Shown: positions 1 to 64,000 of the stretch, in pieces
How positions within the stretch are numbered: position 1 is the first letter of the stretch
Layout of the letters: every line of letters begins with the position of its first letter
Source of the DNA: a virus
Virus record (IMG/VR): IMGVR_UViG_3300048904_000313
Coordinates: 9,468 to 73,467 of that record
Strand: one strand, 5' to 3'
DNA length: 64,000 nt
Notes under the pieces: generated by a model
Seen by the model: only the letters and a program-made list of their open reading frames with translations
Databases searched by the model: none
Told to the model about the DNA's origin: nothing
Translations under genes and position numbers: made by a program

Positions 1-370
1 GCTCGTAGTCGGCGCGGTTGAGCACCCGCCACAGCGAGAGCTCCACCGCCCGGTCACTGGCCTGCCGGTAGTGGGAGCCGACGTGGTCCCACCAGTCCCC
101 GCGCCAGAACACGGTGCGGGTCACCGGGCTGCCAGCCACCGTGCGGACGTCGTCCCAGCGGTCGAGCAGGTCCACCGCCACCGGCATCGGCGCGTTCGGG
201 TTCGCGGTGAGGAAGCGGTCTCGGTTCGGCTCGCGACGCGGCGTGGCCTCCCCGTCCCCGTTGCCCTCTCCCCCGCCGCCCGCCGCCACCGCTACCGGCT
301 GCGGCGGGTGAGCCATCATTGACTCCACGGCCTCCAGCACCTCGGCTGGGGTCTCCCAGGTATCAGTCAC
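1..370 (-). CDS. P4-family/D5-like primase-helicase, N-terminal part (runs off window)
   Basis: Hand translation from GTG at 370 (overlaps stop of prim-pol): MTDTWETP...TVFWRGDWWDHVGSHYRQASDRAVELSLWRVLNRADYE, resembling the N-terminal region of actinobacterial P4-family primases; directly downstream of prim-pol. Confidence 0.7.
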   Translation of the reverse strand, partial: MTDTWETPAEVLEAVESMMAHPPQPVAVAAGGGGEGNGDGEATPRREPNRDRFLTANPNAPMPVAVDLLDRWDDVRTVAGSPVTRTVFWRGDWWDHVGSHYRQASDRAVELSLWRVLNRADYE

Positions 371-1482
371 GCCTCTCCCTCAGCCACCTTGTAGAGGTGC
401 CGGCGGTACGCCGACTCGATCGTGTACGCCGCGTTGCGGCTCTCGAGGTTGGACACCGGCGCGGCGGCCTTCAGCACGGCCATCTCCACCACGTCCTTGT
501 CCCACCCGCCCTCCAGGAGGTTGAGCGTGCACTGGTAGATCGCGAGGTTCCAGCCCCCGACGCGGTTCGCCTCCGCCACCACGTCCAGCTCCCCCTGCAC
601 CCACGCCCGCAGCAGGTTGCCGTCCGCCTCCCCGGTGGGCAGCGCCAGCACTCGTCGCCGGCCCTGCGTCGCCACCAGGTTGAGGGCCTGCCGCCGCTCC
701 CGGCCCACGGCGGGCAGGTGATGGTTGACGTCCCGCAGCCACCGCGCGAGCCAGTCCGGCATCGTCATCACCGGGAAGTCTCGCACCACCTCGTAGCCCG
801 GCGTCGGCGGCGCGGCCACCCAGGACCGGTCACTGCCCGCGTTGTGCGCCACCACGTCGACTCGCCACTCGTGGCGGTGCCCACTGTTCGACAGCTTGAT
901 CTGCGGGTTCTCGCGGAAGTAGAAGTGGTGCCCGCCCGACTTCGTCTCCACCGTGTACGTGGAGAGCTCCACCATCGAGTGACCCAGCCCCTCCACCTCT
1001 CGCTGCAGGTCGGCCAGGCCGTACTTCACCACCTCCGGCTGCCGCACCTCCAGGCGAGCGCTGCTGCCGGTCACCACGAAGTCGGTCTCCGCGTCGTACC
1101 GCTTCACGTCGCAGTCGATCACCACGAGCCCTGACGAGGCGGGAAACAGCGCGATGTCGCAGGGCTGCGGCTTCTGCCCGCGCCTGAACCGGTAGCCGTT
1201 CGTCACCGCGTCGTGGAGCTCCGCCCACGTGATCGAGCCGCTCTGGTTCCAGTACTTCTCCGCGTAGTCGCGGTCACCCTGCGTGGCGTCCTTGCTCAGG
1301 TTCTCCGGCCGAGAGATGGCCGGCCGCCTGGGGTAGTCGTCGGTCTTGCGGTAGAGGGGGCGGTGCTGCCACACGCCCTCCGGGTTCCAGTGCGCCGGGT
1401 ACGGCTCGCCCGCGAACTGGGTCTCTTCCGGGGTCTCTTCACTGTCTGCCGCCTGGCTCAGCGCGGCCATGTTCAGCGTCAC
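367..1482 (-). CDS. Bifunctional DNA primase/polymerase (prim-pol)
   Basis: Motifs SGLVVIDCDVK, TYTVETKSGGHHFYF, VDVVAH...WVAAPPT...MPDWL; start placed at GTG 1482 after GAGGTG RBS (ORF track extends to 1545). Confidence 0.85.
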   Translation of the reverse strand: MTLNMAALSQAADSEETPEETQFAGEPYPAHWNPEGVWQHRPLYRKTDDYPRRPAISRPENLSKDATQGDRDYAEKYWNQSGSITWAELHDAVTNGYRFRRGQKPQPCDIALFPASSGLVVIDCDVKRYDAETDFVVTGSSARLEVRQPEVVKYGLADLQREVEGLGHSMVELSTYTVETKSGGHHFYFRENPQIKLSNSGHRHEWRVDVVAHNAGSDRSWVAAPPTPGYEVVRDFPVMTMPDWLARWLRDVNHHLPAVGRERRQALNLVATQGRRRVLALPTGEADGNLLRAWVQGELDVVAEANRVGGWNLAIYQCTLNLLEGGWDKDVVEMAVLKAAAPVSNLESRNAAYTIESAYRRHLYKVAEGEA

Positions 1483-1606
1483 CGAAGCGCCACCTCTGTC
1501 CGTTTCAAGCCTGAACAGGGTATAGTAGCCCGCATAACGCGTCACCTCTCCTCAATCCCGTGGTGATGCCCATCCTACCTGGCGCGCCAACGCCAAGAGG
1601 AGACGA

Positions 1607-1640
1607 GGAAGGCCCCCGGCCAAAGCCAGGGGCCTTCTTC
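1607..1640 (-). terminator. Stem-loop, probable intrinsic terminator
   Basis: GAAGGCCCCTGGC-TTTG-GCCGGGGGCCTTC on minus strand, downstream of gene ending at 1698. Confidence 0.6.
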
Positions 1641-1697
1641 CGTGTCTGACCAACCTTATACCCGAACTCTGCCGCTGACCAGGGGCGTTGTCCCTGG

Positions 1698-2036
1698 TCA
1701 GAAGCCTGCCGCGTCGTCCGCCGACGCGGCGCAGTCGCCACAGAAGACGCTGCGAGGCTTGGGTCCCTTCGCCAGGTCGTGGAGGACCTTCACCGGCGCC
1801 TCGCCGTGCGAGAGCGCGTGACACGGCACCTCGACCTCCCGCACCATCTGCAGCGCGAGCACCCTGGTCTCCGGGGTGGTGATCATCACGGCGCCGTCGC
1901 GGCCGTCGTCGTAGATCGTGCGCATGGCGCTGTCGTAGTGGTGCGGTGAGTTCGAGCTCACCGTGTAGGTGCTGCCGTTCGCCGCCGGCTTGAACTTGTC
2001 GTGGCGCTTGAGCTCGCCCACCGTCGTCTCGATCAC
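1698..2036 (-). CDS. Hypothetical protein (C-terminal Cys/His motif)
   Basis: ORF with GTG start at 2036 overlapping the upstream stop; GC3-biased codons; PCH...FCGDC. Confidence 0.6.
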   Translation of the reverse strand: MIETTVGELKRHDKFKPAANGSTYTVSSNSPHHYDSAMRTIYDDGRDGAVMITTPETRVLALQMVREVEVPCHALSHGEAPVKVLHDLAKGPKPRSVFCGDCAASADDAAGF

Positions 2037-2269
2037 TTCTTCCGCCCTCTCTTCAGGTTCCGCTCCGTGGCCGCGCACGACGCGCAGCCCATGCTCTTGC
2101 CGGTGGTCACGTTGCTGGCGACGACGTCGTCGGTGAAGCCGCATTCGCACCTCACGCGCCACTTCGAGTAGTTGCCACCCTGGTACCCGAGCCGCTGTAT
2201 CAGCGTCCAGCGACCGAACTTCTGGCCGACCTCATACTTGTGGGCTGGCCCGCTCTTCTCGCTGCCCAT
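2033..2269 (-). CDS. Small protein similar to the N-terminal module of HNH/AP2 homing endonucleases
   Basis: GQKFGRWTLI...WRVRCECG...SNVTTGKSMGCASC; ATG at 2269 overlaps upstream stop. Confidence 0.65.
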   Translation of the reverse strand: MGSEKSGPAHKYEVGQKFGRWTLIQRLGYQGGNYSKWRVRCECGFTDDVVASNVTTGKSMGCASCAATERNLKRGRKK

Positions 2270-2457
2270 CAGTCGCTCCGCTTGAGGCAGCCACAGCTTC
2301 GGGTGACTCCCTGCATGAGGTTGCTGGCGCGTACCGGCGTCTCGTTGCCGCAGTCGCAGTCGCACTTCCAGCGCGCCTCGCCGCGGGACCCGGACGGCAG
2401 CTGACTCACCACCTTGAGTCGGCCGAACCGCTGGCCGGTCAGGTCTTTCGCCTTCAC
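2269..2457 (-). CDS. Small protein similar to the N-terminal module of HNH/AP2 homing endonucleases
   Basis: DLTGQRFGRLKVV...WKCDCDCGNE..V.ASNL..G.TRSCGCLK; no nuclease domain follows. Confidence 0.75.
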   Translation of the reverse strand: MKAKDLTGQRFGRLKVVSQLPSGSRGEARWKCDCDCGNETPVRASNLMQGVTRSCGCLKRSD

Positions 2458-2470
2458 TTCCTCACCCTCT

Positions 2471-2740
2471 CTACCTGTTCCGTCCCTCTCGTGGCACCCG
2501 GGTTGGGAGCCACAGCTCTCGGAAGAGCATGGTGAGGAGCCGGCCCTCCTCGTGCACCGCGTCGTGACGGAGCGTGCCGTCCACCCAGCGGGCGAGGAGC
2601 AGCGCGCCAGCGCGGTGCGAGACCTGCCAGTACACCACGTCTTCCAGCTTGCGGAGCACGTTCCAGGCCTCGACCGGCTCGAGGGCCTCGCGTTCGAAGC
2701 CCTCGTTGCCCCTCTCGTCGCCGCTCTCAGTCGCTGGCAC
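2471..2740 (-). CDS. Hypothetical protein
   Basis: In-frame GTG at 2740 within ORF 2471..2920; fills the gap between neighbouring genes. Confidence 0.5.
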   Translation of the reverse strand: MPATESGDERGNEGFEREALEPVEAWNVLRKLEDVVYWQVSHRAGALLLARWVDGTLRHDAVHEEGRLLTMLFRELWLPTRVPREGRNR

Positions 2741-3497
2741 CCTGGGCCTTAGCGTCCCGCTGCCAGCGCCGCACGGTGACCAGGAGGGCGTTCCGCATCC
2801 CCCGCCAGCCCGCGAACAGCGCCCAGCTGTTGGCCTGCGCGACCAGCTGCAGGTCCTCCGGCTCCATGTTGAGCCGGAGCCGCTGGCAGCCGGCCACGAG
2901 CACGTGCCCGTCCAGGTCACCGTCGGCGCGGTAGACGAGGACCGGCTCCTCGAGGTAGCCCTCCAGCACGATCACGTCGGTACGGGAGCGCACCGTCGCG
3001 CCGTCTCCCACGTTGCCGAGTCGCAGCTGCGCGTCCCCGGAGAGGTGCGCGTTCCCGTTGACGACCGCTCGGCCGCACACGTACGCGTTCTCCTCCATCA
3101 CGGCGTTGTCGCTCACGCTGCCGTTGCCGGAGACGCAGACGTTGCCCGAGACGCGTGCCTGGCCACCGACGTACCCGCGCTCGGAGATGACCGCCCAGCC
3201 GCTCACCACCGCGTCACCCACCACCTGGGCGTTCTCCATGACGCGAGCGTAGTACCGCACCACCGCGTCATTGCCGATCTTGGCGTCGTTGGTGACCATG
3301 GCGTTCTCCATGACCACGGCATTACCGTATACCCAGCACTTGCCGGCGTGGGAGAGCGACATCTCATCGGCGATGAAGCCGCCGAGGTCGCCCTTCTGCA
3401 CCCCGCGCCTCACGTCTCGCAGGGCGCGGATGCGCTTGACGGTCTTCCCGTCCACCACCTTGGTCTCGTCGGTGAACTCGTACTTCTTCTCGTTCAT
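2727..3497 (-). CDS. Left-handed beta-helix (hexapeptide repeat) phage protein
   Basis: MNEKKYEFTDETKVVDGKTVKRIRALRD...GDLGGFI..E..LSH.GKCWVYGNA followed by V.GNA.V-type hexapeptide repeats; own promoter and RBS. Confidence 0.8.
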   Translation of the reverse strand: MNEKKYEFTDETKVVDGKTVKRIRALRDVRRGVQKGDLGGFIADEMSLSHAGKCWVYGNAVVMENAMVTNDAKIGNDAVVRYYARVMENAQVVGDAVVSGWAVISERGYVGGQARVSGNVCVSGNGSVSDNAVMEENAYVCGRAVVNGNAHLSGDAQLRLGNVGDGATVRSRTDVIVLEGYLEEPVLVYRADGDLDGHVLVAGCQRLRLNMEPEDLQLVAQANSWALFAGWRGMRNALLVTVRRWQRDAKAQGASD

Positions 3498-3535
3498 CGC
3501 TTCCTCGTCTCTTCCGGTTCCACCCTGTTGATACA

Positions 3536-3564
3536 ACAATACCAACAGTGTCTGCGTCTGTCCA
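3536..3564 (-). promoter_or_regulatory. Sigma70/HrdB-type promoter
   Basis: TGGACA-N17(ending TGG)-TATTGT on minus strand upstream of 3497. Confidence 0.7.
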
Positions 3565-3570
3565 GCCCCC

Positions 3571-3876
3571 TCAGCCCTGTCGCGTCGCAACCTGTCGCAT
3601 GAGGGAGCCACACCGCTCGCAGAGGTCCAGCCACCGCCACTCCCGCCGGCCCTGCCGCTGCGAGAGAAACGTCTCCGCTGCCGGCACGCCACAGCGCAGG
3701 CAGGGGTGGTCCTCGTGGACGAGCCGGCGGTGGACCGCCACCTCCGTCTGGAACCGCGCCCAGTCGGGTGCGGCCTCCAGGAGGTCGGGCACCGCGTCCA
3801 GGAGGTTCAGCATGGCGAGCATGGAGGCGAGGTCGTCCGCCTCCCCGCCGTCCCGTACCGCGCTCACCGACAGCAC
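3571..3876 (-). CDS. Hypothetical protein with two CxxC motifs
   Basis: ORF track; CLRC and CERC. Confidence 0.6.
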   Translation of the reverse strand: MLSVSAVRDGGEADDLASMLAMLNLLDAVPDLLEAAPDWARFQTEVAVHRRLVHEDHPCLRCGVPAAETFLSQRQGRREWRWLDLCERCGSLMRQVATRQG

Positions 3877-4043
3877 CGCCTCTCACTGTCGTCCGCCGCC
3901 TTGATCGCTGCCAGACCGGCAAGTCGCGCCTCGTCCGCGGAGATCCGCAGAAGGTGACAGGTCCCATCCACGAAGATGGTCACCTCCACCTCCCCGTCTC
4001 CCTCGTAGCCACGCTTGGCCTCGAACCCCACGGAGTCGATCAC
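3864..4043 (-). CDS. Small hypothetical protein (59 aa, not in ORF track)
   Basis: Hand translation GTG 4043: MIDSVGFEAKRGYEGDGEVEVTIFVDG...; GTGA overlap with the upstream stop. Confidence 0.55.
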   Translation of the reverse strand: MIDSVGFEAKRGYEGDGEVEVTIFVDGTCHLLRISADEARLAGLAAIKAADDSERRCCR

Positions 4044-4267
4044 AACACCTCCAGGTGTCTTGCCGTCTCCACGCGGGTGACGTGGTACTGGTTCGCGTAC
4101 GTGGTGATCACGTCCTCGACGCTCAGCTCCGTCTGGACGAGGAACGTGTGGTGCTTACCCGTCTGATCGGTACACGTCTCGTCGCCCAGCGGGCACTCCC
4201 CAGTGACCTTGTTCAACGGGTCGTGGCCGGGGGTGCCCGCCAGCTTGACGGTGACGACGTACAGCAT
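4040..4267 (-). CDS. Hypothetical protein
   Basis: ORF track; purine-rich RBS; phage codon bias. Confidence 0.65.
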   Translation of the reverse strand: MLYVVTVKLAGTPGHDPLNKVTGECPLGDETCTDQTGKHHTFLVQTELSVEDVITTYANQYHVTRVETARHLEVL

Positions 4268-4285
4268 AGCCCTTCCTTCCCTTCC

Positions 4286-5677
4286 TCAGTACCGTGCCAC
4301 AACCAGGCGTGACCGGGCCCGCGTCACCGCGGTGTACATCCAGCGGGCGTAGTCCTGCGGGGACTCCTCCAGCACGAGGACGTCCTCCCACTCCGAGCCC
4401 TGCGCCTTGTGCGCCGTGATGGCGTAGGCGTAGTCCCACAGCCTGGCACCCACCGGTCGCTCGTTCAGGGCGAGCGGCTTGTCTCGCCCGAACTGCGCCA
4501 ACGCCACGTTGGCGACCAGCACGTTGCCGAGCTCCTCCAGGTTCACGACCAGGTCGCAAGTCTTCGCTCGCTCCGCCACCACGGCCATGACGGTGCCCTG
4601 CATGCCGTTGTGCGCGGTGACTGTGTCGCCCAGGTCGAGGCCGCCCCACGCCGTGTCGGGGCCGATCACGTTGCGGACCAGGGGCACCGCGCACCGGGCC
4701 AGGGCCACCACGCGATCACCAGCCCGTACCACCGGGCCGGAGCCGTGGAACTTCTTGTTGACGTTCGCGCGCAGCTTATTCCACGGGCAGATGATCGCTG
4801 GCGGCTCCACCCCGCGCTCACGGTACCGCTCCGGCCGGAGGAGGTCACCCACGCCTGGCTCGTTGCGGCCGATGATGAGGGTACGGCCGTCCCCGTACAC
4901 GCCGAGACCCGGCTTCTTCCCGCCGCGGAAGGCCAGGGCGACGTCCACGATGCCGCTGGTGTCGTTCGCTTGCCGGTGGTTCTCCAGGAGGGAGACGTCG
5001 GGGTTGGCCGTCCAGCGGTTCATGCGGGCGAGGACGGGCGGCAGCTGGCCGTGGTCTCCCACCAGGAGCACCGGCACGCCGAAGGCGCGAATGCGGAGGA
5101 GGTCCTCCTCCGACACCATCGACGACTCGTCGATGACGAGTAGGTCGGCGTGGCTGCGGAGGTAGGGGCGGTCGTCCCAGCGGAGCTGCTCGTCCACCAC
5201 GCAGGTGTCCTTGCACGTGCCACACGGCTCAAAGGCGCGCGGGCAGGAGCAGTCCTCCGGGTTGCCACAGGTGCAGTTCGTGAGGCCGAGGTCTCGCACC
5301 GGCCGCCGTGACTTGAGGCAGACCGTGCGGGAGTTGGGGTAGTACACCAGGCTGTGGAACGTGTTGACGCGCTCCCGCGCCCCCGGGTCCAGTTTCCCGC
5401 GCAGCACCCTGGCTGCCTTGTGGGTGGGCACCGCGAACGAGACGCGGCAGGCCAGGCTGGCCTCCAGCCAGCGCATGACCGTGGTCTTGCCGGTGCCGGC
5501 CTCGCCGCCGAGAGAGTAGACGGGGGCCTCCCCGCCCTCCAGCCCGTGGGTGTGCTCGTAGGGCGCGCACTGCTCATCGTCGCAGTAGCGGACGCTGCCG
5601 TCCACGCTGGCGAACCACGCGCCGATCCGCTTGATCGCCGCGTCCTGGTCAGGACTCAGGTCCTGAAGGCTCAGCAT
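4286..5677 (-). CDS. RecD/Dda-like superfamily 1B helicase
   Basis: GEAGTGKTT, LVIDESSMV, LVGDHGQLPPV, YAITAHKAQGSEW, YTAVTRAR. Confidence 0.9.
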   Translation of the reverse strand: MLSLQDLSPDQDAAIKRIGAWFASVDGSVRYCDDEQCAPYEHTHGLEGGEAPVYSLGGEAGTGKTTVMRWLEASLACRVSFAVPTHKAARVLRGKLDPGARERVNTFHSLVYYPNSRTVCLKSRRPVRDLGLTNCTCGNPEDCSCPRAFEPCGTCKDTCVVDEQLRWDDRPYLRSHADLLVIDESSMVSEEDLLRIRAFGVPVLLVGDHGQLPPVLARMNRWTANPDVSLLENHRQANDTSGIVDVALAFRGGKKPGLGVYGDGRTLIIGRNEPGVGDLLRPERYRERGVEPPAIICPWNKLRANVNKKFHGSGPVVRAGDRVVALARCAVPLVRNVIGPDTAWGGLDLGDTVTAHNGMQGTVMAVVAERAKTCDLVVNLEELGNVLVANVALAQFGRDKPLALNERPVGARLWDYAYAITAHKAQGSEWEDVLVLEESPQDYARWMYTAVTRARSRLVVARY

Positions 5678-5957
5678 CGTACGCCTCCCTCAGTTTCTCG
5701 AAGTACGTGGCCGCCGTGGCAGCAACCGGTGCCAGCTTGACCATGGCCTCGGTGACGAGGCTGAGGTCGGGCAGGTCGTGGATCGGACGATCGCGGCGAA
5801 GCTGCCACACCGGATCGCAGAACGTGTCCAGGTGCGGGGGCACGACGCGGCGAGGCTGCTCAGGAACGCGATAGGCGTGGCACCCGCAGGCCCGCCAGCC
5901 ACCGGTTCGGTGACTGCGGGACCGCAGGGCCATCTGCCGGCGATAGCGCCTGTTCAT
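5649..5957 (-). CDS. Hypothetical protein
   Basis: ORF track; RBS-like GAGAGACC upstream. Confidence 0.5.
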   Translation of the reverse strand: MNRRYRRQMALRSRSHRTGGWRACGCHAYRVPEQPRRVVPPHLDTFCDPVWQLRRDRPIHDLPDLSLVTEAMVKLAPVAATAATYFEKLREAYDAEPSGPES

Positions 5958-5967
5958 CCGCGGTCTC

Positions 5968-6162
5968 TCAGAGACCCTGGGCGTGCGCGCGAGCCTTCAT
6001 CTTGGCCTTCTCGCGCAGCGCCGGCCCGTTCGTGTCGAAGCCGCCACCGGGGCACGGCGTGTCACGCGTGGTGTGTACGGGCACCAGGCCGTTGGGGAGC
6101 AGCAGGTAGAACCCACCACACGGCTCCCACGGGCACTCATACCGCTCTCCCTGACTTCTCAC
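5968..6162 (-). CDS. Small Cys/His protein
   Basis: CPWEPC...H...CPGG; overlaps upstream stop. Confidence 0.6.
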   Translation of the reverse strand: MRSQGERYECPWEPCGGFYLLLPNGLVPVHTTRDTPCPGGGFDTNGPALREKAKMKARAHAQGL

Positions 6163-6389
6163 AGACGCGTGTCCTCGCTTCCTTGTTGGTCCTTCATGTC
6201 GTAGGCCAGGGACGTCTTCAGGTCACCGGCCACGTCTTCCGCACTGAACTGCCGCAGCGTGAGGTCGGACAGCGTCAGCCGTCGCTCCTCCCTGCCGTCC
6301 TCGTTGAGGAGCACCAGGTCCCGGTCACCCTCCAGCGCCACGCTGAACAGCACGCGACGCTGAGGGGTGGCCTTGGCTTGGGGTCCCAC
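6159..6389 (-). CDS. Hypothetical protein
   Basis: ORF track; tightly packed with neighbours. Confidence 0.55.
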   Translation of the reverse strand: MGPQAKATPQRRVLFSVALEGDRDLVLLNEDGREERRLTLSDLTLRQFSAEDVAGDLKTSLAYDMKDQQGSEDTRL

Positions 6390-6391
6390 GG

Positions 6392-6556
6392 CTACGGCTT
6401 GCCGATCTTGCGGGTGCCGATGACCTTGTCGAAGCGGCCCTTGAACTGCCTCTCGAACTTCTGCTTGGCCTCGGTCTCGCTCGCCGCCTCCGTGCTCACC
6501 TCCGCGGTCTCCTTGCGGCCCCTGCGGGTGAACTCGTAGTGGATGCCGATCTTCAC
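6392..6556 (-). CDS. Small basic hypothetical protein
   Basis: GTG at 6556 (MKIGIHYEF...) overlapping the upstream stop. Confidence 0.6.
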   Translation of the reverse strand: MKIGIHYEFTRRGRKETAEVSTEAASETEAKQKFERQFKGRFDKVIGTRKIGKP

Positions 6557-6945
6557 GTCACTTCCTCCATCTCTACGAGGCGCAGCGGCAGCCGCAGTCG
6601 TCCCTGCTCGTCGTGAGGGTACGCCTTCGCCTCGTCTCGGGTGTACAGCTTCAGCCACGCGTCGGCGGCCACGTCCAGGAAGTCACAGTACGGCCGGCCC
6701 GTGTCGCGCAGCTTCACCAGCACCGACAGCCGGTGGTGGGTCGGCAGCTCGCGGCTCGGGTCCGTCTTCAGGTCAACCTGAACCAGTGTGAACACGTGGT
6801 TGCCGTCGGGGTCCAGGCTCGCCGCGATCCCGTCGGGGAGGTTGCGACTGAACCCGGTCTTCTTGGCGTCCACGTACAGCTGCATCAGGTCGGCCGTACC
6901 CGCCACGCGGCTCTCACCGAGAGCCGCGAGGGTGATCTCACTCAT
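6553..6945 (-). CDS. Hypothetical protein
   Basis: ORF track; promoter and RBS directly upstream. Confidence 0.7.
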   Translation of the reverse strand: MSEITLAALGESRVAGTADLMQLYVDAKKTGFSRNLPDGIAASLDPDGNHVFTLVQVDLKTDPSRELPTHHRLSVLVKLRDTGRPYCDFLDVAADAWLKLYTRDEAKAYPHDEQGRLRLPLRLVEMEEVT

Positions 6946-6975
6946 CCTGTTCCTTCCTGCTCACTTCCTGGTCCC

Positions 6976-7004
6976 AGCATACCAGCTCGGATCAGCGGAG
7001 TCCA
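6976..7004 (-). promoter_or_regulatory. Sigma70/HrdB-type promoter
   Basis: TGGACT-N17(ending TGG)-TATGCT on minus strand. Confidence 0.65.
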
Positions 7005-7363
7005 ACGTAGTTCCAGAGCGCGAGGGTCGACACCGTACCGTCTGACCACTCAACGGTGGCCTCGTAGTAGGTGTCCCTCTCCGGCGGGCAGACCAGCTCC
7101 CCGTCGTCCCAGAGGCCGTCGCAGTGGACGAGGTGACCCTCTCCCAGGTCGGAGACCACGACCGGCGGCGCCCACCGCCCGTCGCGCATCATCTCCTTGA
7201 CCCTCGCGAACTCCCGCACCGCCCAGCCGGGCGCGGTGGCCTGCCACGGCCCGTGCAGATGCACGTCGTGGATCCACCGGGCGCTGAGCCCGTCCTCCCC
7301 CTCACGCGTCTCCAGCACGCTGCCGTCCGCCTGGACGGTCCGCACCGTGTTGTCCTCGCTCAC
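6992..7363 (-). CDS. Hypothetical protein
   Basis: ORF track; GTGA-coupled to upstream gene. Confidence 0.65.
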   Translation of the reverse strand: MSEDNTVRTVQADGSVLETREGEDGLSARWIHDVHLHGPWQATAPGWAVREFARVKEMMRDGRWAPPVVVSDLGEGHLVHCDGLWDDGELVCPPERDTYYEATVEWSDGTVSTLALWNYVGLR

Positions 7364-7578
7364 CGGATCTTCAGCTCCGACGTGCGAAGGCGAGCGTGGT
7401 CGGGACGGCCGACCACGTGCCAGGGGTAGTAGTCGGGGTGACCGGTGGGCTTGCCACCCACGACGTCCTTGCGAGGCTTGTGCTCCACGACCTCGTTCGG
7501 GTAGTCCGAGCGGGTGGAGCCCACCAGGGTCTCGCCGGACGCGATGGCCGCCAAGGCCTCGCTCTGTGTCAGGTGCAT
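7360..7578 (-). CDS. Hypothetical protein (first leftward gene)
   Basis: ATG at 7578 after GGAGGGAAGAGACG. Confidence 0.65.
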   Translation of the reverse strand: MHLTQSEALAAIASGETLVGSTRSDYPNEVVEHKPRKDVVGGKPTGHPDYYPWHVVGRPDHARLRTSELKIR

Positions 7579-7606
7579 CGTCTCTTCCCTCCGTTCCGTT
7601 GTGCCA

Positions 7607-7641
7607 ACCGTATACCTATATGCGCGGGAGAGTCCAGTCAA
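7607..7641 (-). promoter_or_regulatory. Leftward promoter of the divergent control region
   Basis: TTGACT-N17-TAGGTA, or overlapping TGGACT-N18-TACGGT. Confidence 0.6.
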
Positions 7642-7650
7642 CGTCGGGAG

Positions 7651-7679
7651 TGTACATCCCGGTTGACGGGGTGTATACT
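7651..7679 (+). promoter_or_regulatory. Rightward promoter of the divergent control region
   Basis: TGTACA-N17-TATACT. Confidence 0.7.
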
Positions 7680-7791
7680 CAGCTCAGCACGTCACGGTGC
7701 GGCCCCGCTTCACCCACGTTCCTCTCCTTGGTCGGTCGGTGCCGGGGTGAGCGGGGGTCACCGTGACTCAGGAAGAGGAAGGAAGCCGTTC

Positions 7792-8151
7792 GTGAGTGAG
7801 CTCGCAGACCCGGTAGCGGTTCCCGCGTCCCCGACGCGGTCCCGTCTCAACCCCTACGCCCCGGTGGGCGCCAGGCACTTCCGTCCCCGCGACGTGGCCT
7901 ACGTCGTGGCGGCACCCCTGGCTCACCGCCAGCAGGGCGAGCAGTTCTGGGTGGTCACGTCCGCCACCTGGCTCGCCGGCTGGGAGGTCAACAAGCGAGT
8001 GCGCTTGGCGACCGCCACCCACGCGGTGGAGGTCACCGTCAAGGGGATCATGGACTTCGCCACCGTTACGGCGGAGGGCTCCATTCCCAACCTGCGCATG
8101 CCGCACTGGCAGGCGCAGCCGCAGTCAAGGAAGGAAGCGATCAAGAAGTGA
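7792..8151 (+). CDS. Hypothetical protein
   Basis: GTG at 7792 after a GGAAG-rich leader, in frame with ORF 7396..8151. Confidence 0.6.
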   Translation: MSELADPVAVPASPTRSRLNPYAPVGARHFRPRDVAYVVAAPLAHRQQGEQFWVVTSATWLAGWEVNKRVRLATATHAVEVTVKGIMDFATVTAEGSIPNLRMPHWQAQPQSRKEAIKK

Positions 8152-8597
8152 CTGGACACCTGAACCAGCAGTACCTGCACGAGCGCGTGGCGGCGGACGC
8201 CAACGTGCCCATTGAGGTCGCGAAGCGCGTCGTGGAGTCCTATCAGGACGTGATCCTGCGCGCTCTCATCGCCGGCGAGTCCGTGCGTCAGACCAACTTC
8301 ATGTCGCTCCACGTGGTGGAGCGCAACGAGCGGCAGGCTCACAACCCGCAGACCGGGGAGAAGGTCACCGTGCCGGCCACGAAGACCGTCAAGGTCACCG
8401 TCCTGCCCCGCGTCCTGGAGCTGGTGCGGACCGGCACCATGGAGATCGACGGCCAGCTCGTGACCACTCGCAAGCTTCCCAAGGGCGCAAAGGGCATCGT
8501 GCCCGTCGTCACCGCGGACCCCCGCGTGAAGAAGCCGCGGGTCCGCGTGGCCAAGCCGCGCCCCAAGAAGCGCGTGAGTGCCCGCAAGACCGCCTGA
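8148..8597 (+). CDS. HU/IHF-like DNA-binding protein with basic C-terminal tail
   Basis: GESVRQTNF.SLHVVERNERQAHNPQTGEKVTVPATKTVKV matches the HU beta-arm consensus; Lys/Arg/Pro-rich tail. Confidence 0.85.
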   Translation: MTGHLNQQYLHERVAADANVPIEVAKRVVESYQDVILRALIAGESVRQTNFMSLHVVERNERQAHNPQTGEKVTVPATKTVKVTVLPRVLELVRTGTMEIDGQLVTTRKLPKGAKGIVPVVTADPRVKKPRVRVAKPRPKKRVSARKTA

Positions 8598-8610
8598 TCA
8601 ACTGCCAGGG

Positions 8611-8640
8611 TGTACAGGCACCCTGACTCACTGGTAACCT
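8611..8640 (+). promoter_or_regulatory. Sigma70/HrdB-type promoter
   Basis: TGTACA-N18(ending TGG)-TAACCT. Confidence 0.65.
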
Positions 8641-8693
8641 GCGAGTCAGGTTGTCAGACCCCGTCGAGACACTGGAACGAGGAGAACAAGCGC

Positions 8694-8975
8694 ATGACCC
8701 AGCCTACTCCCCCGTGGGGCACCCCCACCGGCACCATCAGCGACTCCACCAGCCCCGTCGCGGAGACCCAGCTGCTGGCGCCCATCGGCCAGGTGAAGCC
8801 GCAGCAGCCGCAGCGTCCCACCCGCGAGATGGTGGAGCTCCGCGTCACCGCGGTGCACTACGCCAACAAGATCCTCGGTGAGCAGCCCACCGCGACCCCG
8901 GACACCGCGCTGGCCAGCACCCTGCGGGTGGCGAAGGGACTGGAGGAGTACCTCCTGACCGGAAAGACCGCGTGA
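8694..8975 (+). CDS. Hypothetical protein
   Basis: ATG at 8694 after GAGGAG. Confidence 0.65.
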   Translation: MTQPTPPWGTPTGTISDSTSPVAETQLLAPIGQVKPQQPQRPTREMVELRVTAVHYANKILGEQPTATPDTALASTLRVAKGLEEYLLTGKTA

Positions 8976-9523
8976 GCAGTGACGACCGGGAGGGTGGGGA
9001 GCGCACCGCGCTCCTCACCTTCCCGGGCTGTGACGGGGTGCCGTGGGAGGACAGTGGGGAGGGCGGCCAGTACGTGATGCTGGTCGTGCCTGAGCCCGAG
9101 GACCACGGCAACAACTGTCACGTGGACGTGTCCACGTACCTGCGGCTCCCTCGGCCGGCGAACCGCGTCACCACGGAGCTGACGTACCCCGACGTCTGTC
9201 ACACTCGGAACGATCTCTGGAGCCGCGACGGCTACCTGGACGGTTTCCGCGAGAGTGGCGACGTCTACAAGCACTTCAGCGACGCCGGTGACACGCGTCT
9301 CGCCGCCTGGGCGCTGCGCGCTCGCTCGGAGGGGGAGTTCAGCAAGCCGGTGCTGGCTGCCATCCTCCTTGGCAGTGACAGCCAGTCCAGGTGGTCCGAG
9401 CAGCACAGCGCGTACTGGACCGCCACGCACGCCGACCTGACGTTCCGTGGCCGGCTTCTCTACGACACGCTGAGGAGCTTCCACCAGACGGAGCCGCTTC
9501 TCCTGACCTTCCTGGACACCTGA
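8972..9523 (+). CDS. Hypothetical protein
   Basis: ORF track; GTGA-coupled. Confidence 0.7.
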   Translation: MSSDDREGGERTALLTFPGCDGVPWEDSGEGGQYVMLVVPEPEDHGNNCHVDVSTYLRLPRPANRVTTELTYPDVCHTRNDLWSRDGYLDGFRESGDVYKHFSDAGDTRLAAWALRARSEGEFSKPVLAAILLGSDSQSRWSEQHSAYWTATHADLTFRGRLLYDTLRSFHQTEPLLLTFLDT

Positions 9524-9699
9524 TGCGAGTCCCCGACGCCCCCGACGGCATCACCATGGAAGAGTGGCGGCGCGCGGTGGCACTGCTCGCCGCCACCGCC
9601 ACCCACGGTGAGAACACCACACTCTCTCCCGTCATGCGCGAGAGCAACGTGCTCACCAGTGCCAAGAAGTTCGAGGTCTATCTGCGGGAAGGCCGCTGA
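9523..9699 (+). CDS. Small hypothetical protein
   Basis: TGATG coupling at 9523; C-terminus resembles that of 8694..8975 (A..FE.YL..G). Confidence 0.55.
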   Translation: MRVPDAPDGITMEEWRRAVALLAATATHGENTTLSPVMRESNVLTSAKKFEVYLREGR

Positions 9700-9704
9700 G
9701 GGAG

Positions 9705-9733
9705 TGTACACACGCTCTCTCAGGTGATACGGT
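9705..9733 (+). promoter_or_regulatory. Sigma70/HrdB-type promoter
   Basis: TGTACA-N17(ending TGA)-TACGGT. Confidence 0.65.
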
Positions 9734-9772
9734 TGACTCAGTCAGTCAGGAACTGGAAGAGACGAGGAAGCG

Positions 9773-10147
9773 ATGAACCTGCGAGAGGCCCGTCAGGCCA
9801 TCAAGGCCGTCATGCAGGCGGTCGAGGAGCCGAGCCGAGTGCCGGGCGCCACGATCAAGCGCATCGACTTCGGTCCGAACGGCGCCGTGACCAGGGGCGA
9901 GGTGGTGAGCGTCGCTCGTCGCACCTGGGGTGGCGTCCCCGGCTGGTCCTGGGTGGTGCGGGAGCGCGGTCAGTTCGGCCGTCGCACCCACTACACCTGG
10001 TGGCTGGAGAAGGCCGTCATGCAGCCCACGGAGTGGGAGGCCGGCACGCTCGTGGCGTACACCGTGACGGGTAACCCGGACAAGGACACCTTCCAGGAGC
10101 TCGCCGACACCCACGAGATCAAGATCGAGGGCCTCGCGCTCTCCTAG
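9773..10147 (+). CDS. Hypothetical protein
   Basis: ORF track; strong RBS. Confidence 0.7.
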   Translation: MNLREARQAIKAVMQAVEEPSRVPGATIKRIDFGPNGAVTRGEVVSVARRTWGGVPGWSWVVRERGQFGRRTHYTWWLEKAVMQPTEWEAGTLVAYTVTGNPDKDTFQELADTHEIKIEGLALS

Positions 10148-10159
10148 GAGAACTCAACC

Positions 10160-10384
10160 ATGAAGAAGCAGCCCATCGAGCTGGCCAGTGTCTTCAGCGA
10201 CCAGATGAACGCCATCGAGGCCGCGTCGACGACGAACAAGGTCATCGACGCGATCATCGTCTTCGGCATCGCCGCCGGCGCGAACGTGGTGGCTGACCGC
10301 ACCAACCTGCCCATCATGAAGTGGATCTGCTGGGGCTTCAGCGGCCTCGGCGCCTACATCCTCTACCTCGCGTTCTTCGCCTAG
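10160..10384 (+). CDS. Small membrane protein (2 predicted TM helices)
   Basis: Two hydrophobic stretches; AGGAG RBS. Confidence 0.65.
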   Translation: MKKQPIELASVFSDQMNAIEAASTTNKVIDAIIVFGIAAGANVVADRTNLPIMKWICWGFSGLGAYILYLAFFA

Positions 10385-10399
10385 AAGGGAACCAACCAC

Positions 10400-10618
10400 A
10401 TGCACGTCCTCCTCGCCGTTCACGACAGTGGCGGTGCCATGCAGCAGCTCAAGGACGCTCCCTGGTGGGAGCAGCTCGCCGGCGCGGCTGGCCTCGGCGT
10501 CGGTGCCTACCTCGTCCACAAGTACTTCGGCGACAGCATGGCTGGTGAGATCGCGCAGTTCCTGCTCGGTCTCGGCGCCCTGATCCTGCTCTACCACGGC
10601 ATCTTCGGCGACAGCTGA
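10400..10618 (+). CDS. Small membrane protein (2 predicted TM helices)
   Basis: Two hydrophobic stretches; RBS. Confidence 0.65.
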   Translation: MHVLLAVHDSGGAMQQLKDAPWWEQLAGAAGLGVGAYLVHKYFGDSMAGEIAQFLLGLGALILLYHGIFGDS

Positions 10619-10622
10619 GGCC

Positions 10623-10659
10623 GACGGCGGGCACCCCTCACGGGGTGTCCGCCTTCGTC
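10623..10659 (+). terminator. Intrinsic terminator hairpin
   Basis: GGCGGGCACCCC-TCAC-GGGGTGTCCGCC followed by TTCG. Confidence 0.75.
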
Positions 10660-10670
10660 AGTGCGGAGAC

Positions 10671-10699
10671 TGTACAGCGGTCCCCAGGTGTGATAGGCT
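10671..10699 (+). promoter_or_regulatory. Sigma70/HrdB-type promoter
   Basis: TGTACA-N17(ending TGA)-TAGGCT. Confidence 0.7.
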
Positions 10700-10739
10700 G
10701 TAACCAGCAGCCAGGAAGAGATCAGGAAGCGAGGACGTC

Positions 10740-11162
10740 ATGAGCACTCAGACAGCCGCCACAGAGACGGTCAAGAGCAGCGGGATCAAGGACGCGGATG
10801 AGTTCGCGGCCCAGGCGCGTGAGCTCGGTCTGGACGTCAAGGTGAAGATCACCAACAGCGAGCCGGTGTACTTCCGTGACGGCAAGGAGATGCTGCCGGC
10901 GGTCCTCAACGTGTGCGTCGTGGTGAACATCCCGGTGCCGGAGTCGGTCAACGACACCGCGCTGGGACTCGCGGAGCGCTGCAACACCCTCTACAGCTAC
11001 TGGACCAAGCGGCAGTCGCCGCGGGCTCGTGGCCGCTGGGTGCAGGGCAGCCACTCCACCCTCGGACACTCCGAGGACATGCACGTCAAGCACCGGGTCG
11101 TCACCCGTCTCGAGGGCATGGCGCGTGACCTGCAGATGCTGCAGAAGCTGGCTCAGGACTGA
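10740..11162 (+). CDS. Hypothetical protein
   Basis: ORF track; GAGG RBS. Confidence 0.7.
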   Translation: MSTQTAATETVKSSGIKDADEFAAQARELGLDVKVKITNSEPVYFRDGKEMLPAVLNVCVVVNIPVPESVNDTALGLAERCNTLYSYWTKRQSPRARGRWVQGSHSTLGHSEDMHVKHRVVTRLEGMARDLQMLQKLAQD

Positions 11163-11166
11163 CTCC

Positions 11167-11195
11167 GTTTCAACTGATCACTGGCCTGGTATAAT
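11167..11195 (+). promoter_or_regulatory. Sigma70-type promoter (extended -10)
   Basis: GTTTCA-N17(ending TGG)-TATAAT. Confidence 0.65.
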
Positions 11196-11238
11196 GGCCT
11201 TGTAGGGAACCGATGAGAAGAGAGTGGGTGACACCCCG

Positions 11239-11781
11239 ATGACCGATGCGAACGTGACAGCCTCTCCAGCCGAGGGCAAGCTGCGGCGTCTCCGCGACAG
11301 CTACCGTGAGGTGGAGTTCGTGGGTGAGCTCCTCAGCGAGGTGAGCACCGACAACAACAGCTCACCGCGCTGGACGGAGATGGAGCTGTACAAGATCACT
11401 GACGGTCCGAGCACGGGCAAGTACGTGCTCAGCGTCATGGGTCGCAGCGTGGTCTACCACGGCCACAACGGCGCGTGCAACTCCGGTGTGCCGGTCTCCG
11501 TCAAGGAGATCAGCGAGGAGTTCGAGCCGTGCCACCGTTGCAACCCGCCGTCGCCTGCGAAGCTCGGCGCGACCCTGACCGTGGACCTGGAGGAGGACCG
11601 TCCTCAGGTGCACGTCGTGGGCGACCCGCAGGAGCTCCTGCGCAAGCTGCACAACCCGCGGGCCAACGCCATCAGTGGCCCCGGCCAGCGTCTCCTCGCG
11701 ATCGCCGCACTGCACGACGACGGCGAGACCGTGAAGGACGAGGGCATCTTCAACGCGATCAACCGGGTCGAGCGACTCTGA
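11239..11781 (+). CDS. Hypothetical protein (two Cys motifs)
   Basis: ATG at 11239 in frame with track ORF; HNGAC...PCHRC. Confidence 0.7.
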   Translation: MTDANVTASPAEGKLRRLRDSYREVEFVGELLSEVSTDNNSSPRWTEMELYKITDGPSTGKYVLSVMGRSVVYHGHNGACNSGVPVSVKEISEEFEPCHRCNPPSPAKLGATLTVDLEEDRPQVHVVGDPQELLRKLHNPRANAISGPGQRLLAIAALHDDGETVKDEGIFNAINRVERL

Positions 11782-11820
11782 GAGCGCTCACCGTCAACTG
11801 AAGAAAGGAACGAGGGACCG

Positions 11821-12234
11821 ATGGGACTGTTCGGAAGTGGCCGCAAGCCGGTGGTAGGTGGCGTGGTCTTAAGCTCCGACGGCGCGACGTTCCTCGCCGC
11901 GCAGCGGAGCTACCCACCCGCCCTGGCAGGGCGGTGGGAGCTCCCTGGCGGCAAGTCGGAGCCCGGTGAGCGGCCGCCGGACACGCTGAAGCGCGAGCTC
12001 CTGGAGGAGCTCGGCATCCGCGTCAACGTGACGGTGAAGCTCAGCGGCAGCGTCAACGTGCCCAACTCCGACCTGAAGCTTCAGGTCTGGGTGGCACGTC
12101 TGGTGAGCGGCCGGCCACGCCTCATCGAGGGGCATCAGCAGATCAGGTGGTTGACCAGGGACCAGTTGTGGTCAGTCAACTGGCTGGACTCCAACAAGTC
12201 GTTCGTCAGGCAGATCCCAGCTCACCTGACGTAG
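11821..12234 (+). CDS. Nudix (MutT-like) hydrolase
   Basis: Nudix box GRWELPGGKSEPGERPPDTLKRELLEELG; in-frame TTA codon at 11869. Confidence 0.9.
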   Translation: MGLFGSGRKPVVGGVVLSSDGATFLAAQRSYPPALAGRWELPGGKSEPGERPPDTLKRELLEELGIRVNVTVKLSGSVNVPNSDLKLQVWVARLVSGRPRLIEGHQQIRWLTRDQLWSVNWLDSNKSFVRQIPAHLT

Positions 12235-12238
12235 CCTG

Positions 12239-12267
12239 TGTACATTTGACGCTGGTACTGGTAACCT
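12239..12267 (+). promoter_or_regulatory. Sigma70/HrdB-type promoter
   Basis: TGTACA-N17(ending TGG)-TAACCT. Confidence 0.7.
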
Positions 12268-12308
12268 GGGTACCAGCAGGGAGGAACCGGAACAGGAAGA
12301 GGAAGACG

Positions 12309-12824
12309 ATGACCAACGCCGCGTACCAGAGCACCAGGACGACCGCTGCCGACATGAAGGTGGCGATCGCGTTTGAGAAGACGGTGCACATCCTCTACGG
12401 CGAGACCAAGGTCGACGGAGACGTCGCCACCGGCCTCGTCGAGTGGCGGGAGATCGAGCCGCACGAGGTCCGTCAGAGCAAGGACGGCAACCTCTACGTG
12501 GTTGCGATGTGCCGCCTCCGCGGCGAGCGTCGTCACTTCCGCCTGGACCGGATCAGCCACTACAACTCCGGTACACGCGGGTTCATCCTCCCCTGGCCCG
12601 AGAAGGCCGACCCGGAGGAGATCACCGACTGGTGGGGTCTCACCAGCCAGACCGGCACCACCGTGCTGCAGGTCGAGCTCAACACCGATGGCCAGCCCAA
12701 CCCCTACGCTCTGGTCCTGAAGAAGGCGCAGACGGAGTCGGGCAAGGTGCGGGCGGTGGTCAAGGCCGAGCGCGGCATCAGCATCCGACGGCTGCGTCGG
12801 AAGGACGTTCTCGCCTGGAGGTGA
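12309..12824 (+). CDS. WYL-domain protein
   Basis: I.Y......REIEPHEV......YVVAMCRLRGERRHFRLDRI matches the WYL consensus; no HTH seen. Confidence 0.8.
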   Translation: MTNAAYQSTRTTAADMKVAIAFEKTVHILYGETKVDGDVATGLVEWREIEPHEVRQSKDGNLYVVAMCRLRGERRHFRLDRISHYNSGTRGFILPWPEKADPEEITDWWGLTSQTGTTVLQVELNTDGQPNPYALVLKKAQTESGKVRAVVKAERGISIRRLRRKDVLAWR

Positions 12825-12825
12825 G

Positions 12826-13098
12826 ATGAGCAGGGCAAAGTACGAGCGCTACGAAAAGCGCTACAACGAGCGCACTGCCGTCGCGGCGGTCAACACCAAC
12901 ACCAGGTGGACCGTCGCGGAGGAGGCGCGACTCCTCAGAACGTGGTGTCGCGCCGCCGCCTCGCCGGCAGCGCGAATCCACGTGGCCAAGGTCCTCGGCC
13001 GGACATACGTGGCGTGTGCCAAGCGGCACGCGTACCTTCACGTCCGACGAGGCAACTGGCGGGGTTGCAAGGCCGATCCCCGCCGGCGAGGGAGCTAG
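12826..13098 (+). CDS. Small basic protein, possibly Myb/HTH-like
   Basis: RWTVAEEARLL...A..LGRTYVAC..R..YL pattern. Confidence 0.55.
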   Translation: MSRAKYERYEKRYNERTAVAAVNTNTRWTVAEEARLLRTWCRAAASPAARIHVAKVLGRTYVACAKRHAYLHVRRGNWRGCKADPRRRGS

Positions 13099-13117
13099 AG
13101 ATGGCAGGCTCAGGGCG

Positions 13118-13146
13118 TGTACATCTCGTCCGCCAACTGGTAGGTT
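13118..13146 (+). promoter_or_regulatory. Sigma70/HrdB-type promoter
   Basis: TGTACA-N17(ending TGG)-TAGGTT. Confidence 0.7.
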
Positions 13147-13181
13147 GGCTAGGAACGAACAGGAAGGGAAGGGAACCAGGG

Positions 13182-14525
13182 GTGACAAGCACCAACGACT
13201 TGCCGGACGTCTCACCGACCGGTATCAATGACAGCGCCAAGATGGTCTGGCAGATGGTCCAGGCGTCGTACTCGTTCCAGAAGTACGCCAGTCCCGGCAA
13301 GCTCCAGGGTCTCCCCGGGAAGTACTGGTCGGGTGCCGTCAACTCGGTCATCAACGAGCTCTGGCCCGCTCTCAACGACCGGATGCTGACCACCAAGGAG
13401 GAGGCGGAGGAGCTCAAGCTCGCTCTCAACCGCTTCCTGCGGGTCAACCGCGCCATGGTCTGCACCCGCGACGGTGGCCTGGTCAAGAAGTCGGTGTGGT
13501 TCGTGGCCACCCACTGGCCCGAGCTCACCGTCAGTCCGGGACCCAAGCAGGGTGCCAAGGCGTCAGAGAGCCCGGTTGCGGACGTCGTCACCGACGAGGC
13601 GGCCACCGCGAGTCCCACCACCATGGGCGTGTCGGCTACCCCGCTCGACGTGTTCAAGCTCAGCAAGCCGCCGGCTCCCGCCGCGGTGACGGAAGAGAGA
13701 AGTGAGGAAGAGATGACACCCACGTTCACGGAGCCGGTGATCGCGCCCGTCGAGGACGACGACGACGTGGTCGAGCACGAGTGCCGCAAGGACGGCTGCG
13801 ACGAGAAGTTCGAGGGGGTGCACTGGCGCGCCACCCACGAGATGAAGCACGGGTTCCGCGTCAACATGGACGGCACCGTCACGAGCTTCGACCCGAACGC
13901 ACCGACCCCCGATGAGGAGGAGGTCCAGAACCTCATCATCAAGGTCTGCAGGGACCAGGAGCCGATGAACCAGGCTCAGATCGTGGAGGCCGTCCGTACG
14001 GACACGCCGACGGCGAAGTCCCCCACCATCAAGATCATCCTGCAGATCCTCACCGACGACGGCTGGTTCGAGCTCGTCAAGCACTCCATCGAGGGCAAGA
14101 AGGGCCACACCCGCCGCTACAAGTACCTCGGCGAGCCGGTCAAGAAGGCCCGCAAGAAGGTGACCAAGCCCCTCGCTGAGGCGGTGGACGAGACCATCGA
14201 CAAGCTGACCGAGAACGGTGGCTTCATGGAGACCGCGATCAGCACCGTCCGTGGCGAGAACGACCAGTCGCGGGTGGAGCGGTACCGCAGCCTCATCGAG
14301 GAGCTGCTGGCCGACCTGGCCGAGATCGACGACCTGCGCGACCAGATCAAGCGGATGGAGCAGAGCAACGAGCTCCTCGAGGCGGAGCTCAAGCGCACCG
14401 CCAAGGAGCGGGACGACGCGTGGGAGAAGGCCAAGACCATCGGCAGCGAGGAGCTGGCGCGAGTCACGGCCGAGCGGGACGAGCTCCAGGGTAAGCTGGA
14501 CACCCTCAAGCAGATCTTCAACTGA
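13182..14525 (+). CDS. Multidomain protein: C2H2-like Zn finger, probable winged helix, C-terminal coiled coil
   Basis: CRKDGC...HEMKH; MNQAQIVEAV...TIKIILQILTDDGWF; heptad-rich C-terminus; GTG at 13182. Confidence 0.65.
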   Translation: MTSTNDLPDVSPTGINDSAKMVWQMVQASYSFQKYASPGKLQGLPGKYWSGAVNSVINELWPALNDRMLTTKEEAEELKLALNRFLRVNRAMVCTRDGGLVKKSVWFVATHWPELTVSPGPKQGAKASESPVADVVTDEAATASPTTMGVSATPLDVFKLSKPPAPAAVTEERSEEEMTPTFTEPVIAPVEDDDDVVEHECRKDGCDEKFEGVHWRATHEMKHGFRVNMDGTVTSFDPNAPTPDEEEVQNLIIKVCRDQEPMNQAQIVEAVRTDTPTAKSPTIKIILQILTDDGWFELVKHSIEGKKGHTRRYKYLGEPVKKARKKVTKPLAEAVDETIDKLTENGGFMETAISTVRGENDQSRVERYRSLIEELLADLAEIDDLRDQIKRMEQSNELLEAELKRTAKERDDAWEKAKTIGSEELARVTAERDELQGKLDTLKQIFN

Positions 14526-14552
14526 GCTGTACCAGCGACAAGGAACGACGCG

Positions 14553-14954
14553 ATGACGGACATCTCCGCGCCTGACGATCACCAGCGCACCCGACCGGGT
14601 GAGGTCTGGGAGGCTCAGCTGCTGACGGGGGTGTCCGTCACGGCCGAAAAGCCACTCACTCACGGTGAGGCGCGAGAGGCCAACCAAGCGGTTCACGACG
14701 TCGTTGGCAAGCTCGCCGCGCTCACCGTTCGGCGGCAGTGCAACCAGCACGCCTGCACGCTGCCCTCAACGGGGGCGTGCGAGCACGAGAACGCGCGGCG
14801 GGATGCCGACTACCTGCGGCACGTGCTAGACGTTCTCGGGCTGCCTCAGGACTTCCAGCAGGTCACTGAGGCCGACCGCGCCGGCCTGCTCGACGCGATG
14901 GCGCAGAAGCAGGCCATCGGCGTGGACCGGTACGAGACGATCATCGAGGACTGA
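14553..14954 (+). CDS. Hypothetical protein
   Basis: ORF track; AAGGA RBS. Confidence 0.6.
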   Translation: MTDISAPDDHQRTRPGEVWEAQLLTGVSVTAEKPLTHGEAREANQAVHDVVGKLAALTVRRQCNQHACTLPSTGACEHENARRDADYLRHVLDVLGLPQDFQQVTEADRAGLLDAMAQKQAIGVDRYETIIED

Positions 14955-15028
14955 CCCCTTCCCGACCCTGGGCGGACGCTTCCCGGGGTGATAGATTGAT
15001 CCAGAACTGAGTGAAGGGAAGAGACCGC

Positions 15029-15994
15029 ATGGCACTCATTCTGCTTGAGGGTGTCGACGGCGGTGGCAAGTCCACGCTGGCCGACCGTATCGAGGAGACG
15101 TTCAAGTTCCTCACCGAGGACGACCCCAACCCGCCCCAGGTCGTCCGGATTCACAAGGGCAAGCCCACCCCCAACCTGGACGCGTTCCAGGAGTACGAGC
15201 TTCCCCTGGAGCGGTTCGACCTCCGCGACCTGATCCACTCAGCGCGAGACCTCGTCATCATGGACCGCTGGCACGCTGGCGAGATCCCCTACGGCACGAT
15301 CTACCGTGGCTCCAGCCGCCTGGACCAGGCCGGCCTCCTGCACGTGGAGCTCGTCCTCAGCGCGGTGGGCGCGGTGAAGGTGCTCGCTCAACCCGACGAG
15401 GTGGACCTCGTCAAGTTCCGTCTCAAGGCGCGGGGCGAGGACTTCCTGCAGCCTGAGCACGTGGACCGTGTCTGGCAGTGGTACGAGTCCCTGAAGAAGC
15501 TGTACGGCTACGTCCGCGCCAGTGACACCGCCCCGTCTGAGCTGATCCAGCTCGCCAGGGAGCGAGCCCTGGACTCTCATCGCACGGTGCCGCAGTCCTG
15601 GCCAGGGTACGTGGGCAGTCAGTTCCCGCGTCTTCTCCTGGTGGGAGACCAGCGGAACGACGGCCCCCGCGCTCGCCATGAGTTCGTCCGCGCCTTCACG
15701 CCGTGTCTCGGTGGCAGCTCCGCGGTCTACCTCCTCAACACGCTCAACCTGGCGGACATCCGTCGCGAGGTGGGCATCGTCAACGCTCACGAGCCGGGTG
15801 TGGATCTCACGCTGATCGACAAGATCGAGCCGCGGCCGGCCGTCGTGGCGCTTGGTCGCCTCGCGTCGAAGACGCTGACCGACGCCGGCGTGGAGCACGA
15901 GGCAGTGCCGCATCCTCAGTGGACGCGTCGCTTCCGCAACCAGAAGATGGGCTGGTATGCCCAGGAGATCAAGGAGGCCGCCGGATGGAAGTGA
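15029..15994 (+). CDS. dNMP (thymidylate-type) kinase fused to a uracil-DNA glycosylase-like domain
   Basis: N-terminal ILLEGVDGGGKSTLA and IMDRWH.GE..YG..YRG; C-terminal LLLVGDQRN, VVALGRLA, VPHPQW..RF. Confidence 0.75.
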   Translation: MALILLEGVDGGGKSTLADRIEETFKFLTEDDPNPPQVVRIHKGKPTPNLDAFQEYELPLERFDLRDLIHSARDLVIMDRWHAGEIPYGTIYRGSSRLDQAGLLHVELVLSAVGAVKVLAQPDEVDLVKFRLKARGEDFLQPEHVDRVWQWYESLKKLYGYVRASDTAPSELIQLARERALDSHRTVPQSWPGYVGSQFPRLLLVGDQRNDGPRARHEFVRAFTPCLGGSSAVYLLNTLNLADIRREVGIVNAHEPGVDLTLIDKIEPRPAVVALGRLASKTLTDAGVEHEAVPHPQWTRRFRNQKMGWYAQEIKEAAGWK

Positions 15995-16920
15995 TCGCCA
16001 AGACCGGCTCTGAGGCGTACGTGGAGCTGATGCAGGCTGTCCTCAACGAGGGTGAGCCGACGTCTCCACGTGGCCAGCTGACGTTTGAGCTGCTGAACGT
16101 CACCGTCCAGGTGGAGGACCTCGAGGAGGCGCACGTCCTCAACACGGCGAGGAAAGTCAACACCAAGATCCTCGCCACCGAGTACATGCACCTGCTCGGC
16201 GGCCTGAGCTCCCTTGAGCAGCTCGACCTCGCGTCCGGTGGGCGGTTCTCCCAGTTCGCGAACGGCGGCCGTCTCCTGGGCGCCTACGGCCCTCGAATCA
16301 GGCGTCAGCTGCCCAGGGTCGTTGAGCTTCTGAGCCGCGACCCCGACACCCGGCAGGCGGTCCTCTCCATCTGGACCGGCCGGGAGCACGAGGTCGACTC
16401 CAGGGACGTGCCCTGCACCCTGACCGTGCAGTTCCTCCTTCGCGACAACCAGCTTCACGTCCGCGTCTCCATGCGCTCTAATGATGTGGTGCTCGGCATT
16501 CCCTACGACTGGTGGATGTTCAGCCGGCTAGGCATGTCGGTGGCGTCGGCCCTGGGCGTGGAGACCGGCTCGTACACGCACACCGTTGGCTCCATGCACC
16601 TGTACGACCGCGACCTCGGCATCGCCAACGACGTGGAAGACATCGGCTTCCTCGCCAAGCCTCGCCTGGCGGTTCCCCCGGCTCTCACCTACGTCGGTGA
16701 CCGGGAGGACAAGGTCTTCCGAATGATCAAGCTGATGCAGGTGGCGGAGGACATCTGTCTCGACGACCCGTCGCACTGGGGCGCCGACTACCTCGGCATG
16801 GACTGGTACCACGGTCACGTGCCGCGGATCACCGACGTCAAGCAGTGTGTCAGCTGCCACTGCGTGGTCAAGACCGCTGAGATGTCGGAGCACCCACAGT
16901 TCTGCAAGGCCTGCAACTGA
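15985..16920 (+). CDS. Thymidylate-synthase-fold enzyme, dCMP hydroxymethylase-like (T4 gp42-like)
   Basis: DVPCTLTVQFLLRD...MRSNDVVLGIPYDWW; Asp (16507-16509) at the position that is Asn in dUMP-specific ThyA; HTVGSMHLY. Confidence 0.8.
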   Translation: MEVIAKTGSEAYVELMQAVLNEGEPTSPRGQLTFELLNVTVQVEDLEEAHVLNTARKVNTKILATEYMHLLGGLSSLEQLDLASGGRFSQFANGGRLLGAYGPRIRRQLPRVVELLSRDPDTRQAVLSIWTGREHEVDSRDVPCTLTVQFLLRDNQLHVRVSMRSNDVVLGIPYDWWMFSRLGMSVASALGVETGSYTHTVGSMHLYDRDLGIANDVEDIGFLAKPRLAVPPALTYVGDREDKVFRMIKLMQVAEDICLDDPSHWGADYLGMDWYHGHVPRITDVKQCVSCHCVVKTAEMSEHPQFCKACN

Positions 16921-17456
16921 TGACGTCGTGGCTGCAGCGAGAGCTGCTGCAACGCTATGACGGGAGGCAGATCTCGTGGGACGAGCTGTGGCTCAACGCC
17001 GCCTGCATGCTCGCCATGCGAAGTCGGTGTTCGCGCGACCGCGTTGGCGCCGTCATGGTGACCGACGACGATCGGGTCATCTCCGCCGGCTACAACGGCG
17101 CGCCGCCTACGTTCGCTGGTGACAAGAAGGGACCGTGTGCGGAGTGGTGTCCCCGCGCCATGCACACGCCTCTCGGCGAGCCTGGTAACCCCGGTTATCA
17201 GGACTGTCACGCCACGCACGCGGAGATGAACTGTCTCAAGCGAGCCCCCGCGGTCGAGGCCACGATGACCACGCGGCTGTACGTCAGTCGCATGCCATGC
17301 TATCCCTGCGCCAAGGAGATCGGCTCCACGTATGCGACGCACAACCTGCGTCAGCTCATCGTGCCGGTGAGCCATGAGGTCAACGTGCAGCACGGTGACG
17401 TCAGCCGGTCGGCGTCGTTCCTGGCTCAGTGTGGGATCAAGGTTCGCTTCGTCTAG
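16920..17456 (+). CDS. dCMP deaminase
   Basis: RSRC.R.RVGAV, SAGYNGAP, HAEMN, PCYPC. Confidence 0.9.
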   Translation: MTSWLQRELLQRYDGRQISWDELWLNAACMLAMRSRCSRDRVGAVMVTDDDRVISAGYNGAPPTFAGDKKGPCAEWCPRAMHTPLGEPGNPGYQDCHATHAEMNCLKRAPAVEATMTTRLYVSRMPCYPCAKEIGSTYATHNLRQLIVPVSHEVNVQHGDVSRSASFLAQCGIKVRFV

Positions 17457-17467
17457 CCAGGCTGACC

Positions 17468-17476
17468 TGGTATAGT
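17468..17476 (+). promoter_or_regulatory. Extended -10 element upstream of DNA polymerase
   Basis: TGGTATAGT in the intergenic gap; no clear -35. Confidence 0.4.
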
Positions 17477-17560
17477 TGACCCCAGACGGCAGCCCGTTGC
17501 GATTTCCGAGGTGGCGGCTGGGCTGCCGTCTAACTAGGAACGAGCGAGAGACGTGGTACG

Positions 17561-19339
17561 TTGACAGACTCCCCGCTTTCCAACGTCGAGCTGCACCTGG
17601 TGCAGAGCATCGACGACCTGATGGACATGAAGCGCTGGGCAGGCGAGCGCCGCGAGACCCCCATGGGAGCGGACACCGAGTCGGGTGACCTTTCGCCGTG
17701 GCACAGCAACCTTCGCACCATCCAGCTTGGCGACAAGCATCACGGCTGGTGCGTCCCGTGGGACCAGTGGGGCGGCGGTGCCCTCGAGATCCTCCAGAAC
17801 TACGAGGGCTCGTTCACGTGGCACAACCTCCCCCACGACGCCAAGTTCATGAAGGTCCACGCGGGCTACGACATCCCGTGGCACCGCACGGATGACACGC
17901 TCATCGGGGCGCGGATCCAGGACCCAGGGCGGCCCGCGGGACTGAAGCCGCTGGTCAGCAAGCTCGTCGACAAGACGGCATTGGCCGGCCAGAAGGCCCT
18001 CGATGACGGCATGAAGGCGCAGAAGTGGACGTGGGCCACGGTCCCGTTGAGCTTCGCGCCGTACTGGATCTACGCTGCGATGGACCCGGTACTCAACTGC
18101 CACCTCTGGGAGAAAATAATCCCGGACGTGCAAAGTCGGTTCGGCGCGGTCTACGACCTCGAGATGGCGATCGTCCGCATCGCTACCAAGATGATGCTCA
18201 AGGGCGCGCAGCTCGACCCCGTCTACATCGAGACGGAGCGGCAGAAGCTCCAGCAGTTCAGCACCGAGGCCAGGCTGTGGCTGAAGGTCACGTACGGCAT
18301 CACCAGTCCGTTGTCGGCCGGCCAGATCAGTCGCGCTCTCACACAGCTTGGCGTGGAGATCAGCGTCTTCACCGACGCCGGTGCGCCGAAGATGGACAAG
18401 GACACGCTGGAGTTCTACCAGAAGACCTCGTTCAACCCCGCCGTCCAGGAGCTCTGCCGCTACGTCCTTGCCGTCCGTCACGCGGACAAGCTGCGAGGCA
18501 CGTACCTCGACAACTTCATGTCCATGGCGGACTCCAACGGGATCATCCACGCCAGCATCAACACGCTGGCGGCCAGGACAAGTCGGATGTCCATGTCCGA
18601 CCCGAACTTCCAGAACCTGCCTCGCGACGACAAGATGATCCGTGGATCGGTCGTCCCACGGGAGGGCAACGTTCTCGTCACGTGTGACCTGGACCAGGTG
18701 GAGGCGCGCTTCGGCGCTCACTTCAGCGAGGACCCCGGTCTCGTGGAGGCCTTCAGCATCGCCGACAACGGCGGCACGGACTTCTTCTGCACCGTGGCCA
18801 GTGGCATCTACGCCGATGAGATCACGAACAAGAAGGACCCGCGTCGCCAGCCGACGAAGAACGTCTTCTATGGCTCGCTGTATGGAGCTGGCGCAAAGAA
18901 GATGGCGGAGACGGCCGGCATCCCGTTCGAGCAGATGGACCCGGTCAAGCGCGCGTTCGACTCGACCTACCCTGGTCTCAAGGCGGCGCTGGATCGCGTC
19001 TACCGCGAGGCGATGGAGCGGGAGAAGCCGTACATCGTCACCCCGTTCGGCCGTCACATCCCTCTGGACCGCGACCGCGCGTACACCCAGGGTCTCAACA
19101 GCCTCATCCAGGGGCATGCCGCGGAGTACTTCAAGGTCAGCCTGACCCGCATGGAAGCGGCGGACCTCGACCAGTTCCTCCTCATCCCGGTGCACGACGA
19201 GGTCGTGGCTGACGTGCCGGAGGACATGGCGGAAGAGGTGGCTCGCGCCATCGCGGAGTGCATGTCGGACGCGGACACCTATCGTGTCAAGATCAGCGCC
19301 GGCGCGGACATCCTCAAGGAGAGGTGGCAGAAGGTATGA
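17561..19339 (+). CDS. polA: Family A DNA polymerase (3'-5' exonuclease plus polymerase)
   Basis: Exo motifs ADTES, HNLPHD, YAAMDP; motif A CDLDQVEAR, motif B KNVFYGSLYG, motif C VHDEV. Confidence 0.95.
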   Translation: MTDSPLSNVELHLVQSIDDLMDMKRWAGERRETPMGADTESGDLSPWHSNLRTIQLGDKHHGWCVPWDQWGGGALEILQNYEGSFTWHNLPHDAKFMKVHAGYDIPWHRTDDTLIGARIQDPGRPAGLKPLVSKLVDKTALAGQKALDDGMKAQKWTWATVPLSFAPYWIYAAMDPVLNCHLWEKIIPDVQSRFGAVYDLEMAIVRIATKMMLKGAQLDPVYIETERQKLQQFSTEARLWLKVTYGITSPLSAGQISRALTQLGVEISVFTDAGAPKMDKDTLEFYQKTSFNPAVQELCRYVLAVRHADKLRGTYLDNFMSMADSNGIIHASINTLAARTSRMSMSDPNFQNLPRDDKMIRGSVVPREGNVLVTCDLDQVEARFGAHFSEDPGLVEAFSIADNGGTDFFCTVASGIYADEITNKKDPRRQPTKNVFYGSLYGAGAKKMAETAGIPFEQMDPVKRAFDSTYPGLKAALDRVYREAMEREKPYIVTPFGRHIPLDRDRAYTQGLNSLIQGHAAEYFKVSLTRMEAADLDQFLLIPVHDEVVADVPEDMAEEVARAIAECMSDADTYRVKISAGADILKERWQKV

Positions 19340-19833
19340 CCCGTCGCCTTGCCGCCGTCCCTGACCCACCGGACAAGCCCGGTGGCGACCCCAGCGTCGT
19401 GCTGTGGTTCGACCCCGGGCTCACCACGGGGTGGGCCTACCTGGAGATGGCCAGCTCGTTCAACAGTGGCCAGGCGCCGTTCGAGTCCATCGGTGAGCTG
19501 CTCACCGGCTGGGCGGAGATCCTCGGTCCCAACCTCTGGGTGGGGTGGGAGCTGTACAACGTCACCCAGGGTGGCGGCAAGGCGGGCACGCCCAAGTACA
19601 GCCTGGAGACCATCGGCATGCTGAAGTGGATCTGTCACGCTCACGACGTGACGGTCCTGAAGGCCATGCCGTCCGCGTCGCGGAAGCTCGGCGACGAGAT
19701 CAAGCTGAAGAAGCTGGACTGGCGGAAGCGTGGACAGGTCCACGCAAACGACGCCGCCATGCACCTCTTGGCGTGGCATCTTCGAGAGAAGAAGCTGCCC
19801 CCTCACCTGCTCTCGCGGGTGCTCGCCGACTAG
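19336..19833 (+). CDS. RuvC-like Holliday junction resolvase
   Basis: VLWFDPGLTTGWA...WE...HANDAAMH. Confidence 0.75.
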   Translation: MTRRLAAVPDPPDKPGGDPSVVLWFDPGLTTGWAYLEMASSFNSGQAPFESIGELLTGWAEILGPNLWVGWELYNVTQGGGKAGTPKYSLETIGMLKWICHAHDVTVLKAMPSASRKLGDEIKLKKLDWRKRGQVHANDAAMHLLAWHLREKKLPPHLLSRVLAD

Positions 19834-19863
19834 TGGTCTCCACTGCGGAGACAAGATCAACTG

Positions 19864-19892
19864 TTTACATCCGAGCTTACGCCTGGTAGACT
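19864..19892 (+). promoter_or_regulatory. Sigma70/HrdB-type promoter
   Basis: TTTACA-N17(ending TGG)-TAGACT. Confidence 0.75.
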
Positions 19893-19923
19893 GGTTACAG
19901 CAGATACGGAAGGGACAACGGAA

Positions 19924-20112
19924 GTGAACGTGATCTCCGACGCCCTCGTAGCCAAGCGCAAGGGTTGTCCCTCCTGTGGAGCTCGACCCAACGTCGCCTG
20001 CAGTGAGATCGGACGGCAGTACGTGCCCCTCGCCGAGACCCATCTGGCTCGCCTCGCTCTCGTCAGTGAGGCGTATCAGGGAGAGGACCCACGCGTCAAT
20101 GCCGAAAGCTGA
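19924..20112 (+). CDS. Small Zn-finger protein
   Basis: CPSCGA.P...C...H..R. Confidence 0.65.
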   Translation: MNVISDALVAKRKGCPSCGARPNVACSEIGRQYVPLAETHLARLALVSEAYQGEDPRVNAES

Positions 20113-22012
20113 CCTCTTCACGCACGAGAACAGCAGCGTCATCAGCATCGCTACCACCTACCAGGACCGTCATCTCATGACGGAGCTGCCGGGTGGCCGC
20201 TTCAACCGTCAGCTCCAGGGCTGGCTGGCCCCGCTCAGCTGGGCCACCTGCGTGACCCTGCGCGGCCTCTTCGGGGACCGCCTTGAGATCGGGGAGGACC
20301 TTCAGGCGTGGGCGTGGGAGACCCGCAACTCGCGGATCGAGCCCGCCTACCGCATCCGGAACCTGCTCGAGCTGCCACCTGACATGCCGTTCCCCGAGCT
20401 CGACGAGGTCGAGGAGGGCCGGCCACTCAAGCTCTTTCCGTACCAGCGCGTCGATGTGAAGTTCCTGCTCCTCAACGAGCGGGCGCTCCTCGCCAACGAG
20501 CCGGGCCTCGGCAAGACGGGCGTGCTGATCCGCTTCCTCCAGGTGCTCAAGCACCTCGGTCGGGAGCCGTTCCCCGCGGTGGTGATCTGCCCGAACAGCC
20601 TCAAGTTCGCGGTGTGGGAGGGAGAGTTCGCGGCGTGGGCACCGGAGATCAACGTCCAGGTGGTGGACGGCTCCGCCGGCAAGCGACGGAAGCAGTTGGC
20701 CAACCAGGCCGACGTGTACGTGATCAACTGGGACAGCGTCCGTCTTCACTCGCGGATGGCGGCCTATGGCTCCATCAACCTGTCAGACAACGACAGGCTG
20801 CCGAAGGAGCTCAACGAGCTCAACCCGCGCGTCGTGCTCATGGACGAGGCGCATCGCCTGAAGTCTCCGCAGACGGCGTGGACCAGGGCGGCGTGGGCAG
20901 TGGCTCACCAGGCTCGCTACCGAGTGGCGGCGACCGGCACTCCGGTGACCGATCACGTGGGTGACTGGTGGTCTCTCGGCCACGCGCTCGAGCCAACGTG
21001 GCTGCCGGCCAAGACGAAGTTCATGGACCGGTACGCTCAGGTGTCACTGAACTTCTTCGGTGGCGCGGAAGTGGTGGGGATCAACCCCAACACGAAGGAC
21101 GAGCTCTTCTCCATCATCGATCCTCTCACCCGTCGCGTTCCCAAGAAGCTCGCGCTGCCACAGCTGCCACCCAAGCTGCCGCCGCAGATCCGGCACACCC
21201 CGATGGCGACGAAGCAGCAGAAGGCCTACGACCAGATGCGAGAGCAGATGCTCGCCATGCTGGACGGCGGACTTCTCGTGGCAGGTGACGACCGCGTCAA
21301 GTTCCTCAGGCTGATGCAGTTTGCCGCCGCCTCCGCGGAGCTCGTGACCGTCACCAAGCGAGTGCCGGTGAGGACGGAGCGGTTCGTGGAGGACCTCGAT
21401 CCGCGTCTCACGCTCGACGACCTTTACGACGACGATGATGACTTTGTCCACCCACTGGAGGGCAAGACCGTCACCGACGTGACGTACGAGGAACGAGAGG
21501 TGACTCAGGTAAGGCTGACGAGTCCCTCCGCCAAGGTGGACGACCTCGTGGACCTGCTGGAGGAGATGGGAGAGGCACCCCTCGTGGTAGCCGCGGTCTC
21601 CCGTCAGCTCATCGAACTGGCCGGCAAGAAGCTGGAGCAGCTGAAGATCCCCCACGGCTACATCACGGGGGCTCAGACTCCCGCGGAACGCCGAGTGGCG
21701 ATGAACTCCTTCCAGGCTGGCAACATCCGAGTGATCCTTCTCACTCTCGGCGCCGGGGCGGAGGGCATCACCCTCACCCGCGCCGACACCATGTTGTTCA
21801 TGCAGGAGGACTTCAGCGAGGTCACGAACCAGCAGGCTCAGGATCGAGTCTACCGCATCGGCTCGGAGATCCACGCCAGCATCCGCATCATCAAGCAGAT
21901 CACGCCGGGAAGCGTGGAGGAGCGGAAGCTCGAGCTGCTGGAGGGCAAGCGCATTCGCATGGAGGAGATCCTGCGGGACGAGGACTCGATCCGATACCTC
22001 CTGGGAGGGTGA
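20099..22012 (+). CDS. SNF2-family (SF2) helicase
   Basis: LANEPGLGKT, DEAH, ATGTP, GAEGITLTRA, QAQDRVYRIG. Confidence 0.9.
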   Translation: MPKADLFTHENSSVISIATTYQDRHLMTELPGGRFNRQLQGWLAPLSWATCVTLRGLFGDRLEIGEDLQAWAWETRNSRIEPAYRIRNLLELPPDMPFPELDEVEEGRPLKLFPYQRVDVKFLLLNERALLANEPGLGKTGVLIRFLQVLKHLGREPFPAVVICPNSLKFAVWEGEFAAWAPEINVQVVDGSAGKRRKQLANQADVYVINWDSVRLHSRMAAYGSINLSDNDRLPKELNELNPRVVLMDEAHRLKSPQTAWTRAAWAVAHQARYRVAATGTPVTDHVGDWWSLGHALEPTWLPAKTKFMDRYAQVSLNFFGGAEVVGINPNTKDELFSIIDPLTRRVPKKLALPQLPPKLPPQIRHTPMATKQQKAYDQMREQMLAMLDGGLLVAGDDRVKFLRLMQFAAASAELVTVTKRVPVRTERFVEDLDPRLTLDDLYDDDDDFVHPLEGKTVTDVTYEEREVTQVRLTSPSAKVDDLVDLLEEMGEAPLVVAAVSRQLIELAGKKLEQLKIPHGYITGAQTPAERRVAMNSFQAGNIRVILLTLGAGAEGITLTRADTMLFMQEDFSEVTNQQAQDRVYRIGSEIHASIRIIKQITPGSVEERKLELLEGKRIRMEEILRDEDSIRYLLGG

Positions 22013-22984
22013 GTGGACGACGTACTGAAGCTCAGCAACAGCACCATCACCGCCTACAAACGGTGCGCCAGGCACTGGTACCTGGCGTACCACCTCGGCT
22101 ACGGCAAGCGGCCAGACCGTGACTCCACGACTACCGTCGCCACCCTCGGCACCAGGGTGCACTGCGCCCTGGAGGCCTACTACGGCTACGACATCGACCC
22201 TCTCGCCGCCCTGCGGGTGATCTACTACCTCGCCGTGAAGGAACGTCCCTTCGACGAGGCGGAGCTGGACAAGCAGCACCGCTACGCCAAGGCGATGGTG
22301 GAAGGCTTCCTGCAGTGGTCGGAAGAGGAGGGGATCGACTCGGCGCTGGAGGTCATCGAGACCGAGCACCTCGTCAAGCGGCCACTCCTTCTCGACGACG
22401 GCGCCGTCGTCACCCTGATGGCGAAGCTCGACCAGAAGGTGCGGCGCAAGACCGACAACGCGGTGCTCTTCCGTGACTGGAAGACCGTGGGCAGCCTCAC
22501 CAAGTCTCACCTGCTCATCGTCGACGAGCAGATGAGGTTCTACTCCCTGCTCGAGGCCCTGAGTGCCAGCGAGACGGGCGAACGAGCGGACGGGGGACTG
22601 TACACCATGCTCCTCCGCTCGATGCGCACACCTAAAGCCAACGGCCCCTTCTTCCGGGAGGTCGAGGTCAGGTTCAACCAGCACGACCACGACTCCATGC
22701 TGAAGCGAACCAAGGCCGTGGTGACCGACATCCACGTCACCGAGCAGAAGCTTCGCGCCGGCGCCGATCACCGTGCGGTGGCCTACCCGAGCCCTGACCC
22801 GAACGGGTACTGCGGCTGGTGGTGCCCGTTCACCCTCATCTGTCCGATGATGGATGACGGCAGCCGGTGGGAGGACGCCTTGCAGGCGAACTTCGTCAAG
22901 CGTGACCCGTACGGGTACTATGGTACGGGTCTGATCGACCAGGTGAGGGCTGCCCTCGCCCCTGGAAAGACCGAAGGGAAGTGA
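22013..22984 (+). CDS. PD-(D/E)XK (Cas4/RecB-like) exonuclease
   Basis: LSNS.I..YKRC.RHWY, E...KLD....DWKT, C-terminal CGWWCPF...CP. Confidence 0.85.
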   Translation: MDDVLKLSNSTITAYKRCARHWYLAYHLGYGKRPDRDSTTTVATLGTRVHCALEAYYGYDIDPLAALRVIYYLAVKERPFDEAELDKQHRYAKAMVEGFLQWSEEEGIDSALEVIETEHLVKRPLLLDDGAVVTLMAKLDQKVRRKTDNAVLFRDWKTVGSLTKSHLLIVDEQMRFYSLLEALSASETGERADGGLYTMLLRSMRTPKANGPFFREVEVRFNQHDHDSMLKRTKAVVTDIHVTEQKLRAGADHRAVAYPSPDPNGYCGWWCPFTLICPMMDDGSRWEDALQANFVKRDPYGYYGTGLIDQVRAALAPGKTEGK

Positions 22985-22988
22985 CAGA

Positions 22989-23714
22989 TTGACCGACCTC
23001 GGGATGTCCCTGCTCGTGCATGGACCCTCCAAATCTGGCAAGTCCACCCTGGGTGACACCACCCCCGGACCGCGTCTCGTTCTCGACGCGGAGATGGGTT
23101 CCAGGTTCACCCCGTCGAAGAAGGTCGTCTGGGACCCCACCCAGTACGCGCCACCGGAGCCCAGCGAAGACTGGGACACCGCGATCGTCTACGTCCGCGA
23201 CTACAAGTCCGTGGCACGGGCCTACGAGTGGCTGAACAGCGGCAAGCACCCGTTCAACTCCGTGGTCCTGGACTCCATCTCGGAGATCCAGCAGCGTGCC
23301 ATCGACGCTCTCGTCGGCGCGGACATCATGAAGACCCAAGACTGGGGTACGATCCTCAGGCAGATCTCGGACCTCGTCCGCAAGTTCCGAGACCTGACCA
23401 CCAACCCCATCAAGCCTCTCGACGCGGTCGTCCTCATCGCGATGACCAAGCAGCGAGACGATGGCAGCTGGTATCCGTACGTCCAGGGCTCCCTGGCTAC
23501 GGTGCTGCCGTACCACGTCGACGTCTGTGCCTACCTCCAGAACGTGACCCTGGAGGACGGGATCTCCACCGCTCGTCGCCTGTTCGTCGGCCCGATCAAT
23601 GGGTACGTGACGGGTGAGCGAGTGGCGGGACGCCTCGGCACCTACCTCGACAACGCGAACGTCACGGACATGCTTGGCATGGTACGTGGCGATCTCGAGC
23701 CCAACAGCAACTGA
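22989..23714 (+). CDS. Phage AAA-domain nucleotide-binding protein (AAA_24/Sak4-like)
   Basis: HGPSKSGKST Walker A; VVLDSISE. Confidence 0.8.
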   Translation: MTDLGMSLLVHGPSKSGKSTLGDTTPGPRLVLDAEMGSRFTPSKKVVWDPTQYAPPEPSEDWDTAIVYVRDYKSVARAYEWLNSGKHPFNSVVLDSISEIQQRAIDALVGADIMKTQDWGTILRQISDLVRKFRDLTTNPIKPLDAVVLIAMTKQRDDGSWYPYVQGSLATVLPYHVDVCAYLQNVTLEDGISTARRLFVGPINGYVTGERVAGRLGTYLDNANVTDMLGMVRGDLEPNSN

Positions 23715-23734
23715 GAACGGAGCGGATTCGACAC

Positions 23735-24412
23735 ATGGCCAGCTTCTCTTGGAATGACCTTCAGCAGGCTGCTGACGACGCCGGGTTCGGCGTCATCCCC
23801 GCCGGTGACTACGAGTGCTCGGTGAAGACCGCGGAGCACAAGAAGACGGGCACCGGCAAGGACAAGATCGCCGTTCGCTTCGTCGTCACCACCGGCCCGT
23901 CTGAGGGCAAGGCGGTCTTCAACGACTTCGTGATCAGCCCGGACAACGGCACCGCGCTCGGGTTCTTCTTCCGCCACATGAAGGCGCTGGGTCTCGGCCC
24001 GGACTACTTCGCCTCCAACCCCGACCTCGGCAAGGTCGCGGGTGACCTGGTCGGCCGCAGCTGTGTGGTCACCGTCGGCATCCGTCAGTGGAACGAGGAG
24101 GACCGCAACGAGGTCAAGGGCATCAAGGCCTCGGCTGGCGCGGCCGCTCCCATGACGGCAGCCAGCGCGGGCCCACAGCCGATGGCGGCTCAGCCGGCCA
24201 CCCGGCCGCAGCCGATGGCTCACCCGCAGCCCACCGCTCAGCCTCAGCCGACTGCCCAGCCGCAGCCGGTCTCCACGGAGAAGAAGGCGAAGAAGGAGGA
24301 GCCGAAGGACGAGGCGCCTGAGGCTCCCACCGCGGAGCCGCAGGACGCTCCGCCGGCGGCGGAGGCAGAGGCCGCCACCGACGCACCGGCGAAGCCCAAG
24401 CTGCCGTTCTGA
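23735..24412 (+). CDS. DUF669-like single-stranded DNA-binding protein
   Basis: FGVIPAGDYEC.V..AE.K.T.TGK..I...F.V; Pro/Gln/Ala-rich tail ending in LPF. Confidence 0.75.
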   Translation: MASFSWNDLQQAADDAGFGVIPAGDYECSVKTAEHKKTGTGKDKIAVRFVVTTGPSEGKAVFNDFVISPDNGTALGFFFRHMKALGLGPDYFASNPDLGKVAGDLVGRSCVVTVGIRQWNEEDRNEVKGIKASAGAAAPMTAASAGPQPMAAQPATRPQPMAHPQPTAQPQPTAQPQPVSTEKKAKKEEPKDEAPEAPTAEPQDAPPAAEAEAATDAPAKPKLPF

Positions 24413-25158
24413 TGGACGAGGCTCAGCCGATCCGACGCGGCGCTGCCAGGGAGGAGCGCCGCTTCGATCAGACGCAGCTCCGCGCCACGAAGTACGGGGA
24501 GCGGGTTCACCGCGACTATGCCGCTCACTTCTTCAAGTGGGGGTTCGCCACCAGGCACATCGGTCCCGAGGACCGCGTCCTGGAGGTCGGCTGTGGCAGT
24601 GAGCTTCCCCTCGTCAACGTGTTGCGGATGGGTGGCAGGTACAACCCCGCCAGCTACGTGGGTGCTGACCTCAACAAGGTCAGCGTCTACCGGCCGGAGT
24701 GGGCGACGATCCACGATCACTTCAACTTCGTGGACCGGTACCTGGAGCTCGCCACTGAGGACGCGTACACCGTGGGCGTGTGCATCGAGGCCATCGAGCA
24801 CATGAACGCGGAGGACGGCCTCAAGCTGCTGGAGGGGTTCCGCACCCTCCTGACGGACGACGGCAAGCTCATCCTCTCCACGCCCGTGTTCAACGGGCGG
24901 GCGGCGAAGAACCACATCCACGAGTACACGATCCCCGAGCTTCAGGCGGCGATCGAGCACACGGGCTGGCAGGTCGAGGCGCGCTACGGCACCTTCGCCT
25001 CGTACCGGGACATCGTCAAGGTGGCGACACCAGAGCACCGCCAGGTATTGGACGGCATCCGCCAGCTGTACAGCGAGGAGGTCACGGCCTGCTTCCTCGC
25101 CCCGCTGTACCCCGACCACAGTCGGAACAACGTCTGGGTCCTAACACCCAGGGGTTGA
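24412..25158 (+). CDS. Class I SAM-dependent methyltransferase
   Basis: RVLEVGCG, YVGADL, CIEAIEHM, LILSTP. Confidence 0.85.
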   Translation: MDEAQPIRRGAAREERRFDQTQLRATKYGERVHRDYAAHFFKWGFATRHIGPEDRVLEVGCGSELPLVNVLRMGGRYNPASYVGADLNKVSVYRPEWATIHDHFNFVDRYLELATEDAYTVGVCIEAIEHMNAEDGLKLLEGFRTLLTDDGKLILSTPVFNGRAAKNHIHEYTIPELQAAIEHTGWQVEARYGTFASYRDIVKVATPEHRQVLDGIRQLYSEEVTACFLAPLYPDHSRNNVWVLTPRG

Positions 25159-25183
25159 CAGGGTGTCGCCACCGTGCTAGAGT
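25155..25183 (+). promoter_or_regulatory. Strong sigma70/HrdB promoter
   Basis: TTGACA-N17-TAGAGT, upstream of the dCTPase-GT-Glf-Dcm operon. Confidence 0.8.
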
Positions 25184-25245
25184 CTGAGCCGGTGGCGACG
25201 CCCTCACTGGAAGAGAAGCGTGAAGCGACCAAGAGGAGACCTGTA

Positions 25246-25722
25246 GTGGAGTTCAACCAGTGGATCGCCGAGCAGCGCGCGTATCAGCGCGAGACGTTCG
25301 GCGTCGACTACACCCTGATGGCCAACGACGTGGACGCCCTCACGGCCTACGTCACGATGAACCTGAACGCGGCCTTCCTCGAGCTGGCGGAGACCCAGCA
25401 GGAGGTGCCGTGGAAGCCGTGGGCCGAGACGGAGGACCGCGCCAAGGTGTGGTCGACCGGCCGTGACAAGGTCGTCGGTGAGATCGTGGACGTGCTGATG
25501 TTCGTCGGCAACGTCCTCACCGCGGTCGACTGCTCCGACTCGGAGCTGGCCACCCGCTACGAGGCGAAGATGGCGGTCAACCGCCAGCGCCAGGCGGCGG
25601 GCTACGACAACACCAACAAGTGCGACGGCTGTGGCCGGGCGTTCGACGACCACGGCGTCAAGCTCGCCGGCGTGATGAACGGCAAGCCGCACTGCGAGAA
25701 GTGCTGGGAGGCGTTCGCGTGA
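25246..25722 (+). CDS. All-alpha dimeric dUTPase/dCTPase (T4 gp56-like) with C-terminal Zn ribbon
   Basis: ELAE...VPWKPW, GEIVDVLMFVGN, Y..K...N..RQ..GY; CDGC...CEKC; GTG at 25246 after AGGAGA. Confidence 0.8.
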   Translation: MEFNQWIAEQRAYQRETFGVDYTLMANDVDALTAYVTMNLNAAFLELAETQQEVPWKPWAETEDRAKVWSTGRDKVVGEIVDVLMFVGNVLTAVDCSDSELATRYEAKMAVNRQRQAAGYDNTNKCDGCGRAFDDHGVKLAGVMNGKPHCEKCWEAFA

Positions 25723-26738
25723 AGCTCCTCATGACGGGTACCACGAAGCAGCAGGTCGGGGGCGGCACCGCCCTCGGCTACGAGCCGGTGGCCGACCTCT
25801 TCGCTAAGGGCCTTCGCCTGGCCGGCCACGAGGTCGAGCACCGCAAGACCACCATCGGCGAGGACCTCGCCCCCTACGACGCGGTGCTGGTCGGTCTCGT
25901 GCCGTTCTTCTCCATCGCGTCCAACCAGCTCTACCACGCGCTCGACGTCATCGAGCGCGCGGAGAAGAGCGGTCACCCGCTGCTCTTCTTCGTGGACGAC
26001 TGGGCGTTCCCCCGCCTGGTGGCCAACCTCAACACTCACATCCGTCACCCCTGGCAGCTGACGAAGGAGTTCTTCAGCGGCAGGGCCAGCTACGACTGGG
26101 CGTGCTCCCGCAAGGAAGAGCTCCAGGTTCTCGTGGAGCGGATGCGCTATCAGCCGTGGGCACCCACCATCGTGCCGGCGTTCACCTGGGGTGACCATCA
26201 CAAGCTGACGGGGGAGGTGGAGATGATGACGCAGCCTCACTACGTCGACGTCTCCTCTCTCGCCATGGAGTACCCGCTCACCTTCCCGCCAGAGCGGGAG
26301 CGACGCTGGGTGCTCGGCACGATCAGCGACCAGCGGAAGTGGATGGACTCCCTCGGCCTCGGCTGGGAGGTCAATCACCTCGGGACGCGGGCCTCAAAGG
26401 CCCCCGAGAAGATGCCTGAGAGCCAGCTCGTGCAGCTCTACGCGGAGTCCTGGGGAGTTCTCAGCCCGCCGTACAAGCGGATCCTCGGGACAGGCTGGTG
26501 GCGCAACCGCGCCGTCTACGCCGCGAGGGCCGGCGCGATCCTGCTCAGCGACCCCGGTGAGATGCCGCAGCTGGGTGAGGCGTACCAGCTCAAGCCCGCC
26601 GAGGTCGAGGCCATGACGGACACCGAGCTCTGCAGCCTGGCGGCGGCACAGCGGCAGGCTCTCTTCAGCTGTCAGCCGTCCACCGGCCAGGTAGCGGCTC
26701 AGCTCGACGCGATCGTGCAGGGAGTGGTCAACAAGTGA
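25719..26738 (+). CDS. GT-B glycosyltransferase, DNA beta-glucosyltransferase-like
   Basis: Segments align by eye to T4 BGT: DLAPYDAVLV~DVNDYDRLIV, LLFFVDD~IYYLFTD, KMPESQLVQLYAES~KIPMNMVSEKNSQA, RNRAVYAARAGAILLSD~TLRVWETMASDAVMLID; similar length. Confidence 0.65.
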   Translation: MKLLMTGTTKQQVGGGTALGYEPVADLFAKGLRLAGHEVEHRKTTIGEDLAPYDAVLVGLVPFFSIASNQLYHALDVIERAEKSGHPLLFFVDDWAFPRLVANLNTHIRHPWQLTKEFFSGRASYDWACSRKEELQVLVERMRYQPWAPTIVPAFTWGDHHKLTGEVEMMTQPHYVDVSSLAMEYPLTFPPERERRWVLGTISDQRKWMDSLGLGWEVNHLGTRASKAPEKMPESQLVQLYAESWGVLSPPYKRILGTGWWRNRAVYAARAGAILLSDPGEMPQLGEAYQLKPAEVEAMTDTELCSLAAAQRQALFSCQPSTGQVAAQLDAIVQGVVNK

Positions 26739-27817
26739 AGTGCGTGGTGGTTGGCGCCGGCTTGGCCGGCGCCACCGCCGCTCGCAAGGTGAGCCTTCAC
26801 CCCGACTGGGAGGTCGAGGTCTACGAGGCAGCACCTGAGGTGGGCGGCAACCTGAGAGCCAGCTCCATTGCTGGCGTCCTGTACGAGCCCTTCGGGCCAC
26901 ACATCTTCCACACCAACAACCTCGTTGCCTGGGACTGGATCACCAGCTACGCCAAGCTGGTGCCGTATCAGCACACGGTCAAGAGTCAACTGGCCAACGG
27001 CCGCATCCTCTCCTGGCCTCCCCAGGTGGAGGAGCTGAAGACGCTGCCGGAGTGGTCGAGGATCGCCGCGGAGCTCGACGCGCGGCCGGCTTCTCCCTCC
27101 GCGGCGAACTTCGAGAGCTACGCCATCGAGGTCATGGGCGCCACGCTCTACGCCTGGTTCTGCGAGGAGTACACGCGCAAGCAGTGGGGGACCGACCCTC
27201 ACCTGCTGAGCTCCAGGTTCGCACCGAAGCGGATCGACCTTCGCACGGACGGCGATCGGCGACTCTTCCGCGATCAGGACCAGGGTTGGGTGGCGGGTGG
27301 CTTCCAGAACCTCGTCCACGCGCTGCTGCACAACATCCCGGTCCACACTGGACGAGAGCTCACTCTCTCCACGCTGCCGGCGGCGGACGCCTACGTCATT
27401 ACCGCGCCCCTGGACGACTTCCTCGGTGAGGAGCCCCTTCCCTGGCGCGGCGTCCGCAGTGAGGCCACCTACTACCCCGACCGCGTGGGTCGTTCGCTCC
27501 CCGCACCGGTGCTCAACCGGCCGGGCGCGGAGGTCCCGTGGACTCGGGAGGTGGAGACCAGGCAGATGGCGGGCCAGGACACACTGGGCACCGTCATCGT
27601 GAGGGAGTACCCTGGGGCCAGCACCAGGTACTACCCGGTGGACGACGTCGACGGGGAGAACCGTGCCCGGTGGCGGGCGCTGCGAGACGAGCTCAAGATC
27701 CACCTGCCCAACGCCCACCTGGCCGGTCGCCTGGCCAACTACGTCTACATCGACATGGACCAGGCCATCGTCCAGGCTCTCAACGCCGCAGGACGGATCA
27801 CGAGGGGAACAGAGTGA
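26735..27817 (+). CDS. glf: UDP-galactopyranose mutase homologue
   Basis: FAD motif VVGAGLAG, GGN, GPHIFHT, YTRKQWG, REYP, YYP, GRLANY.YIDMDQAI. Confidence 0.9.
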   Translation: MKCVVVGAGLAGATAARKVSLHPDWEVEVYEAAPEVGGNLRASSIAGVLYEPFGPHIFHTNNLVAWDWITSYAKLVPYQHTVKSQLANGRILSWPPQVEELKTLPEWSRIAAELDARPASPSAANFESYAIEVMGATLYAWFCEEYTRKQWGTDPHLLSSRFAPKRIDLRTDGDRRLFRDQDQGWVAGGFQNLVHALLHNIPVHTGRELTLSTLPAADAYVITAPLDDFLGEEPLPWRGVRSEATYYPDRVGRSLPAPVLNRPGAEVPWTREVETRQMAGQDTLGTVIVREYPGASTRYYPVDDVDGENRARWRALRDELKIHLPNAHLAGRLANYVYIDMDQAIVQALNAAGRITRGTE

Positions 27818-29076
27818 CCTACACGTTCATCGACAACCAGGGCTTCGCCGGCGGCTTCGCCTGTGGCGCCACCCAGGCGGGCTTCCACCTGGTCGGCAAG
27901 CTGGAGAAGCCGGGTGGCTTCGGCGTCCCGCTGATGGAGGCCAACCGCGTCTTCCTCGGCGACGACTGGGAGGCACAGGTCGGCGATCCCAGCAGCTGGA
28001 AGGCCGTCAAGGCCGACGTCATCGTTGCCACGCCACCCTGCAGCGGCTTCTCCTCCATGACAGCCGGCATCGCTGGCATGCACGGCATCGACGCGCCGAT
28101 CAACCAGTGCATGAAGGACCTGATCGGCTACGCCATCAAGGTCAAGCCCACGGTCGTCTGCATGGAGTCGGTCGGCCAGGCGTACACCAAGGGTCTCGAC
28201 CTGATGCGGCGGCTGCGTCAGACGCTCAGCGACGAGACGGGGCTCACGTATCACGCCACGCACGTGATGCAGAACAACCTCTCCACGGGTGGCTGCACCA
28301 ACCGCCGGCGGTACTTCCTCGTGTTGAGCCAGGTGCCCTTCGGCGTGGAACGCTACGACCTGAAGCGAGTCGCCACCGTGGGTGACGCGCTCGAGGACCT
28401 GCGCAACCTCGACATCACCTGGGACCCTCAGGCGTACGAGGACGAGCCGACCTGGTGGTCCGCGGAGCGTCGCTCCAAGACCGGCATGGTGGACGGCCAC
28501 ATGGACCCGCCCGACGGCCCGTACAAGCGTCGCATCTACGACATGGCGCAGAGCCCCGACGCCGTGGAGTGGAAGGCGGGCGAGGGCGACACGGACATGC
28601 TCCGTCGCTGGTACGAGACGCACGGCTCGCTCCCCGACTCCTGGGACTACGTCTCCGCTGGCAAGGAGAAGAGCCGTACTGAACAGATGGTGGAGCGCGG
28701 CTTCAAGATGGGCGGCTTCTCCAAGCCGAAGCACTGGCCGTGGGACGTCCCAGGCCGCGTGATCAACGGCTCCGGCCCGATCCAGGTGTGGCACCCCGAC
28801 GGCCGCTTCTCCACGCACCGGGAGATCGCTCGCCTGATGGGCTTCCCCGACGACTGGGTGGTCGGCACTGCGAAGGACACCCGCGCCCTCACCTCCTACT
28901 GGGGCAAGGGCACGTCCGTCTCGCCGGCGAAGTGGCTGATGGACTGGGTGCGCAACAGCCTGGACGGCAACCCTGGTTCCTACGTAGGCGAGGAACTGGC
29001 GGCAGGTGACCGCTTCATCACGGTCGCCCCGGACTGGAAGCCGGTCTGGGAGGCACAGACCGCCACGGCAGCCTGA
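27814..29076 (+). CDS. Divergent DNA cytosine-C5 methyltransferase (Dcm-like)
   Basis: Motif I-like QGFAGGF, motif IV PPCSGFS, motif VI variant MESV, motif VIII RRRYF, motif IX-X THREIARLMGFPDDW...GKG. Confidence 0.75.
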   Translation: MTYTFIDNQGFAGGFACGATQAGFHLVGKLEKPGGFGVPLMEANRVFLGDDWEAQVGDPSSWKAVKADVIVATPPCSGFSSMTAGIAGMHGIDAPINQCMKDLIGYAIKVKPTVVCMESVGQAYTKGLDLMRRLRQTLSDETGLTYHATHVMQNNLSTGGCTNRRRYFLVLSQVPFGVERYDLKRVATVGDALEDLRNLDITWDPQAYEDEPTWWSAERRSKTGMVDGHMDPPDGPYKRRIYDMAQSPDAVEWKAGEGDTDMLRRWYETHGSLPDSWDYVSAGKEKSRTEQMVERGFKMGGFSKPKHWPWDVPGRVINGSGPIQVWHPDGRFSTHREIARLMGFPDDWVVGTAKDTRALTSYWGKGTSVSPAKWLMDWVRNSLDGNPGSYVGEELAAGDRFITVAPDWKPVWEAQTATAA

Positions 29077-29084
29077 CCTGCCAC

Positions 29085-29123
29085 GTCCAACCCCTTCCAA
29101 ACTCGTTGAGGAAGGGGTTGGAC
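29085..29123 (+). terminator. Intrinsic terminator hairpin
   Basis: Perfect 14-bp inverted repeat GTCCAACCCCTTCC / GGAAGGGGTTGGAC. Confidence 0.75.
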
Positions 29124-29148
29124 AACTCCCTGACCTGTGCTGTAGGTT
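29119..29148 (+). promoter_or_regulatory. Promoter for tRNA-Pro
   Basis: TGGACA-N18-TAGGTT. Confidence 0.6.
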
Positions 29149-29182
29149 GTTCTCAGCAGCACAGCACGGAACGAAGCGACAA

Positions 29183-29256
29183 CGGGACGTAGTTCAACTT
29201 GGTAGAGCACCTGGTTTGGGACCAGGATGTTGGGGGTTCAAATCCCTCCGTCCCGA
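29183..29256 (+). tRNA. tRNA-Pro(TGG)
   Basis: Acceptor CGGGACG/CGTCCCG, anticodon arm CCTGG-TTTGGGA-CCAGG, T-loop GGTTCAAATCC; no encoded CCA. Confidence 0.95.
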
Positions 29257-29363
29257 CGTGAGGACTGGGCACGGGTAGAGCGTAAGACATGCGCGCTTAC
29301 GGCTCCAGGGTAGAAACCCCGTGGCATCTGACAACTGCTTAGCAAGGAAGGGAAGGGAAGCGA

Positions 29364-29759
29364 GTGAGCAAGAACACGACCAACGCCGGCAGCGTCGGCA
29401 AGGCGATCGGCGCTGGCGTCCTCGGTCTCGCGGTCTTCGGCGGCGTCATCTTCGGCGGCTGGGAGGCGGGTTGGTGGTTCACCAACCAGAACGCGAACCG
29501 TGAGGGTCACGTCATCCGCAACAGCTACTCCAACCAGCAGACGCTGCGGGACCAGATCACCAAGGGCCTCGGTGACGTGACGGACATGGACCGTCAGATC
29601 ACTCAGGCGAAGGGCGACAACGCCACCGCGCTGACTGCCCAGCGGCACGCCATCGCCAACCAGGTCTGCCAGGAGGCAGTGCAGGTAAGCGGTGATCCGC
29701 TGCCGTCCGATCAGGCCGACTGGGTGTCCCAGAACTGCGTCATGGGGAGCGCGAAGTGA
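29364..29759 (+). CDS. Membrane-anchored protein
   Basis: N-terminal hydrophobic helix; helical periplasmic-type C-terminus with two Cys. Confidence 0.7.
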   Translation: MSKNTTNAGSVGKAIGAGVLGLAVFGGVIFGGWEAGWWFTNQNANREGHVIRNSYSNQQTLRDQITKGLGDVTDMDRQITQAKGDNATALTAQRHAIANQVCQEAVQVSGDPLPSDQADWVSQNCVMGSAK

Positions 29760-30352
29760 AGAAGACGATCCAGGTCCGCACCAAGTACCTCGTCCTCGGG
29801 ACCGCCATGGTCGGCGTTCTCACCCTGACGGCCGGTGCCTGCGACGATGGTGGCAGCAGCAGCGGTCAGGACAAGGAGAACAAGCAGCAGGCACAGTCCA
29901 CGAACTCCCTGGTCACCAACCAGCCGATCCCGCACTTCAACTACTCGCAGATCCGGCAGAACCTGAAGGAGATCGAGGCGGCGGAGGCCAACGGCGTCCA
30001 GACCACCACGTTCTTCTTCAACCAGGGCGTCCAGGACCCGATCGACTCCTGCCCGTCCATCGGCGCGCCGATCCCCACCACGGACCAGCTCTCCAACCCG
30101 CAGCAGACCACGGACGGCCACTACAACGGCAACTACGGTCTCACCACGATCGGGCAGATGGACCCCACCGGCGTCTACACCGGTGACTCCAGCGGCACGT
30201 ACGTGATGTGCGTCGGCGGCAACGGCAAGACCTACGCCTCCTACTGGGAGGGCTACGTCAAGACCGTCTTCGCCAACGCCACCTGGGACAAGGCCACGCA
30301 CAGCGTCAAGGTGCTGGGCGACCCGTCCTTCAAGTTCACCGGCAAGAAGTAG
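29756..30352 (+). CDS. Putative lipoprotein
   Basis: Basic N-terminus, hydrophobic core, lipobox-like TAGAC. Confidence 0.7.
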   Translation: MKKTIQVRTKYLVLGTAMVGVLTLTAGACDDGGSSSGQDKENKQQAQSTNSLVTNQPIPHFNYSQIRQNLKEIEAAEANGVQTTTFFFNQGVQDPIDSCPSIGAPIPTTDQLSNPQQTTDGHYNGNYGLTTIGQMDPTGVYTGDSSGTYVMCVGGNGKTYASYWEGYVKTVFANATWDKATHSVKVLGDPSFKFTGKK

Positions 30353-30364
30353 GGGGACCGGGAC

Positions 30365-30766
30365 GTGCGGATCAAGAAGGCTCTCGCCTCCGCCGGCGTC
30401 GCGCTGGCACTCGTCGGTGGCGTCGACGCCACCACCACGGCCTGCGGCAAGGGCGTCGGCGGCTACAGTGACGCTGGGTATGTGGACGAGGTGCAGTACG
30501 GGTACTACGACCCGGGCTACGCCGGCGACGCGGCGCACTACCACTACTACCCGCACCCCAAGCAGGTGCACATCCCCGCGAGCCAGTACCGCAAGTACCG
30601 GTACGAGTACCAGCCACACGGGACGCAGCACACGGTGACCGTCCACCGCACGACGACCACCACGACGCATCACAGCAAGACCGGTCACAAGATCACGACG
30701 CGTCACGTCACGTCCCGCCGGACCACGACGACGACTCGACGCAGCACCACGAGCCGTCACCACTGA
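30365..30766 (+). CDS. Putative lipoprotein with Tyr-rich core and Thr/His/Arg-rich tail
   Basis: MRIKK..hydrophobic..TTAC; low-complexity C-terminus. Confidence 0.6.
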   Translation: MRIKKALASAGVALALVGGVDATTTACGKGVGGYSDAGYVDEVQYGYYDPGYAGDAAHYHYYPHPKQVHIPASQYRKYRYEYQPHGTQHTVTVHRTTTTTTHHSKTGHKITTRHVTSRRTTTTTRRSTTSRHH

Positions 30767-30777
30767 TCCACTTGCCG

Positions 30778-30806
30778 CGGGACCCTGGCCAGGTGCCAGG
30801 GTCCCG
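30778..30806 (+). terminator. Intrinsic terminator hairpin
   Basis: CGGGACCCTGGC-CAGGT-GCCAGGGTCCCG. Confidence 0.75.
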
Positions 30807-30845
30807 TGGTAGGGTACAGGGGAGGATGGACATCCATCACCTCGT

Positions 30846-30922
30846 AGCGGGATGGCGCAGTTCGGTAGCGCGTGGGGCTCATAACCCTGAGGCCGTGGGT
30901 TCAAATCCCACTCCCGCCACCA
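30846..30922 (+). tRNA. tRNA-Met(CAT), initiator-like
   Basis: Anticodon arm with GGG/CCC, CTCATAA loop, 1:72 mismatch (A/C), TTCAAAT T-loop, CCA end. Confidence 0.9.
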
Positions 30923-30923
30923 A

Positions 30924-30999
30924 TGACTTGTAGCTCAATCGGCAGAGCATCGCACTGTTAATGCGGGTGTTGCAGGTTCGAGTCCTGCCAGGTCAGCCA
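30924..30999 (+). tRNA. tRNA-Asn(GTT)
   Basis: TGACTTG/CAGGTCA acceptor, CGCA-CTGTTAA-TGCG, GGTTCGAGTCC, CCA. Confidence 0.95.
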
Positions 31000-31000
31000 T

Positions 31001-31076
31001 GCGTCTGTAGCTCAGCGGCCAGAGCAGCCGTCTCCAAAGCGGCTAGTCCCAGGTTCGAGTCCTGGCAGGCGTGCCA
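31001..31076 (+). tRNA. tRNA-Trp(CCA)
   Basis: GCGTCTG/CAGGCGT acceptor, GCCGT-CTCCAAA-GCGGC, GGTTCGAGTCC, CCA. Confidence 0.95.
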
Positions 31077-31077
31077 T

Positions 31078-31149
31078 TCCCCGTTGGTGTAATTGGCAAC
31101 ACACCACGCTCTGGACGTGGCATTCGAGGTTCGAATCCTCGGTGGGGAG
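31078..31149 (+). tRNA. tRNA-Gln(CTG)
   Basis: TCCCCGT/GTGGGGA acceptor, CCACG-CTCTGGA-CGTGG, GGTTCGAATCC; no encoded CCA. Confidence 0.9.
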
Positions 31150-31327
31150 CTCGCAAGTAACGGGCGGAGTAAGGAAGCCCAGGGCCACGAGAGTCAGATG
31201 GGAATCCTTTTCCTTAGTCCACGCCCGTGGAGGTCCCGGCAGTCGCTTGTGGTGAGGGTCTCGTCCCGCCACGTCTCTTAGCCGGAGGCCAGCGAGACGA
31301 GACCTCTCAACTCTCGCGACGAGGGTG

Positions 31328-31356
31328 TGTACAGCAGCGTCAATCTCTGGTATTGT
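31328..31356 (+). promoter_or_regulatory. Sigma70/HrdB-type promoter
   Basis: TGTACA-N17(ending TGG)-TATTGT. Confidence 0.7.
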
Positions 31357-31401
31357 TTCTCTCGTCAGCAGGAACCAGGAAGTTCAGGAACGGAGAGCAT
31401 C

Positions 31402-32373
31402 ATGACTGTCGCAACCATCGAGACCCCCGTAGTCACCGAGCCCAAGGCCATCCGGCAGATGCCGTGGCAGGACCTCGTCTCCCCCGGCATCGTCGCCGGC
31501 AACGTCGAGGCGAAGGACGGCCTCACCAGCCAGGAGATGCTGAAGGCCGCAGACCTCGACTGGGACGTCGCGAAGCGTCCGCTCTGGCGCCGCATGAGCG
31601 ACGGCACCTTCAAGCAGCACAGCTCCCGAAGCGAGATCTACCGTGTGGACAACGACGCGGAGCTCGGCGACTGCAAGAGTCGCTACGTGCCCTTCCAGAA
31701 CCGCGAGGCCTTCGCCTTCGGTGACGCGCTCGTCGAGCAGGGCGTCGGCAAGTGGACCGTGGCCGGCCAGCAGAACGACGGCAAGCGAGTCTTCATGGTC
31801 ATGGAGCTCGGTGAGGGCTTCGACGTCCTCGGTGGCGACAGCTACCAGACCTATCTCTTCCTCCGCACCAGCCACGGTGACGGCACCAGCATCAGCGCCT
31901 CGGTCATCCCGTTCCGCCTGCAGTGCACCAACCAGTCCGCCCTCGCTCGTCGTGAGGCGCTCTCCTCCTGGTCGATCCCGCACACCACCACGGTGTCGGA
32001 GCGCCTCGAGGAGGCCCGCAACGCGCTCAAGCTGACCATGGACTACGAGGCGGAGTTCGCCAAGCTGGCGGAGCAGCTGGCCTCGGTCAAGGTCACCGAC
32101 GAGCAGATCAAGATGCTGCTCAACAACGCGGTGCCCACCAACCGCGCTCGCCGCGACGACGTGATCGCCGACGTGATCGCCAACATCCAGACGTCGCCCA
32201 CCGCGGAGGAGTTCCGTGGCACCGGCTACTGGGTGCTGAACGGCGCCACTGAGTACTACGACCACGTCAAGACGCAGCGCAACGGCAACGCCCGCTTCGA
32301 GTCGATCATGTTCGGCGAGGGCCGCACCGTCCGCGACGCGCTCAGCCAGGCCATCCTGGCCCTGGCCGCCTGA
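31402..32373 (+). CDS. DUF932-family protein
   Basis: L..A.LDWDVAKRPL, YVPFQNREAF.F.D.L, YL.L.TSHGDG, R..CTNQ, GT.YW.LNG.TEYYDH. Confidence 0.85.
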   Translation: MTVATIETPVVTEPKAIRQMPWQDLVSPGIVAGNVEAKDGLTSQEMLKAADLDWDVAKRPLWRRMSDGTFKQHSSRSEIYRVDNDAELGDCKSRYVPFQNREAFAFGDALVEQGVGKWTVAGQQNDGKRVFMVMELGEGFDVLGGDSYQTYLFLRTSHGDGTSISASVIPFRLQCTNQSALARREALSSWSIPHTTTVSERLEEARNALKLTMDYEAEFAKLAEQLASVKVTDEQIKMLLNNAVPTNRARRDDVIADVIANIQTSPTAEEFRGTGYWVLNGATEYYDHVKTQRNGNARFESIMFGEGRTVRDALSQAILALAA

Positions 32374-32395
32374 TCCAAGCCGGCCACCCCTGACT

Positions 32396-32440
32396 GGCGC
32401 CGGCGGGAGGGAGTACCTGACCCCTCTCGTCGGCGCCTTT
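32396..32440 (+). terminator. Intrinsic terminator hairpin
   Basis: GGCGCCGGCGGGAGGG / CCCTCTCGTCGGCGCC stem followed by TTT. Confidence 0.7.
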
Positions 32441-32469
32441 CCATGTTCATCAGCTTGAAGGAGTCCACG

Positions 32470-32781
32470 TTGACCGACACCCCTCAACCGGCCAAGGAGT
32501 TCGGTGGCTACACCGACGTGGCCAAGGCTCTCGCCATAGCCTTCCCCAACCCGCAGGAGAGGGGCCTCAAGGCGTTCACTCGTCAGCAGGTGCACGTCTG
32601 GTGGCTTCGTCGAGAGCGCAACCTCTTCCCCGGAAAGTACCCGCGGGTCGTGAACGGGGTCAAGAAGGAACTCTTCAGGGTCTCTGAGGTTGTCGACTGG
32701 TACCGTGGGTATGTACCCAGTACGGGCGGCCGACAGGCGGCGAGCGGGTCACAGGAGACCGCACAGGAGACTGCTTCGTAA
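32470..32781 (+). CDS. Putative HTH DNA-binding protein (excisionase/MerR-like)
   Basis: TDVAKAL...TRQQVHVWW.RR..N.FP...LFRVSEVVDWY; TTG start after GAAGGAG. Confidence 0.6.
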   Translation: MTDTPQPAKEFGGYTDVAKALAIAFPNPQERGLKAFTRQQVHVWWLRRERNLFPGKYPRVVNGVKKELFRVSEVVDWYRGYVPSTGGRQAASGSQETAQETAS

Positions 32782-32785
32782 CCTG

Positions 32786-32814
32786 TTTACATTCTGCCTC
32801 GACCCTGGTACTGT
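32786..32814 (+). promoter_or_regulatory. Sigma70/HrdB-type promoter
   Basis: TTTACA-N17(ending TGG)-TACTGT. Confidence 0.7.
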
Positions 32815-32862
32815 TAGTCTCGTCGGGACAGGAAGCGAGACGAACGGAAGGTCGAGAGCCAA

Positions 32863-33207
32863 GTGGACACTCACCCGCAGGCCCTGGTCGTCAGCAAGCC
32901 GTGCAGCGGCTTCATGCACGGCAACTGCAAGGACGACGAGTGTGGCTGCAACTGCCACCAGGTCTGCGCCAAGTGCATGGTCAAGTGCCAGGCTACCTAC
33001 GACGCCTCCGAGGTCATCGGCGAGGAGCAGCTCGTCTGCGCCGAGTGCTACGTTCTCATCACCAAGAACCGGAAGAAGCCCCGCTGCGAGGCCGAGGATT
33101 GCCAGTCGACCACGGCGTACCGCGACCCCGCGGTGGGGAACTTCTACCTCTGCATGGACTGCCATCAGCAGCACGCCATCAACCAGGCGAACCCCCTCGC
33201 CAACTAG
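32863..33207 (+). CDS. Cys-rich multi-Zn-finger protein
   Basis: Many Cys/His ligands including CAKC, CAEC, CMDC. Confidence 0.65.
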   Translation: MDTHPQALVVSKPCSGFMHGNCKDDECGCNCHQVCAKCMVKCQATYDASEVIGEEQLVCAECYVLITKNRKKPRCEAEDCQSTTAYRDPAVGNFYLCMDCHQQHAINQANPLAN

Positions 33208-33231
33208 CACGTCAGGAACGGAGCAGGAACC

Positions 33232-33957
33232 ATGGACAGCAACACGATGCAGCTCGCCGTCATCGCCGACCCGGAGGAGGCGGAGAGCGGAGAGCCGCTG
33301 CACCAGCGGTGGCACCTCTTCTCGTCGCGGACGCCGAAGAAGCACCGCATCCAGGACCTCGTCGCGCGTCTGCGCGGTGACCTCAAGCGCTCCCAGGACC
33401 TCAACGAGGAGCTGGGCGGCATGCTCAAGGACGCGCTCGAGAAGAACGTGGACCTGCAGGAGCAGATGGCGGAGCTCACCGAGAAGCTGCGCGTGGCGGA
33501 GGAGGCCAACCGCGTCAACGACATGAGCGTGGACTTCAACTTCTCGCCTCGCCGCATCGACGGGCCGGCCGATCAGGCCACCATGCCGGTGCCGGTCGTG
33601 GAGATGCAGAAGCTGATGGACGAGCCCAGCGTCGTGGCGGTAGCAGCCAACGCCGCGACCGCACTCCTGGAGCGAGTCGTGCCCAAGACCACGCAGCAGC
33701 CGCAGCTCGTGCCGGCCTACGCGCCGATGGCTGTGGAGTCCGACCCCGATCTGGACGAGGCGGAGGTCTACAACGAGACCAGCAACGGCTGGAACGTCCG
33801 TCGGCCGCAGGTTCCCGTCCCGCCCGTCACCTGGGGCGGCAAGGTGGCGTCGTCTCGCACCCTGCGGACCAACATGTCCAGCACCGGCACCTTCAGCGTC
33901 GTGTCTCTGCAGCAGCGAGGCACCGGTCCCACCGCGATCCCCGGGCTCACGGGCTAG
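33232..33957 (+). CDS. Hypothetical coiled-coil protein (last rightward gene)
   Basis: ORF track; heptad region; GGAG RBS. Confidence 0.65.
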   Translation: MDSNTMQLAVIADPEEAESGEPLHQRWHLFSSRTPKKHRIQDLVARLRGDLKRSQDLNEELGGMLKDALEKNVDLQEQMAELTEKLRVAEEANRVNDMSVDFNFSPRRIDGPADQATMPVPVVEMQKLMDEPSVVAVAANAATALLERVVPKTTQQPQLVPAYAPMAVESDPDLDEAEVYNETSNGWNVRRPQVPVPPVTWGGKVASSRTLRTNMSSTGTFSVVSLQQRGTGPTAIPGLTG

Positions 33958-33968
33958 AGACAGCTCAA

Positions 33969-34009
33969 GCCGCCCACCCCGGGTGACGACGAGGCCCAGG
34001 GTGGGCGGC
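33969..34009. terminator. Bidirectional terminator at the convergence point
   Basis: GCCGCCCACCC...GGGTGGGCGGC between convergent stops at 33957 and 34022. Confidence 0.75.
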
Positions 34010-34021
34010 GGTACTGACGGG

Positions 34022-34870
34022 TTACTTCGTCACGATGAAGCCGTGACGGTGACCCAGCTTGGTGAGGGACTCGACGCCGGGAACGCCGTCGACCTGGTCG
34101 CTGCCGTGGAAGCCGCACTTCCGCTGCCAGGCCTTGTACGCCTCAATGGTCAGCGTACCGTACGCGCCGTCGGAAGCGTACTTGGCCGGCAGGAGTCCCT
34201 CCGCGTTGAGGGCGTGCTCCACCAGCTTGACGTCGGTGGCATGCGTGGTGTGACCCTGCGGCAGCTTGGGGTCATGCTCCGCCGCGTAGACGACGTGAGC
34301 CAAGCTGACGGTGGGAGTCACCGCGGCGGGGTGAGCCCACTGCTTGAGGGCGGCGACGTCGGCGAAGTTGCCGAGGTCGGTGTCCAGGGGACGGTCGGTG
34401 TACTGGTGGAACCGCCAGGAGTCCTGGATCCGAGGCTCGCCGGCGGTGACGTAGTCGGCGATCCAGAGGCCGTCCCCACACTTGGAGGTGGTGTCGATGT
34501 GCTTCCAAAAGTACTGGTTGCAGTACAGCACCACCTTGTGGCCAGGCTTCGCCTTCTTCACGTCGGCGAGCGCGACGTCCTTGTCCGCGCAGCTGACGCC
34601 AGCGTCCTCCCAGTCGAGGGCGAGCACGTCGCCCTCCTGCAGGGTGGCCTCGCTGAGGAAGTGCGACACCTGGGCGGCCATCGATCCCGGACGAAGGAAG
34701 TGGTAGAAGCCGACCACGAGGCCGTGCTTCCGCGCCCAGGCGGCCTGAGCCACCATGTGCGGGTTGACGTAGCTGGTTCCCTCCGTGGCCTTGATGAACA
34801 CGAAGGAGAGACCGGTCACGGCTGGCTGCGAAGCCTGGTAGCCCGCCCAGTCCTGGCCCTTGACGCTCAC
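34022..34870 (-). CDS. Endolysin: GH25 muramidase plus peptidoglycan-binding domain
   Basis: GQDWAGYQ, FVFIKATEG, GFYHF, LDWED, LWIADY, HQYT; C-terminal DG.YG..T..A...WQ...DGVPG. Confidence 0.9.
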   Translation of the reverse strand: MSVKGQDWAGYQASQPAVTGLSFVFIKATEGTSYVNPHMVAQAAWARKHGLVVGFYHFLRPGSMAAQVSHFLSEATLQEGDVLALDWEDAGVSCADKDVALADVKKAKPGHKVVLYCNQYFWKHIDTTSKCGDGLWIADYVTAGEPRIQDSWRFHQYTDRPLDTDLGNFADVAALKQWAHPAAVTPTVSLAHVVYAAEHDPKLPQGHTTHATDVKLVEHALNAEGLLPAKYASDGAYGTLTIEAYKAWQRKCGFHGSDQVDGVPGVESLTKLGHRHGFIVTK

Positions 34871-35292
34871 TCGCGCTCACCCGCCTGGAGCGCTCGACGC
34901 ATCGCGCGCTGGTTGAGCTTGGTGGTGGTGGTGACGTGAGTGACGGCGCTGATCACGCCGAGGATGGCGACCAGCAGCGTCTGAACGGCACCGCTCAGGT
35001 TGGTGTCGATCAGGCCAGCGGTGCCTGCCGTGGTGACGACGGCAACGAGCAGGGAGACGACTGCCTGCGGGGACTTGAAGACCTTGCCCCAGTTGATGGT
35101 GGTCATGTGTGGCTCCGTATCTTCACGATGTTCTGGGTGACCCAGGAGGACGCGCAGCTCGTGGATGGTGTCGTGGAGCAGCGTCACACGGTGACGCATC
35201 CACAGGTGGTGGACCCAGACGACGGGAATCCACGCGACGTTGGCGGCCAGGTTGGGCCAGATGGCCGTCCAGAAGTGATGAAGGCCGGCCAT
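34867..35292 (-). CDS. Holin-like membrane protein (possible internal start at 35106)
   Basis: Next to endolysin; N-terminal hydrophobic segment, two C-terminal TM helices, basic tail. Confidence 0.65.
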   Translation of the reverse strand: MAGLHHFWTAIWPNLAANVAWIPVVWVHHLWMRHRVTLLHDTIHELRVLLGHPEHREDTEPHMTTINWGKVFKSPQAVVSLLVAVVTTAGTAGLIDTNLSGAVQTLLVAILGVISAVTHVTTTTKLNQRAMRRALQAGERE

Positions 35293-35300
35293 CTGATTCG

Positions 35301-36029
35301 TCAGACCACCGGCTGGACCACGTCCCCGCCCTCATGGAGGAGCAGGTCGAAGTCGTTCCAGGAGAGCCACACGTGGCCGTGGTCTCCCCACTCGGTTCCC
35401 CAGCTGTTGCGGATGAGAACGCGCTGGTGAGTGGTGTCGTCCGCGGTGACGCACACCTGGTGGCCGCCGGCCACTCCGCTGTGCTCATCCACGTTGAGGA
35501 CGAGGCCGCCACCGCCACATGGCGCCGCGTTGACCGGCGTGAACATGGACTCATACCAGGTGACACCGATGGAGATCGGACCGTGGTTGAGCAGTCGCAG
35601 CGCGGTGTGCAGGTTGCGCGTGTGATGGTAGCTCTTGATCTTGCCCTCGCGCTCCAGCGCCATCATCGACCACGGGCCGGTGGAGCCGGTGTCGTTGGGC
35701 GGGTACACGCCAGGGATCTGGCTCTCGTCGAGCTTGGTCTCCAACTCGTACAGCTTCACCGCGTCGGGCTCGGCGTACGTGACGCCCTTCTTCGCGAAGG
35801 GGGCGGTGACCAGACAGCCGAGAGCGGCGTTGGCGGTGCAGGAGCCGAGCTGACCCTGGTCGAAGCAGGGCTCCGTCTCCTGGTGTGCCACGGTCTTGAT
35901 GGGCATGAAGCGGTCGAGGACGTGGAGCTGACGAGCGTCTCGCTCTGGCAGCAGGGCGTCGTGAACCTGATGCCGGCCCAGACGGAAGGGATTCTCAGGC
36001 CTCTCGGCCAGGTAACGAAACGCTTGCAT
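35301..36029 (-). CDS. Papain-like (C1A) cysteine peptidase
   Basis: DQGQLGSCTANA, GGHQV, RNSWG..WGD.G; ATG at 36029 after GGGAG. Confidence 0.85.
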   Translation of the reverse strand: MQAFRYLAERPENPFRLGRHQVHDALLPERDARQLHVLDRFMPIKTVAHQETEPCFDQGQLGSCTANAALGCLVTAPFAKKGVTYAEPDAVKLYELETKLDESQIPGVYPPNDTGSTGPWSMMALEREGKIKSYHHTRNLHTALRLLNHGPISIGVTWYESMFTPVNAAPCGGGGLVLNVDEHSGVAGGHQVCVTADDTTHQRVLIRNSWGTEWGDHGHVWLSWNDFDLLLHEGGDVVQPVV

Positions 36030-36082
36030 ATGAACTCCCACAGGTCTGGGTGATCGGTCTTTAGAGCGCATCCTCGCTGTTT

Positions 36083-36415
36083 CTAGCTGGGGGTACGGAT
36101 GAGCTGCAGAACGCCTATGACGAGAAGGGCGATGCTGAGCAGCGTGGGTATCGTCCATCTCCGCCACTCGACTTGCGCCTTGTCGTTCTCCGCGTGGATC
36201 GTGTTGACCGTCTCCACTTCGCTTATCAGTCCCTGGAGACTGACGAACTGAGTGCGGATGTTGGCCACCTCCCGAGCGAGCTCCAAGAGCTCAACACGGT
36301 CGGCCTTGTGATCCAGCTTCGTGTTGAGGTTCTCGAGTTCTCTTTTGATGTCCTCGAACAACTCCTTCACCGTGTAGCTGACATGAACGGTGGAGACCTG
36401 TTCTTCGGCTGCCAT
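36083..36415 (-). CDS. Coiled-coil protein with C-terminal TM helix (lysis-associated)
   Basis: ATG at 36415; heptads followed by WRRW and hydrophobic tail. Confidence 0.65.
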   Translation of the reverse strand: MAAEEQVSTVHVSYTVKELFEDIKRELENLNTKLDHKADRVELLELAREVANIRTQFVSLQGLISEVETVNTIHAENDKAQVEWRRWTIPTLLSIALLVIGVLQLIRTPS

Positions 36416-36470
36416 ATCACGTCGTCCTTGCCTCGGGGTTGGGCAACTGGTTGGCATCGTTGTCATGGTC

Positions 36471-36499
36471 ATCATAACCAATGCGTATCAACGTGGACA
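36471..36499 (-). promoter_or_regulatory. Promoter of the lysis cassette
   Basis: TGTCCA-N17-TATGAT on minus strand. Confidence 0.55.
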
Positions 36500-36507
36500 G
36501 GCCGGGC

Positions 36508-38820
36508 CTAGTTCAGCTGGGTGATCCCGGTCGGCGGCCACTGGTGGACGCCGTCGTAGTCCATTTCAGCCACCGAGGAAAGGGTGCTGGGGTCAGTCTG
36601 GAGGAACGAGGCGAAGGAGATGTAGAGGGGGTTGCCCGCCGACGGCGTGGAGCCGAGGGTGGGAACCAAGGCGGCGTACGCGGCGCCCGCCGGCGCGGTG
36701 AAGACGTTCTTGAAGAGCGTCCACGTGGCGGCGCTGATGGACTGACTGTTGCTGGAGGTGCTGAGGTACGTCTGCGTGGAGTCGAACCAGTTGACGCTGA
36801 GGGAGAGGTCGTTGTTGAGCGAGGCCATGTAGAACCACGAGCTGGCGGTGTACGGGATGCCGGCCGTGATGCGGATCAGCTCAGACGAGACGTACGCCAG
36901 GGCTGAGACGCCGTTCGGCGTCAGCAGTCCTGAGTTGCTGTAGCCGTTGTGGACCTGCGCGGTGGTGGTGACGAGCGTGGCGTTCGTGGGGGTCCACGAG
37001 GAGACGCTGGACGTGACGAGCGTGTTGGCGTTGAGTGGGTCTCGCGGCTCAGTGATCGCGTCGCAGTAGCCGAGCAGTCGGCCGTAGAAGTCGTAGACGT
37101 ACGTGGACGTCGACATCGCCTGGTTTTCCAGGTTCGTGAGCGTGCCGTTCGGGTCCTGCCACAGATGGATCGGCTGCCCACCGCCGGGTGTGTTGTCATA
37201 GACGGTGATGGGGAACGTGAAGCCGTTGACCTGTGGCGTCCACGCACCGTTCGTGTACCTGACACGGATCAGATAGGGGGAGAAGCCACTGGTGCTGGTG
37301 CTCGCCACGTAGTACTGCGTGTAGTCGTTCAGGTTCTCGTTGAGGTTGTGCATCACCACGTGATACACGTTGCCAGCCGTCAGTCCCGTGGCTGGCAGCG
37401 GCACGGAGAGCATCGGCACCACCAGGGTGTCGGCACCGAGATAGATCGTGTTCTCGATGATGTTGAGCTGCCAGTTGCCCGGCTCACCATGAGGGAACGC
37501 CGCCACCTGAAACGCACCGGTGACGCCGGAGTCCTGCAGCCACCAGGTGCCGATGCTGTTGGTCATCACCGGCAGCGTCTGACAGGCACTGGTGTACGTG
37601 GAGGGAGAGGTCAAGCCGGAGAAGATGACCATCGCGTTCTCAGTGGCGGTGAACGACCACTGAGCGCCGAGAGCGTAGCAGCCCACCGGCATGTTCTGCC
37701 CCGTGTACCACGGGCCAACGGTGCCGTCGGTCTCATCGATCTTGGCGTAGTAGGTCTTGTTCTGCGTGGTGCCTGAGCTGTTCTGACCCCCACAGACCAC
37801 GATCCAGCCGTTGATCGCCGCGGCGAACTGCAGCTGAAGACCGAGGGGAAGCGACGTGGTCTTGGTCCAGCTCTGGATCTGGCCGTTCGCCGCGTTGGCG
37901 TAGTAGACGTTGCTGTAGGAGTTGGCCGCCGTGCCGTCCGCGTTGCCGCCGATGACGTAGACGTAGTCGTTCCACGACGTGGCGGCACCCTGCACGATGA
38001 CGACGGGGAAGTTGGTCTGCGCCGTCCACGCACCGATCGTGCCGGTGTCCGAGTCCCAGCTCGCGGTCCAGACGTTGTTGAAGAAGTTGATGCCGTCGGT
38101 GCCACCCACCACCATGATGGAGTCACTGGTGGTACACATCATGTGGTACCACGCTGGCTTCGGCAGCGAGGGCTGCAGCGTCGGGTTGCCGATGAAGCCG
38201 CCACCCAGGGACTGCACGGTGGCAACTGTGCCAGCCGCCGCGGAGCCAGTGTAGCCACCGCTGAGGATCATGAAGAGGTTGTCGGTGGTGGGCGTGGCAA
38301 ACTGTGCCGCGCCGCCGGGACCGATGGCCGGCTGTGACCAGGGGAAGGCGAAGTCGTTCTGCAGGGAGACCGCGTTGTACTGTGTGGTCACCAGGGGTGG
38401 CACGTCGGTGGTGAGGCTGCCCTGGATCGTGATGTTGTTCGTCCACGACGCGGGGATCACCGTGCTGCAGATCGGTGCGTTGAGGTTCGGACTGCCACTG
38501 CCGTCGTCCGGGCAGAGCGTGAACTTCAGGTCGCTGCCATTGCCCTGCGGCTGGACCGGCAGGGTGATCCGACTGATCGCGGTCTTGCCCACCGGCATGG
38601 TGAACGGCTGGGAGCGGTCCTGGTAGTTCGGAGGTGCGCTGGTGAGGTTGAGATGCTGGCCGTTGCCACCCGGCTCGTTGGCCAGGATCGAGAGGCCGGG
38701 GTAGATGACCTGCGTGTTGGCGGTGCCGAGAAGCTGGTTCACCTGGCTGGCATGGTTGATGGCCTCGCGGTTGCCACTGAAGCCGTTCTCAGCCGCGCTG
38801 CCCGGGGTGTTGAATGCCAC
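36508..38820 (-). CDS. Minor tail protein with Kelch repeats and C-terminal carbohydrate-binding-like domain
   Basis: Repeated (V/I)GG...Y...W..T.LP Kelch pattern; C-terminal W.P.NA.L..T...H.G..SG...P...jelly-roll-like segment. Confidence 0.7.
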   Translation of the reverse strand: MAFNTPGSAAENGFSGNREAINHASQVNQLLGTANTQVIYPGLSILANEPGGNGQHLNLTSAPPNYQDRSQPFTMPVGKTAISRITLPVQPQGNGSDLKFTLCPDDGSGSPNLNAPICSTVIPASWTNNITIQGSLTTDVPPLVTTQYNAVSLQNDFAFPWSQPAIGPGGAAQFATPTTDNLFMILSGGYTGSAAAGTVATVQSLGGGFIGNPTLQPSLPKPAWYHMMCTTSDSIMVVGGTDGINFFNNVWTASWDSDTGTIGAWTAQTNFPVVIVQGAATSWNDYVYVIGGNADGTAANSYSNVYYANAANGQIQSWTKTTSLPLGLQLQFAAAINGWIVVCGGQNSSGTTQNKTYYAKIDETDGTVGPWYTGQNMPVGCYALGAQWSFTATENAMVIFSGLTSPSTYTSACQTLPVMTNSIGTWWLQDSGVTGAFQVAAFPHGEPGNWQLNIIENTIYLGADTLVVPMLSVPLPATGLTAGNVYHVVMHNLNENLNDYTQYYVASTSTSGFSPYLIRVRYTNGAWTPQVNGFTFPITVYDNTPGGGQPIHLWQDPNGTLTNLENQAMSTSTYVYDFYGRLLGYCDAITEPRDPLNANTLVTSSVSSWTPTNATLVTTTAQVHNGYSNSGLLTPNGVSALAYVSSELIRITAGIPYTASSWFYMASLNNDLSLSVNWFDSTQTYLSTSSNSQSISAATWTLFKNVFTAPAGAAYAALVPTLGSTPSAGNPLYISFASFLQTDPSTLSSVAEMDYDGVHQWPPTGITQLN

Positions 38821-38831
38821 TCGACGTCACC

Positions 38832-39545
38832 TCACGCCATGAAGTAGGTTGTCACGATGACGACACCAGCGGCACCCACACCGCCGGCGAACGCGGTGGT
38901 GTTGCTGGTGCCGCTCAGTGCGCCTGAGCCGCCGCCACCGTACGCGTAACCAGCCAGACCGGCGCTGCCACCGGTGATGAAGCCAGCGCCACGACGAGTG
39001 TTGCTCAGGTAGCTGTTGCCACCCAGGCCGGCGTCGAGCATGATCGGTCCCGACAGACCGGAGCCAGCGATGATGCGGCCGTTGCTGCCGTCACCGCCGT
39101 GGATCTGGATGCTGCCCGCGGTGCCAGCACCGCCAGAGCCACCCGTGTTGATCGCTGAGCCGGTGCCAGCTACCTGGCCAGAGCCACCAGCACCACCCGC
39201 AGCGGCGATCACGCCGCCGAAGGAAGATGTGCCACCGGTACCGCCGTCACCACCGGCAGTGGAGCCGGCGCTTCCAGCGGCGCCAACCGTCACGGTGACG
39301 GTAGAACCGAGAGAGCTGGCTGCGAGGTAATCCTCAGCGTAGCCACCTCCCCCACCGCCGCCAGCACTGGCCGCGTTGCTGCTCGCGGCGGTGACTCCAC
39401 CGCCGCCCCCTCCACCGGCTTGGACCTGGACGTGCACCCAGATGGCTCCACCCGGCTTGGTCCAAGTGCCGTTCGCTGAAAAGATCTGAACGTCTGGCAT
39501 GACGGAGGAGCGAGCCAGGAGCATCAGCTCAACGGTTGAGGCCAT
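38832..39545 (-). CDS. Glycine-rich tail-fibre-associated protein (paralogue 3)
   Basis: VQIFSANGTWTKP...VQAGGGGGG...AGVVIVTTYFMA. Confidence 0.75.
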   Translation of the reverse strand: MASTVELMLLARSSVMPDVQIFSANGTWTKPGGAIWVHVQVQAGGGGGGGVTAASSNAASAGGGGGGGYAEDYLAASSLGSTVTVTVGAAGSAGSTAGGDGGTGGTSSFGGVIAAAGGAGGSGQVAGTGSAINTGGSGGAGTAGSIQIHGGDGSNGRIIAGSGLSGPIMLDAGLGGNSYLSNTRRGAGFITGGSAGLAGYAYGGGGSGALSGTSNTTAFAGGVGAAGVVIVTTYFMA

Positions 39546-39558
39546 TTCGCCACCCCTC

Positions 39559-40269
39559 TCACGCCATGAAGTAGGTTGTCACGATGACAACACCGGCTGC
39601 GCCGTTGCCACCAGCGTGCGCCGCGCCACCGGTTCCACCGGTACCGGGACCAGTCACCGCGCCGCTGCCGCCCCCACCATATCCCACCCCGTTGTCGCCG
39701 GCGATGTCACCAGTGGTGATGCCCTTGCCACGTCCACCGCCGCCAAGCTGGCTGCTGCCACCCGTCCCACCGATGGCTCCCGTGCCAGCGCAGCGAGCGC
39801 CGGTTCCGCCTCCCCCACCAGGGATGGCGAGCTCAGCGGTGATCGCGGAGCCACCCGCGGCGCCGTGGCCAGCTTGACCGGTGGTGCCAGCACCGATGAG
39901 AGTGCCGCCATCACCGCCCTCAGCGCTGAGAAACGAGCCAAAGGTAGAGGTGGCGCCTCCGTTGCCGTTGGCCGCACTCACACCGGTGCCGCCCGCGCCA
40001 ACGGTCACGGTAACCGTGCTGGTCAGCTCTGAGGCGGCGAAGGTTGACTCTCCGTAGGCACCGCCACCGCCGCCGGTTCCCGCTGAGGTCTGTGTGTTGG
40101 CGGTGCTGGTCGCGGCTGAGCCACCACCCGCGCCGCCTCCACCCTGGACCTCGACGCGGACCCAGGTAGCGTTGGCTGGCTTGGTCCACGTTCCGTTGGC
40201 GGTGAAGATCTGCACCTCTGGCATGCACGTGGAGCGAGCCAGGAGCATCAGCTCAACGGTTGACGTCAT
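39559..40269 (-). CDS. Glycine-rich tail-fibre-associated protein (paralogue 2)
   Basis: VQIFTANGTWTKP...VQGGGGAGG...AGVVIVTTYFMA. Confidence 0.75.
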   Translation of the reverse strand: MTSTVELMLLARSTCMPEVQIFTANGTWTKPANATWVRVEVQGGGGAGGGSAATSTANTQTSAGTGGGGGAYGESTFAASELTSTVTVTVGAGGTGVSAANGNGGATSTFGSFLSAEGGDGGTLIGAGTTGQAGHGAAGGSAITAELAIPGGGGGTGARCAGTGAIGGTGGSSQLGGGGRGKGITTGDIAGDNGVGYGGGGSGAVTGPGTGGTGGAAHAGGNGAAGVVIVTTYFMA

Positions 40270-40278
40270 CGTGTCTCC

Positions 40279-40968
40279 TCACGCCATGAAGTATGAGGTC
40301 ACGATGACAATGCCGGCAGAGCCAGCGCCACCGGAAACGGCTGAGTTGCTCGGCCCGTTGGCGCCACCGGAGCCGCCACCACCGTACAGCGGCGCGGCGT
40401 CACCCGCCGTACTGCCGGTGGTGATGCCCTTGCCGCGAGCGCCGTTGCCGAGTACCGCGCTGCCGCCCGCGCCTCCGATGGCTCCCGTGGTGCCCATGCG
40501 TCCACCGGTGGCGCCGCCTCCGCCTGGAATGGCGATGTCGCCCGTGATCGTGGAGCCACCCGCGCCGCCGTTGCCGAGACCGGGCGTGTTGTCGGCGCCG
40601 GACGTGCCGCCACCGACGCCTCCTGAGGCGCTGACGACGGAACCGAACGAGGAGGTGCCCCCGTTGTTGCCGGTGGTTCCCGAGACGCCGGTGCCGCCCG
40701 CGCCGATCGTGACGGTGACCGTGCTGGTCAAGGCACTGGCTGCGACGACCGACTCACCGTAGGCGCCACCACCAGCTCCAGCGCCGCCCGAGGTCTGACC
40801 CGCAGCGGTTGCGGTTGCGCCACCCCCAGCACCACCTCCACCCTGGACCTGTACCTTGACCCAGATCGCGCCGCCAGGCTTCGTCCAGGTGCCGTTCGAC
40901 GTGAAGATCTGCACGTCTGGTTCAACTGATGCGCGAGCCAGCAGCATGAGCTCGATGGTTGAGGCCAC
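40279..40968 (-). CDS. Glycine-rich tail-fibre-associated protein (paralogue 1)
   Basis: VQIFTSNGTWTKP...VQGGGGAGG...AGIVIVTSYFMA. Confidence 0.75.
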   Translation of the reverse strand: MASTIELMLLARASVEPDVQIFTSNGTWTKPGGAIWVKVQVQGGGGAGGGATATAAGQTSGGAGAGGGAYGESVVAASALTSTVTVTIGAGGTGVSGTTGNNGGTSSFGSVVSASGGVGGGTSGADNTPGLGNGGAGGSTITGDIAIPGGGGATGGRMGTTGAIGGAGGSAVLGNGARGKGITTGSTAGDAAPLYGGGGSGGANGPSNSAVSGGAGSAGIVIVTSYFMA

Positions 40969-41714
40969 TATGTCACCGCCGTGATCGAACCACCGGAGTA
41001 CGTGAGGTTGCGAAAGGACTGCATGTAGCCGGTGGTGGTCTGGCCGGCCGTGTACTCGGCTATGGTAGCCACTGTATCGTCGGCGTTGTAGTTAAGCCAC
41101 ACCCACCGCGCGCCTGAGTCCTCCCAGAGGATGATCGGCTGGATGCCGCTGATCGTCTGGTCCCACACCTCGTAGAGAGACCCGTATGCCTGAGGCGTCC
41201 AGGTGATCCCGTCCGGGCTCGTGGAGGTGCCGCTCACCTGGTTGGACTTCGACCAGTTGAAGTGATGCGTGGAGTCGCCGGTGGCGGAGAGCACGATCCA
41301 GTACGTGGTGGAGGCCGTCAGGCCGGTGACGGGCATCGGGATGACGCTCGTCGCCGGCCCGGTGGCGACGTACTCGGAGGCGAGCGTGGTCGTCCCCAGG
41401 ATCGTGCTGCTGGGTGCGCCCGCGTTGTTGGTCCTCAGGGTCACCGTGGTAGGTGGCAGCAGACCGGTGAGGCCACCGGTGGTGCTGATCGTCAAGACAA
41501 TGTAGCCGGTCTGCGTCTGCCCAACCGCGGTGGTGAACGACTGAGCGATGTACAAGCCATTGGTCTGCGTGTTGCCCGCGCCAGCTGTGGACTGGTTGGC
41601 CTTCCGCAGGCTTGTGTACAGCAGCTGAGCCTTGTGAGTACCCAGGTTCTGGTTGACCTGAGCGACCTTGGGAGCCTGGCCACTCGTTGCGGCCAGCCAG
41701 GTGGGTGTCGACAT
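40968..41714 (-). CDS. Minor tail protein (paralogue of 43757..44518)
   Basis: Shared QSF.T, PVTGL, EDSGARW, S.R.L.YSGG. Confidence 0.7.
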   Translation of the reverse strand: MSTPTWLAATSGQAPKVAQVNQNLGTHKAQLLYTSLRKANQSTAGAGNTQTNGLYIAQSFTTAVGQTQTGYIVLTISTTGGLTGLLPPTTVTLRTNNAGAPSSTILGTTTLASEYVATGPATSVIPMPVTGLTASTTYWIVLSATGDSTHHFNWSKSNQVSGTSTSPDGITWTPQAYGSLYEVWDQTISGIQPIILWEDSGARWVWLNYNADDTVATIAEYTAGQTTTGYMQSFRNLTYSGGSITAVT

Positions 41715-41723
41715 GCCCCAACC

Positions 41724-43757
41724 TTACTTGACTCGAGTGAGACGAAGCCAGCTGTCGGTGAGAACGGTGCTGGTGCTCGCGGTGCCCACGCTGTTGGACA
41801 CGGTCAACGTGAGGTTGCCGCTCGTGGTGGACATGATGAGCTTGCCCTTGAAGAACGCCATGCGGGTGACACCGCTGGCGAAGGTGTATGTGTTGGTGCC
41901 ACCAATCGTCGACTGATAGTCGGCTGCCGCGGTGGTGTCGTTCCACTTCATCGTCGCGCCGGCAGGGCCACTCCATGAGAAGACCGTGTTGCCGCTGGTG
42001 GCGTTGGAGAAGATCACCGCGGCCTCCACCAGGTAGGTGGCACTGATCTCCGCGGCCAGGGTGAGCTGTGTGGAGGCAACCTGTGACGTGGTGGTGAACG
42101 TCTGGTCGGACGCGGCGATCGCCACCGCGTCGACGATGGAGAACTTGTTCCCGTTCGGCATGTACGCCATCAGCGGGATCGCGTTGGCCGTCTGCGAGAA
42201 GATCACCGTGCCAGCGGTGGGCGGCGACGTGGGCGCCGTGGTGGCGTTGTGCAGCTGGATCTCGCCGGAGCCGTTGTCACCCAGGGCGGTGGTGGCACCC
42301 ACCAGGAGCGTGGGACTCACGTAGCCGATGCCGGTGGTGGCTCGACCGGTGAAGACGTCGCGTCCCGCGTTGCCGGGGCCGATCTCCTGAGCGCCACTGG
42401 CGAGGAGTCGGAAGCGGTCGTTCGTGTCGGCGCCGTTGACGTTGGTGCTGAGAGCCGTGTTGCCGCTGGCACTCGGCTGCGTGGCGATCTGACCACTGAA
42501 GTCCACGCGGGTACGGAAGTTGAAGCGTGAGTTGTTGTCGACCAGGGCGCCACCAGGCGTGTTGGTGAACCAGTTGGTCGACGCGGCGCTGGTGCCCACG
42601 AAGCTGGCGTTGATGAACATCACGTCTTGTCCGGACGCGATGTTGACCGACTGCTGTACGCCGGCGACACCGATGGAGGTGATCGGACTGGCGAAGTAGG
42701 CGTTGGTCACGGCGCCGAGTGTGGCGCCACTCCAGTTGAGGTCGTAGTTGGAGCCAGCCGCGCCTTGGCCGTTCAGGCTGAAGAACACGTTGCTCAGGTA
42801 GACCGGGCCGCCCGTGCCCTCCACGGAGATGCCGTGGGTGGTGTTGTTGATGATGCGGGAGGTGTCCAGCCGCGTGTGAGTCGCGCCACCGGTGATCCGC
42901 AGGCCGATGGAGCCCTGCTGGATGACGCCACCGGTAATCTGCGTGTTCTGCGGGGAGCCGTTGGGGCCGTCCTCGATGAGCACGTTCGGCCCGGTGGAGC
43001 CGGGGCCGAGGGCGTCCAGGTTGGTGATGAAGGACGCGGCGGAGTTGCCCTTGATGTGGAGGGCGGAGCCGGTGCCGGCGCTCAGCCAGACGATCGCGTT
43101 CTCCACGAGGACGTCCCAGGAGTCCTCGATGCGGAGGGCGTCCAGGTTCGCGGACGCGCCGCTGGTGACGCCGCCAAACGCCACGGTCACGTCGGTGACG
43201 GTCGCGTTCATCTGGTAGCCCTGGGTGGTGTTGCCCAGGAACTTGAAGCCGGCCGCGCACTGGTTCGCGTAGAGTTGGCTGAGCTGGGTGCCGCGTGGGT
43301 TCGAGGTGGAACTGGCTGTCGTGGACTGCGCGTTGACGCACCAGCCGTTGATGAAGTCGAACGTGACGCGGTTGACCTTGGTGCGACGGACACCGGTGAT
43401 CCGGATGGCGTCGGCTACGGGGTTGGAGGTCGTCGTGGAGCTGGCGCCGTAGAACGAGAGGTCTCGGACCTGGCAGTTGTCGCCGGTGAAGGTGATCACT
43501 GCGGCGCCGGTGAAGCTGGCACCGATCATCAGCTTGGAGTTGTCGAGGCTCTCACCCACGAGTGTCACGTCGTCGGCGGTGACCGTCAGCCCCACGCTGT
43601 TGAGCAGGTAACTGTTCGCGGTGGAGGGGAAGAACACCGCCTTGCCAGCGGTCTGCGCCGCGGTGATCGCCGCCTGGATCGCCGTGGTGTCGTCGGTGAC
43701 GCCGTCTGCGACGGCTCCGTAGTCCTGTGGCGTGATGTAGCCGACCAGGTATGGCAT
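41724..43757 (-). CDS. Tail spike with right-handed beta-helix (pectate-lyase-like) domain
   Basis: YITPQDYGAVADGVTDDTTAIQAAI N-terminal motif; beta-helix repeats. Confidence 0.8.
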   Translation of the reverse strand: MPYLVGYITPQDYGAVADGVTDDTTAIQAAITAAQTAGKAVFFPSTANSYLLNSVGLTVTADDVTLVGESLDNSKLMIGASFTGAAVITFTGDNCQVRDLSFYGASSTTTSNPVADAIRITGVRRTKVNRVTFDFINGWCVNAQSTTASSTSNPRGTQLSQLYANQCAAGFKFLGNTTQGYQMNATVTDVTVAFGGVTSGASANLDALRIEDSWDVLVENAIVWLSAGTGSALHIKGNSAASFITNLDALGPGSTGPNVLIEDGPNGSPQNTQITGGVIQQGSIGLRITGGATHTRLDTSRIINNTTHGISVEGTGGPVYLSNVFFSLNGQGAAGSNYDLNWSGATLGAVTNAYFASPITSIGVAGVQQSVNIASGQDVMFINASFVGTSAASTNWFTNTPGGALVDNNSRFNFRTRVDFSGQIATQPSASGNTALSTNVNGADTNDRFRLLASGAQEIGPGNAGRDVFTGRATTGIGYVSPTLLVGATTALGDNGSGEIQLHNATTAPTSPPTAGTVIFSQTANAIPLMAYMPNGNKFSIVDAVAIAASDQTFTTTSQVASTQLTLAAEISATYLVEAAVIFSNATSGNTVFSWSGPAGATMKWNDTTAAADYQSTIGGTNTYTFASGVTRMAFFKGKLIMSTTSGNLTLTVSNSVGTASTSTVLTDSWLRLTRVK

Positions 43758-44518
43758 CAGTTGACCCCCGTGAGGAATCCGCCGGTGTACGAGAGCGTAC
43801 GTGAGCTGGTGAAGCTGCCGTTCCCGGTCTGGTCTGTGGTGTACTCGTCGATCGTGGTGAGCTCGTTGGTGCCGTCGTAGCCGTACTTCGTCCAGCGCGC
43901 GCCGCTGTCCTCCACCAGGTAGGTCATCAGGCTGCCGCCCGTCGACGTCTGGTCGTAGACGCGGTACATGAAGCCGAAGGTCTGATCGGTCCAGGCGACG
44001 AAGTCGGGCGAGATGGAGCCACCGCTGGTCTGGTTGTTGTTCTGCCAGACGTAGTAGCTGGTGCTCGTGCCAGCAGCGTTGACGACGACGTGATAGGAGG
44101 TGCTTGAGGACAGCCCTGTGACCGGTAGAGGCACGACGACCCAGAAGCCTGACGAGTATACCGAGGTCTCCGAGACGGTAGCGCTCGCGAGGGCTGAGCC
44201 GATCGGCTCACCGCCGGCGTCGGCGTAGATCCCCACGGTCAACGGGTCGATGACGTTGGTGATCGCCGAGCCACCCACGACGCTGACCTGCACCCAGACC
44301 TCGCTGATCGTGGTCTGGGTGGCGGTGGTCTGAAACTGCTGCGAGAGGTACTGAGCCTCGGTCGTGGTGTAGACGCCGGTGCCGGTCGACTGGCCAGCGG
44401 TGAGGACGGCGCTGTCGAAGATCGCGGTGGCGCTATGTGGCACCAGGGACTGGTTGACGCCACCCGCGTTACCGGGACCACCCACCACCGCCGCCTTGTA
44501 GACGGGGATCTCGGTCAC
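43757..44518 (-). CDS. Minor tail protein (paralogue of 40968..41714)
   Basis: Shared QQF.T, PVTGL, EDSGARW, SSRTLSYTGG. Confidence 0.7.
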   Translation of the reverse strand: MTEIPVYKAAVVGGPGNAGGVNQSLVPHSATAIFDSAVLTAGQSTGTGVYTTTEAQYLSQQFQTTATQTTISEVWVQVSVVGGSAITNVIDPLTVGIYADAGGEPIGSALASATVSETSVYSSGFWVVVPLPVTGLSSSTSYHVVVNAAGTSTSYYVWQNNNQTSGGSISPDFVAWTDQTFGFMYRVYDQTSTGGSLMTYLVEDSGARWTKYGYDGTNELTTIDEYTTDQTGNGSFTSSRTLSYTGGFLTGVN

Positions 44519-44519
44519 G

Positions 44520-45044
44520 TCACACCCCCGCGAGGCTGAAGGACACCTGGAGCAGCAGCGTGTTCGCGGTGTTGAAGCTGACCGTGGGGCTGAACGTCCA
44601 GTGATCCATCATCGTGCCAGCGCCAGCGGTGCTCGTGGCCAGGGCGAAGACGCCGGCCTCGGTGATCGTCTGGTTCGCCGTGGGCTGCGGGAAGTAGAAC
44701 TGCCACGTGATCTGCGCGTCGAGAGACGGGGTGGCCGGCACTGAGGCACCGGCACCCACCTGGACGCGACCATACTCGGTGAAGAGAGCGACGTCGGACG
44801 CTGCCACCGTGCCGGCACCGGTGCCGATGGCTCCCCAGAGTGGGGTGAGGTACGTGCCGCTGGTGACGCCGAGGTCGCCCGCGATGTCCTGGATGCCGGA
44901 CCAGACCAGGGCAGCGGCCATGACGGTCAGTCCGTTGGTGCAGACGACGTTGTCGCCCTCACGGTGATCCACGACGTTGCCGTCGAGGTCGAACGTGGTG
45001 ATCGACAGCCGGCCGTGGATGCTGAGAGCGCTCTTCAGCTCCAT
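44520..45044 (-). CDS. Minor tail protein
   Basis: N.V.TNG......AIGTG.......L..E..R...ITEAG.F pattern of actinophage tail proteins; ATG at 45044. Confidence 0.7.
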   Translation of the reverse strand: MELKSALSIHGRLSITTFDLDGNVVDHREGDNVVCTNGLTVMAAALVWSGIQDIAGDLGVTSGTYLTPLWGAIGTGAGTVAASDVALFTEYGRVQVGAGASVPATPSLDAQITWQFYFPQPTANQTITEAGVFALATSTAGAGTMMDHWTFSPTVSFNTANTLLLQVSFSLAGV

Positions 45045-45259
45045 ACGAAGGTCCCCCAGGTGGCGTTGTCCCAGGTGGCGGTGGAGGCCGTCACCGGGGT
45101 AGCGGTGGCTGAGTCCGTGGCCGTCATCGCCTCGTCCGCCTCCGCGAAGGTGCCGAAGCCGGTCACCGCCTGCGAGCCGGTCATGTCGGTGATCTGCTGG
45201 TTCATCGTGCCGAGCACGTCGACCAGGGTGTACGGTCGGAAGACGCCACCTGACGCCAC
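45035..45259 (-). CDS. Small tail-associated protein
   Basis: ORF track; ends TWDNATWGTFVWS. Confidence 0.6.
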   Translation of the reverse strand: MASGGVFRPYTLVDVLGTMNQQITDMTGSQAVTGFGTFAEADEAMTATDSATATPVTASTATWDNATWGTFVWS

Positions 45260-45270
45260 GGTGAGCCTCC

Positions 45271-46671
45271 CTAGATCCTGACGCTGGTGATCTGCATCTG
45301 ACGGTAGCCACCCGGTACGAAGGTGATGCTGTTGCCGGTGCAGAGGAACTTCTCGTTGGTGAGACCCCAGCTGTAGTTGTTCTCCGCATCCGGGATGAAC
45401 TTGTTCGTCACCTTGAACGTCTCACCCGACCTCACCCAGCCGTACCAGTCTTCCGTGGTGTTGAACGTGAAGCGTTCCGGGGCGAAGGCGTACTCCGTCC
45501 GCTCACGCATGGCCCGAGCCAGGGCCATGGGAACGGTCGTCAACGTGGTGTCGTTGATGTACTCCTCGAAGATGCCACGGTTCGGTCCGTTGTACAGCGT
45601 CTGAGAGCCGTGATCGTTGGCTTGAGCCACGACTGGGACCTCGTAGTTGTACCATATCTTGAGAACCACGCCAGACCCAGGTGCCGCACCGGTGGTGATG
45701 AGGAACCACTGACCGATCGTGTTCTGGATCGCCTGCCACGTGCCACTGCCGGTCTGGCCGGCCTCCACGACGTTCACGTCGTGATGGATGCCGCGGACGT
45801 AGAGGGACGGGGTACCGTTGAGCGTGTACCGCAGCGGCCAGCTCGTCTGGTTGCCGTTGCCGACGAAGGTGTCGGTGGGCGTCGTCTTCAGCACGGTGCC
45901 GTGACTGATCACCTGGTTGGCGCCCTGGACGAGCACGCGGTTGCGAACCGACGCGCCGTCCCACTCGTAGCTGAAGTTGTCGTAGGCGATGTGCCCCTGG
46001 GTGGAGGAGCCGTTGACCGCGGTGGGCGTGGTGGTGAACGTGACGCCGCTGGCGATCGCGGTGCTGGCGTCGTAGAAGTGCAGGTTGCGGTTCTCGTCGA
46101 CGTACCAGCCGTACGGTGTGGACTGGCTCGCCAGGGTGGCGAGCTTGCGCCAGGCGTCGCTGAGAGTCACGTAGTTAAGCACAAAGCTGGCCAACTGTGG
46201 CCCGGGAGCGACGTACCCGCCGTTGCGGATGGTCTTCGCGGTGATGCCACAGTTGGCCGCTTGAGTGAGTCGAACCACGATCTGGTCCACCGTCAGGCCG
46301 ATGAACGTGCCGTTGACGATGATGTTGTCGGCGTAGAACGTGTAGTCGGTGCACTTCAGGTCCCACTCGTTGAGCGTGGGACTCTGCACCACCAGGGTGG
46401 GGTCGTTGGCCACCCCGGCGAAGAGCACCTTGTTGAGAGTGTTGTCGGTGAGCTTGACCCGGCTCATCACCGGGACGGAGAAGTTGGGCGTGCCGGTGGC
46501 CTCGTAGTCGTCGACCAGCGGGAAGTTCGCGGTGTCACCCTGACGACCGAAGTTCTGGTTGATCGACATCTGGTTCATGGCACCACCCCATGCCAGGTAC
46601 TTCGTGTAGTCGACCGCGGTGCCGTTGGGCGGGGTGATCGTGAAAGTGAGGTCAGGAGTAGGAACTGCCAT
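45271..46671 (-). CDS. Minor tail (hub/baseplate-like) protein
   Basis: First gene after tape measure; WYVDENRNLHFY, VRNRVLVQG. Confidence 0.7.
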   Translation of the reverse strand: MAVPTPDLTFTITPPNGTAVDYTKYLAWGGAMNQMSINQNFGRQGDTANFPLVDDYEATGTPNFSVPVMSRVKLTDNTLNKVLFAGVANDPTLVVQSPTLNEWDLKCTDYTFYADNIIVNGTFIGLTVDQIVVRLTQAANCGITAKTIRNGGYVAPGPQLASFVLNYVTLSDAWRKLATLASQSTPYGWYVDENRNLHFYDASTAIASGVTFTTTPTAVNGSSTQGHIAYDNFSYEWDGASVRNRVLVQGANQVISHGTVLKTTPTDTFVGNGNQTSWPLRYTLNGTPSLYVRGIHHDVNVVEAGQTGSGTWQAIQNTIGQWFLITTGAAPGSGVVLKIWYNYEVPVVAQANDHGSQTLYNGPNRGIFEEYINDTTLTTVPMALARAMRERTEYAFAPERFTFNTTEDWYGWVRSGETFKVTNKFIPDAENNYSWGLTNEKFLCTGNSITFVPGGYRQMQITSVRI

Positions 46672-46674
46672 GTC

Positions 46675-49524
46675 TCACATCCTAATCCGGACGCCACCGG
46701 CCGGCAGGATGCGGGTGGCAACCTGCTTGCCGATCTTGTTGACGAGCATGTCCATGTCACGGTCCGACATCACTCGACTGTCTCGCAGGTCGAAGATGAG
46801 CGTGGTGCCGCCTGCCCCACCGGCCATGCCGGGAGCCAGGCCACCAGCGAGGCCGGCCGTAGCCGTGTGACTCAGCGTCATCGACTGCCTGGTCTTGGCC
46901 GCGTTCATCAGCAGGGTCATGGCCGCCTCGATCTGAGGCTGAGCCTGCTTGATGCCCTGGCTGAGCATCTTGACGATGTTGCGACCACCGATCTCAGGCG
47001 AGCCACCGCCAGAGAGCGGGCCCTTCTTCGCCGGCGACCAGGGGAGGTGGTCCTTCACCTCGGAGACGACGTCGCCGATGGCGCTGCCCACGGCGCCGAT
47101 CATCGACTTGACGCCGTTGATCAGGCCCTTGATGATGTTCTTGCCCGCGTCCCAGAGCAGCGTGCCAGCGTTGGAGAAGAGGTGCTTGATGAAGTTCCAC
47201 GTGTCGGTGAGCGCCTGACTGGCGAGCTTCTTGACGTCCTTCCACGCCTTGCCCCAGTGACCGGTGATGAGGTCGAGGATCACGCCGATCGTGTTCATGA
47301 TCAGGTGCATCGCGAACGTGATCGCGTCCTTGATCGCGGTCCAGACGAGCTTGACCGCGTCCTTGATGAGACCCCAGACGACCTTCCATCCCTGGTAGAG
47401 GATGTAGAGAGCGGCCTTCACGAACTCGAACGCGACCTTGGCTTCCGTCTTGATGAACTCGAAGACGAAGTGCCAGACCTGCGTGATCTCCTTGCTGTGA
47501 CTGTGCCACCAGTCGGTGAGGTCCTTGATCCGCGCTCGAATCCACTGCAGGACGTTCTCGTTGAACCAGTCAGCAAGGTCCTTGACACCCTTGACGAGGG
47601 CGTCCCACGCGGCCTTGAACTCTTCCTTGTGAGCCTTGAACCAGTCGAAGACCGCGCTGATCGCCTTCTGGACGTACGGCATCACGCTCTTGCTGAACCA
47701 GTCCACGACCGCGCCAGCGGCCTTCCACGCGGTCACGAACGCGGCCTTGAGGAAGGTGCCGATCTCGTTGACGATCGTGCGGAAGGTCTTGAAGTGGTTG
47801 TAGGCATAGACCACGATCGCCACCAGGGCAGCGATCGCCAGCACCACCAGGGTGACGGGGCTCATCAGCACCTGGACCGCGGCGGCGAGAGCCCAGACGA
47901 TGCCGACCAGGAGGCCGAGGCCGATCAGGCTGCCGAGCACGATGGCTGTCAGCTTCTGGTGCTTCTCCACCCAGCCGGCGATCGGGGTGAGGACCCTGGC
48001 GATGGCGCCGGCGATCTTCGTGACGGCTGGCAGCAGAGCTGAGCCGATCGCGATGCCCGCGTTGTGGATGGCCGCCTTGGCCTTGTCCATCTTGTAGGCC
48101 ATGGTCTGCTGCAGCTCGGCGAAGCCCTCCACGTGACCACTGGTGTCACCCATCGCCTCGCCGATGCCCTTGACAGCGGCGTTGGTTCCCTTGGCGTTCT
48201 CACCCGTGGTGAGCAGGGCGACCTGCAGGGCAGTGGCGGAACCGGTAAGCTTCTTCAGCGCCTCGTTGTAGGTCTGGCCAACGTCGCCAGCGCCCTTCTT
48301 CGCGGTCTGCGAGAGCCACTGCAGGGTGCCAGCCAGACCGTGCTGGTCGAGGTGCGACTGCACGTCGTGAGCGCTCAGGCCGAAGAGCTTGAGCTCCTTC
48401 GTCATGACGCCAGTCGGGGTGGCCAGGTTGCGCATCGCGTTGGCGATGTTGAACGAGGCACGAGCGGCGGTCATGCCGTGAGCGGTCATCTGCGAGAGAA
48501 CGCCGACGACGTCGTTGAGCTTGATGTGATAGGCGCTCGCCATGGGCAGGACGTTGGCCATGGACGAGGCCAGGTTCTGGAAGTTCGTCTTACCGTAGGA
48601 CACGCCCTTGATGAGTGCGCTGGTGGCCGTGGTGGCCTTGTCTGCGCTCCAGTGGTAGTCCTGCAGGACGTCGGTGACGGCGTTCGAGACGGTGGCGAAG
48701 TCGGCGCCCTCGATCGCGGCACCCTCAGTGGCGGCGCGCAGCACCTTGAGGCCGGCCGCGCCGTGGTAACCCGCCGACTCGACGGTGTACATGCCCTTGG
48801 CCGCCTCGTCGGCGGAGACGCCGACCGAGGCGGAGATGTCGAGGATGCCCTTCTTGACGAGGTCCAGGTTGGACTTCGACTCACCCGCGCTGGTGACCAG
48901 GCGAGTGGTGAGGGTCTGAAAGCTCGTGGCGGCCTTGACCGACTCGTAGGCCACGGCTGCGGCGGCGATGCCGGCGCCCATGGCAAACTTGCCAGCGGTG
49001 CGCATGGCGGTGCCAGCACCTGCCGCGGCGGTGCCCCAGCGACTCGTGGCTGCAGCGCCGCCAGCGGCTGAGGCGGCAGCGGCGTCAGCCGTGGCTGCCT
49101 GGACGCGACTGGCGGCGGCGACCTCTGCGGTCGTCGTGCGCACCATCTTCTGCGCCGCCGCCAGTCGCTCTGCCGCGGCCGACTGATTGGACATGGCGAC
49201 GGCGTCGCCCTCCGCGGAGCGGGCCGCGGCGTCGTTGGCGGCGAGGAGCTCTCGCTCCGCGCCGGCCAGTTCCTGCGTAGCCAGGGCGAGACGGGACTGA
49301 GTGGCGCTGAGGTTGGCTTCCGCGACCTCCAGGGCGTCGGCCCCACTGGCGGTCTGAAGCAGGCTCTCGTCGATCGCTGTGCCCGCCACGCGGGCGGCCT
49401 CAGCCGCCCGCTCAGCGGAGGTGGCGAAGCCGTTGAGGGTCTCGTCGACCCGTTCCATGACTCCGGAGATGCGGTCCTTGGCGTCAAGGATCGCGAGAAT
49501 GGTGAACGCCTCAACGCCGGCCAC
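46675..49524 (-). CDS. Tape measure protein
   Basis: 949 aa Ala-rich helical protein; ILDAKD N-terminus; Trp-spaced 11-residue repeats; follows tail chaperones. Confidence 0.9.
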   Translation of the reverse strand: MAGVEAFTILAILDAKDRISGVMERVDETLNGFATSAERAAEAARVAGTAIDESLLQTASGADALEVAEANLSATQSRLALATQELAGAERELLAANDAAARSAEGDAVAMSNQSAAAERLAAAQKMVRTTTAEVAAASRVQAATADAAAASAAGGAAATSRWGTAAAGAGTAMRTAGKFAMGAGIAAAAVAYESVKAATSFQTLTTRLVTSAGESKSNLDLVKKGILDISASVGVSADEAAKGMYTVESAGYHGAAGLKVLRAATEGAAIEGADFATVSNAVTDVLQDYHWSADKATTATSALIKGVSYGKTNFQNLASSMANVLPMASAYHIKLNDVVGVLSQMTAHGMTAARASFNIANAMRNLATPTGVMTKELKLFGLSAHDVQSHLDQHGLAGTLQWLSQTAKKGAGDVGQTYNEALKKLTGSATALQVALLTTGENAKGTNAAVKGIGEAMGDTSGHVEGFAELQQTMAYKMDKAKAAIHNAGIAIGSALLPAVTKIAGAIARVLTPIAGWVEKHQKLTAIVLGSLIGLGLLVGIVWALAAAVQVLMSPVTLVVLAIAALVAIVVYAYNHFKTFRTIVNEIGTFLKAAFVTAWKAAGAVVDWFSKSVMPYVQKAISAVFDWFKAHKEEFKAAWDALVKGVKDLADWFNENVLQWIRARIKDLTDWWHSHSKEITQVWHFVFEFIKTEAKVAFEFVKAALYILYQGWKVVWGLIKDAVKLVWTAIKDAITFAMHLIMNTIGVILDLITGHWGKAWKDVKKLASQALTDTWNFIKHLFSNAGTLLWDAGKNIIKGLINGVKSMIGAVGSAIGDVVSEVKDHLPWSPAKKGPLSGGGSPEIGGRNIVKMLSQGIKQAQPQIEAAMTLLMNAAKTRQSMTLSHTATAGLAGGLAPGMAGGAGGTTLIFDLRDSRVMSDRDMDMLVNKIGKQVATRILPAGGVRIRM

Positions 49525-49733
49525 TGTTCGCCCTCCGGTTCGCCGCTTCTTCCTCGCGGTTGGTCAGCTGAATGAAGACGAGGTAGTCCTCGACCTCAGG
49601 CCAGGGGAGCTCCAGAAACTGCTCCAGGGTCAACCCAAGCCTCTTCCACACCTGCTGCCGGAGCCAGAACCTCCCCAGGCTGTCCAGGTCGGTCTTCCCC
49701 GTCCGTACGCTCGTCATCGCCTTCGTCACGAAA
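49511..49733 (-). CDS. Tail assembly chaperone, frameshift extension (T-like segment)
   Basis: +1 frame ORF overlapping the chaperone 3' end (WKRLGLTLEQFLELPW.EV) and ending at the tape measure start. Confidence 0.6.
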
Positions 49734-50093
49734 CTGGCGCTGATCAGCCGCCGTACGCGGTGCGTTGGACTTGTCCACAATCTGCCAGAGCTCGTCGAAG
49801 ACGGGCCCCGGCAGGCGCTGGATGCTCTGGATGTTGATCGGCCAGACGCGGCCATTGTCGTCGTCGAGGTTCCAGTCCTTGACCGACGCCAGCAGCATCG
49901 CCTGGCGGTAGCCGACGACGTCCATCTTCATGAGGACGTCACCGCCGTTGATCTGCTGGCGGCCCATGAGCTCGTTCTCGGCCTTCTGCCGAGCGCCCTG
50001 GGAGAGGATCTCTCGAAGCTCCACCCAGTACCCTCGCTCGGGGTCGCCTACCGGGACCCGCGTGGTGCCATCATAGGCAGAGAGAAAGCCCAT
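49596..50093 (-). CDS. Tail assembly chaperone (G-like)
   Basis: Between major tail and tape measure; LLASVKDWNLDDD.G...PI...SI..LP. Confidence 0.8.
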   Translation of the reverse strand: MGFLSAYDGTTRVPVGDPERGYWVELREILSQGARQKAENELMGRQQINGGDVLMKMDVVGYRQAMLLASVKDWNLDDDNGRVWPINIQSIQRLPGPVFDELWQIVDKSNAPRTAADQRQFRDEGDDERTDGEDRPGQPGEVLAPAAGVEEAWVDPGAVSGAPLA

Positions 50094-50116
50094 GGCCGCC
50101 TCTTTCTTCGTCGTCG

Positions 50117-51559
50117 TCAGTACGGCAGGTAGACCGAGTTGGTCACCGTGGCCTGGATGGTGAACTGCGTGTTCCCCGACAGTGGCCGCGTCGCCTCGTA
50201 GGTGAGGTTGGACATGACCACGTCCTCCATCTTGATGTCGTTCGCGTACTTGTCGAGAACGACCTGTGGCAGGAACACCGTAATCGTACCACCGCTGGCG
50301 GGGTGAACGAGGGAGAACTGCAGCTGACCCAGGGTGCCGTTCGCCATGCGGTTGAAGTCACCGTACGTGGCGTCGTTCAGCGACGAGAACACCAGGTCGA
50401 TGGCGCCGTTGGTGTGCAGCGTCACCGGCGTGATGAACGACGGTCCGTGGAAGTTGGAGTAGGTGTACGTCTCCTTCAGACCGTTGTTGATGGCGATCGT
50501 GGTGTTGCTGACCTCGGTCCGCAGCGAGCCGAAGACGTTGAGGTTCGCCTCCGCGAAGACGAACGGCAGCTCGTTGGCGATGGTGATCGCCGTGGGCGTG
50601 TTGAGCACGTTGACCGAGCGGCCGGTGCACTCCACGCTGATGTCGACCGGGGTGTTGCCGACCGGTGCCTTCATGTCGAACTTGCCCACGCGACAGCCAG
50701 CGAACTGCAGCGACTGGAACGAGCCGATGTTCTTCTCCACCGTCAGCGAGGGCAGGGTGTTCTGCTCGTTGAGGGTGTGAGTGAACGGGCCCGTGGCCAC
50801 AAGCTCAACGACGGCCTCGCCACTGGCGTGAGCGTACGTGAGCGCCTGGTCCAGGGTGAGAACCGAGCCGGCGACGTTGGTGATCTTCCGGACCTCAGAG
50901 GTCTTGGCACCGGAGACCGTGTTGGCGTCGATCTGGATGATGTCGTTCTGGGTGAGACCCGTGGCCGACGTGACCGTGATCGAGGTGGCGGTTGCGATCG
51001 AGGGCGCGCTCAGGGTCGTGCCGGTCGCGGTCGTTGCCGCCACGCCGCTGGCGTGAGCGTAGAAGAACGCGTCCGAGAGCGTGATCACCGCGCCGGCGAC
51101 ACTCGCGACGCGACGCGCCTCCTGGTTGCCGTTCGTGTCCACGATGATCGTCTGGCCGGCCACGAAGCCGGTGCCGGAGGTCAGCGTGATCGTGGTGGCA
51201 CCGGCCGTGTAGGGGCTGGCGACGGTGGTCGTCGTGGGCGTCAGGGGAACACCGTAGACGCCCCAGCCCGTGATCGCGTCCGCGCCGACGGCGGCCGACA
51301 TGACCTGCATGGCGTTGGAGGGGAAGAGAGGGCCGTTGATCGTGCCCTGGAACTTCGCCTCACCGTAGAGGTTGTAGACCTGCAGGTCGCGCAGACCCTG
51401 CATCAGGTGTGGCGAGAACCAACCCGGGTTCTCCTCCATGGTGTTGGACACCATGGGAAGATACGTGTTGGCCGCCACAGCGGTGCCGAAAACGGTCTCC
51501 TTCGCGAACCCGGTCGCGGAGAGAGACCCGTACTTCTCAGTGATCGTTGGGTACGCCAC
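50117..51559 (-). CDS. Major tail (tube) protein with two inserted beta-rich modules
   Basis: GFAKE..FGT, F.GC.V.....A, ECTG, PF.F; internal duplicated T.IT.TS.TG...AHASG. Confidence 0.75.
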   Translation of the reverse strand: MAYPTITEKYGSLSATGFAKETVFGTAVAANTYLPMVSNTMEENPGWFSPHLMQGLRDLQVYNLYGEAKFQGTINGPLFPSNAMQVMSAAVGADAITGWGVYGVPLTPTTTTVASPYTAGATTITLTSGTGFVAGQTIIVDTNGNQEARRVASVAGAVITLSDAFFYAHASGVAATTATGTTLSAPSIATATSITVTSATGLTQNDIIQIDANTVSGAKTSEVRKITNVAGSVLTLDQALTYAHASGEAVVELVATGPFTHTLNEQNTLPSLTVEKNIGSFQSLQFAGCRVGKFDMKAPVGNTPVDISVECTGRSVNVLNTPTAITIANELPFVFAEANLNVFGSLRTEVSNTTIAINNGLKETYTYSNFHGPSFITPVTLHTNGAIDLVFSSLNDATYGDFNRMANGTLGQLQFSLVHPASGGTITVFLPQVVLDKYANDIKMEDVVMSNLTYEATRPLSGNTQFTIQATVTNSVYLPY

Positions 51560-51821
51560 TGTTCTCCTCGCTCATCTTCTCAGGGTCACCGCCGTCGGTG
51601 GCAACCGACTGACCGGGTTCCTCGTCGTGGTGTCGCTTCCGCGCAGGCTTCGTCTCCTCGACCTCCGCGACCTCGACCTCCTCGACTTCTTCCACATCCG
51701 CGCGGGCCAGGAAGGCCGGCGCGAGCTCATCAGGCACGGTGAACTCCATGCCGGGTTCTACCTCACCCACCGACCCTGTGATGAAGGTCACGGGCACGAG
51801 GCCCACGTATCGCAGCTTCAT
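51537..51821 (-). CDS. Small head-tail region protein
   Basis: MKLRYVG...GEVEPG.EF.VPD; acidic tail. Confidence 0.65.
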   Translation of the reverse strand: MKLRYVGLVPVTFITGSVGEVEPGMEFTVPDELAPAFLARADVEEVEEVEVAEVEETKPARKRHHDEEPGQSVATDGGDPEKMSEENSGVPNDH

Positions 51822-52273
51822 TACAGCTTCCCCATGCTCTCGACGACCAGGTTGCGCATCTTGCGGCCGACCACGTGAGCCAGGGGCTTCATCGCCTTCT
51901 CAGGGAAGGGGTTAGCCCGAGCGCCTGGGTGATTGACCCTCTGCCGGTAGACCCACGCGCCACCCTGCTGCCAGCGCAGCATGCGAGCGTTGCGGGGCAC
52001 GATGACGTGAGCCGGCGTGCCCTGGATCACGTAGCGAGCGTAGGGGACGCGGCTGGTGAACTCCACCGTTGCCGACGTCGCACTGACCTTGGGGCGGAAG
52101 CTGATCGAGTCGCGCAGCGCGCCGGCGGTGGGCTTGTTGCTGACGGGAGCCTCCGCCTTGATGGCTCGCTCCAGCAGCTCCCCGCTCTCGACCGCCCACT
52201 TGGTGGCGACGGTCTCCCAGCGCCAGCGCGTGGCGAAGCGCTGGTCGCCCTTCTCGATCGTGATGCTCATCAT
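51821..52273 (-). CDS. HK97 gp10-like neck protein
   Basis: APV....G.LRDSI...YA.YV..GT..H.I.P.....L.W...V.HPG.R.NPF. Confidence 0.75.
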   Translation of the reverse strand: MMSITIEKGDQRFATRWRWETVATKWAVESGELLERAIKAEAPVSNKPTAGALRDSISFRPKVSATSATVEFTSRVPYARYVIQGTPAHVIVPRNARMLRWQQGGAWVYRQRVNHPGARANPFPEKAMKPLAHVVGRKMRNLVVESMGKL

Positions 52274-52749
52274 GCCTGTACCGCCTCGTAGACGTCGAAG
52301 CCGAGCCTCGCGGTGTAGTAGAGCATTCGCAGCGTGGCTGGAGTCCGCTCCGGTGGGTACTCGATGTCGAACTCCTCACCGATCTGAAGGACCTGACTCT
52401 TCAGACCGGTGGTGGGATCCTCGATGAAGAGAGGCATCGTCGTGGTCCAGAGCTTCGTGCAGATGGCGTCGATGATTAGCGGCATCTCTTGATCGATCGT
52501 GTCGCTGTCGGGCACCGTCTCATAGGTAACGTAGACGTCGACGGTCCAGTCGATCCGCTTGAAGCCAGGGCCACGGGGAGCGGTCTGCCGCCTCGCTCGT
52601 CCCCTGGAAGCCATGACATACGCCTTCGGCCGGTCGATGTCCTCGACCATCGGCGGCGTGACGTAGGCCTCCAGCGCCACGTTGAGTCCCGGGATCTGCA
52701 GCTCATCGAGCAGACTCCGGACGTAGAGCTGGACGGAGTTCAGCGGCAC
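52270..52749 (-). CDS. Tail terminator-like protein
   Basis: Position and size in the neck module. Confidence 0.55.
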   Translation of the reverse strand: MPLNSVQLYVRSLLDELQIPGLNVALEAYVTPPMVEDIDRPKAYVMASRGRARRQTAPRGPGFKRIDWTVDVYVTYETVPDSDTIDQEMPLIIDAICTKLWTTTMPLFIEDPTTGLKSQVLQIGEEFDIEYPPERTPATLRMLYYTARLGFDVYEAVQA

Positions 52750-52753
52750 GTGA

Positions 52754-52894
52754 TCACCAGCCCTTCGGCTTGTTCACCGTACGGAAGGAGCCACCGTGGA
52801 CCGCGGAGCGCTTGCTTGCCTTCTTGATCTTGGCGTGCGACTTCTTTTGCTTGGTCTTCGCGGCGTGGCGACTGGTCTTGCTGCTGCGAGTCAT
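52754..52894 (-). CDS. 46-aa highly basic protein (not in ORF track)
   Basis: GGGAGG RBS plus ATG: MTRSSKTSRHAAKTKQKKSHAKIKKASKRSAVHGGSFRTVNKPKGW; fills the gap exactly. Confidence 0.6.
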   Translation of the reverse strand: MTRSSKTSRHAAKTKQKKSHAKIKKASKRSAVHGGSFRTVNKPKGW

Positions 52895-52906
52895 CGTCTT
52901 GCCTCC

Positions 52907-53860
52907 CTAGATCACGCGCTTGTATGGCTCCAGGAGGAGTTCGTAGTGGGTGACGAGCTCCTGGATGCCGTGGCCTCCCACGGTCTCCGAGCCAGGCAGG
53001 TTCTGGATGCTGACGCTGGTGATGCCCGCGTCGAGCGCCTGAGTGGTGGCAGCGAGGACGGTGGCCCACAGCACGTCGGCGGGGATCGCGCTCACGGTCA
53101 CCGACGCGGGGATGCCGCCAGGGTGGTTGAAGAGGATCGGGCTGGAGAGCGTGATCGTCCCAGGGCCAGCCGGCGCGGTGCCACCGCCGTTGGGAAGCGT
53201 GACGTCCGCGTTGGCGGTGACGCTGTTGACGTGCACTCGCTCAGTGCTGGCGCCGTCGTAGATGAAGACGGTGGCGCCGGCCATGCCGGTGACGTCGTCA
53301 ACGGTGAGCGTGGTGGCTCCCGCGATCGCGTCTGCTGACAGGCCAGCGTGCGGCCAGCCATTGACGTAGCTGCAGGCCAGGCGGTAGCCCTGACGGCCGA
53401 GACCCCAACCGGCGTAGCCGGGCGCAAGAAGAATGGCCTGGCCACCAGCGGCACCGCTGCCACCGGAGACGTAGGAGCCGTAGACGCCGATGAGCGGCAC
53501 CTCGATGTCCCACATGCCCTGCGGCACCTGAGTCCACTGACGCGGGAACATCGCGGCTGACGCCGTCTGCATGGCCAGGATCTGCGTGACGGGAGAGCGG
53601 GTGAGGATCCAGCGCACGACCCCGGTGTCCTGCTCCACGTTCACGCGGAAGTCACCGGGGCCGCTTCGCTGCTCATTGTCGATCGTGGACCGGAAGACCT
53701 GGTTCACGTAGCCGTCTACAACTTGCGTGGCTCGCCAGCAGATGTTGGTCTGCTCCGCGAACTGCTGGCTAGACGTGGACTTGGGGAAGGGAATGATCGA
53801 CCAGGAGATGCCCGTGGGCGCGTTCGTGATCATCGACGGGGTCACATACGGCGTGGCCAC
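52907..53860 (-). CDS. Head-to-tail adaptor
   Basis: MATPYVT...A...VD.Y..Q...Y..GW...P.DV..A; position after head genes. Confidence 0.7.
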   Translation of the reverse strand: MATPYVTPSMITNAPTGISWSIIPFPKSTSSQQFAEQTNICWRATQVVDGYVNQVFRSTIDNEQRSGPGDFRVNVEQDTGVVRWILTRSPVTQILAMQTASAAMFPRQWTQVPQGMWDIEVPLIGVYGSYVSGGSGAAGGQAILLAPGYAGWGLGRQGYRLACSYVNGWPHAGLSADAIAGATTLTVDDVTGMAGATVFIYDGASTERVHVNSVTANADVTLPNGGGTAPAGPGTITLSSPILFNHPGGIPASVTVSAIPADVLWATVLAATTQALDAGITSVSIQNLPGSETVGGHGIQELVTHYELLLEPYKRVI

Positions 53861-54024
53861 TACTCACAGTCTCCCTCCCGCCGTATGCACTTGGCACACA
53901 GCCACTTGTTGTTGAACCAGGAACCATGTCTATCGCAATATGAGGCGTTGCACGACTGGCAATGTCCAACCGGGATTCGCTTGCTGCGTCCTGTACACAA
54001 GCTGCATCGTGGACGACGCCTCAT
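53860..54024 (-). CDS. 54-aa Cys-rich Zn-finger protein (not in ORF track)
   Basis: GAGAGG RBS plus ATG: MRRRPRCSLCTG...CQSCNASYCDRH...LCAKC; stop overlaps the next GTG. Confidence 0.6.
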   Translation of the reverse strand: MRRRPRCSLCTGRSKRIPVGHCQSCNASYCDRHGSWFNNKWLCAKCIRREGDCE

Positions 54025-54063
54025 ACACCTCTCTCAGCCGGCGGGGGCGGGGCCGGCGGGCGG

Positions 54064-54747
54064 TCAGTTCGTGCGAGCCTTCTTGATGATCTCGAGTTGC
54101 GCGACCTTGGAGGGAGCGATCTCCAGGCCGTCCTTCTTGGCGATCTCCTTGAGCTGGGTGTACGTCAGCTCGTCGAGGTCGTCGGTGCCCGCCTCGGGCT
54201 CGCTCTCCGCCGGCGTGACTGGTTCCTCAGTCTCAGCGGGAGAGGAGTCCTCAGCCCCTGCGAGGGCTGCGACAGGCTTCTTGTTGGCCGCGTCCGACAT
54301 GTCGGCGCCGCACTCCCCGCAGAACTTCGCGGCCGGCCCGTTCGAGTGACCGTTGCGGCAGAGATGCGCCATGCTCACGGGAGCGGCGGTGACACTCACC
54401 TGGCCGAGCGCCTGCGTCAGCGCCTGTGCCAGAGCGGTGGGGAGGTGGCTGGCGAGTCCGGCGATCGCCGCCAGGGACTCCGTGTTGCTGATCGCGAGCT
54501 CTGCCTGGCCGCGCTTCTCCACGTCCAGTCGGATCGCCGTCTCATCCGGCGTCTCCGGGATCGTGTGGATGGAGCCGGCCCAGAGCGGGTCACCGCGAAG
54601 GTGATCCTCGCAGCCGCCGTGGCACGTGAGTGCCCAGACCTTGGCGGGTGCGCCCTCGATCACGGGTCGGCTGTGACTCTCGCCGCAACCTCCGTGCTCG
54701 GTGGAGATCGAAACCGCAGCGACGTCGCTGCGGGCGTAAACGGTCAT
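54064..54747 (-). CDS. Hypothetical protein with Zn ribbon and C-terminal HeH/SAP-like motif
   Basis: CRNGH...CGECG; LDELTYTQLKEIAKKDGL. Confidence 0.65.
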   Translation of the reverse strand: MTVYARSDVAAVSISTEHGGCGESHSRPVIEGAPAKVWALTCHGGCEDHLRGDPLWAGSIHTIPETPDETAIRLDVEKRGQAELAISNTESLAAIAGLASHLPTALAQALTQALGQVSVTAAPVSMAHLCRNGHSNGPAAKFCGECGADMSDAANKKPVAALAGAEDSSPAETEEPVTPAESEPEAGTDDLDELTYTQLKEIAKKDGLEIAPSKVAQLEIIKKARTN

Positions 54748-54797
54748 GGCAACCTCTTTCTGTTCAGTTCGGTTCCCCAGCGGGAGAGCGAACAAGT

Positions 54798-55079
54798 TCA
54801 GACGGAGATGGTCTCAGTGCCGCACTTGTTGCAGACCTTCGTCCAGGAGTTCCAGAGGCGGCCACACGGCTCACAGAGCTGACCCTTCTTGGTGCCGAAG
54901 GACTGCTGTCCCTTGGCACTCATGAGGCTCTGCTCACCGTACTGACCCTGGTTGATCGCGCGAGCGTGACGCTCTTCGACCTTGACGAAGCCACCGGCCT
55001 TGCTGGCCGTGTACCTCGTGCCGTCCTTGCAGTCGAGTCCCTTGCAGCCAGGTGGCAGCTGCACAGTCACGTCACTCAT
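54798..55079 (-). CDS. Small Zn-ribbon protein
   Basis: LPPGC.GLD..DGTRY; CEPC...CNKC. Confidence 0.65.
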   Translation of the reverse strand: MSDVTVQLPPGCKGLDCKDGTRYTASKAGGFVKVEERHARAINQGQYGEQSLMSAKGQQSFGTKKGQLCEPCGRLWNSWTKVCNKCGTETISV

Positions 55080-55088
55080 CGCGTCCTC

Positions 55089-55373
55089 CTACTGGGGCGT
55101 GGAGATAAGCCAGCTTACCACGCCGGAGATCGTTCCAGGAGCGATCACGTTCACCGCGGCGCCAGCTGATCCAGGGTACCCCGAGATCGGCACCGGTGGA
55201 GCGTTGTTCGGGATGGCAAAGCCGTTGGTGGCGGTGACCGCGTTGGGGCCGAAGCCCACGTAGACGGTGCCGCCACTCGTGTTGGAGATGACCACCTGAC
55301 ACGGCCCGCTGGGCACCGTGAAGAGCACGGTGGAGGAGGCGGTGGGTGCCTTCGCGCTTGCGATGAGAGCCAT
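55089..55373 (-). CDS. Small beta-rich virion protein
   Basis: ATG at 55373; ISNTSGGTVYVG...VT.TNGF.I, paralogous to the two upstream genes. Confidence 0.65.
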   Translation of the reverse strand: MALIASAKAPTASSTVLFTVPSGPCQVVISNTSGGTVYVGFGPNAVTATNGFAIPNNAPPVPISGYPGSAGAAVNVIAPGTISGVVSWLISTPQ

Positions 55374-55380
55374 CAGTGCC

Positions 55381-55857
55381 TCACATCGCGACCTGGATGC
55401 TGCCACCCTGGTGCCCGTTGAACTGACCGAAGGTCACGCCGCTGGCGTGAGCGTTCGCGGTCGCGGCGACAACCACGCTGGTGCCGGTGGAACCGGCGCC
55501 CACGACGACGAGCTCCGTGTTGTTGCCGTCGATGATCGAGATCACCATGCCGTTGGTGAAGCTGGCGCCGCCCGAGGCCACGGTGATCGCGGTGGCGCCC
55601 TGAGCGATCTGCGCGCTGGCGGTGCTGGTCGGCGTCTTGATCGCGTCAACCGCGGCGACCGCGTACAGCTTGGCGTTGTAGCAGACCTGCATGGACTTGC
55701 CCGCGCCGAGCGGGAAGCCGGTGGCTGCGGTGACCGCAGACTGACCCAGGTACAGGGTGGTGAGACCCGTGTTGGTCAGGGTGGCGGTCGTGTCGGCGCC
55801 CGATGGCGTGAAGACCACGACGGGCGAGGACGGGACGGAGACGGTGGTCACTGCCAC
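55381..55857 (-). CDS. Beta-rich virion (decoration-like) protein
   Basis: LTNTG.TTLYLG...VT.ATGF.L plus the AGAT.ITV...AHASG module. Confidence 0.65.
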   Translation of the reverse strand: MAVTTVSVPSSPVVVFTPSGADTTATLTNTGLTTLYLGQSAVTAATGFPLGAGKSMQVCYNAKLYAVAAVDAIKTPTSTASAQIAQGATAITVASGGASFTNGMVISIIDGNNTELVVVGAGSTGTSVVVAATANAHASGVTFGQFNGHQGGSIQVAM

Positions 55858-55883
55858 GGTGGTTACCTTTCGGGCGAGGGGGT

Positions 55884-55919
55884 GGGCTGGCCGGCGACGG
55901 GGGTAGCGCCGGCCAGCCC
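55884..55919 (-). terminator. Intrinsic terminator hairpin
   Basis: GGGCTGGCCGGCG / CGCCGGCCAGCCC perfect 13-bp stem. Confidence 0.7.
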
Positions 55920-55932
55920 GGTGTGCGGCGCC

Positions 55933-56253
55933 TCAGACGGTCGCGTTGACCGTGGAGAGACCAGCCTGGATGCTGGTGGTGCCCGAGGCGGTGATGGCGT
56001 ACACGTCGCCAGCGGTGTTGCCCTTGACGTAGTCGTAGCCGTAGATGGTGATCTGCTGGCCCGCGGCCAGACGCAGACCCGTGACGGTGACCGCCGCGAT
56101 GCCGACGAAGCACGTGGTGCTGCCGGTGTTGACGAGGGTCAGGTTGGTGAGGTGCGAGCCCGTCGAGTAGAGCGACGACGTGGTGTCGAACACCTTGGTA
56201 GCGCTGTTGGTGACCGTGGTGGTCTGCACGCTACCCGAGGAGAAGATGGCCAT
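55933..56253 (-). CDS. Small beta-rich virion (decoration-like) protein
   Basis: LVNTGSTTCFVG...VT.TGL.L; directly after MCP. Confidence 0.65.
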   Translation of the reverse strand: MAIFSSGSVQTTTVTNSATKVFDTTSSLYSTGSHLTNLTLVNTGSTTCFVGIAAVTVTGLRLAAGQQITIYGYDYVKGNTAGDVYAITASGTTSIQAGLSTVNATV

Positions 56254-56289
56254 GATGGCCGTCCTTTCGGTGACGAAGGTCGAGCGCAG

Positions 56290-56313
56290 AGGGGGCGGCT
56301 CTCGCCGCCCCCT
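56290..56313 (-). terminator. Terminator after the major capsid gene
   Basis: AGGGGGCGGC-TCTC-GCCGCCCCCT. Confidence 0.75.
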
Positions 56314-56319
56314 TCACGA

Positions 56320-58134
56320 TCAGCTGAACGGCGTGGTGTCCGAGACCTGGAGGCCCTGGAGGATGCCGCTGTACTGCGGAGCGTGCGAGACGAGCGCGCC
56401 GTACATGAAGAGCGAGTAGCGGAACGTGGCGTCGATGACCGGCCAGGCGATCGACACGTAGTCCTGGACCATCGTCATCTCCCAGGCGTTGGCCACGTTG
56501 GTCCACGTCTGCGGGAGCTGGTAGGTCATGAGCATCGCGGTGCCCTGGGTCAGCCAGGGGTGAACCACGAGCTTCAGGATGCTGCGCGTGATCGGGTTCT
56601 GGAACTCCGACACGGCGGCACCGACGCGGGCGCCGCCCACCTCGGCCTGGTCGAGGAACAGGCGGTAGTTCGTGGCCGAGCCCTGCGAGATGATGTCGTT
56701 CGAGAGGCGCATGATGTCGCCACCCTCGCCGACGATCTCCGCGGGGTCGGCGCGGAACGCGCCGGGGTTGTTGCTCGCACCCGGAGCACCGTCCCACAGA
56801 CCCTGAAGGGCCGTGTAGAGGACGTTGTAGTTGAGGTGCTGGCCCACGTTCTGGTTGACGTAGCCACCCTGCCAGTTGGCGGGGTAGACGCCGGCCGAGG
56901 CCGACTTGCCGGTGAGGGTCGGGATCAGACCCTCCATGCGGGTACCCGAGCCGGTGCCCGTGTCCGCCGCTGGCTTGGTCGTGGTGGCCGGCAGCGCGCC
57001 CTGCAGCGTGTACTTGGTGCCACCGACACCCGACGCCATCAGGTAGTAGTTGGCGCCGTCGTAGGCGTAGAGGTCGTACGACAGCGCGCCCGCGACCGGG
57101 GTGATCGTGACGTCCACGACCTGGCCGGCCGAGACGGTGAAGGCGCCCGAGTTCGCCGAGCCCGCGGTGCCACCGTAGTAGTTCTTGGCGACGACGGCCA
57201 CGTTGGTGAGCGTGGTGTTGAGCGCGGTCTCGTTCGAGCCAGCGGTGCGAACCGCGGCCGTCGGAGCGGCGGGAGTGGCGAGAGGCTGCGACGTGGCCGC
57301 CAGCATCTGGTACTCCTCGCCCAGCATCATCTCCTGGAGGAGGATGAGGTTGGCGAGCGCGGAGATGTCCTCGAAGCCCTGGCCGGCGAACTGGGCGAGC
57401 CACGAGAGCGACTCGGTCAGGCCGAAGAACTTGTACGGGACGTTGAGCTGGGTCTCGGTCTGCGAGCCAGCACCCGGGAGGTTCAGCGGCCACGAGGTGG
57501 ACGCCAGGGTGCCGCCAGACTGGACGAGCTCGGGGATCGAGATGTCGAGGACACCCTGACCACCGGTCTGCGAGCCAGAGATACCGGTGAACACGCGCTC
57601 GATGCGCGACGTGCCCTGACCGGCCGGACGTGGCAGCTTGTTGCGGAAGACCGTGTAGACCGGGTAGATCAGGCGCGACGGCGCGAGCAGGTCGAAGGGG
57701 ACCAGGCCCGAGACGGTGCCGATGCCGAGGTTACCGGCCGTGAAGGACTTCAGCGCGTCCGCGCCACCGGGCATGGAGCCGACCAGCTGGCTGATCTGCT
57801 CGCCCACGGACGGCATGTTGAGCGCCGTCTTCAGGGTGCCGAACTGGTCGAGGAAGCCCGGGTTCATGGACTTGACGACCGAGGCGCGGTTTGCGTAGCC
57901 GCGGTGGGTCTCCGCGCGGAGCTCCATCGTGGCCTGGTGAGCCTTGGTGGTGACCACCGAGGCGTCGCTGAGCGCGGTGTTGCCGTTGCCGACGAAGCCC
58001 GCGCCCTTGACCAGGTCGGTCATCTTGGCCTTGAGCATGTCGCCCGAGCGCGAGTACCGTGGCGCTTCAGCCGCGGCCTTCGCGATCGCGTCTCCCGGAG
58101 TGGGAGCCGGCTCCGTGGTGAGGATGTCAGCCAC
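56320..58134 (-). CDS. Major capsid protein (604 aa, with internal insertion)
   Basis: Follows the protease/scaffold gene; strong AAAGGAGG RBS; terminator downstream; PFDL.AP.RLI.P...FRN.LPR..GQG. Confidence 0.75.
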   Translation of the reverse strand: MADILTTEPAPTPGDAIAKAAAEAPRYSRSGDMLKAKMTDLVKGAGFVGNGNTALSDASVVTTKAHQATMELRAETHRGYANRASVVKSMNPGFLDQFGTLKTALNMPSVGEQISQLVGSMPGGADALKSFTAGNLGIGTVSGLVPFDLLAPSRLIYPVYTVFRNKLPRPAGQGTSRIERVFTGISGSQTGGQGVLDISIPELVQSGGTLASTSWPLNLPGAGSQTETQLNVPYKFFGLTESLSWLAQFAGQGFEDISALANLILLQEMMLGEEYQMLAATSQPLATPAAPTAAVRTAGSNETALNTTLTNVAVVAKNYYGGTAGSANSGAFTVSAGQVVDVTITPVAGALSYDLYAYDGANYYLMASGVGGTKYTLQGALPATTTKPAADTGTGSGTRMEGLIPTLTGKSASAGVYPANWQGGYVNQNVGQHLNYNVLYTALQGLWDGAPGASNNPGAFRADPAEIVGEGGDIMRLSNDIISQGSATNYRLFLDQAEVGGARVGAAVSEFQNPITRSILKLVVHPWLTQGTAMLMTYQLPQTWTNVANAWEMTMVQDYVSIAWPVIDATFRYSLFMYGALVSHAPQYSGILQGLQVSDTTPFS

Positions 58135-58200
58135 GAGAGCCTCCTTTCACGTGTGCGATACAGGTGGCAAGTGCCGGAGGGTAGACGTCCGGCAGCCGTG

Positions 58201-60828
58201 TTACTGGATGCCGTTCATCTGGTAGAGCTTGGTCCAGGCTGCTTCACGCTCGCCTGGGTCCGGGCTGAAGCGAGCCTGCTCCTGCAGGGCCGCCATCAGT
58301 GCCGCCTGCGTCCGCTCCGCGGCGCTTGCGACGGTCGACGTCACCGACGCCGAAGACTTGAGGGCGTCAGGGGCTGCCATGCCCTTGAACGCGGTGACCG
58401 TGGGGTCGGGGAGGTTGGAGAGCTCGTCCACGGTCTCGGCGAGCTTGGCGTTCTTCGCCTGCTCGTCCTTGAGAGCCTTGGTGAGCTCCTCGACCTGAGT
58501 GGCCAGAGGCGTGAGCGCGTCCACAACCGCGGACTTGATCAGCTCGGCGTCCACGGTGGCCGCCTTCGTGATCAGCTTGTCCTTCTTAGCCTTCTTGACC
58601 TTGGGCTCGATCTCCTCCACCACCGGGGTGACCTCGGGCTCGACCGTGGGAGCCACCGGCTCCTCGACGGACTTGCCCACGTGGGTCGCCGGCGCGTTGG
58701 CGTCCGGACCGGCACCGGGGTGGTGATCGCCGTGCATGGAGCACAGGTCGGGGAAGGTCTGCGCGATGTGATCATGCATCGCGGCGAGCGCGCTGCGAGC
58801 GGCGTCCCGCTGCACGTTGCGGTAGAAGGAGCGGCCCTTGTTGGACGGGCTCTGCGCCGCGTGATCACCGGTCAGTGGACCACGAGTGAAGTCCTCCGCC
58901 GTGATGTGGCCGGTGGGGACCTGAGCCGTGTTGGGGCCGTCGTAGTCGGTACCGTGGCTCGCCTGGCCGGCCGTGAGGACGGGGCGGCGGAAGCGGACCG
59001 GGCTGAGCTCCGTCGGCGTGGGGAAGGTGCCGGGACCAGGGTTGGCGTCGCTGAAGGACTTGTGAGCCTCATCGCGGATCTCGTCGAGCATCGCCAGGTC
59101 GGCGCCCTTGATGGTGACCGAGTGCTGCCAGAGCTCAGTCATCTTCTGAGCCTCGGCGAGCGGGGCGTTGGCCGCGGCGTCCAGGGCCTTCGCCTGCCAC
59201 ACGTTGACGTCCATCGTGTGCAGGTTCTCGGCGGGATACGCCTTGCCGACCTCGACGGGGTCGAAGGCGGGGCAGGTCAGGTCGTGGATGACGCCCAGGT
59301 CGGAGGGGACACCCACGGACTTGAGCCGCTGGGCCGCCTTGACGCTGGCGTCTGGGGTGGTGGGCATGTTCGCGTCCGCCTCCAGTGCCTCGATGTCGGT
59401 TCCGTCAGGCTCGCGGTGAGCCGGGACTGGCTTCACGTTGGAGGCACCCACGCCCACCACGCCCTCGCCAGGGGTGTCGCTCTTCTCGACCACGGGCACC
59501 TGGTGACCGCAGTTGCCGCAGAACTTGGTGGCGACCAGGTTCTCACAGCTGGGGCACGCGACGCCCTTGTCGGCCTTCATGCCCATGCACTTGCCGCAGT
59601 CGCAGTCACTGCCACACGAGCCGCAGCCGGTGCAGTTGCCGCCCTCGCAGCCGCAGCCTGGGCAGCAGCTGGCGCCCTTCTCGAGGTCTTCCTTGTCCTG
59701 ACCACCGGACTTCGGAAGCGCCTTGCCGCAGCCGGAGCAGTTGCGCAGCTTGGAGTCGGAGTCGAAGCCCTTGCCACAGCCGCTGCAGGTCTTCCCGCCC
59801 TTGGCGCCCTTGGTCTCATCGGGCTCTGCCACGGTTTCCTCGCCGTCCTTGCCGGTCTCCGCGGCCTTGACCTCGCCGCCCTCGTCGTCGGCGTTGTCGT
59901 CCTCGACGTCGGGGTTGTCGCCCTTGGCCACGATGGCCTCCATCTCACTCTTCCAGGACTCTGGGAGCTGCGCCTCGAACTCCGGGCCCTTGCGGTGAGC
60001 GATGCTCGTGATCCGGCGGCGCAGCTCGTCGCTGGAGTAGTTGTCCGCCCCGGCGCGACCGATGGAACTGGCCGCGTCGCTGACGTCACCGGGAGTGACG
60101 ATGGGGAAGGAACGGTCGCGGCCGGCGAAGTCGGACGCGGGGATCTTGTCGCGGTCCACGCCGCCACCCACGTTGGGGTCCATCTGCCGCTTCTCCGCGG
60201 TCGCGCGGTGCTGCAGCAGCTTCGCCAGGTCGGCGGGGCTGAAGGTGGCGTTGGCGGGGAGGACGACGTCCTCGTCCTTGGCAGCCTTGGTCAGCACGTC
60301 CGAGTCACCGAAGACCTTGCCGCTGAACTCGACGTTGCCGTCCTTGTCAGCCTTCACCAGCTGGATGCCGCAGTTCTTGTTGGCCGGGCGGTCGACCAGG
60401 CTGATCTCCACGATCTCCCCATCGACGATGCGGCCGTTGCGAGCCACACTGTCGCGGACGATCTTGGGGCGCGCGATGCCCACGGAGTAGGCGCGGAGCG
60501 CCTTGTGCCGCACGAGGTTCTTGGCCTCGGTCTCCACCACCAGGCTCTTCACCCAGGTGGAGCCGTCCGCCTCGGTGTTGACCTCCACGCCAACGCCGGC
60601 GGGGTCGCGCTGCGAGTTGTGCTGGACGCGTACGTTCGCGCCGGTGGCCAGCCAATCGGCGATGGCCTTGCCGGAAAAGTCCGTGTCGACGATCTGCTCG
60701 TCGCTGTCGACGCTGCCGTCCGTGGCCTTGCCATAGACGTACAGGTTGCCGTCGCCAGTCTCTTCGAACTTGGTGATCGGGAACGAGATGAAGGTCAGCT
60801 CACCGGCTGACGTCAGCGTGGCTGCCAT
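58201..60828 (-). CDS. Capsid maturation protease fused to scaffold-like and Zn-ribbon regions
   Basis: HK97-type protease pattern VYG.A.....D.D.Q, VRVQH, AYSVG, EISLVDRPAN; multiple CxxC; C-terminal coiled coil. Confidence 0.8.
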   Translation of the reverse strand: MAATLTSAGELTFISFPITKFEETGDGNLYVYGKATDGSVDSDEQIVDTDFSGKAIADWLATGANVRVQHNSQRDPAGVGVEVNTEADGSTWVKSLVVETEAKNLVRHKALRAYSVGIARPKIVRDSVARNGRIVDGEIVEISLVDRPANKNCGIQLVKADKDGNVEFSGKVFGDSDVLTKAAKDEDVVLPANATFSPADLAKLLQHRATAEKRQMDPNVGGGVDRDKIPASDFAGRDRSFPIVTPGDVSDAASSIGRAGADNYSSDELRRRITSIAHRKGPEFEAQLPESWKSEMEAIVAKGDNPDVEDDNADDEGGEVKAAETGKDGEETVAEPDETKGAKGGKTCSGCGKGFDSDSKLRNCSGCGKALPKSGGQDKEDLEKGASCCPGCGCEGGNCTGCGSCGSDCDCGKCMGMKADKGVACPSCENLVATKFCGNCGHQVPVVEKSDTPGEGVVGVGASNVKPVPAHREPDGTDIEALEADANMPTTPDASVKAAQRLKSVGVPSDLGVIHDLTCPAFDPVEVGKAYPAENLHTMDVNVWQAKALDAAANAPLAEAQKMTELWQHSVTIKGADLAMLDEIRDEAHKSFSDANPGPGTFPTPTELSPVRFRRPVLTAGQASHGTDYDGPNTAQVPTGHITAEDFTRGPLTGDHAAQSPSNKGRSFYRNVQRDAARSALAAMHDHIAQTFPDLCSMHGDHHPGAGPDANAPATHVGKSVEEPVAPTVEPEVTPVVEEIEPKVKKAKKDKLITKAATVDAELIKSAVVDALTPLATQVEELTKALKDEQAKNAKLAETVDELSNLPDPTVTAFKGMAAPDALKSSASVTSTVASAAERTQAALMAALQEQARFSPDPGEREAAWTKLYQMNGIQ

Positions 60829-60866
60829 TCACAGCTCCTCAAGTGCGGCAGTAGGGATCTTACCAC

Positions 60867-60896
60867 ATCGTGGTCACTCGTCGTCATTGAACTCAG
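60867..60896 (-). promoter_or_regulatory. Possible late promoter upstream of the protease gene
   Basis: TGG-TAAGAT extended -10; weak -35. Confidence 0.35.
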
Positions 60897-61089
60897 TGGC
60901 AGGGGTCCACTCCGTGTAGAGGAGCGTACGAGTCACCCACTTGCCGTCATCGAGTGGCAAGACATAACCACCTCGCGTGTACACCGTGTTGTGCCTGAGC
61001 CGAGGCCGGAGGCCAGCCTCGGCGCAAGCGTTGAGCGCGGCGGTGAGACCGTTGAGAAGCCTGAGCGTCTCGTCAGCCTCACTCGCCAC
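60874..61089 (-). CDS. Small hypothetical protein
   Basis: ORF track; overlaps portal stop. Confidence 0.6.
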   Translation of the reverse strand: MASEADETLRLLNGLTAALNACAEAGLRPRLRHNTVYTRGGYVLPLDDGKWVTRTLLYTEWTPATEFNDDE

Positions 61090-64000
61090 GAGCTTCCCTC
61101 ACCAGGCGCTGGACCTCCACGATATCACGCAGAAGCTCAGGCCTCACGGCGAGGTTGTTCGTGAGCTGGTCGGGTTCCCACCACGCCAGCGCCTCGAAGT
61201 AGTCGCCATCGGGGTCGTCCGGGTTGATCACGTCGTCCCGGTCGCCGTTCCAATCGACCTCGTCCTCGCTGGCGATGACGTAGATGAAGCCCTGGTAGAC
61301 CCCGTCAGAGGTGACCCAGGAGCCTGCGAGACGGCCTGACGGGAGGAGGCAGCCTGTCTCCTCCTGCCACTCGCGAACGGCACCCATGAGACCCGTCTCG
61401 CCGTTCTCGAGGCAGCCACCGGGGAACTCCCAGTGACCAGCCGCGGGGTCGTCATCCACGAGGGCTCGCTGGAGCATCAGGATGCGACCGGTGTCTGCCG
61501 CCAGCACGGTGAGGCCGGCGGCGACGGGTGGCTCGTGACTCTTCGTGGCTGAGCCAGTTCCGTACCAGCGATCACACGTGTCACCGGGTTCGATGGTCCC
61601 GGTGACCAGGGTGCAGCCGTGTGGTGAGCGGAACATGGTGCAGGTGTCGCAGCGCTTCTTGGGGTCGGTGGCTTCGCGGTAGTTCACCGACGCCTTGGAG
61701 ACCTTCTCGTTCTTGTTGAGCGAGTCGGCACCCTGGTGAAGCTGCGACGAGTGCGTGGCGATCCAGCGGTCATCGCCGTCGGGAACGGCACCCACGAAGG
61801 CGTCGATCGGCTTGCCGAGCTGGCGGTAGGCCAGGGCACGGTGATGGCCGTCCACGATCCGCAGGCGATGCTTCCCGGGAACGCGTACCAGGATGGCTGG
61901 CTTGAGCCGCTTGCCGCGGTTCAGCTTGTCGACGAACTCCTGCACACGCTCAGTGTCATGGTGAGCCGCCCAGCTGGCTTCCCCGTCGAAGTCGACGTCG
62001 TGGAGTGGAACGATCTCCACTGTCCACTTCGCGTCCTTGACCCACTTGATCGCCTTGCCCGGGAAGTTCTTGGACATGACGGCGATCACCTCAGCGGCGG
62101 GAGCGCCACCCACGACGCCCTTCACCGTTCCTGGTGGGCTGCTGACTCCAGCCTGGTCTCGACCACCGCCGGGACCGCCCTGAGCGCGAGGCCAGACGTC
62201 CTGCTCGGCCATCCGAGGACCGCCGCCCTGAGCAGGCTGCTGGCCTCGACGGTCGGGCATGGCGGCGTCGTTCCCGCCCTGAGGGTGATGAGCGTGGGTG
62301 CCCTCGCTGAACGTGGAGCCGCTGCTGGTTCCCTCAGCGGGCGCCCAGCGTGGTGGCTCACCGCCAGCGCTGCTCCCAGGCGTGCCGCCTGGAACCTCGG
62401 TGTCGTCGACGTCGTGAGCGGGGAAGACCCGCCCGCCACTGCCCGACGCGTTCTCGTTGTGGTTGAGGTCCTGGTCGAGCCAGACCGTCTGCCCGTCGAG
62501 GTCGACTCGACGAGTCGCCTTGACGACGCTGATCGCGATGCCGATGTCGCCACCCTCGATGTTCGCTTCCGCGATGCGGGCGAGCAAGCTGTGGCTAACG
62601 TGACGAGGCGTCCAGCTGGAGATGAGACGGCCCTTGCGGACGTGACGAGCCAGGGCGTCGAGCTCAGACTCGAGCGCCTTGGTCTTGCCAGCGTCTGCCG
62701 GCTTCTTGCCACCACCGCGACTGCCGGCGGCGGAGCTGTGCCCTGGCGTGGCAGCTGCGGTGCCGCGACCGCTGGCCATGGCGCCTGGCCGGCCCGACAT
62801 GATCGGGTTGACGCGAGGCTTCATGCCGGAGCCACTGGCAGACGGAGCGTTGCCCGCCGCCGGTGGCGTCTTGCCAGCGGCGCCAGGGGCAGGCTCCTTG
62901 CCGGGTGGCACGTAGCCGATCGCTTGGCTGCTCGGTGGCATGCCCTGCGGGGCGGCACCGGTGAGCATCTGCGTGGCGTGAGGCGAGCCCTCGGGCAGCT
63001 CCATGATGGGGCCACCCATCGCCGAGTCCAGAAGGCGAGCCTCCGTGGCCTCCACGAGTGGTACCCAGCCGTTCGGGGTGGACCAGCCTGGGTCGGAGGT
63101 CTCGGGGAGACCCCACGGCTGCAGGTTGAGCTCCTCGCGTGCCTCGTCGATGGAGCGAAGACCAGCGCCGATCTGCTTGACCAGGAGCTCAGTCTTCAGC
63201 GACTCGTCGTCCTCGGCCTCCAGGCCCTCGAAGACGAAGCGCATGTCCTCCTGACCAGCGATGTTGTGGAGCACGCTGGTCATGATGTCGGCGAGGAAGG
63301 TCAGGATCGGCTTGGTGGCCTTGCGCTCCTGGATGTCCTGCGTGGCCTTGGACATCTGGTTGGCCGCGCCGGGCGAGACCGTGGCAGAGACCTTCGGCAT
63401 GATGCCGAGTTCCATCGGCTGGATGTCGAAGGCCATGCAGACCTGGTTCATGACGATCTCGTCGAACTGGTCGGCGATCTGCACGTTCTTCTGCGGGTGG
63501 ACCTGCGAGTCGGCGGGCAGCACGATGATCTTGTGCTTCCACGCTGGGTCGCCGGCGATCGCGTTGAGCGCGTCCTGGAGCTCACGGATCTGGTTCGGCG
63601 TCAGGTTCTGGTTGCTGCCACCAGGCGAGACGAAGACCGCGGGGACGGTGCCCTCACGGAAGTAGTCCAGCTGATAGGCCTGCTTCTGAAGGCCTGACAT
63701 GACCGGGATGAGCGCGCGCTCGATGGGCGGGAAGCCGTACGGCGTCCAGCGTCGCGGTGACATCGGCAGGTAGAGTAGCTGATCGCCACGGAACTGCTTC
63801 AGCTCCGCGCCGCTGAGGCCAGCCTGCTCGATGTCTCGCTGCGTGATCATCGTCATCAGGTCGGAGCGAGGCACGCCGTAGAGGTACTGCTGATAGGCCG
63901 GTGCCGGTGGCCGTGGGTACGCACCGTTGATGTCGTAGAGAGGTCGAATGGTCGGGCCGCTGATCAGGTTCAGGCTGTCCAGGTCCGAGCCGAGGAGACC
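61079..64000 (-). CDS. Portal protein (5' partial) fused to ParB/Srx-like, HiPIP-like and Nudix domains
   Basis: Frame stays open to the window end (GLLGSDLDSL...); portal pattern YG.PPIE....YFREGT.P...Q.....V..AF.I.P.ELG; C-terminal IVDGHHR.LA, CxxC..C..C, WEFPGG....GE....A.RE..EETG. Confidence 0.85.
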   Translation of the reverse strand, partial: GLLGSDLDSLNLISGPTIRPLYDINGAYPRPPAPAYQQYLYGVPRSDLMTMITQRDIEQAGLSGAELKQFRGDQLLYLPMSPRRWTPYGFPPIERALIPVMSGLQKQAYQLDYFREGTVPAVFVSPGGSNQNLTPNQIRELQDALNAIAGDPAWKHKIIVLPADSQVHPQKNVQIADQFDEIVMNQVCMAFDIQPMELGIMPKVSATVSPGAANQMSKATQDIQERKATKPILTFLADIMTSVLHNIAGQEDMRFVFEGLEAEDDESLKTELLVKQIGAGLRSIDEAREELNLQPWGLPETSDPGWSTPNGWVPLVEATEARLLDSAMGGPIMELPEGSPHATQMLTGAAPQGMPPSSQAIGYVPPGKEPAPGAAGKTPPAAGNAPSASGSGMKPRVNPIMSGRPGAMASGRGTAAATPGHSSAAGSRGGGKKPADAGKTKALESELDALARHVRKGRLISSWTPRHVSHSLLARIAEANIEGGDIGIAISVVKATRRVDLDGQTVWLDQDLNHNENASGSGGRVFPAHDVDDTEVPGGTPGSSAGGEPPRWAPAEGTSSGSTFSEGTHAHHPQGGNDAAMPDRRGQQPAQGGGPRMAEQDVWPRAQGGPGGGRDQAGVSSPPGTVKGVVGGAPAAEVIAVMSKNFPGKAIKWVKDAKWTVEIVPLHDVDFDGEASWAAHHDTERVQEFVDKLNRGKRLKPAILVRVPGKHRLRIVDGHHRALAYRQLGKPIDAFVGAVPDGDDRWIATHSSQLHQGADSLNKNEKVSKASVNYREATDPKKRCDTCTMFRSPHGCTLVTGTIEPGDTCDRWYGTGSATKSHEPPVAAGLTVLAADTGRILMLQRALVDDDPAAGHWEFPGGCLENGETGLMGAVREWQEETGCLLPSGRLAGSWVTSDGVYQGFIYVIASEDEVDWNGDRDDVINPDDPDGDYFEALAWWEPDQLTNNLAVRPELLRDIVEVQRLVREARGE

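Follow-up and report, generated by a model that had tools for sequence, protein, structure and literature searches.

What might an enzyme of the cytosine-C5 methyltransferase fold be doing in a phage that is predicted to occupy C5 of its cytosines with a hydroxymethyl group before replication? The question is raised by one gene within a 64,000-nucleotide stretch of viral DNA (IMG/VR record IMGVR_UViG_3300048904_000313, positions 9,468 to 73,467), hereafter the window. Few DNA enzymes are understood as well as the cytosine-C5 methyltransferases, and to our knowledge a single natural departure from methyl transfer has come to light among them, namely CmoX, in 2025.

The gene and its transcription unit

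The features that frame the gene are as follows.

27814..29076, + strand: gene for a Lys-type protein with the C5-cytosine-methyltransferase fold (P0001, 420 aa), assigned from PF00145, an AF2 model and VIA Z scores
25155..25183, + strand: promoter-like site, TTGACA-17-TAGAGT with extended TG, heading the NTPase-GT-Glf-C5 enzyme run (consensus match only)
29085..29123, + strand: perfect 14-bp hairpin without a U tract, a likely terminator by folding energy against shuffles

The reading frame runs from a GTG start at 27814 to a stop at 29076, and the GTGA overlap with the upstream Glf gene that the initial annotation described is indeed present, the TGA stop of Glf (26735-27817) sharing bases with the GTG. 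A Shine-Dalgarno-like GGGGA lies 5 nt 5' of the start. Homologues begin at the same point (VTYTF, MTYSF), and 27814 is therefore the right start; a longer ORF from 27538 was rejected on the same grounds. The promoter-like site is the sole one within 23600-29400, where shuffles predict 0.4. The hairpin begins 9 nt 3' of the stop codon, with a folding energy of -28.1 kcal/mol (z -4.8) that was equalled in 0/200 shuffles. In the window's phage the C5 enzyme would thus be co-transcribed with a nucleotide pyrophosphatase gene, a glycosyltransferase (GT)-like gene and Glf. A tRNA-Pro gene (29183-29257) sits just 3' of the C5-enzyme gene, and tRNA genes are found near the homologue in GMA2 and Forza as well.

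A divergent member of the C5-methyltransferase superfamily

The protein matches PF00145 at 57.4 bits (E 2e-15; cut-off 22), and scores 24 bits against NCBIfam dcm (TIGR00675), below the cut-off of 100.65. In the PDB, phmmer found no match to the protein. Both results justify the word divergent; the ORF is real, and its original description as a divergent, Dcm-like enzyme stands. Because the single-sequence search had no match, a family profile was used for alignment to the PDB; it reaches HaeIII at E 7e-26, as against E 3e-13 for the CmoX structure 8yf3, and its target-recognition region fits DNMT1/MET1-type DNA enzymes (53.8 bits). The AF2 model has a pLDDT of 95.9, and in the VIA fold search it finds DNMT1 (Z 29.8), 3g7u (29.7), HaeIII (28.4) and CmoX 8yf3 (24.0), with Dnmt2 at Z 21; for DNMT1, 3g7u, HaeIII and HhaI, Z lies at 26-30 with an rmsd of about 3 A over 285-360 residues. 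From this modelling we are confident that the protein is predicted correctly as a two-domain C5-methyltransferase fold. In fold, and in its Cys, Glu and R-x-R residues, it belongs to the PF00145 superfamily. Where canonical 5mC enzymes have FxGxGG, PCQ, ENV and GN(A/S)V around the pocket, it reads QGFAGGF, PCS, ESV and GKGTSV.

Catalytic residues are kept and the C5-facing pocket is changed

The motifs in question were placed by alignment.

27838..27858, + strand: motif I, reading QGFAGGF (residues 9-15) where the canonical form is FxGxGG(L/F)
28033..28044, + strand: motif IV PPCS (residues 74-77), with the catalytic Cys76 intact and Ser where PCQ has Gln
28165..28173, + strand: motif VI ESV (residues 118-120), with Glu intact and Ser where ENV has Asn
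28303..28311, + strand: motif VIII R-x-R (Arg164, Arg166), the cytosine-binding arginines
28903..28908, + strand: motif X G364-K365, its Lys equivalent to HhaI Asn304 and CmoX Arg350 in the alignments

Conservation was counted over 238 database proteins and, separately, over 96 IMG/VR ORFs. The residues expected to carry out catalysis are nearly invariant: Cys76, within TPPC (residues 73-76), is present in 234/238, Glu118, within MESV (residues 117-120), in 236/238, Arg164 in 234/238 and Arg166 in 237/238, and all four are found in 96/96 of the IMG/VR ORFs. The positions that deviate are conserved in their own right. Position 77 is S, A or T in 230/238 and Q in none (S77 in 96/96 IMG/VR ORFs). 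Ser119 occurs in 231/238, with Asn in none; among the IMG/VR ORFs, Ser occupies this motif VI position in 88/96 and Cys in the remaining 8. Motif X reads W-G-K-G-T-S-V, with Lys365 where Asn is conserved; the residue is K in 231/238, R in 3 and N never, and K in 96/96 IMG/VR ORFs. Equivalents of Gln82, Asn120 and Asn304 are found in 0 of the 238 members. Motif I, IDNQGFAGGF in full, shows F/L in 218/238 and Gly13 in 226/238; in the profile alignment to HaeIII, Gln9 falls opposite the conserved Phe and Phe11 opposite the first Gly, and MAFFT offers a shortened loop as the alternative. The adenosine side of the cofactor pocket is kept (Glu31 in 83% of members, and Asn44). The intact PC and the deviant motifs I and VI had all been read correctly from the outset. 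The Asn-to-Lys change in motif X, which the initial annotation did not mention, any more than it did PCS, is by our reading of the alignments the main deviation and the most informative residue change.

The placement of Lys365 comes from two alignments, the profile-to-PDB alignment setting the GK of the C5 enzyme on the GN of HaeIII and MAFFT aligning K365 with R350 of SpCmoX; the geometry of the pocket around it is likewise read from alignments, the AF2 fold notwithstanding. In HhaI the transferable group lies against Gln82 and Asn304, whose replacement cuts methyl transfer and admits larger groups (PMC3526304). Natural CmoX owes its selection of the carboxylated donor to a basic residue at the Asn304 position (PMC12783734), and the Asn-to-Lys change converts M.MpeI (N374K) and M.MedI (N377K) into carboxymethyltransferases (PMC12015181). 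At the same time, M.MedI N377K supplied with SAM still gives >99% methylation (PMC12015181), and Lys alone therefore does not rule out methylation.

An essentially viral family in phages predicted to make hydroxymethylcytosine

At 50% identity and E below 1e-30, the Lys-type clade falls into at least 158 clusters. Searching 185,579 species genomes with a profile built from the closer set A3, whose sensitivity is limited to close relatives, gave one match, on a MAG contig. The family is essentially viral. Cultured carriers are the Gordonia phages GMA2, Forza and GodonK and their relatives, Micrococcus phage Kurnik and the isolate DSL-LC01; a literature search for DNA modification in GMA2, Kurnik and DSL-LC01 returned nothing relevant, and no modified base is reported for the cultured carriers. 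In one member, P0246, an intein sits in the catalytic PPC site.

The setting of the gene is defined largely by a second enzyme.

15985..16920, + strand: thymidylate-synthase homologue with a hydroxymethyl-dCMP synthase signature (PF00303, 91 bits)

This homologue (DVPC...RSNDVVLGIPYD) has Asp/Asp/Asp at the positions of E. coli ThyA L143, D169 and N177, a signature that sets T4-type 5-hydroxymethyl-dCMP synthases apart from 5-hydroxy-dCMP synthases (PMC13326640). The retained Asp169 led us to reject a 5-hydroxy-dCMP (RB69-type) reading. A thymidylate-synthase homologue is present in the window's own genome, in 4/4 isolates, in 31/33 additional records that reach 41 kb or more, and in 21/21 that are at least 90% complete, and the signature was found in 30/30 homologues examined from the set of at least 41 kb. 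The T4-type combination of an acidic residue at L143, a retained Asp169 and Asp at N177 thus extends over the window, the isolates and 30/30 further genomes, with hydroxymethyl-dCMP as the predicted product. The claim that this phage pre-occupies cytosine C5 holds as far as the signature can tell, and the C5-enzyme family is tied to phages predicted to hydroxymethylate C5. The converse fails: thymidylate-synthase-like genes occur in 650 phage records and the C5 enzyme in 15. Most carriers of the C5 enzyme have one common syntenic replication module, and its co-occurrence with the thymidylate-synthase homologue is therefore partly shared ancestry.

Neighbouring genes, fusions and missing partners

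Four genes lie directly upstream of the C5 enzyme.

24412..25158, + strand: class I SAM-methyltransferase-fold gene (Methyltransf_23; PF13489 E 6e-10), a putative partner
25174..25722, + strand: dUTPase_2 / all-alpha NTP pyrophosphatase gene of dCTPase/dUTPase type (PF08761 E 1e-5, phrog_18650 E 6e-21); the true start may be later
25620..26738, + strand: glycosyltransferase-like gene, with no Pfam match (42% identity to a DSL-LC01 'glycosyltransferase')
26735..27817, + strand: UDP-galactopyranose mutase homologue, Glf (PF03275 85 bits; TIGR00031 136 bits, below cut-off; 50% identity to the DSL-LC01 Glf)

Much had initially been made of the coupling to the GT-Glf pair, and this significance does not survive comparison: a GT of this type is near the C5 enzyme in 13/94 IMG/VR loci and Glf in 0/94, and among all relatives examined DSL-LC01 alone has a Glf, so that the pairing is local to the window's phage and a few relatives. 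The conserved neighbour is instead the nucleotide pyrophosphatase gene, with a dCTPase/dUTPase-type gene directly upstream in 84/94 loci at a median offset of about -550 bp. In one locus, L025, a gene of the trimeric dUTPase/DCD fold occupies the pyrophosphatase slot.

A link to the upstream SAM methyltransferase, by contrast with that to GT-Glf, has gained support from gene fusions. Along its whole length the 24412-25158 product shows 46% identity to the C-terminal domains of the C5-enzyme fusions P0168 (E 5e-70) and P0200 (E 7e-65), both of Methyltransf_23 type. The fusions carry two unrelated types of class I methyltransferase domain, and no homology to the 24412-25158 product was found for the FkbM-type domains of P0047 and P0051. 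The product itself (AF2 pLDDT 91.4) resembles generic small-molecule O-methyltransferases and CmoM in the fold search, with CmoA not among them; it has a weak UbiG match alone in NCBIfam, and a PDB phmmer match to MitM alone (E 0.007), so that these comparisons say little about any kinship with CmoA. A gene of this type is missing from most of the 94 family loci.

Links to kinases are few, three in all. The fusion P0259, a singleton on a 5.6-kb Logan contig with no match in IMG/VR, joins the C5 enzyme, assembly error aside, to a domain of the 5-hmdU DNA kinase type (E 5e-40); the L104 operon encodes a UDP-Glc dehydrogenase, an epimerase, an HMUDK-like kinase, a MazG-like NTPase and the C5 enzyme; and an HMUDK-like gene lies on the contig of L025.

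Two further partners were sought. CmoA (TIGR00740) was found neither in the window's own genome nor in 12 other family genomes, 13 in total, and the same profile, as a positive control, picked out the S-B43 phage CmoA (115 bits). In the sampled host phylum, that of G019, a Coriobacteriia MAG, 3/201 genomes (one of them G020, unpublished) have a CmoA-like match, none above the cut-off. PF12851 (TET/JBP) gave no match at E <= 1 in the window's own genome and four isolates.

What reaction does the enzyme catalyse?

On the sequence evidence we lean, at a little short of even chances, towards an active C5 enzyme that is tied to the hydroxymethylcytosine (hmC) pathway and whose chemistry would be other than plain methylation. 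The Lys-type proteins would form a catalytically competent clade that supplements the hmC pathway by acting on the phage's own DNA once it has been replicated. Cys76, Glu118, Arg164 and Arg166 would constitute the covalent-catalysis set, so that C6 of a flipped-out cytosine-type base is presumably still attacked, and the changed C5-facing residues suggest that the group handled at C5 exceeds a methyl in size or polarity. The target base would most likely be 5-hydroxymethylcytosine, as such or in activated form; Lys365 may contact the C5 substituent, and the class I methyltransferase encoded at 24412-25158, and fused to the C5 enzyme elsewhere, may act on the product. A specific scheme of this kind, which we consider possible and on balance rather unlikely, has the enzyme attack C6 of hmC in DNA, either free or kinase-activated, and elaborate or exchange the hydroxymethyl group, after which the class I methyltransferase, fused or neighbouring, finishes the new base. 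The hydroxyl or phosphate might be displaced via an exocyclic methylene intermediate, or the hydroxymethyl might be swapped for another group, in what would be the cytosine counterpart of thymidine hypermodification pathways. Against any such scheme, every characterised enzyme of the superfamily that we know of transfers an alkyl group to an unsubstituted C5, and the prior therefore favours that chemistry.

A serious rival is plain methylation of leftover cytosines, in which the dCTPase excludes dCTP and an ordinary SAM-dependent 5mC methyltransferase, as a second layer, methylates leftover or sequence-specific cytosines, leaving no bare C for host or phage nucleases. We hold it doubtful on the whole, with a good deal in its favour: no residue needed for C6 attack or cytosine binding has been lost, most of those that bind adenosine are kept as well, the 84/94 loci with a dCTPase/dUTPase-type gene directly upstream suit it, the dUTPase/DCD-fold substitute in L025 fits a gene pair that handles unmodified cytosine, M.MedI N377K methylates fully with SAM, and the same logic accounts for the restriction of the family to phages with a thymidylate-synthase homologue. 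It sits less well with the absence of the Gln82, Asn120 and Asn304 equivalents from all 238 members, given that changes at Gln82 or Asn304 of HhaI lower methyl transfer, and a methyl product would give the fused class I methyltransferases and the linked hydroxymethyl kinases no substrate. Another reading is a natural Lys-type C5-carboxymethyltransferase, a CmoX analogue using carboxy-SAM or another SAM derivative with an extended, negative or polar group. In its favour, Lys365 aligns with CmoX Arg350, PCS is common to both, Asn-to-Lys turns M.MpeI and M.MedI into carboxymethyltransferases, and the published CmoX census retained Arg forms only and would have missed a Lys form. We nonetheless judge it improbable. 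Its donor would have to come from an unrecognised synthase, or SAM itself would be bound for transfer of a different arm, both variants falling within the same low estimate; the carboxy-SAM donor is disfavoured because CmoA is found in none of the 13 family genomes, the S-B43 control being positive and the host-phylum sample yielding nothing above cut-off; the putative partner class I methyltransferase gave no CmoA-like match by sequence or fold and is missing from most members; and an unsubstituted C5 is required. Of the initial proposal, the idea of non-canonical chemistry persists as the better-supported branch, and the known form of its 'different alkyl donor', carboxy-SAM, is disfavoured. 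Least probable of all, and by our estimate very improbable, is that the enzyme leaves the phage genome unmodified and acts instead as a tRNA/RNA m5C methyltransferase on adjacent phage tRNAs, as a modifier of host DNA, or as the non-catalytic base-flipper for the GT that had been proposed initially. The tRNA genes that adjoin the gene here, and lie near it in GMA2 and Forza, speak for such a role; the DNMT1/MET1-type target-recognition region (53.8 bits; Z about 30, as against 21 for Dnmt2), the strict conservation of Cys, Glu and Arg, which argues for catalysis, and the lack of a GT at most loci speak against it.

Implications

Regardless of which reaction proves correct, a large virus-only clade has kept the catalytic set and rebuilt the residues that face the C5 substituent, in phages whose C5 is predicted to be hydroxymethylated. 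Should hmC prove to be its substrate, the enzyme would establish a route to hypermodified cytosines that operates after replication, and would provide a natural enzyme for site-specific 5hmC chemistry, of interest to epigenome-sequencing tools; if it is a plain back-up methylase, the phages would still be deploying a two-layer strategy against bare cytosine. The C5 enzyme may also explain the restriction resistance of many actinophages, and with carriers in culture (GMA2, Forza, GodonK, Kurnik) the question is directly testable.

Comparison with known systems

One parallel is SpCmoX of Synechococcus phage S-B43 (PDB 8YF3; Yang et al. 2025, PMC12783734), which is likewise phage-encoded, has a common fold with the Lys-type family (Z 24.0), also reads PCS in motif IV, and places a basic residue where HhaI has Asn304; it is used as a first step towards DNA hypermodification. 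CmoX is nevertheless not a specific sequence relative, the family profile fitting HaeIII far better, and its Arg goes together with ENV and FxGxGG, as against the Lys of the Lys-type family with ESV and a modified motif I. At the position whose basic residue binds the carboxylate in CmoX, an enzyme defined by Arg, the family has Lys, which is functional in the engineered enzymes. CmoX travels with CmoA, adjacent in S-B43, and so with a supply of carboxy-SAM that the CmoA searches did not reveal here; the Lys-type family travels instead with a hydroxymethyl-dCMP synthase.

M.HaeIII, M.HhaI and DNMT1/MET1 (PF00145) resemble the family in fold, PC, the Glu of motif VI, R-x-R, motif IX and the DNMT1-like target-recognition region. 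They differ in having Gln82, Asn120 and Asn304 in place of Ser, Ser and Lys with an altered motif I loop, and unlike them the family is virus-only, tied to hmC synthesis and below the dcm cut-off. The engineered enzymes M.MpeI N374K, M.MedI N377K and M.HhaI Q82A/Y254S/N304A (PMC12015181, PMC3526304) are altered, as the Lys-type family is, at the motif IV Gln or the motif X Asn, the Asn-to-Lys change being identical; they are laboratory mutants of ordinary methylases used with synthetic or E. coli-derived cofactors, whereas the family is a natural conserved clade with no evident cofactor source.

Phage clusters of a C5-methyltransferase, 5mYOX/TET and GTs (Burke et al. 2021, PMC8256090; Pyle et al., bioRxiv 10.1101/2023.12.21.572611) also combine a gene of the C5-methyltransferase family with DNA GT genes, there for hypermodification of cytosine. 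Those clusters carry TET, for which the window's own genome and the four isolates gave no TET/JBP match, and with hmC predicted to be made before replication through the thymidylate-synthase homologue, a methylase is not required to start the pathway. The T4-type hmC and HMUDK pathways (Lee et al. 2018, PMC5889632; 2021, PMC8989533) offer a similar genomic setting: a thymidylate-synthase homologue with the dCMP-hydroxymethylase signature, a dCTPase-type NTPase, a dNMP kinase, and GTs or an HMUDK-like kinase. Unlike those pathways as described, in which no enzyme of the C5-methyltransferase fold takes part, the phages considered here bring one into that setting.

Genomic setting of the C5 enzyme

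The 64-kb window has a G+C content of 65% and is part of a 107.5-kb IMG/VR virus record, and the relatives of this virus are actinophages. The GTG start of the C5 enzyme follows a GGGGA ribosome-binding-like run and overlaps the TGA stop of a homologue of the UDP-galactopyranose mutase Glf (26735-27817), and C5 enzyme homologues share the same N-terminal start residues. A promoter-like site and a hairpin bracket four genes, encoding a dUTPase_2-type NTP pyrophosphatase (NTPase), a glycosyltransferase (GT)-like protein, Glf and the C5 enzyme.

Features of the module in the window
24412-25158: class I SAM-methyltransferase gene (Methyltransf_23), just upstream of the bracketed run
25155-25183: promoter-like site TTGACA-17-TAGAGT, the sole such site within 5.8 kb
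27814-29076, plus strand: C5 enzyme gene, 420 residues, GTG start
9 nt past the C5 enzyme stop: perfect 14-bp hairpin, dG -28 kcal/mol, z -4.8

As listed, the NTPase ORF (25174-25722) and the GT-like ORF (25620-26738) share about 100 nt, and the -10 box of the promoter-like site ends at 25183, inside the NTPase ORF. Thus both genes probably begin downstream of the starts of their longest ORFs, and the NTPase may be translated from a leaderless transcript. A tRNA-Pro(TGG) (29183-29257) comes immediately after the terminator hairpin, followed 1.6 kb further on by a closely packed group of tRNA-Met, Asn, Trp and Gln (30846-31150); in phages GMA2 and Forza tRNA arrays likewise adjoin the same module.

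A viral clade with a rebuilt pocket

The C5 enzyme matches Pfam PF00145 at 57 bits, falls below the NCBIfam dcm cut-off, and has no match in the PDB by phmmer; a family profile reaches HaeIII, DNMT1, HhaI and the carboxymethyltransferase CmoX there. A confident AlphaFold model built on 40 relatives (pLDDT 95.9) reaches Z scores of 26-30 against DNMT1, HaeIII, HhaI and 3g7u, a methylase of prophage CP-933R, and a Z score of 24 against CmoX. The initial annotation had described a divergent Dcm-like enzyme, and its readings of QGFAGGF, PPC and ESV are all correct; it overlooked motif IV, which is PCS instead of PCQ, and the key residue, a Lys in motif X. Motif X reads G-K-G-T-S-V, with G-K placed on HaeIII G-N in a profile alignment. 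This Lys365 aligns with Arg350 of SpCmoX (sequence from the phage S-B43 genome), a residue its authors equate with HhaI Asn304 (PMC12783734).

When 1.84 billion cluster representatives were searched exhaustively with phmmer, 158 matched the C5 enzyme at E < 1e-30. Residue counts come from 238 full-length relatives whose identities range from 30 to 86%.

Residues at key positions in 238 relatives
Cys76: 234/238
Residue 77: Ser, Ala or Thr; never Gln
Glu118: 236/238
Ser119: 231/238; never Asn
Arg164: 234/238
Arg166: 237/238
Residue 365: Lys in 231/238, Arg in 3/238; never Asn

Cys76, Ser77, Glu118, Arg164, Arg166 and Lys365 are also invariant in 96 ORFs from IMG/VR contigs, and the ribose-binding acid of motif II, Glu31, persists in 83% of members and Asn44 in almost every one. 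This conservation argues that selection maintains the catalytic residues and the adenosine-facing part of the cofactor pocket, and by the same alignments the residues predicted to face the transferable group or the C5 substituent are systematically changed in the relatives with Lys at motif X (the Lys-type clade). In M.HhaI, Gln82 and Asn304 adjoin the transferable group, and their substitution reduces methyl transfer and admits larger groups (PMC3526304).

Isolates with relatives of 33-36% identity are Gordonia phages GMA2, Forza, Sixama, GodonK and Phendrix, Micrococcus phage Kurnik and Actinomycetia phage DSL-LC01. A scan of 185,579 prokaryotic species (one genome each, sensitive to close relatives only) gave one relative, on a 17.5-kb MAG contig. 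The Lys-type clade is distinct, conserved and, apart from that contig and within the reach of the scan, confined to viruses; its pocket is remodelled where the C5 substituent would sit. One 752-aa relative (P0246) carries a Hint/LAGLIDADG intein inserted right after the catalytic PPC.

A probable add-on to hydroxymethyl-dCMP synthesis

The same window encodes a thymidylate synthase (TS) homologue.

15985-16920: TS homologue, PF00303, 91 bits

It has Asp, Asp and Asp at the positions of E. coli ThyA L143, D169 and N177; under the criteria set out by Lee et al. 2026, this pattern is the mark of a T4-type hydroxymethylase that uses dCMP (PMC13326640). A 5-hydroxy-dCMP synthase would carry Asn at ThyA position 169 (PMC13326640), and on this residue that identity is ruled out. 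Together with a dNMP-kinase fusion, a dCMP deaminase and the dUTPase_2-type NTPase, the TS homologue makes up a T4-like set. The short Cys-rich C-terminal tail of the TS homologue (CxxC ... CxxC, 16830-16920) resembles an appended zinc ribbon and is missing from aligned relatives.

All four isolates examined (GMA2, Forza, Kurnik and DSL-LC01) have an Asp-type TS homologue, and none has a TET. Among further C5-enzyme-carrying IMG/VR records of at least 41 kb, 31 of 33 encode a TS homologue, as do all 21 at 90% completeness or more, and every one of the 30 TS genes examined is Asp/Asp/Asp. The reverse is not true: 650 phage records contain such TS homologues, against 15 with the C5 enzyme. The C5 enzyme thus behaves like an accessory that requires the hydroxymethyl-dCMP pathway to be in place. 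Its association with the predicted synthases is obligate, but partly reflects shared ancestry, since most carriers share a syntenic replication module (PolA, SNF2, exonuclease, Sak4, SSB). The sole sizeable contig of the first set with the C5 enzyme and no detectable TS homologue (IMG/VR 3300006852_000005, L012/G001; 82.7 kb, 80% complete) may have the gene in its missing 20%, or may be a real exception.

Neighbours and fusions

Across 94 distinct IMG/VR loci, the most constant neighbour of the C5 enzyme is a dUTPase_2/MazG-type NTPase gene, immediately upstream in 84 (median offset about -550 bp), not the GT-Glf pair to which the enzyme had been thought specifically coupled. A GT of the window's type is near it in only 13 of these loci and Glf in none; outside them, Glf is near it in isolate DSL-LC01. 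In one locus (L025:9010-9813, IMG/VR 3300041809_000972) a trimeric dUTPase/dCTP-deaminase-fold gene occupies the NTPase slot, a non-homologous replacement that preserves the pairing; the genes downstream encode a metallophosphoesterase, a sugar-nucleotide epimerase, a second Methyltransf_23 protein and a DNA ligase. Just downstream of the DSL-LC01 module, a second glycosyltransferase and a flavin-dependent 'tryptophan halogenase', unusual for a phage, are annotated on the opposite strand (L004:9775-12419).

Fusions to class I methyltransferases are recurrent, and fusion or adjacency to hydroxymethyl kinases is occasional. About 18% of database relatives (47 of 263) reach 520 aa or more; at least 20 of these end in an FkbM-like class I methyltransferase domain, and three (P0168, P0181 and P0200) carry a Methyltransf_23 domain. 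Over its full length, the product of the window's gene at 24412-25158 shares 46% identity with the two of these Methyltransf_23 domains compared, those of P0168 (E 5e-70) and P0200 (E 7e-65). Fusion of the homologous domain points to a functional link with the C5 enzyme, as the initial annotation had suspected. The kinase link appears three times: in P0259, fused to a 5-hmdU DNA kinase domain (PF18723, E 5e-40); on the L025 contig, which carries an HMUDK-like (5-hydroxymethyl(d)U DNA kinase) gene; and in an operon (L104:6488-11227, IMG/VR 3300036773_000046) of UDP-glucose dehydrogenase, NAD-dependent epimerase/dehydratase, HMUDK-like kinase (81 bits), MazG/PRA-PH NTPase and C5 enzyme. The genome of this last locus (79 kb, 98% complete) has an Asp-type TS, and the operon suggests kinase-dependent cytosine hypermodification with a sugar-acid donor. 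Cys and Lys are kept in all the fusion proteins. The hydroxyl of 5-hydroxymethylpyrimidines in DNA is the group on which glycosyltransferases and HMUDK-type kinases work, and it could also serve O-methyltransferases.

Role of the C5 enzyme

Overall, we are dealing with an intact C5-methyltransferase-fold enzyme under selection, in a conserved pairing with a dCTPase/dUTPase-type gene. We tentatively favor a model, itself somewhat short of probable, in which it acts post-replicatively within the hydroxymethylcytosine pathway and handles a C5 group other than a simple methyl. Most plausibly its substrate would be 5-hydroxymethylcytosine itself; Liutkeviciute, Klimasauskas and colleagues reportedly found that C5 methyltransferases can remove or substitute the hydroxymethyl group of this base in vitro. 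Among the alternatives initially listed, non-canonical chemistry and the tie to the upstream SAM methyltransferase have gained support, and the GT-Glf coupling is a local trait. The main rival is ordinary SAM-dependent methylation of whatever cytosines remain, with the enzyme backing up the dCTPase as a second layer. It would account for both the NTPase adjacency and the pathway dependence, but it leaves the rebuilt pocket and the fusions unexplained, and we give it a somewhat lower probability than the favored model. A role on RNA or host DNA, or a non-catalytic one, is very improbable.

Transfer of a carboxymethyl or other extended group by a Lys-type enzyme has precedent: the motif X Asn-to-Lys change makes M.MpeI and M.MedI carboxymethyltransferases that use carboxy-SAM, and M.MedI N377K still methylates well (PMC12015181). 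Nonetheless, the carboxy-SAM synthase CmoA (TIGR00740) is absent from the window's own genome at E up to 10 and was not found in 12 other family genomes, and is thus missing from 13, while the same profile finds the CmoA adjoining CmoX in S-B43 at 115 bits. Among 201 genomes from the phylum of a Coriobacteriia MAG (G019) there are three CmoA-like matches at E <= 1e-20, none above the cut-off, a count that depends in part on one unpublished genome (G020). The window's class I methyltransferase (24412-25158) is not CmoA-like, and most family loci lack a gene of its type. This makes the known carboxy-SAM route unlikely; an unrecognised donor is conceivable, but extended-group transfer as a whole is improbable. 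In natural CmoX, an Arg at the motif X position contacts the carboxylate (PMC12783734), and the published CmoX census demanded that Arg, so that the Lys-type clade fell outside it. Where CmoX has Arg, the Lys-type clade has Lys.

Follow-up and report, generated by a model that had tools for sequence, protein, structure and literature searches.

A phage portal protein fused in frame to ParB/sulfiredoxin-like, HiPIP-type and Nudix domains, a probable head-packaged effector cassette

The DNA analysed here, a 64,000-nucleotide stretch of virus record IMGVR_UViG_3300048904_000313 (hereafter the window), derives from an uncultivated, high-GC phage of ~107.5 kb, probably an actinobacterial one. A search for related loci with the protein described below returned Nudix matches only, in Jatrophihabitans, Streptomyces and Natrialba genomes, and these hint at an actinobacterial host; that search yielded no prophage copy of the cassette. 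The protein is encoded by a portal ORF in a head module on the minus strand, to which all coordinates below refer unless stated. The ORF has its stop at 61079–61081 and is open up to the window end, and in the full 107,550-bp record it encodes 1198 aa from a GTG start 675 bases past the window end (G000:C1:74142), preceded by GAAGAAGGGGG. Its portal domain (63110..64000, running on beyond the window end) matched PF04860 at 48.3 bits against a gathering cut-off of 39.1, which places it in that family, and phrog_2662 at E 3.5e-44 over residues 88–522; it shares 28% identity with the portal region of gp3 from Arthrobacter phage Mufasa8. Protease/scaffold and capsid genes come next in the module. 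A 71-aa ORF (60874..61089), for which family searches including PHROGs gave no match, is likely translationally coupled to the portal gene, as its start and the portal stop share an 11-base overlap. The next head gene (58201..60828) encodes an 875-aa head maturation protease/scaffold fusion (phrog_21715, E 4.7e-17; head maturation protease families matched less strongly). The 604-aa product of 56320..58134 matched phrog_13692 (E 4.2e-54), whose function is unnamed in PHROGs, and is the probable major capsid protein because its gene comes after the protease/scaffold gene. We detected no MuF domain (PF04233) in the portal-cargo protein or in a six-frame search of the entire genome (E <= 1). Two free-standing Nudix genes lie elsewhere in the same genome.

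Between the portal and the C-terminal cargo we found two linkers flanking a further conserved region. Linker 1 (residues ~523–649, 62729..63109) is low-complexity and Gly/Pro/Ala/Ser-rich, with GC3 still highest and no match in a family search, and linker 2 (residues ~766–859, 62099..62380) is Gly/Pro/Gln/Ser-rich and carries an in-frame GTG at codon 855 with GAAGG upstream. The mid domain that they enclose (residues ~650–765, 62381..62728) is present in 84 of 120 homologues, these being the best 120 of 689, and its alignment (A5) has invariant E22, R28, G33, W39, R73, G79 and G98. Its fold was not matched: profile comparison against the PDB gave a best E of 0.17, and neither Pfam nor NCBIfam contained a match. 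We rejected its assignment as a MuF core, as PF04233 sits elsewhere in the MuF-bearing homologues. By sequence conservation, this is an additional domain between portal and cargo that was absent from the earlier reading of this DNA.

That reading, the original prediction, described a portal continuing through a Gly/Pro/Ala linker into an in-frame cargo of three domains, and the frame withstood scrutiny, with domain positions that agree within ~20 bases with ours and Gly/Pro/Ala-rich linkers indeed separating portal from cargo. The ORF is uninterrupted by any stop. GC3 is the highest codon position along all 1198 aa except for a tie at codons 766–900, which reflects the amino-acid composition of the Gly/Pro/Ala-rich linker. 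Portal and cargo share a single ORF in the closest homologues (87% to ~40% identity across the cargo), and the fusion is kept in one ORF in more than 100 homologues. Long spurious ORFs do arise in high-GC genomes, an 1830-aa plus-strand ORF opposite the capsid genes (55318–60810) being an example here, but the view that a frameshift, an assembly chimera or a high-GC shadow ORF has merged separate genes is already contradicted, to the point of being scarcely credible, by Pfam domains in one frame at both ends of the ORF, by GC3 all along it and by dozens of independent contigs (JGI, ENA, NCBI, Logan) that encode the same fusion as one ORF.

The first cargo domain (residues 860–985, 61721..62098) had been proposed to be ParB/sulfiredoxin (Srx)-like, which profile, NCBIfam, PHROGs and fold comparisons bear out. 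A family profile built from 119 homologues matched free serine kinase (SerK; E 5e-5), SbnI (7e-4) and Noc (0.1) in the PDB, and the domain matched NCBIfam SerK (E 1.5e-6) and the ParB-like phrog_1033 (E 1.2e-5). Its predicted model has a pLDDT of 92–98 over most of the domain and superposes on Arabidopsis sulfiredoxin with Z 11.1 and an rmsd of 2.6 A over 88 residues; further fold matches were SerK (Z 9.3), SbnI (8.9), PadC (8.9; Foldseek E 8.7e-5), KorB (8.2) and Osa (6.0). Invariant positions in the family alignment are W19, W25, W43, D83, G84, H86 and Q119. The loop IVDGHHRALAY is of the serine-kinase type, and within its DGHHR the D, the G and the second H are invariant and at least 90% of family members have the first H. 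On the modelled structure, fold and phosphate-binding H/R loop together place the domain in the ParB/Srx superfamily. It shares with SerK, SbnI and sulfiredoxin both the fold (Z 8.9–11.1) and the IVDGHHR nucleotide-phosphate loop, and differs from all three by an added pair of N-terminal helices in which three Trp are invariant.

Several narrower assignments were rejected. A ParB CTPase clamp of the ParB/Noc/KorB kind is not supported, with no GERRxRA motif, a Noc match at E 0.1 only, and a HiPIP-type domain rather than a helix-turn-helix DNA-binding domain following the ParB-like one. It is not sulfiredoxin proper, in which the loop reads FGGCHR; at least 90% of family members have His (DGHHR) where the catalytic Cys would be. 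Nor is it a full SerK (NF053625), the score being 27.5 bits against a cut-off of 380 and confined to profile positions 33–80 of 244: only the ~120-residue ParB/Srx core is common to both, and the C-terminal half of SerK is absent here. A DdrB-like ParB was likewise set aside, hhalign of the family alignment against P1 DdrB giving a probability of 0.4% and E 0.16 with the match outside the N-terminal ParB region, although DdrB was a single-sequence target and a very distant link is possible. Pfam has no model that covers this subfamily, and the isolated piece gave sub-threshold noise only (DndB, E 0.15). Fold searches of AFDB and BFVD returned generic ParB/Srx proteins only.

The second domain (residues 986–1045, 61541..61720) contains the motif C-x2-C-x8-C-x12-C, and its earlier description as HiPIP-like is upheld by homology. 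A profile of 46 homologues matched PioC (E 7e-8), a Rhodothermus HiPIP (2.4e-7) and two more HiPIPs below 1e-3 in the PDB, and the single sequence matched the NCBIfam iron oxidase Iro at E 3.1e-10, with 40 bits against an equivalog cut-off of 100. Residues 124–177 of the cargo model aligned solely to HiPIPs, namely PioC (Z 4.9, 48 residues, 31% identity) and six others. Among the 46 homologues three of the four Cys are invariant and the fourth is present in at least 90%. The alignment with PioC is residue for residue and retains the Tyr ahead of the first Cys and the aromatic past the last. Cys spacing, Tyr and C-terminal aromatic mark the domain, at the level of sequence, as a true HiPIP homologue with a predicted [4Fe-4S] cluster. 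PF01355 (HIPIP) matched 8 of the 46 family members; this copy had no Pfam match at E <= 0.01, and the isolated 4-Cys piece gave only sub-threshold noise (NoBody, E 0.034). Classical HiPIPs are free-standing periplasmic electron carriers. The present domain resembles those of PioC, Iro and purple bacteria in its four Cys, and PioC in its Tyr and its aromatic, but is instead internal to a virion protein that is made in the cytoplasm and has no signal peptide, and the Trp ahead of the fourth Cys of PioC is Val or Thr here.

The third domain (residues 1046–1198, 61082..61540) is a complete Nudix hydrolase domain, as had been predicted: PF00293 matched window positions 61154–61528 (E 6.7e-16, 59 bits against a cut-off of 21.1), phrog_1198 matched at E 2.3e-15, and the Nudix box, GCLENGETGLMGAVREWQEETGC, is intact. 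Across 74–97 homologues the G, E, RE, EE and G of the box do not vary; the family as a whole conserves G-x5-E-x7-REWxEExG and has a specific segment, NPDDPDGD...ALAWW. Mean column identity within the clade is 60%. Foldseek returned at least 500 matches at E <= 1e-3 with the predicted model, all of them Nudix enzymes, and ordered by E-value ADP-ribose pyrophosphatases came first (E ~1e-7). By sequence profile against the PDB, BdRppH (6e-11) and MutT, NudG and CTP pyrophosphohydrolase (~1e-10, the range for BdRppH, MutT and NudG being 6e-11 to 4e-10) outscored ADP-ribose pyrophosphatase (4e-7). No NCBIfam equivalog was matched at its cut-off.

For each of the three cargo domains the statistical support lies far above chance level. 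The AlphaFold model of the three cargo domains together (pTM 0.48) showed no confident packing between domains, so no composite active site can be argued, and complex prediction for the ParB-like and Nudix domains (ipSAE 0.00) gave no answer either way.

We next considered how far the cassette recurs. A 339-aa cargo query matched 689 proteins. The best 120 of these all carry both the ParB-like and the Nudix domain, a co-occurrence biased by a query that contained both, and are fused to a PF04860 portal, a PF04233 MuF or a PF06074 Mu portal. With P for ParB-like, C for HiPIP and N for Nudix, the domain orders in these 120 were PN (58), PCN (21), NP (16), PNC (14), CNP (10) and CPN (1), and the order label requires at least 40 changes on the ParB-domain tree. 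The association of ParB-like and Nudix domains, seen in many uncultivated phages, has therefore outlived many rearrangements, and the HiPIP domain is an optional add-on that is frequently gained or lost. An exhaustive search with the ParB-like profile gave 1021 clusters at 50% identity. A census of 53 proteins drawn from these found Nudix in 17, portal families in 13, MuF in 11, a Mu-like protease in 3, ADP-ribosyltransferases in 8, 2H phosphoesterases in 4–6 and Acb1 in 1; an InPase fusion was found as well, and some relatives have tandem ParB-like domains. The partners of the ParB-like family are thus head scaffolds or nucleotide/NAD-centred effector domains. Nudix was not detected in 79 of 133 ParB-like proteins in an unbiased sample, many of which are fragments, and the pairing is frequent, not obligatory. 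Such cargo had been expected to be more typical of MuF proteins than of portals, which the counts do not support: in most of the closest homologues a PF04860 portal bears the cassette, and portals and MuF are equally common among the 53 (11 each). In a tblastn search of 50,697 isolated phage records the ParB-plus-HiPIP piece was not detected, the sole match, a free-standing HiPIP in Synechococcus phage S-SRM01, being weak (E 0.06). A feature-based atlas search gave scores of 0.88 at most, which we treat as leads only.

The closest cultured precedents are gp3 of Arthrobacter phages Mufasa8 and Sonali, which are portal, Nudix and MuF fusions. They share with the present protein a homologous PF04860 portal (28% identity), a Pro/Ala-rich linker, a Nudix domain (43% identity) and a gene within the head module. 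They differ in having a C-terminal MuF and no ParB/Srx-like or HiPIP domain, whereas the present protein lacks MuF and has extra ParB/Srx, HiPIP and mid domains. Fusions of T4 NudE-like Nudix domains to MuF, portal or head protease are on record, with the proposal that they are packaged and injected (Iyer 2022, PMC9503650, section 3.5.2). Polyvalent head-packaged effectors have also been described (Iyer 2017, PMC5512222); the ParB family there is DdrB-like, Nudix is named once and not with ParB, and HiPIP does not appear. The NARP3 paper makes no ParB/Nudix link. Portal/MuF-Nudix fusions are therefore already known, while the ParB/Srx partner and the HiPIP domain, neither of which we found in the literature on such fusions, are new relative to it. 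As in polyvalent proteins, several unrelated enzymatic domains sit on one head-associated polypeptide: by architecture the class has at least two unrelated effector domains on a polypeptide linked to a head or packaging protein, and here ParB/Srx, HiPIP and Nudix are all on the portal. The partners of the relatives (ADP-ribosyltransferases, 2H, InPase, ParB-type) are also those listed for polyvalent proteins (PMC5512222).

Together, these features lead us to favour, as a reasonably probable reading, a head-packaged polyvalent effector cassette carried on a genuine portal and acting on nucleotide-derived host molecules. If it is arranged as in solved portals, the C-terminal extension should point into the capsid. 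The cassette would then be built into the head with the portal, in about twelve copies, and would act at, or just after, DNA entry. The ParB/Srx domain may bind a nucleotide or transfer its phosphate, and the Nudix domain may cut a pyrophosphate bond as a MutT/RppH-like pyrophosphohydrolase; candidate targets would be NDP-X compounds, 5'-triphosphate or NAD-capped RNA ends, and ADP-ribose- or nucleotide-based immune signals. The suggestions of the earlier reading, that the cargo might degrade nucleotide signals, sense redox state or be ejected or cleaved, would be in keeping with the ADP-ribosyltransferase, 2H phosphoesterase, Acb1 and InPase partners of its relatives. The HiPIP domain could supply an unusually oxygen-tolerant iron-sulfur cluster, as a structural element or a redox switch, which would fit a protein that, within the virion, passes part of its time outside cells. 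An Fe-S cluster would be lost if the domain must unfold for the tail channel, a consideration that weighs against delivery.

A morphogenetic or DNA-handling role in the head, with nothing delivered to the host, is unlikely. Twelve ParB/Srx domains around the portal channel could form a nucleotide-gated clamp or nickase for the packaged DNA end, with Nudix tuning the bound nucleotide. Holding or processing the packaged DNA end is the role assigned to SPP1 gp7 (MuF), and this genome is without MuF while relatives fuse the cassette to it. The fold matches include ParB-family CTP-binding proteins (PadC, KorB and Noc), but the lack of a CTPase motif and of a helix-turn-helix, with a HiPIP coming next, speaks against such a clamp, and the nearest relatives by sequence are the small-molecule or protein phosphotransferases SerK, SbnI and Srx. 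The tandem ParB-like domains hint at dimerisation and polyvalent ParB domains have been proposed to be NTP-regulated DNases (PMC5512222); against a role confined to the head, fusion partners elsewhere are classic injected-effector domains (ADP-ribosyltransferases, 2H phosphoesterases, Acb1).

We regard as improbable a role late in the producing cell instead of in the next host. The cargo would then appear together with late head proteins, perhaps released by the prohead protease or translated from an internal start, and would clean or reshape the nucleotide pool, for instance by removing canonical or damaged (d)NTPs. In keeping with this idea, the solved Nudix structures closest in sequence are those of MutT, CTP pyrophosphohydrolase and RppH-type enzymes, but the genome already has the two free-standing Nudix genes for pool functions. 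The GTG at codon 855 and its Shine-Dalgarno-like GAAGG lie just before the ParB-like domain, yet the ORF has five such matches, no more than chance would give. Moreover, members of the highly conserved Nudix clade, though they come from very different phages, are always found joined to head proteins, and this favours a virion link over a metabolic one.

A more specific form of the effector reading is a long shot. On this view the virion would deliver the cassette, which would erase an NAD/ADP-ribose- or nucleotide-based immune signal under redox control: the HiPIP [4Fe-4S] cluster would sense the passage from an oxidising outside to a reducing cytoplasm and switch on the SerK/Srx-type phosphotransferase and the Nudix hydrolase, so that the signal would be destroyed or re-routed in two steps before phage gene expression. 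If true, the pairing of these enzymes would be new, and no HiPIP before this one would have taken part in infection.

Host immunity encounters head-packaged effectors before any other phage protein, and to our knowledge bench studies exist for only a few of them, such as T4 Alt and P1 Dar. We found no report of a HiPIP-type iron-sulfur domain in a virion protein in the searchable literature, and the predicted cluster offers a simple biophysical test, since colour and an EPR signal would be expected. Present domain libraries largely overlook the widespread cargo module that this locus defines. That the ParB-like/Nudix pair is conserved through rearrangements, and keeps company with ADP-ribosyltransferase, 2H and Acb1 domains, makes it a concrete candidate for a new, nucleotide-centred counter-defence or host-takeover activity.

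The virus record is 107,550 bp long, is classed as linear and has a completeness of 100% (CheckV); the window spans its bases 9468-73467. G+C content is 62-69%. The ORF under study lies on the minus strand, with its stop at window 61079-61081, and extends past the window end; in the full record it starts at a GTG preceded by GAAGAAGGGGG, giving a 1198-residue product, P0002, that joins a portal to a C-terminal cargo of ParB/sulfiredoxin (Srx)-like, HiPIP-type 4-Cys and Nudix modules. As long ORFs occur by chance in high-GC DNA, we checked the frame of this ORF in three ways. The portal and Nudix Pfam domains at its opposite ends share one frame, and GC3 was the highest of the three codon positions in all 90-codon windows except at codons 766-900, where GC1 and GC2 are elevated by a linker rich in Gly, Pro and Ala. 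In more than 100 homologues, which come from independent assemblies (JGI, ENA, NCBI and Logan), the fusion was also a single ORF. Together, these results confirm the original observation of an in-frame portal-cargo fusion, and argue strongly against an artefactual joining of separate parts. An 1830-aa plus-strand ORF (window 55318-60810) opposite the capsid and protease genes was rejected as a high-GC shadow frame. Just before the ParB-like domain, the portal ORF has an in-frame GTG at codon 855 (window 62111-62113, minus strand) preceded by GAAGG. Internal initiation here could release a free 344-aa cargo; with five matches of this kind along the ORF, this start may be a chance occurrence.

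The portal domain was identified by PF04860 (48.3 bits; cut-off 39.1) and by phrog_2662 (E 3.5e-44, residues 88-522). Between the portal and the cargo is a 'mid' domain (residues about 650-765) that is conserved among homologues, and for which we found no recognisable relatives. Eleven bases before the portal stop, a 71-aa minus-strand ORF begins (window 60874-61089); it has no family match, and its position is conserved in one relative, in which the portal gene is followed by a 74-aa gene (locus L013). The neighbouring 875-aa head protease/scaffold fusion (window 58201-60828, minus strand) contains a Cys-rich block at residues about 345-470 (window about 59420-59800), whose numerous CxxC pairs look like repeated zinc ribbons, which would be unusual in a scaffold/protease protein.

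The first cargo module (residues 860-985; window 61721-62098, minus strand) adopts a ParB/Srx-like fold. Pfam misses the module, and searches with 119 relatives gave no match above the threshold of any model and a few weak ones (DUF1015, ParBc_2, DndB). The family profile matched free serine kinase (E 5e-5), SbnI (7e-4) and Noc (0.1), and the module matched NCBIfam SerK (1.5e-6) and the 'ParB-like' phrog_1033 (1.2e-5). Its model (pLDDT 92-98) was closest in fold to sulfiredoxin (Z 11.1), followed by SerK (9.3), human Srx (9.0), SbnI and PadC (both 8.9), KorB (8.2) and Osa (6.0), and Foldseek agreed. The phosphate loop, IVDGHHRALA, is SerK-like, whereas ParB CTPases have GERRxRA; the FGGCHR of sulfiredoxin is likewise not present. 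No HTH domain follows the module, and we detected no relationship to the ParB family of the DdrB type that occurs in polyvalent proteins. In three homologues (P0125, P0126 and P0129) the domain occurs as an N-terminal tandem pair, followed in P0125 by DUF6582 and a Mu-like prohead protease; this pairing hints that the domain may act as a dimer.

The second module (residues 986-1045; window 61541-61720, minus strand) has three invariant cysteines across 46 homologues and a fourth in at least 90%. Searched against the PDB, its family profile matched only HiPIPs (PioC, E 7e-8; Rhodothermus HiPIP, 2.4e-7; two others below 1e-3), with all four cysteines and a conserved tyrosine aligned. The single sequence also found a HiPIP in NCBIfam, the iron oxidase Iro (3.1e-10), and PF01355 was matched by 8 of the 46 relatives. 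In the AlphaFold model (pLDDT 84-94 for this part), HiPIPs were the sole matches to residues 124-177: PioC (Z 4.9, with 48 of 54 residues aligned at 31% identity) and six others. From these profile and model matches, the module is a HiPIP homologue, and may bind a cluster.

The C-terminal module (residues 1046-1198; window 61082-61540, minus strand) is a complete Nudix hydrolase domain, with an intact Nudix box (PF00293, E 6.7e-16). Foldseek matches were all Nudix enzymes, led by ADP-ribose pyrophosphatases at about 1e-7; the family sequence profile gave 6e-11 to 4e-10 for BdRppH, MutT and CTP pyrophosphohydrolase versus 4e-7 for ADP-ribose pyrophosphatase. No NCBIfam equivalog was matched at its cut-off. 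Two further Nudix domains of this phage are encoded by free-standing genes, at window 11842-12198 (plus strand) and, outside the window, at 103722-104081 (plus strand) of the full record, which brings the total to three. Frame checks, domain profiles and folds thus bear out both the original observation and its reading of the domains.

A 339-residue cargo query matched 689 proteins. The ParB-like and Nudix domains were both present in all of the best 120, a co-occurrence biased by a query that holds both, and these proteins were fusions to PF04860 portals, MuF (PF04233) or Mu-type portals (PF06074), some with extra inteins, ADP-ribosyltransferase or 2H domains. Intein/homing-endonuclease domains (PF13403, PF14528, PF14890) interrupt seven homologues (P0054, P0064, P0095, P0104, P0108, P0087 and P0115), which explains their lengths of 1.5-1.9 thousand residues. 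With P for ParB-like, C for HiPIP and N for Nudix, the best 120 fell into six orders: PN (58), PCN (21), NP (16), PNC (14), CNP (10) and CPN (1). On the ParB-like-domain tree the order label requires at least 40 changes, and the HiPIP-bearing P0002 phage and its nearest relative are nested inside a HiPIP-less clade. The HiPIP domain is thus an optional, often exchanged insert, and the ParB-like/Nudix pair survives rearrangement.

Searched exhaustively with HMMER, the ParB-like profile on its own returned 1021 clusters at 50% identity, 347 of them at E <= 1e-30. Nudix or HiPIP was also present in 54 of 133 new representatives, many of which are fragments, and was not seen in the other 79. For 53 representatives between 500 and 1450 aa long, we took a census of Pfam partner domains, and found Nudix in 17, portal families in 13, MuF in 11, ADP-ribosyltransferases in 8, 2H phosphoesterases in 4-6, Mu-like protease and DUF6582 in 3 each, and Acb1 in 1; one portal-InPase fusion was also found. 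The census indicates that the ParB-like family is general head-protein cargo, accompanied by nucleotide- or NAD-centred effector domains.

Such a fusion belongs with the known head-protein effector fusions. Fusions of NudE-like Nudix domains with MuF, portal and head protease, which are probably packaged and injected, have been described (Iyer et al. 2022, PMC9503650), as have polyvalent head-packaged proteins and a DdrB-like ParB family (Iyer et al. 2017, PMC5512222). Neither paper mentions HiPIP; the former does not mention ParB/Srx, and the latter names Nudix a single time, without ParB. Arthrobacter phages Mufasa8 and Sonali encode a homologous portal, Nudix and MuF protein that, unlike P0002, lacks the ParB-like and HiPIP domains. 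A tblastn search of 50,697 isolated phage genomes with the ParB-HiPIP piece gave one weak match and nothing else: a free-standing HiPIP-profile protein of 67 aa from the cultured cyanophage Synechococcus phage S-SRM01 (MW015081.1, 47313-47468), the sole HiPIP-like match among the isolated phages searched. Full-text literature searches combining HiPIP with phage, portal or capsid returned nothing relevant. We could not find a description of two components, the SerK/Srx-like ParB/Srx subfamily and the HiPIP domain in phage head proteins.

The architecture, homologies, recurrence and partner spectrum of the cassette are matters of direct observation; its function we infer. In solved portals the C-terminus is in the crown, toward the capsid interior, and from this about twelve cargo copies should sit inside the head. 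The HiPIP fold is an Fe-S scaffold known for oxygen tolerance, and the lambda tail-tip protein gpL provides a precedent for virion proteins with an Fe-S cluster. An oxygen-tolerant HiPIP scaffold would suit an extracellular particle, with a structural role or a redox switch as candidate roles. No inter-domain packing was predicted in the AlphaFold model (pTM 0.48), and loss of the Fe-S cluster on tail passage with unfolding is a problem for the presumed delivery of the cargo. A less likely alternative is that the cargo acts as a DNA-end clamp or nickase in place of a missing MuF, which is favoured by the absence of MuF (PF04233) from the whole genome in a six-frame search, though in relatives this cargo is joined to MuF. 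Another, less likely again, is a late-phase role in the nucleotide pool. On the basis of the partner domains and of published work, we favour the reading that the cargo would be an early-acting effector set against nucleotide-derived molecules.
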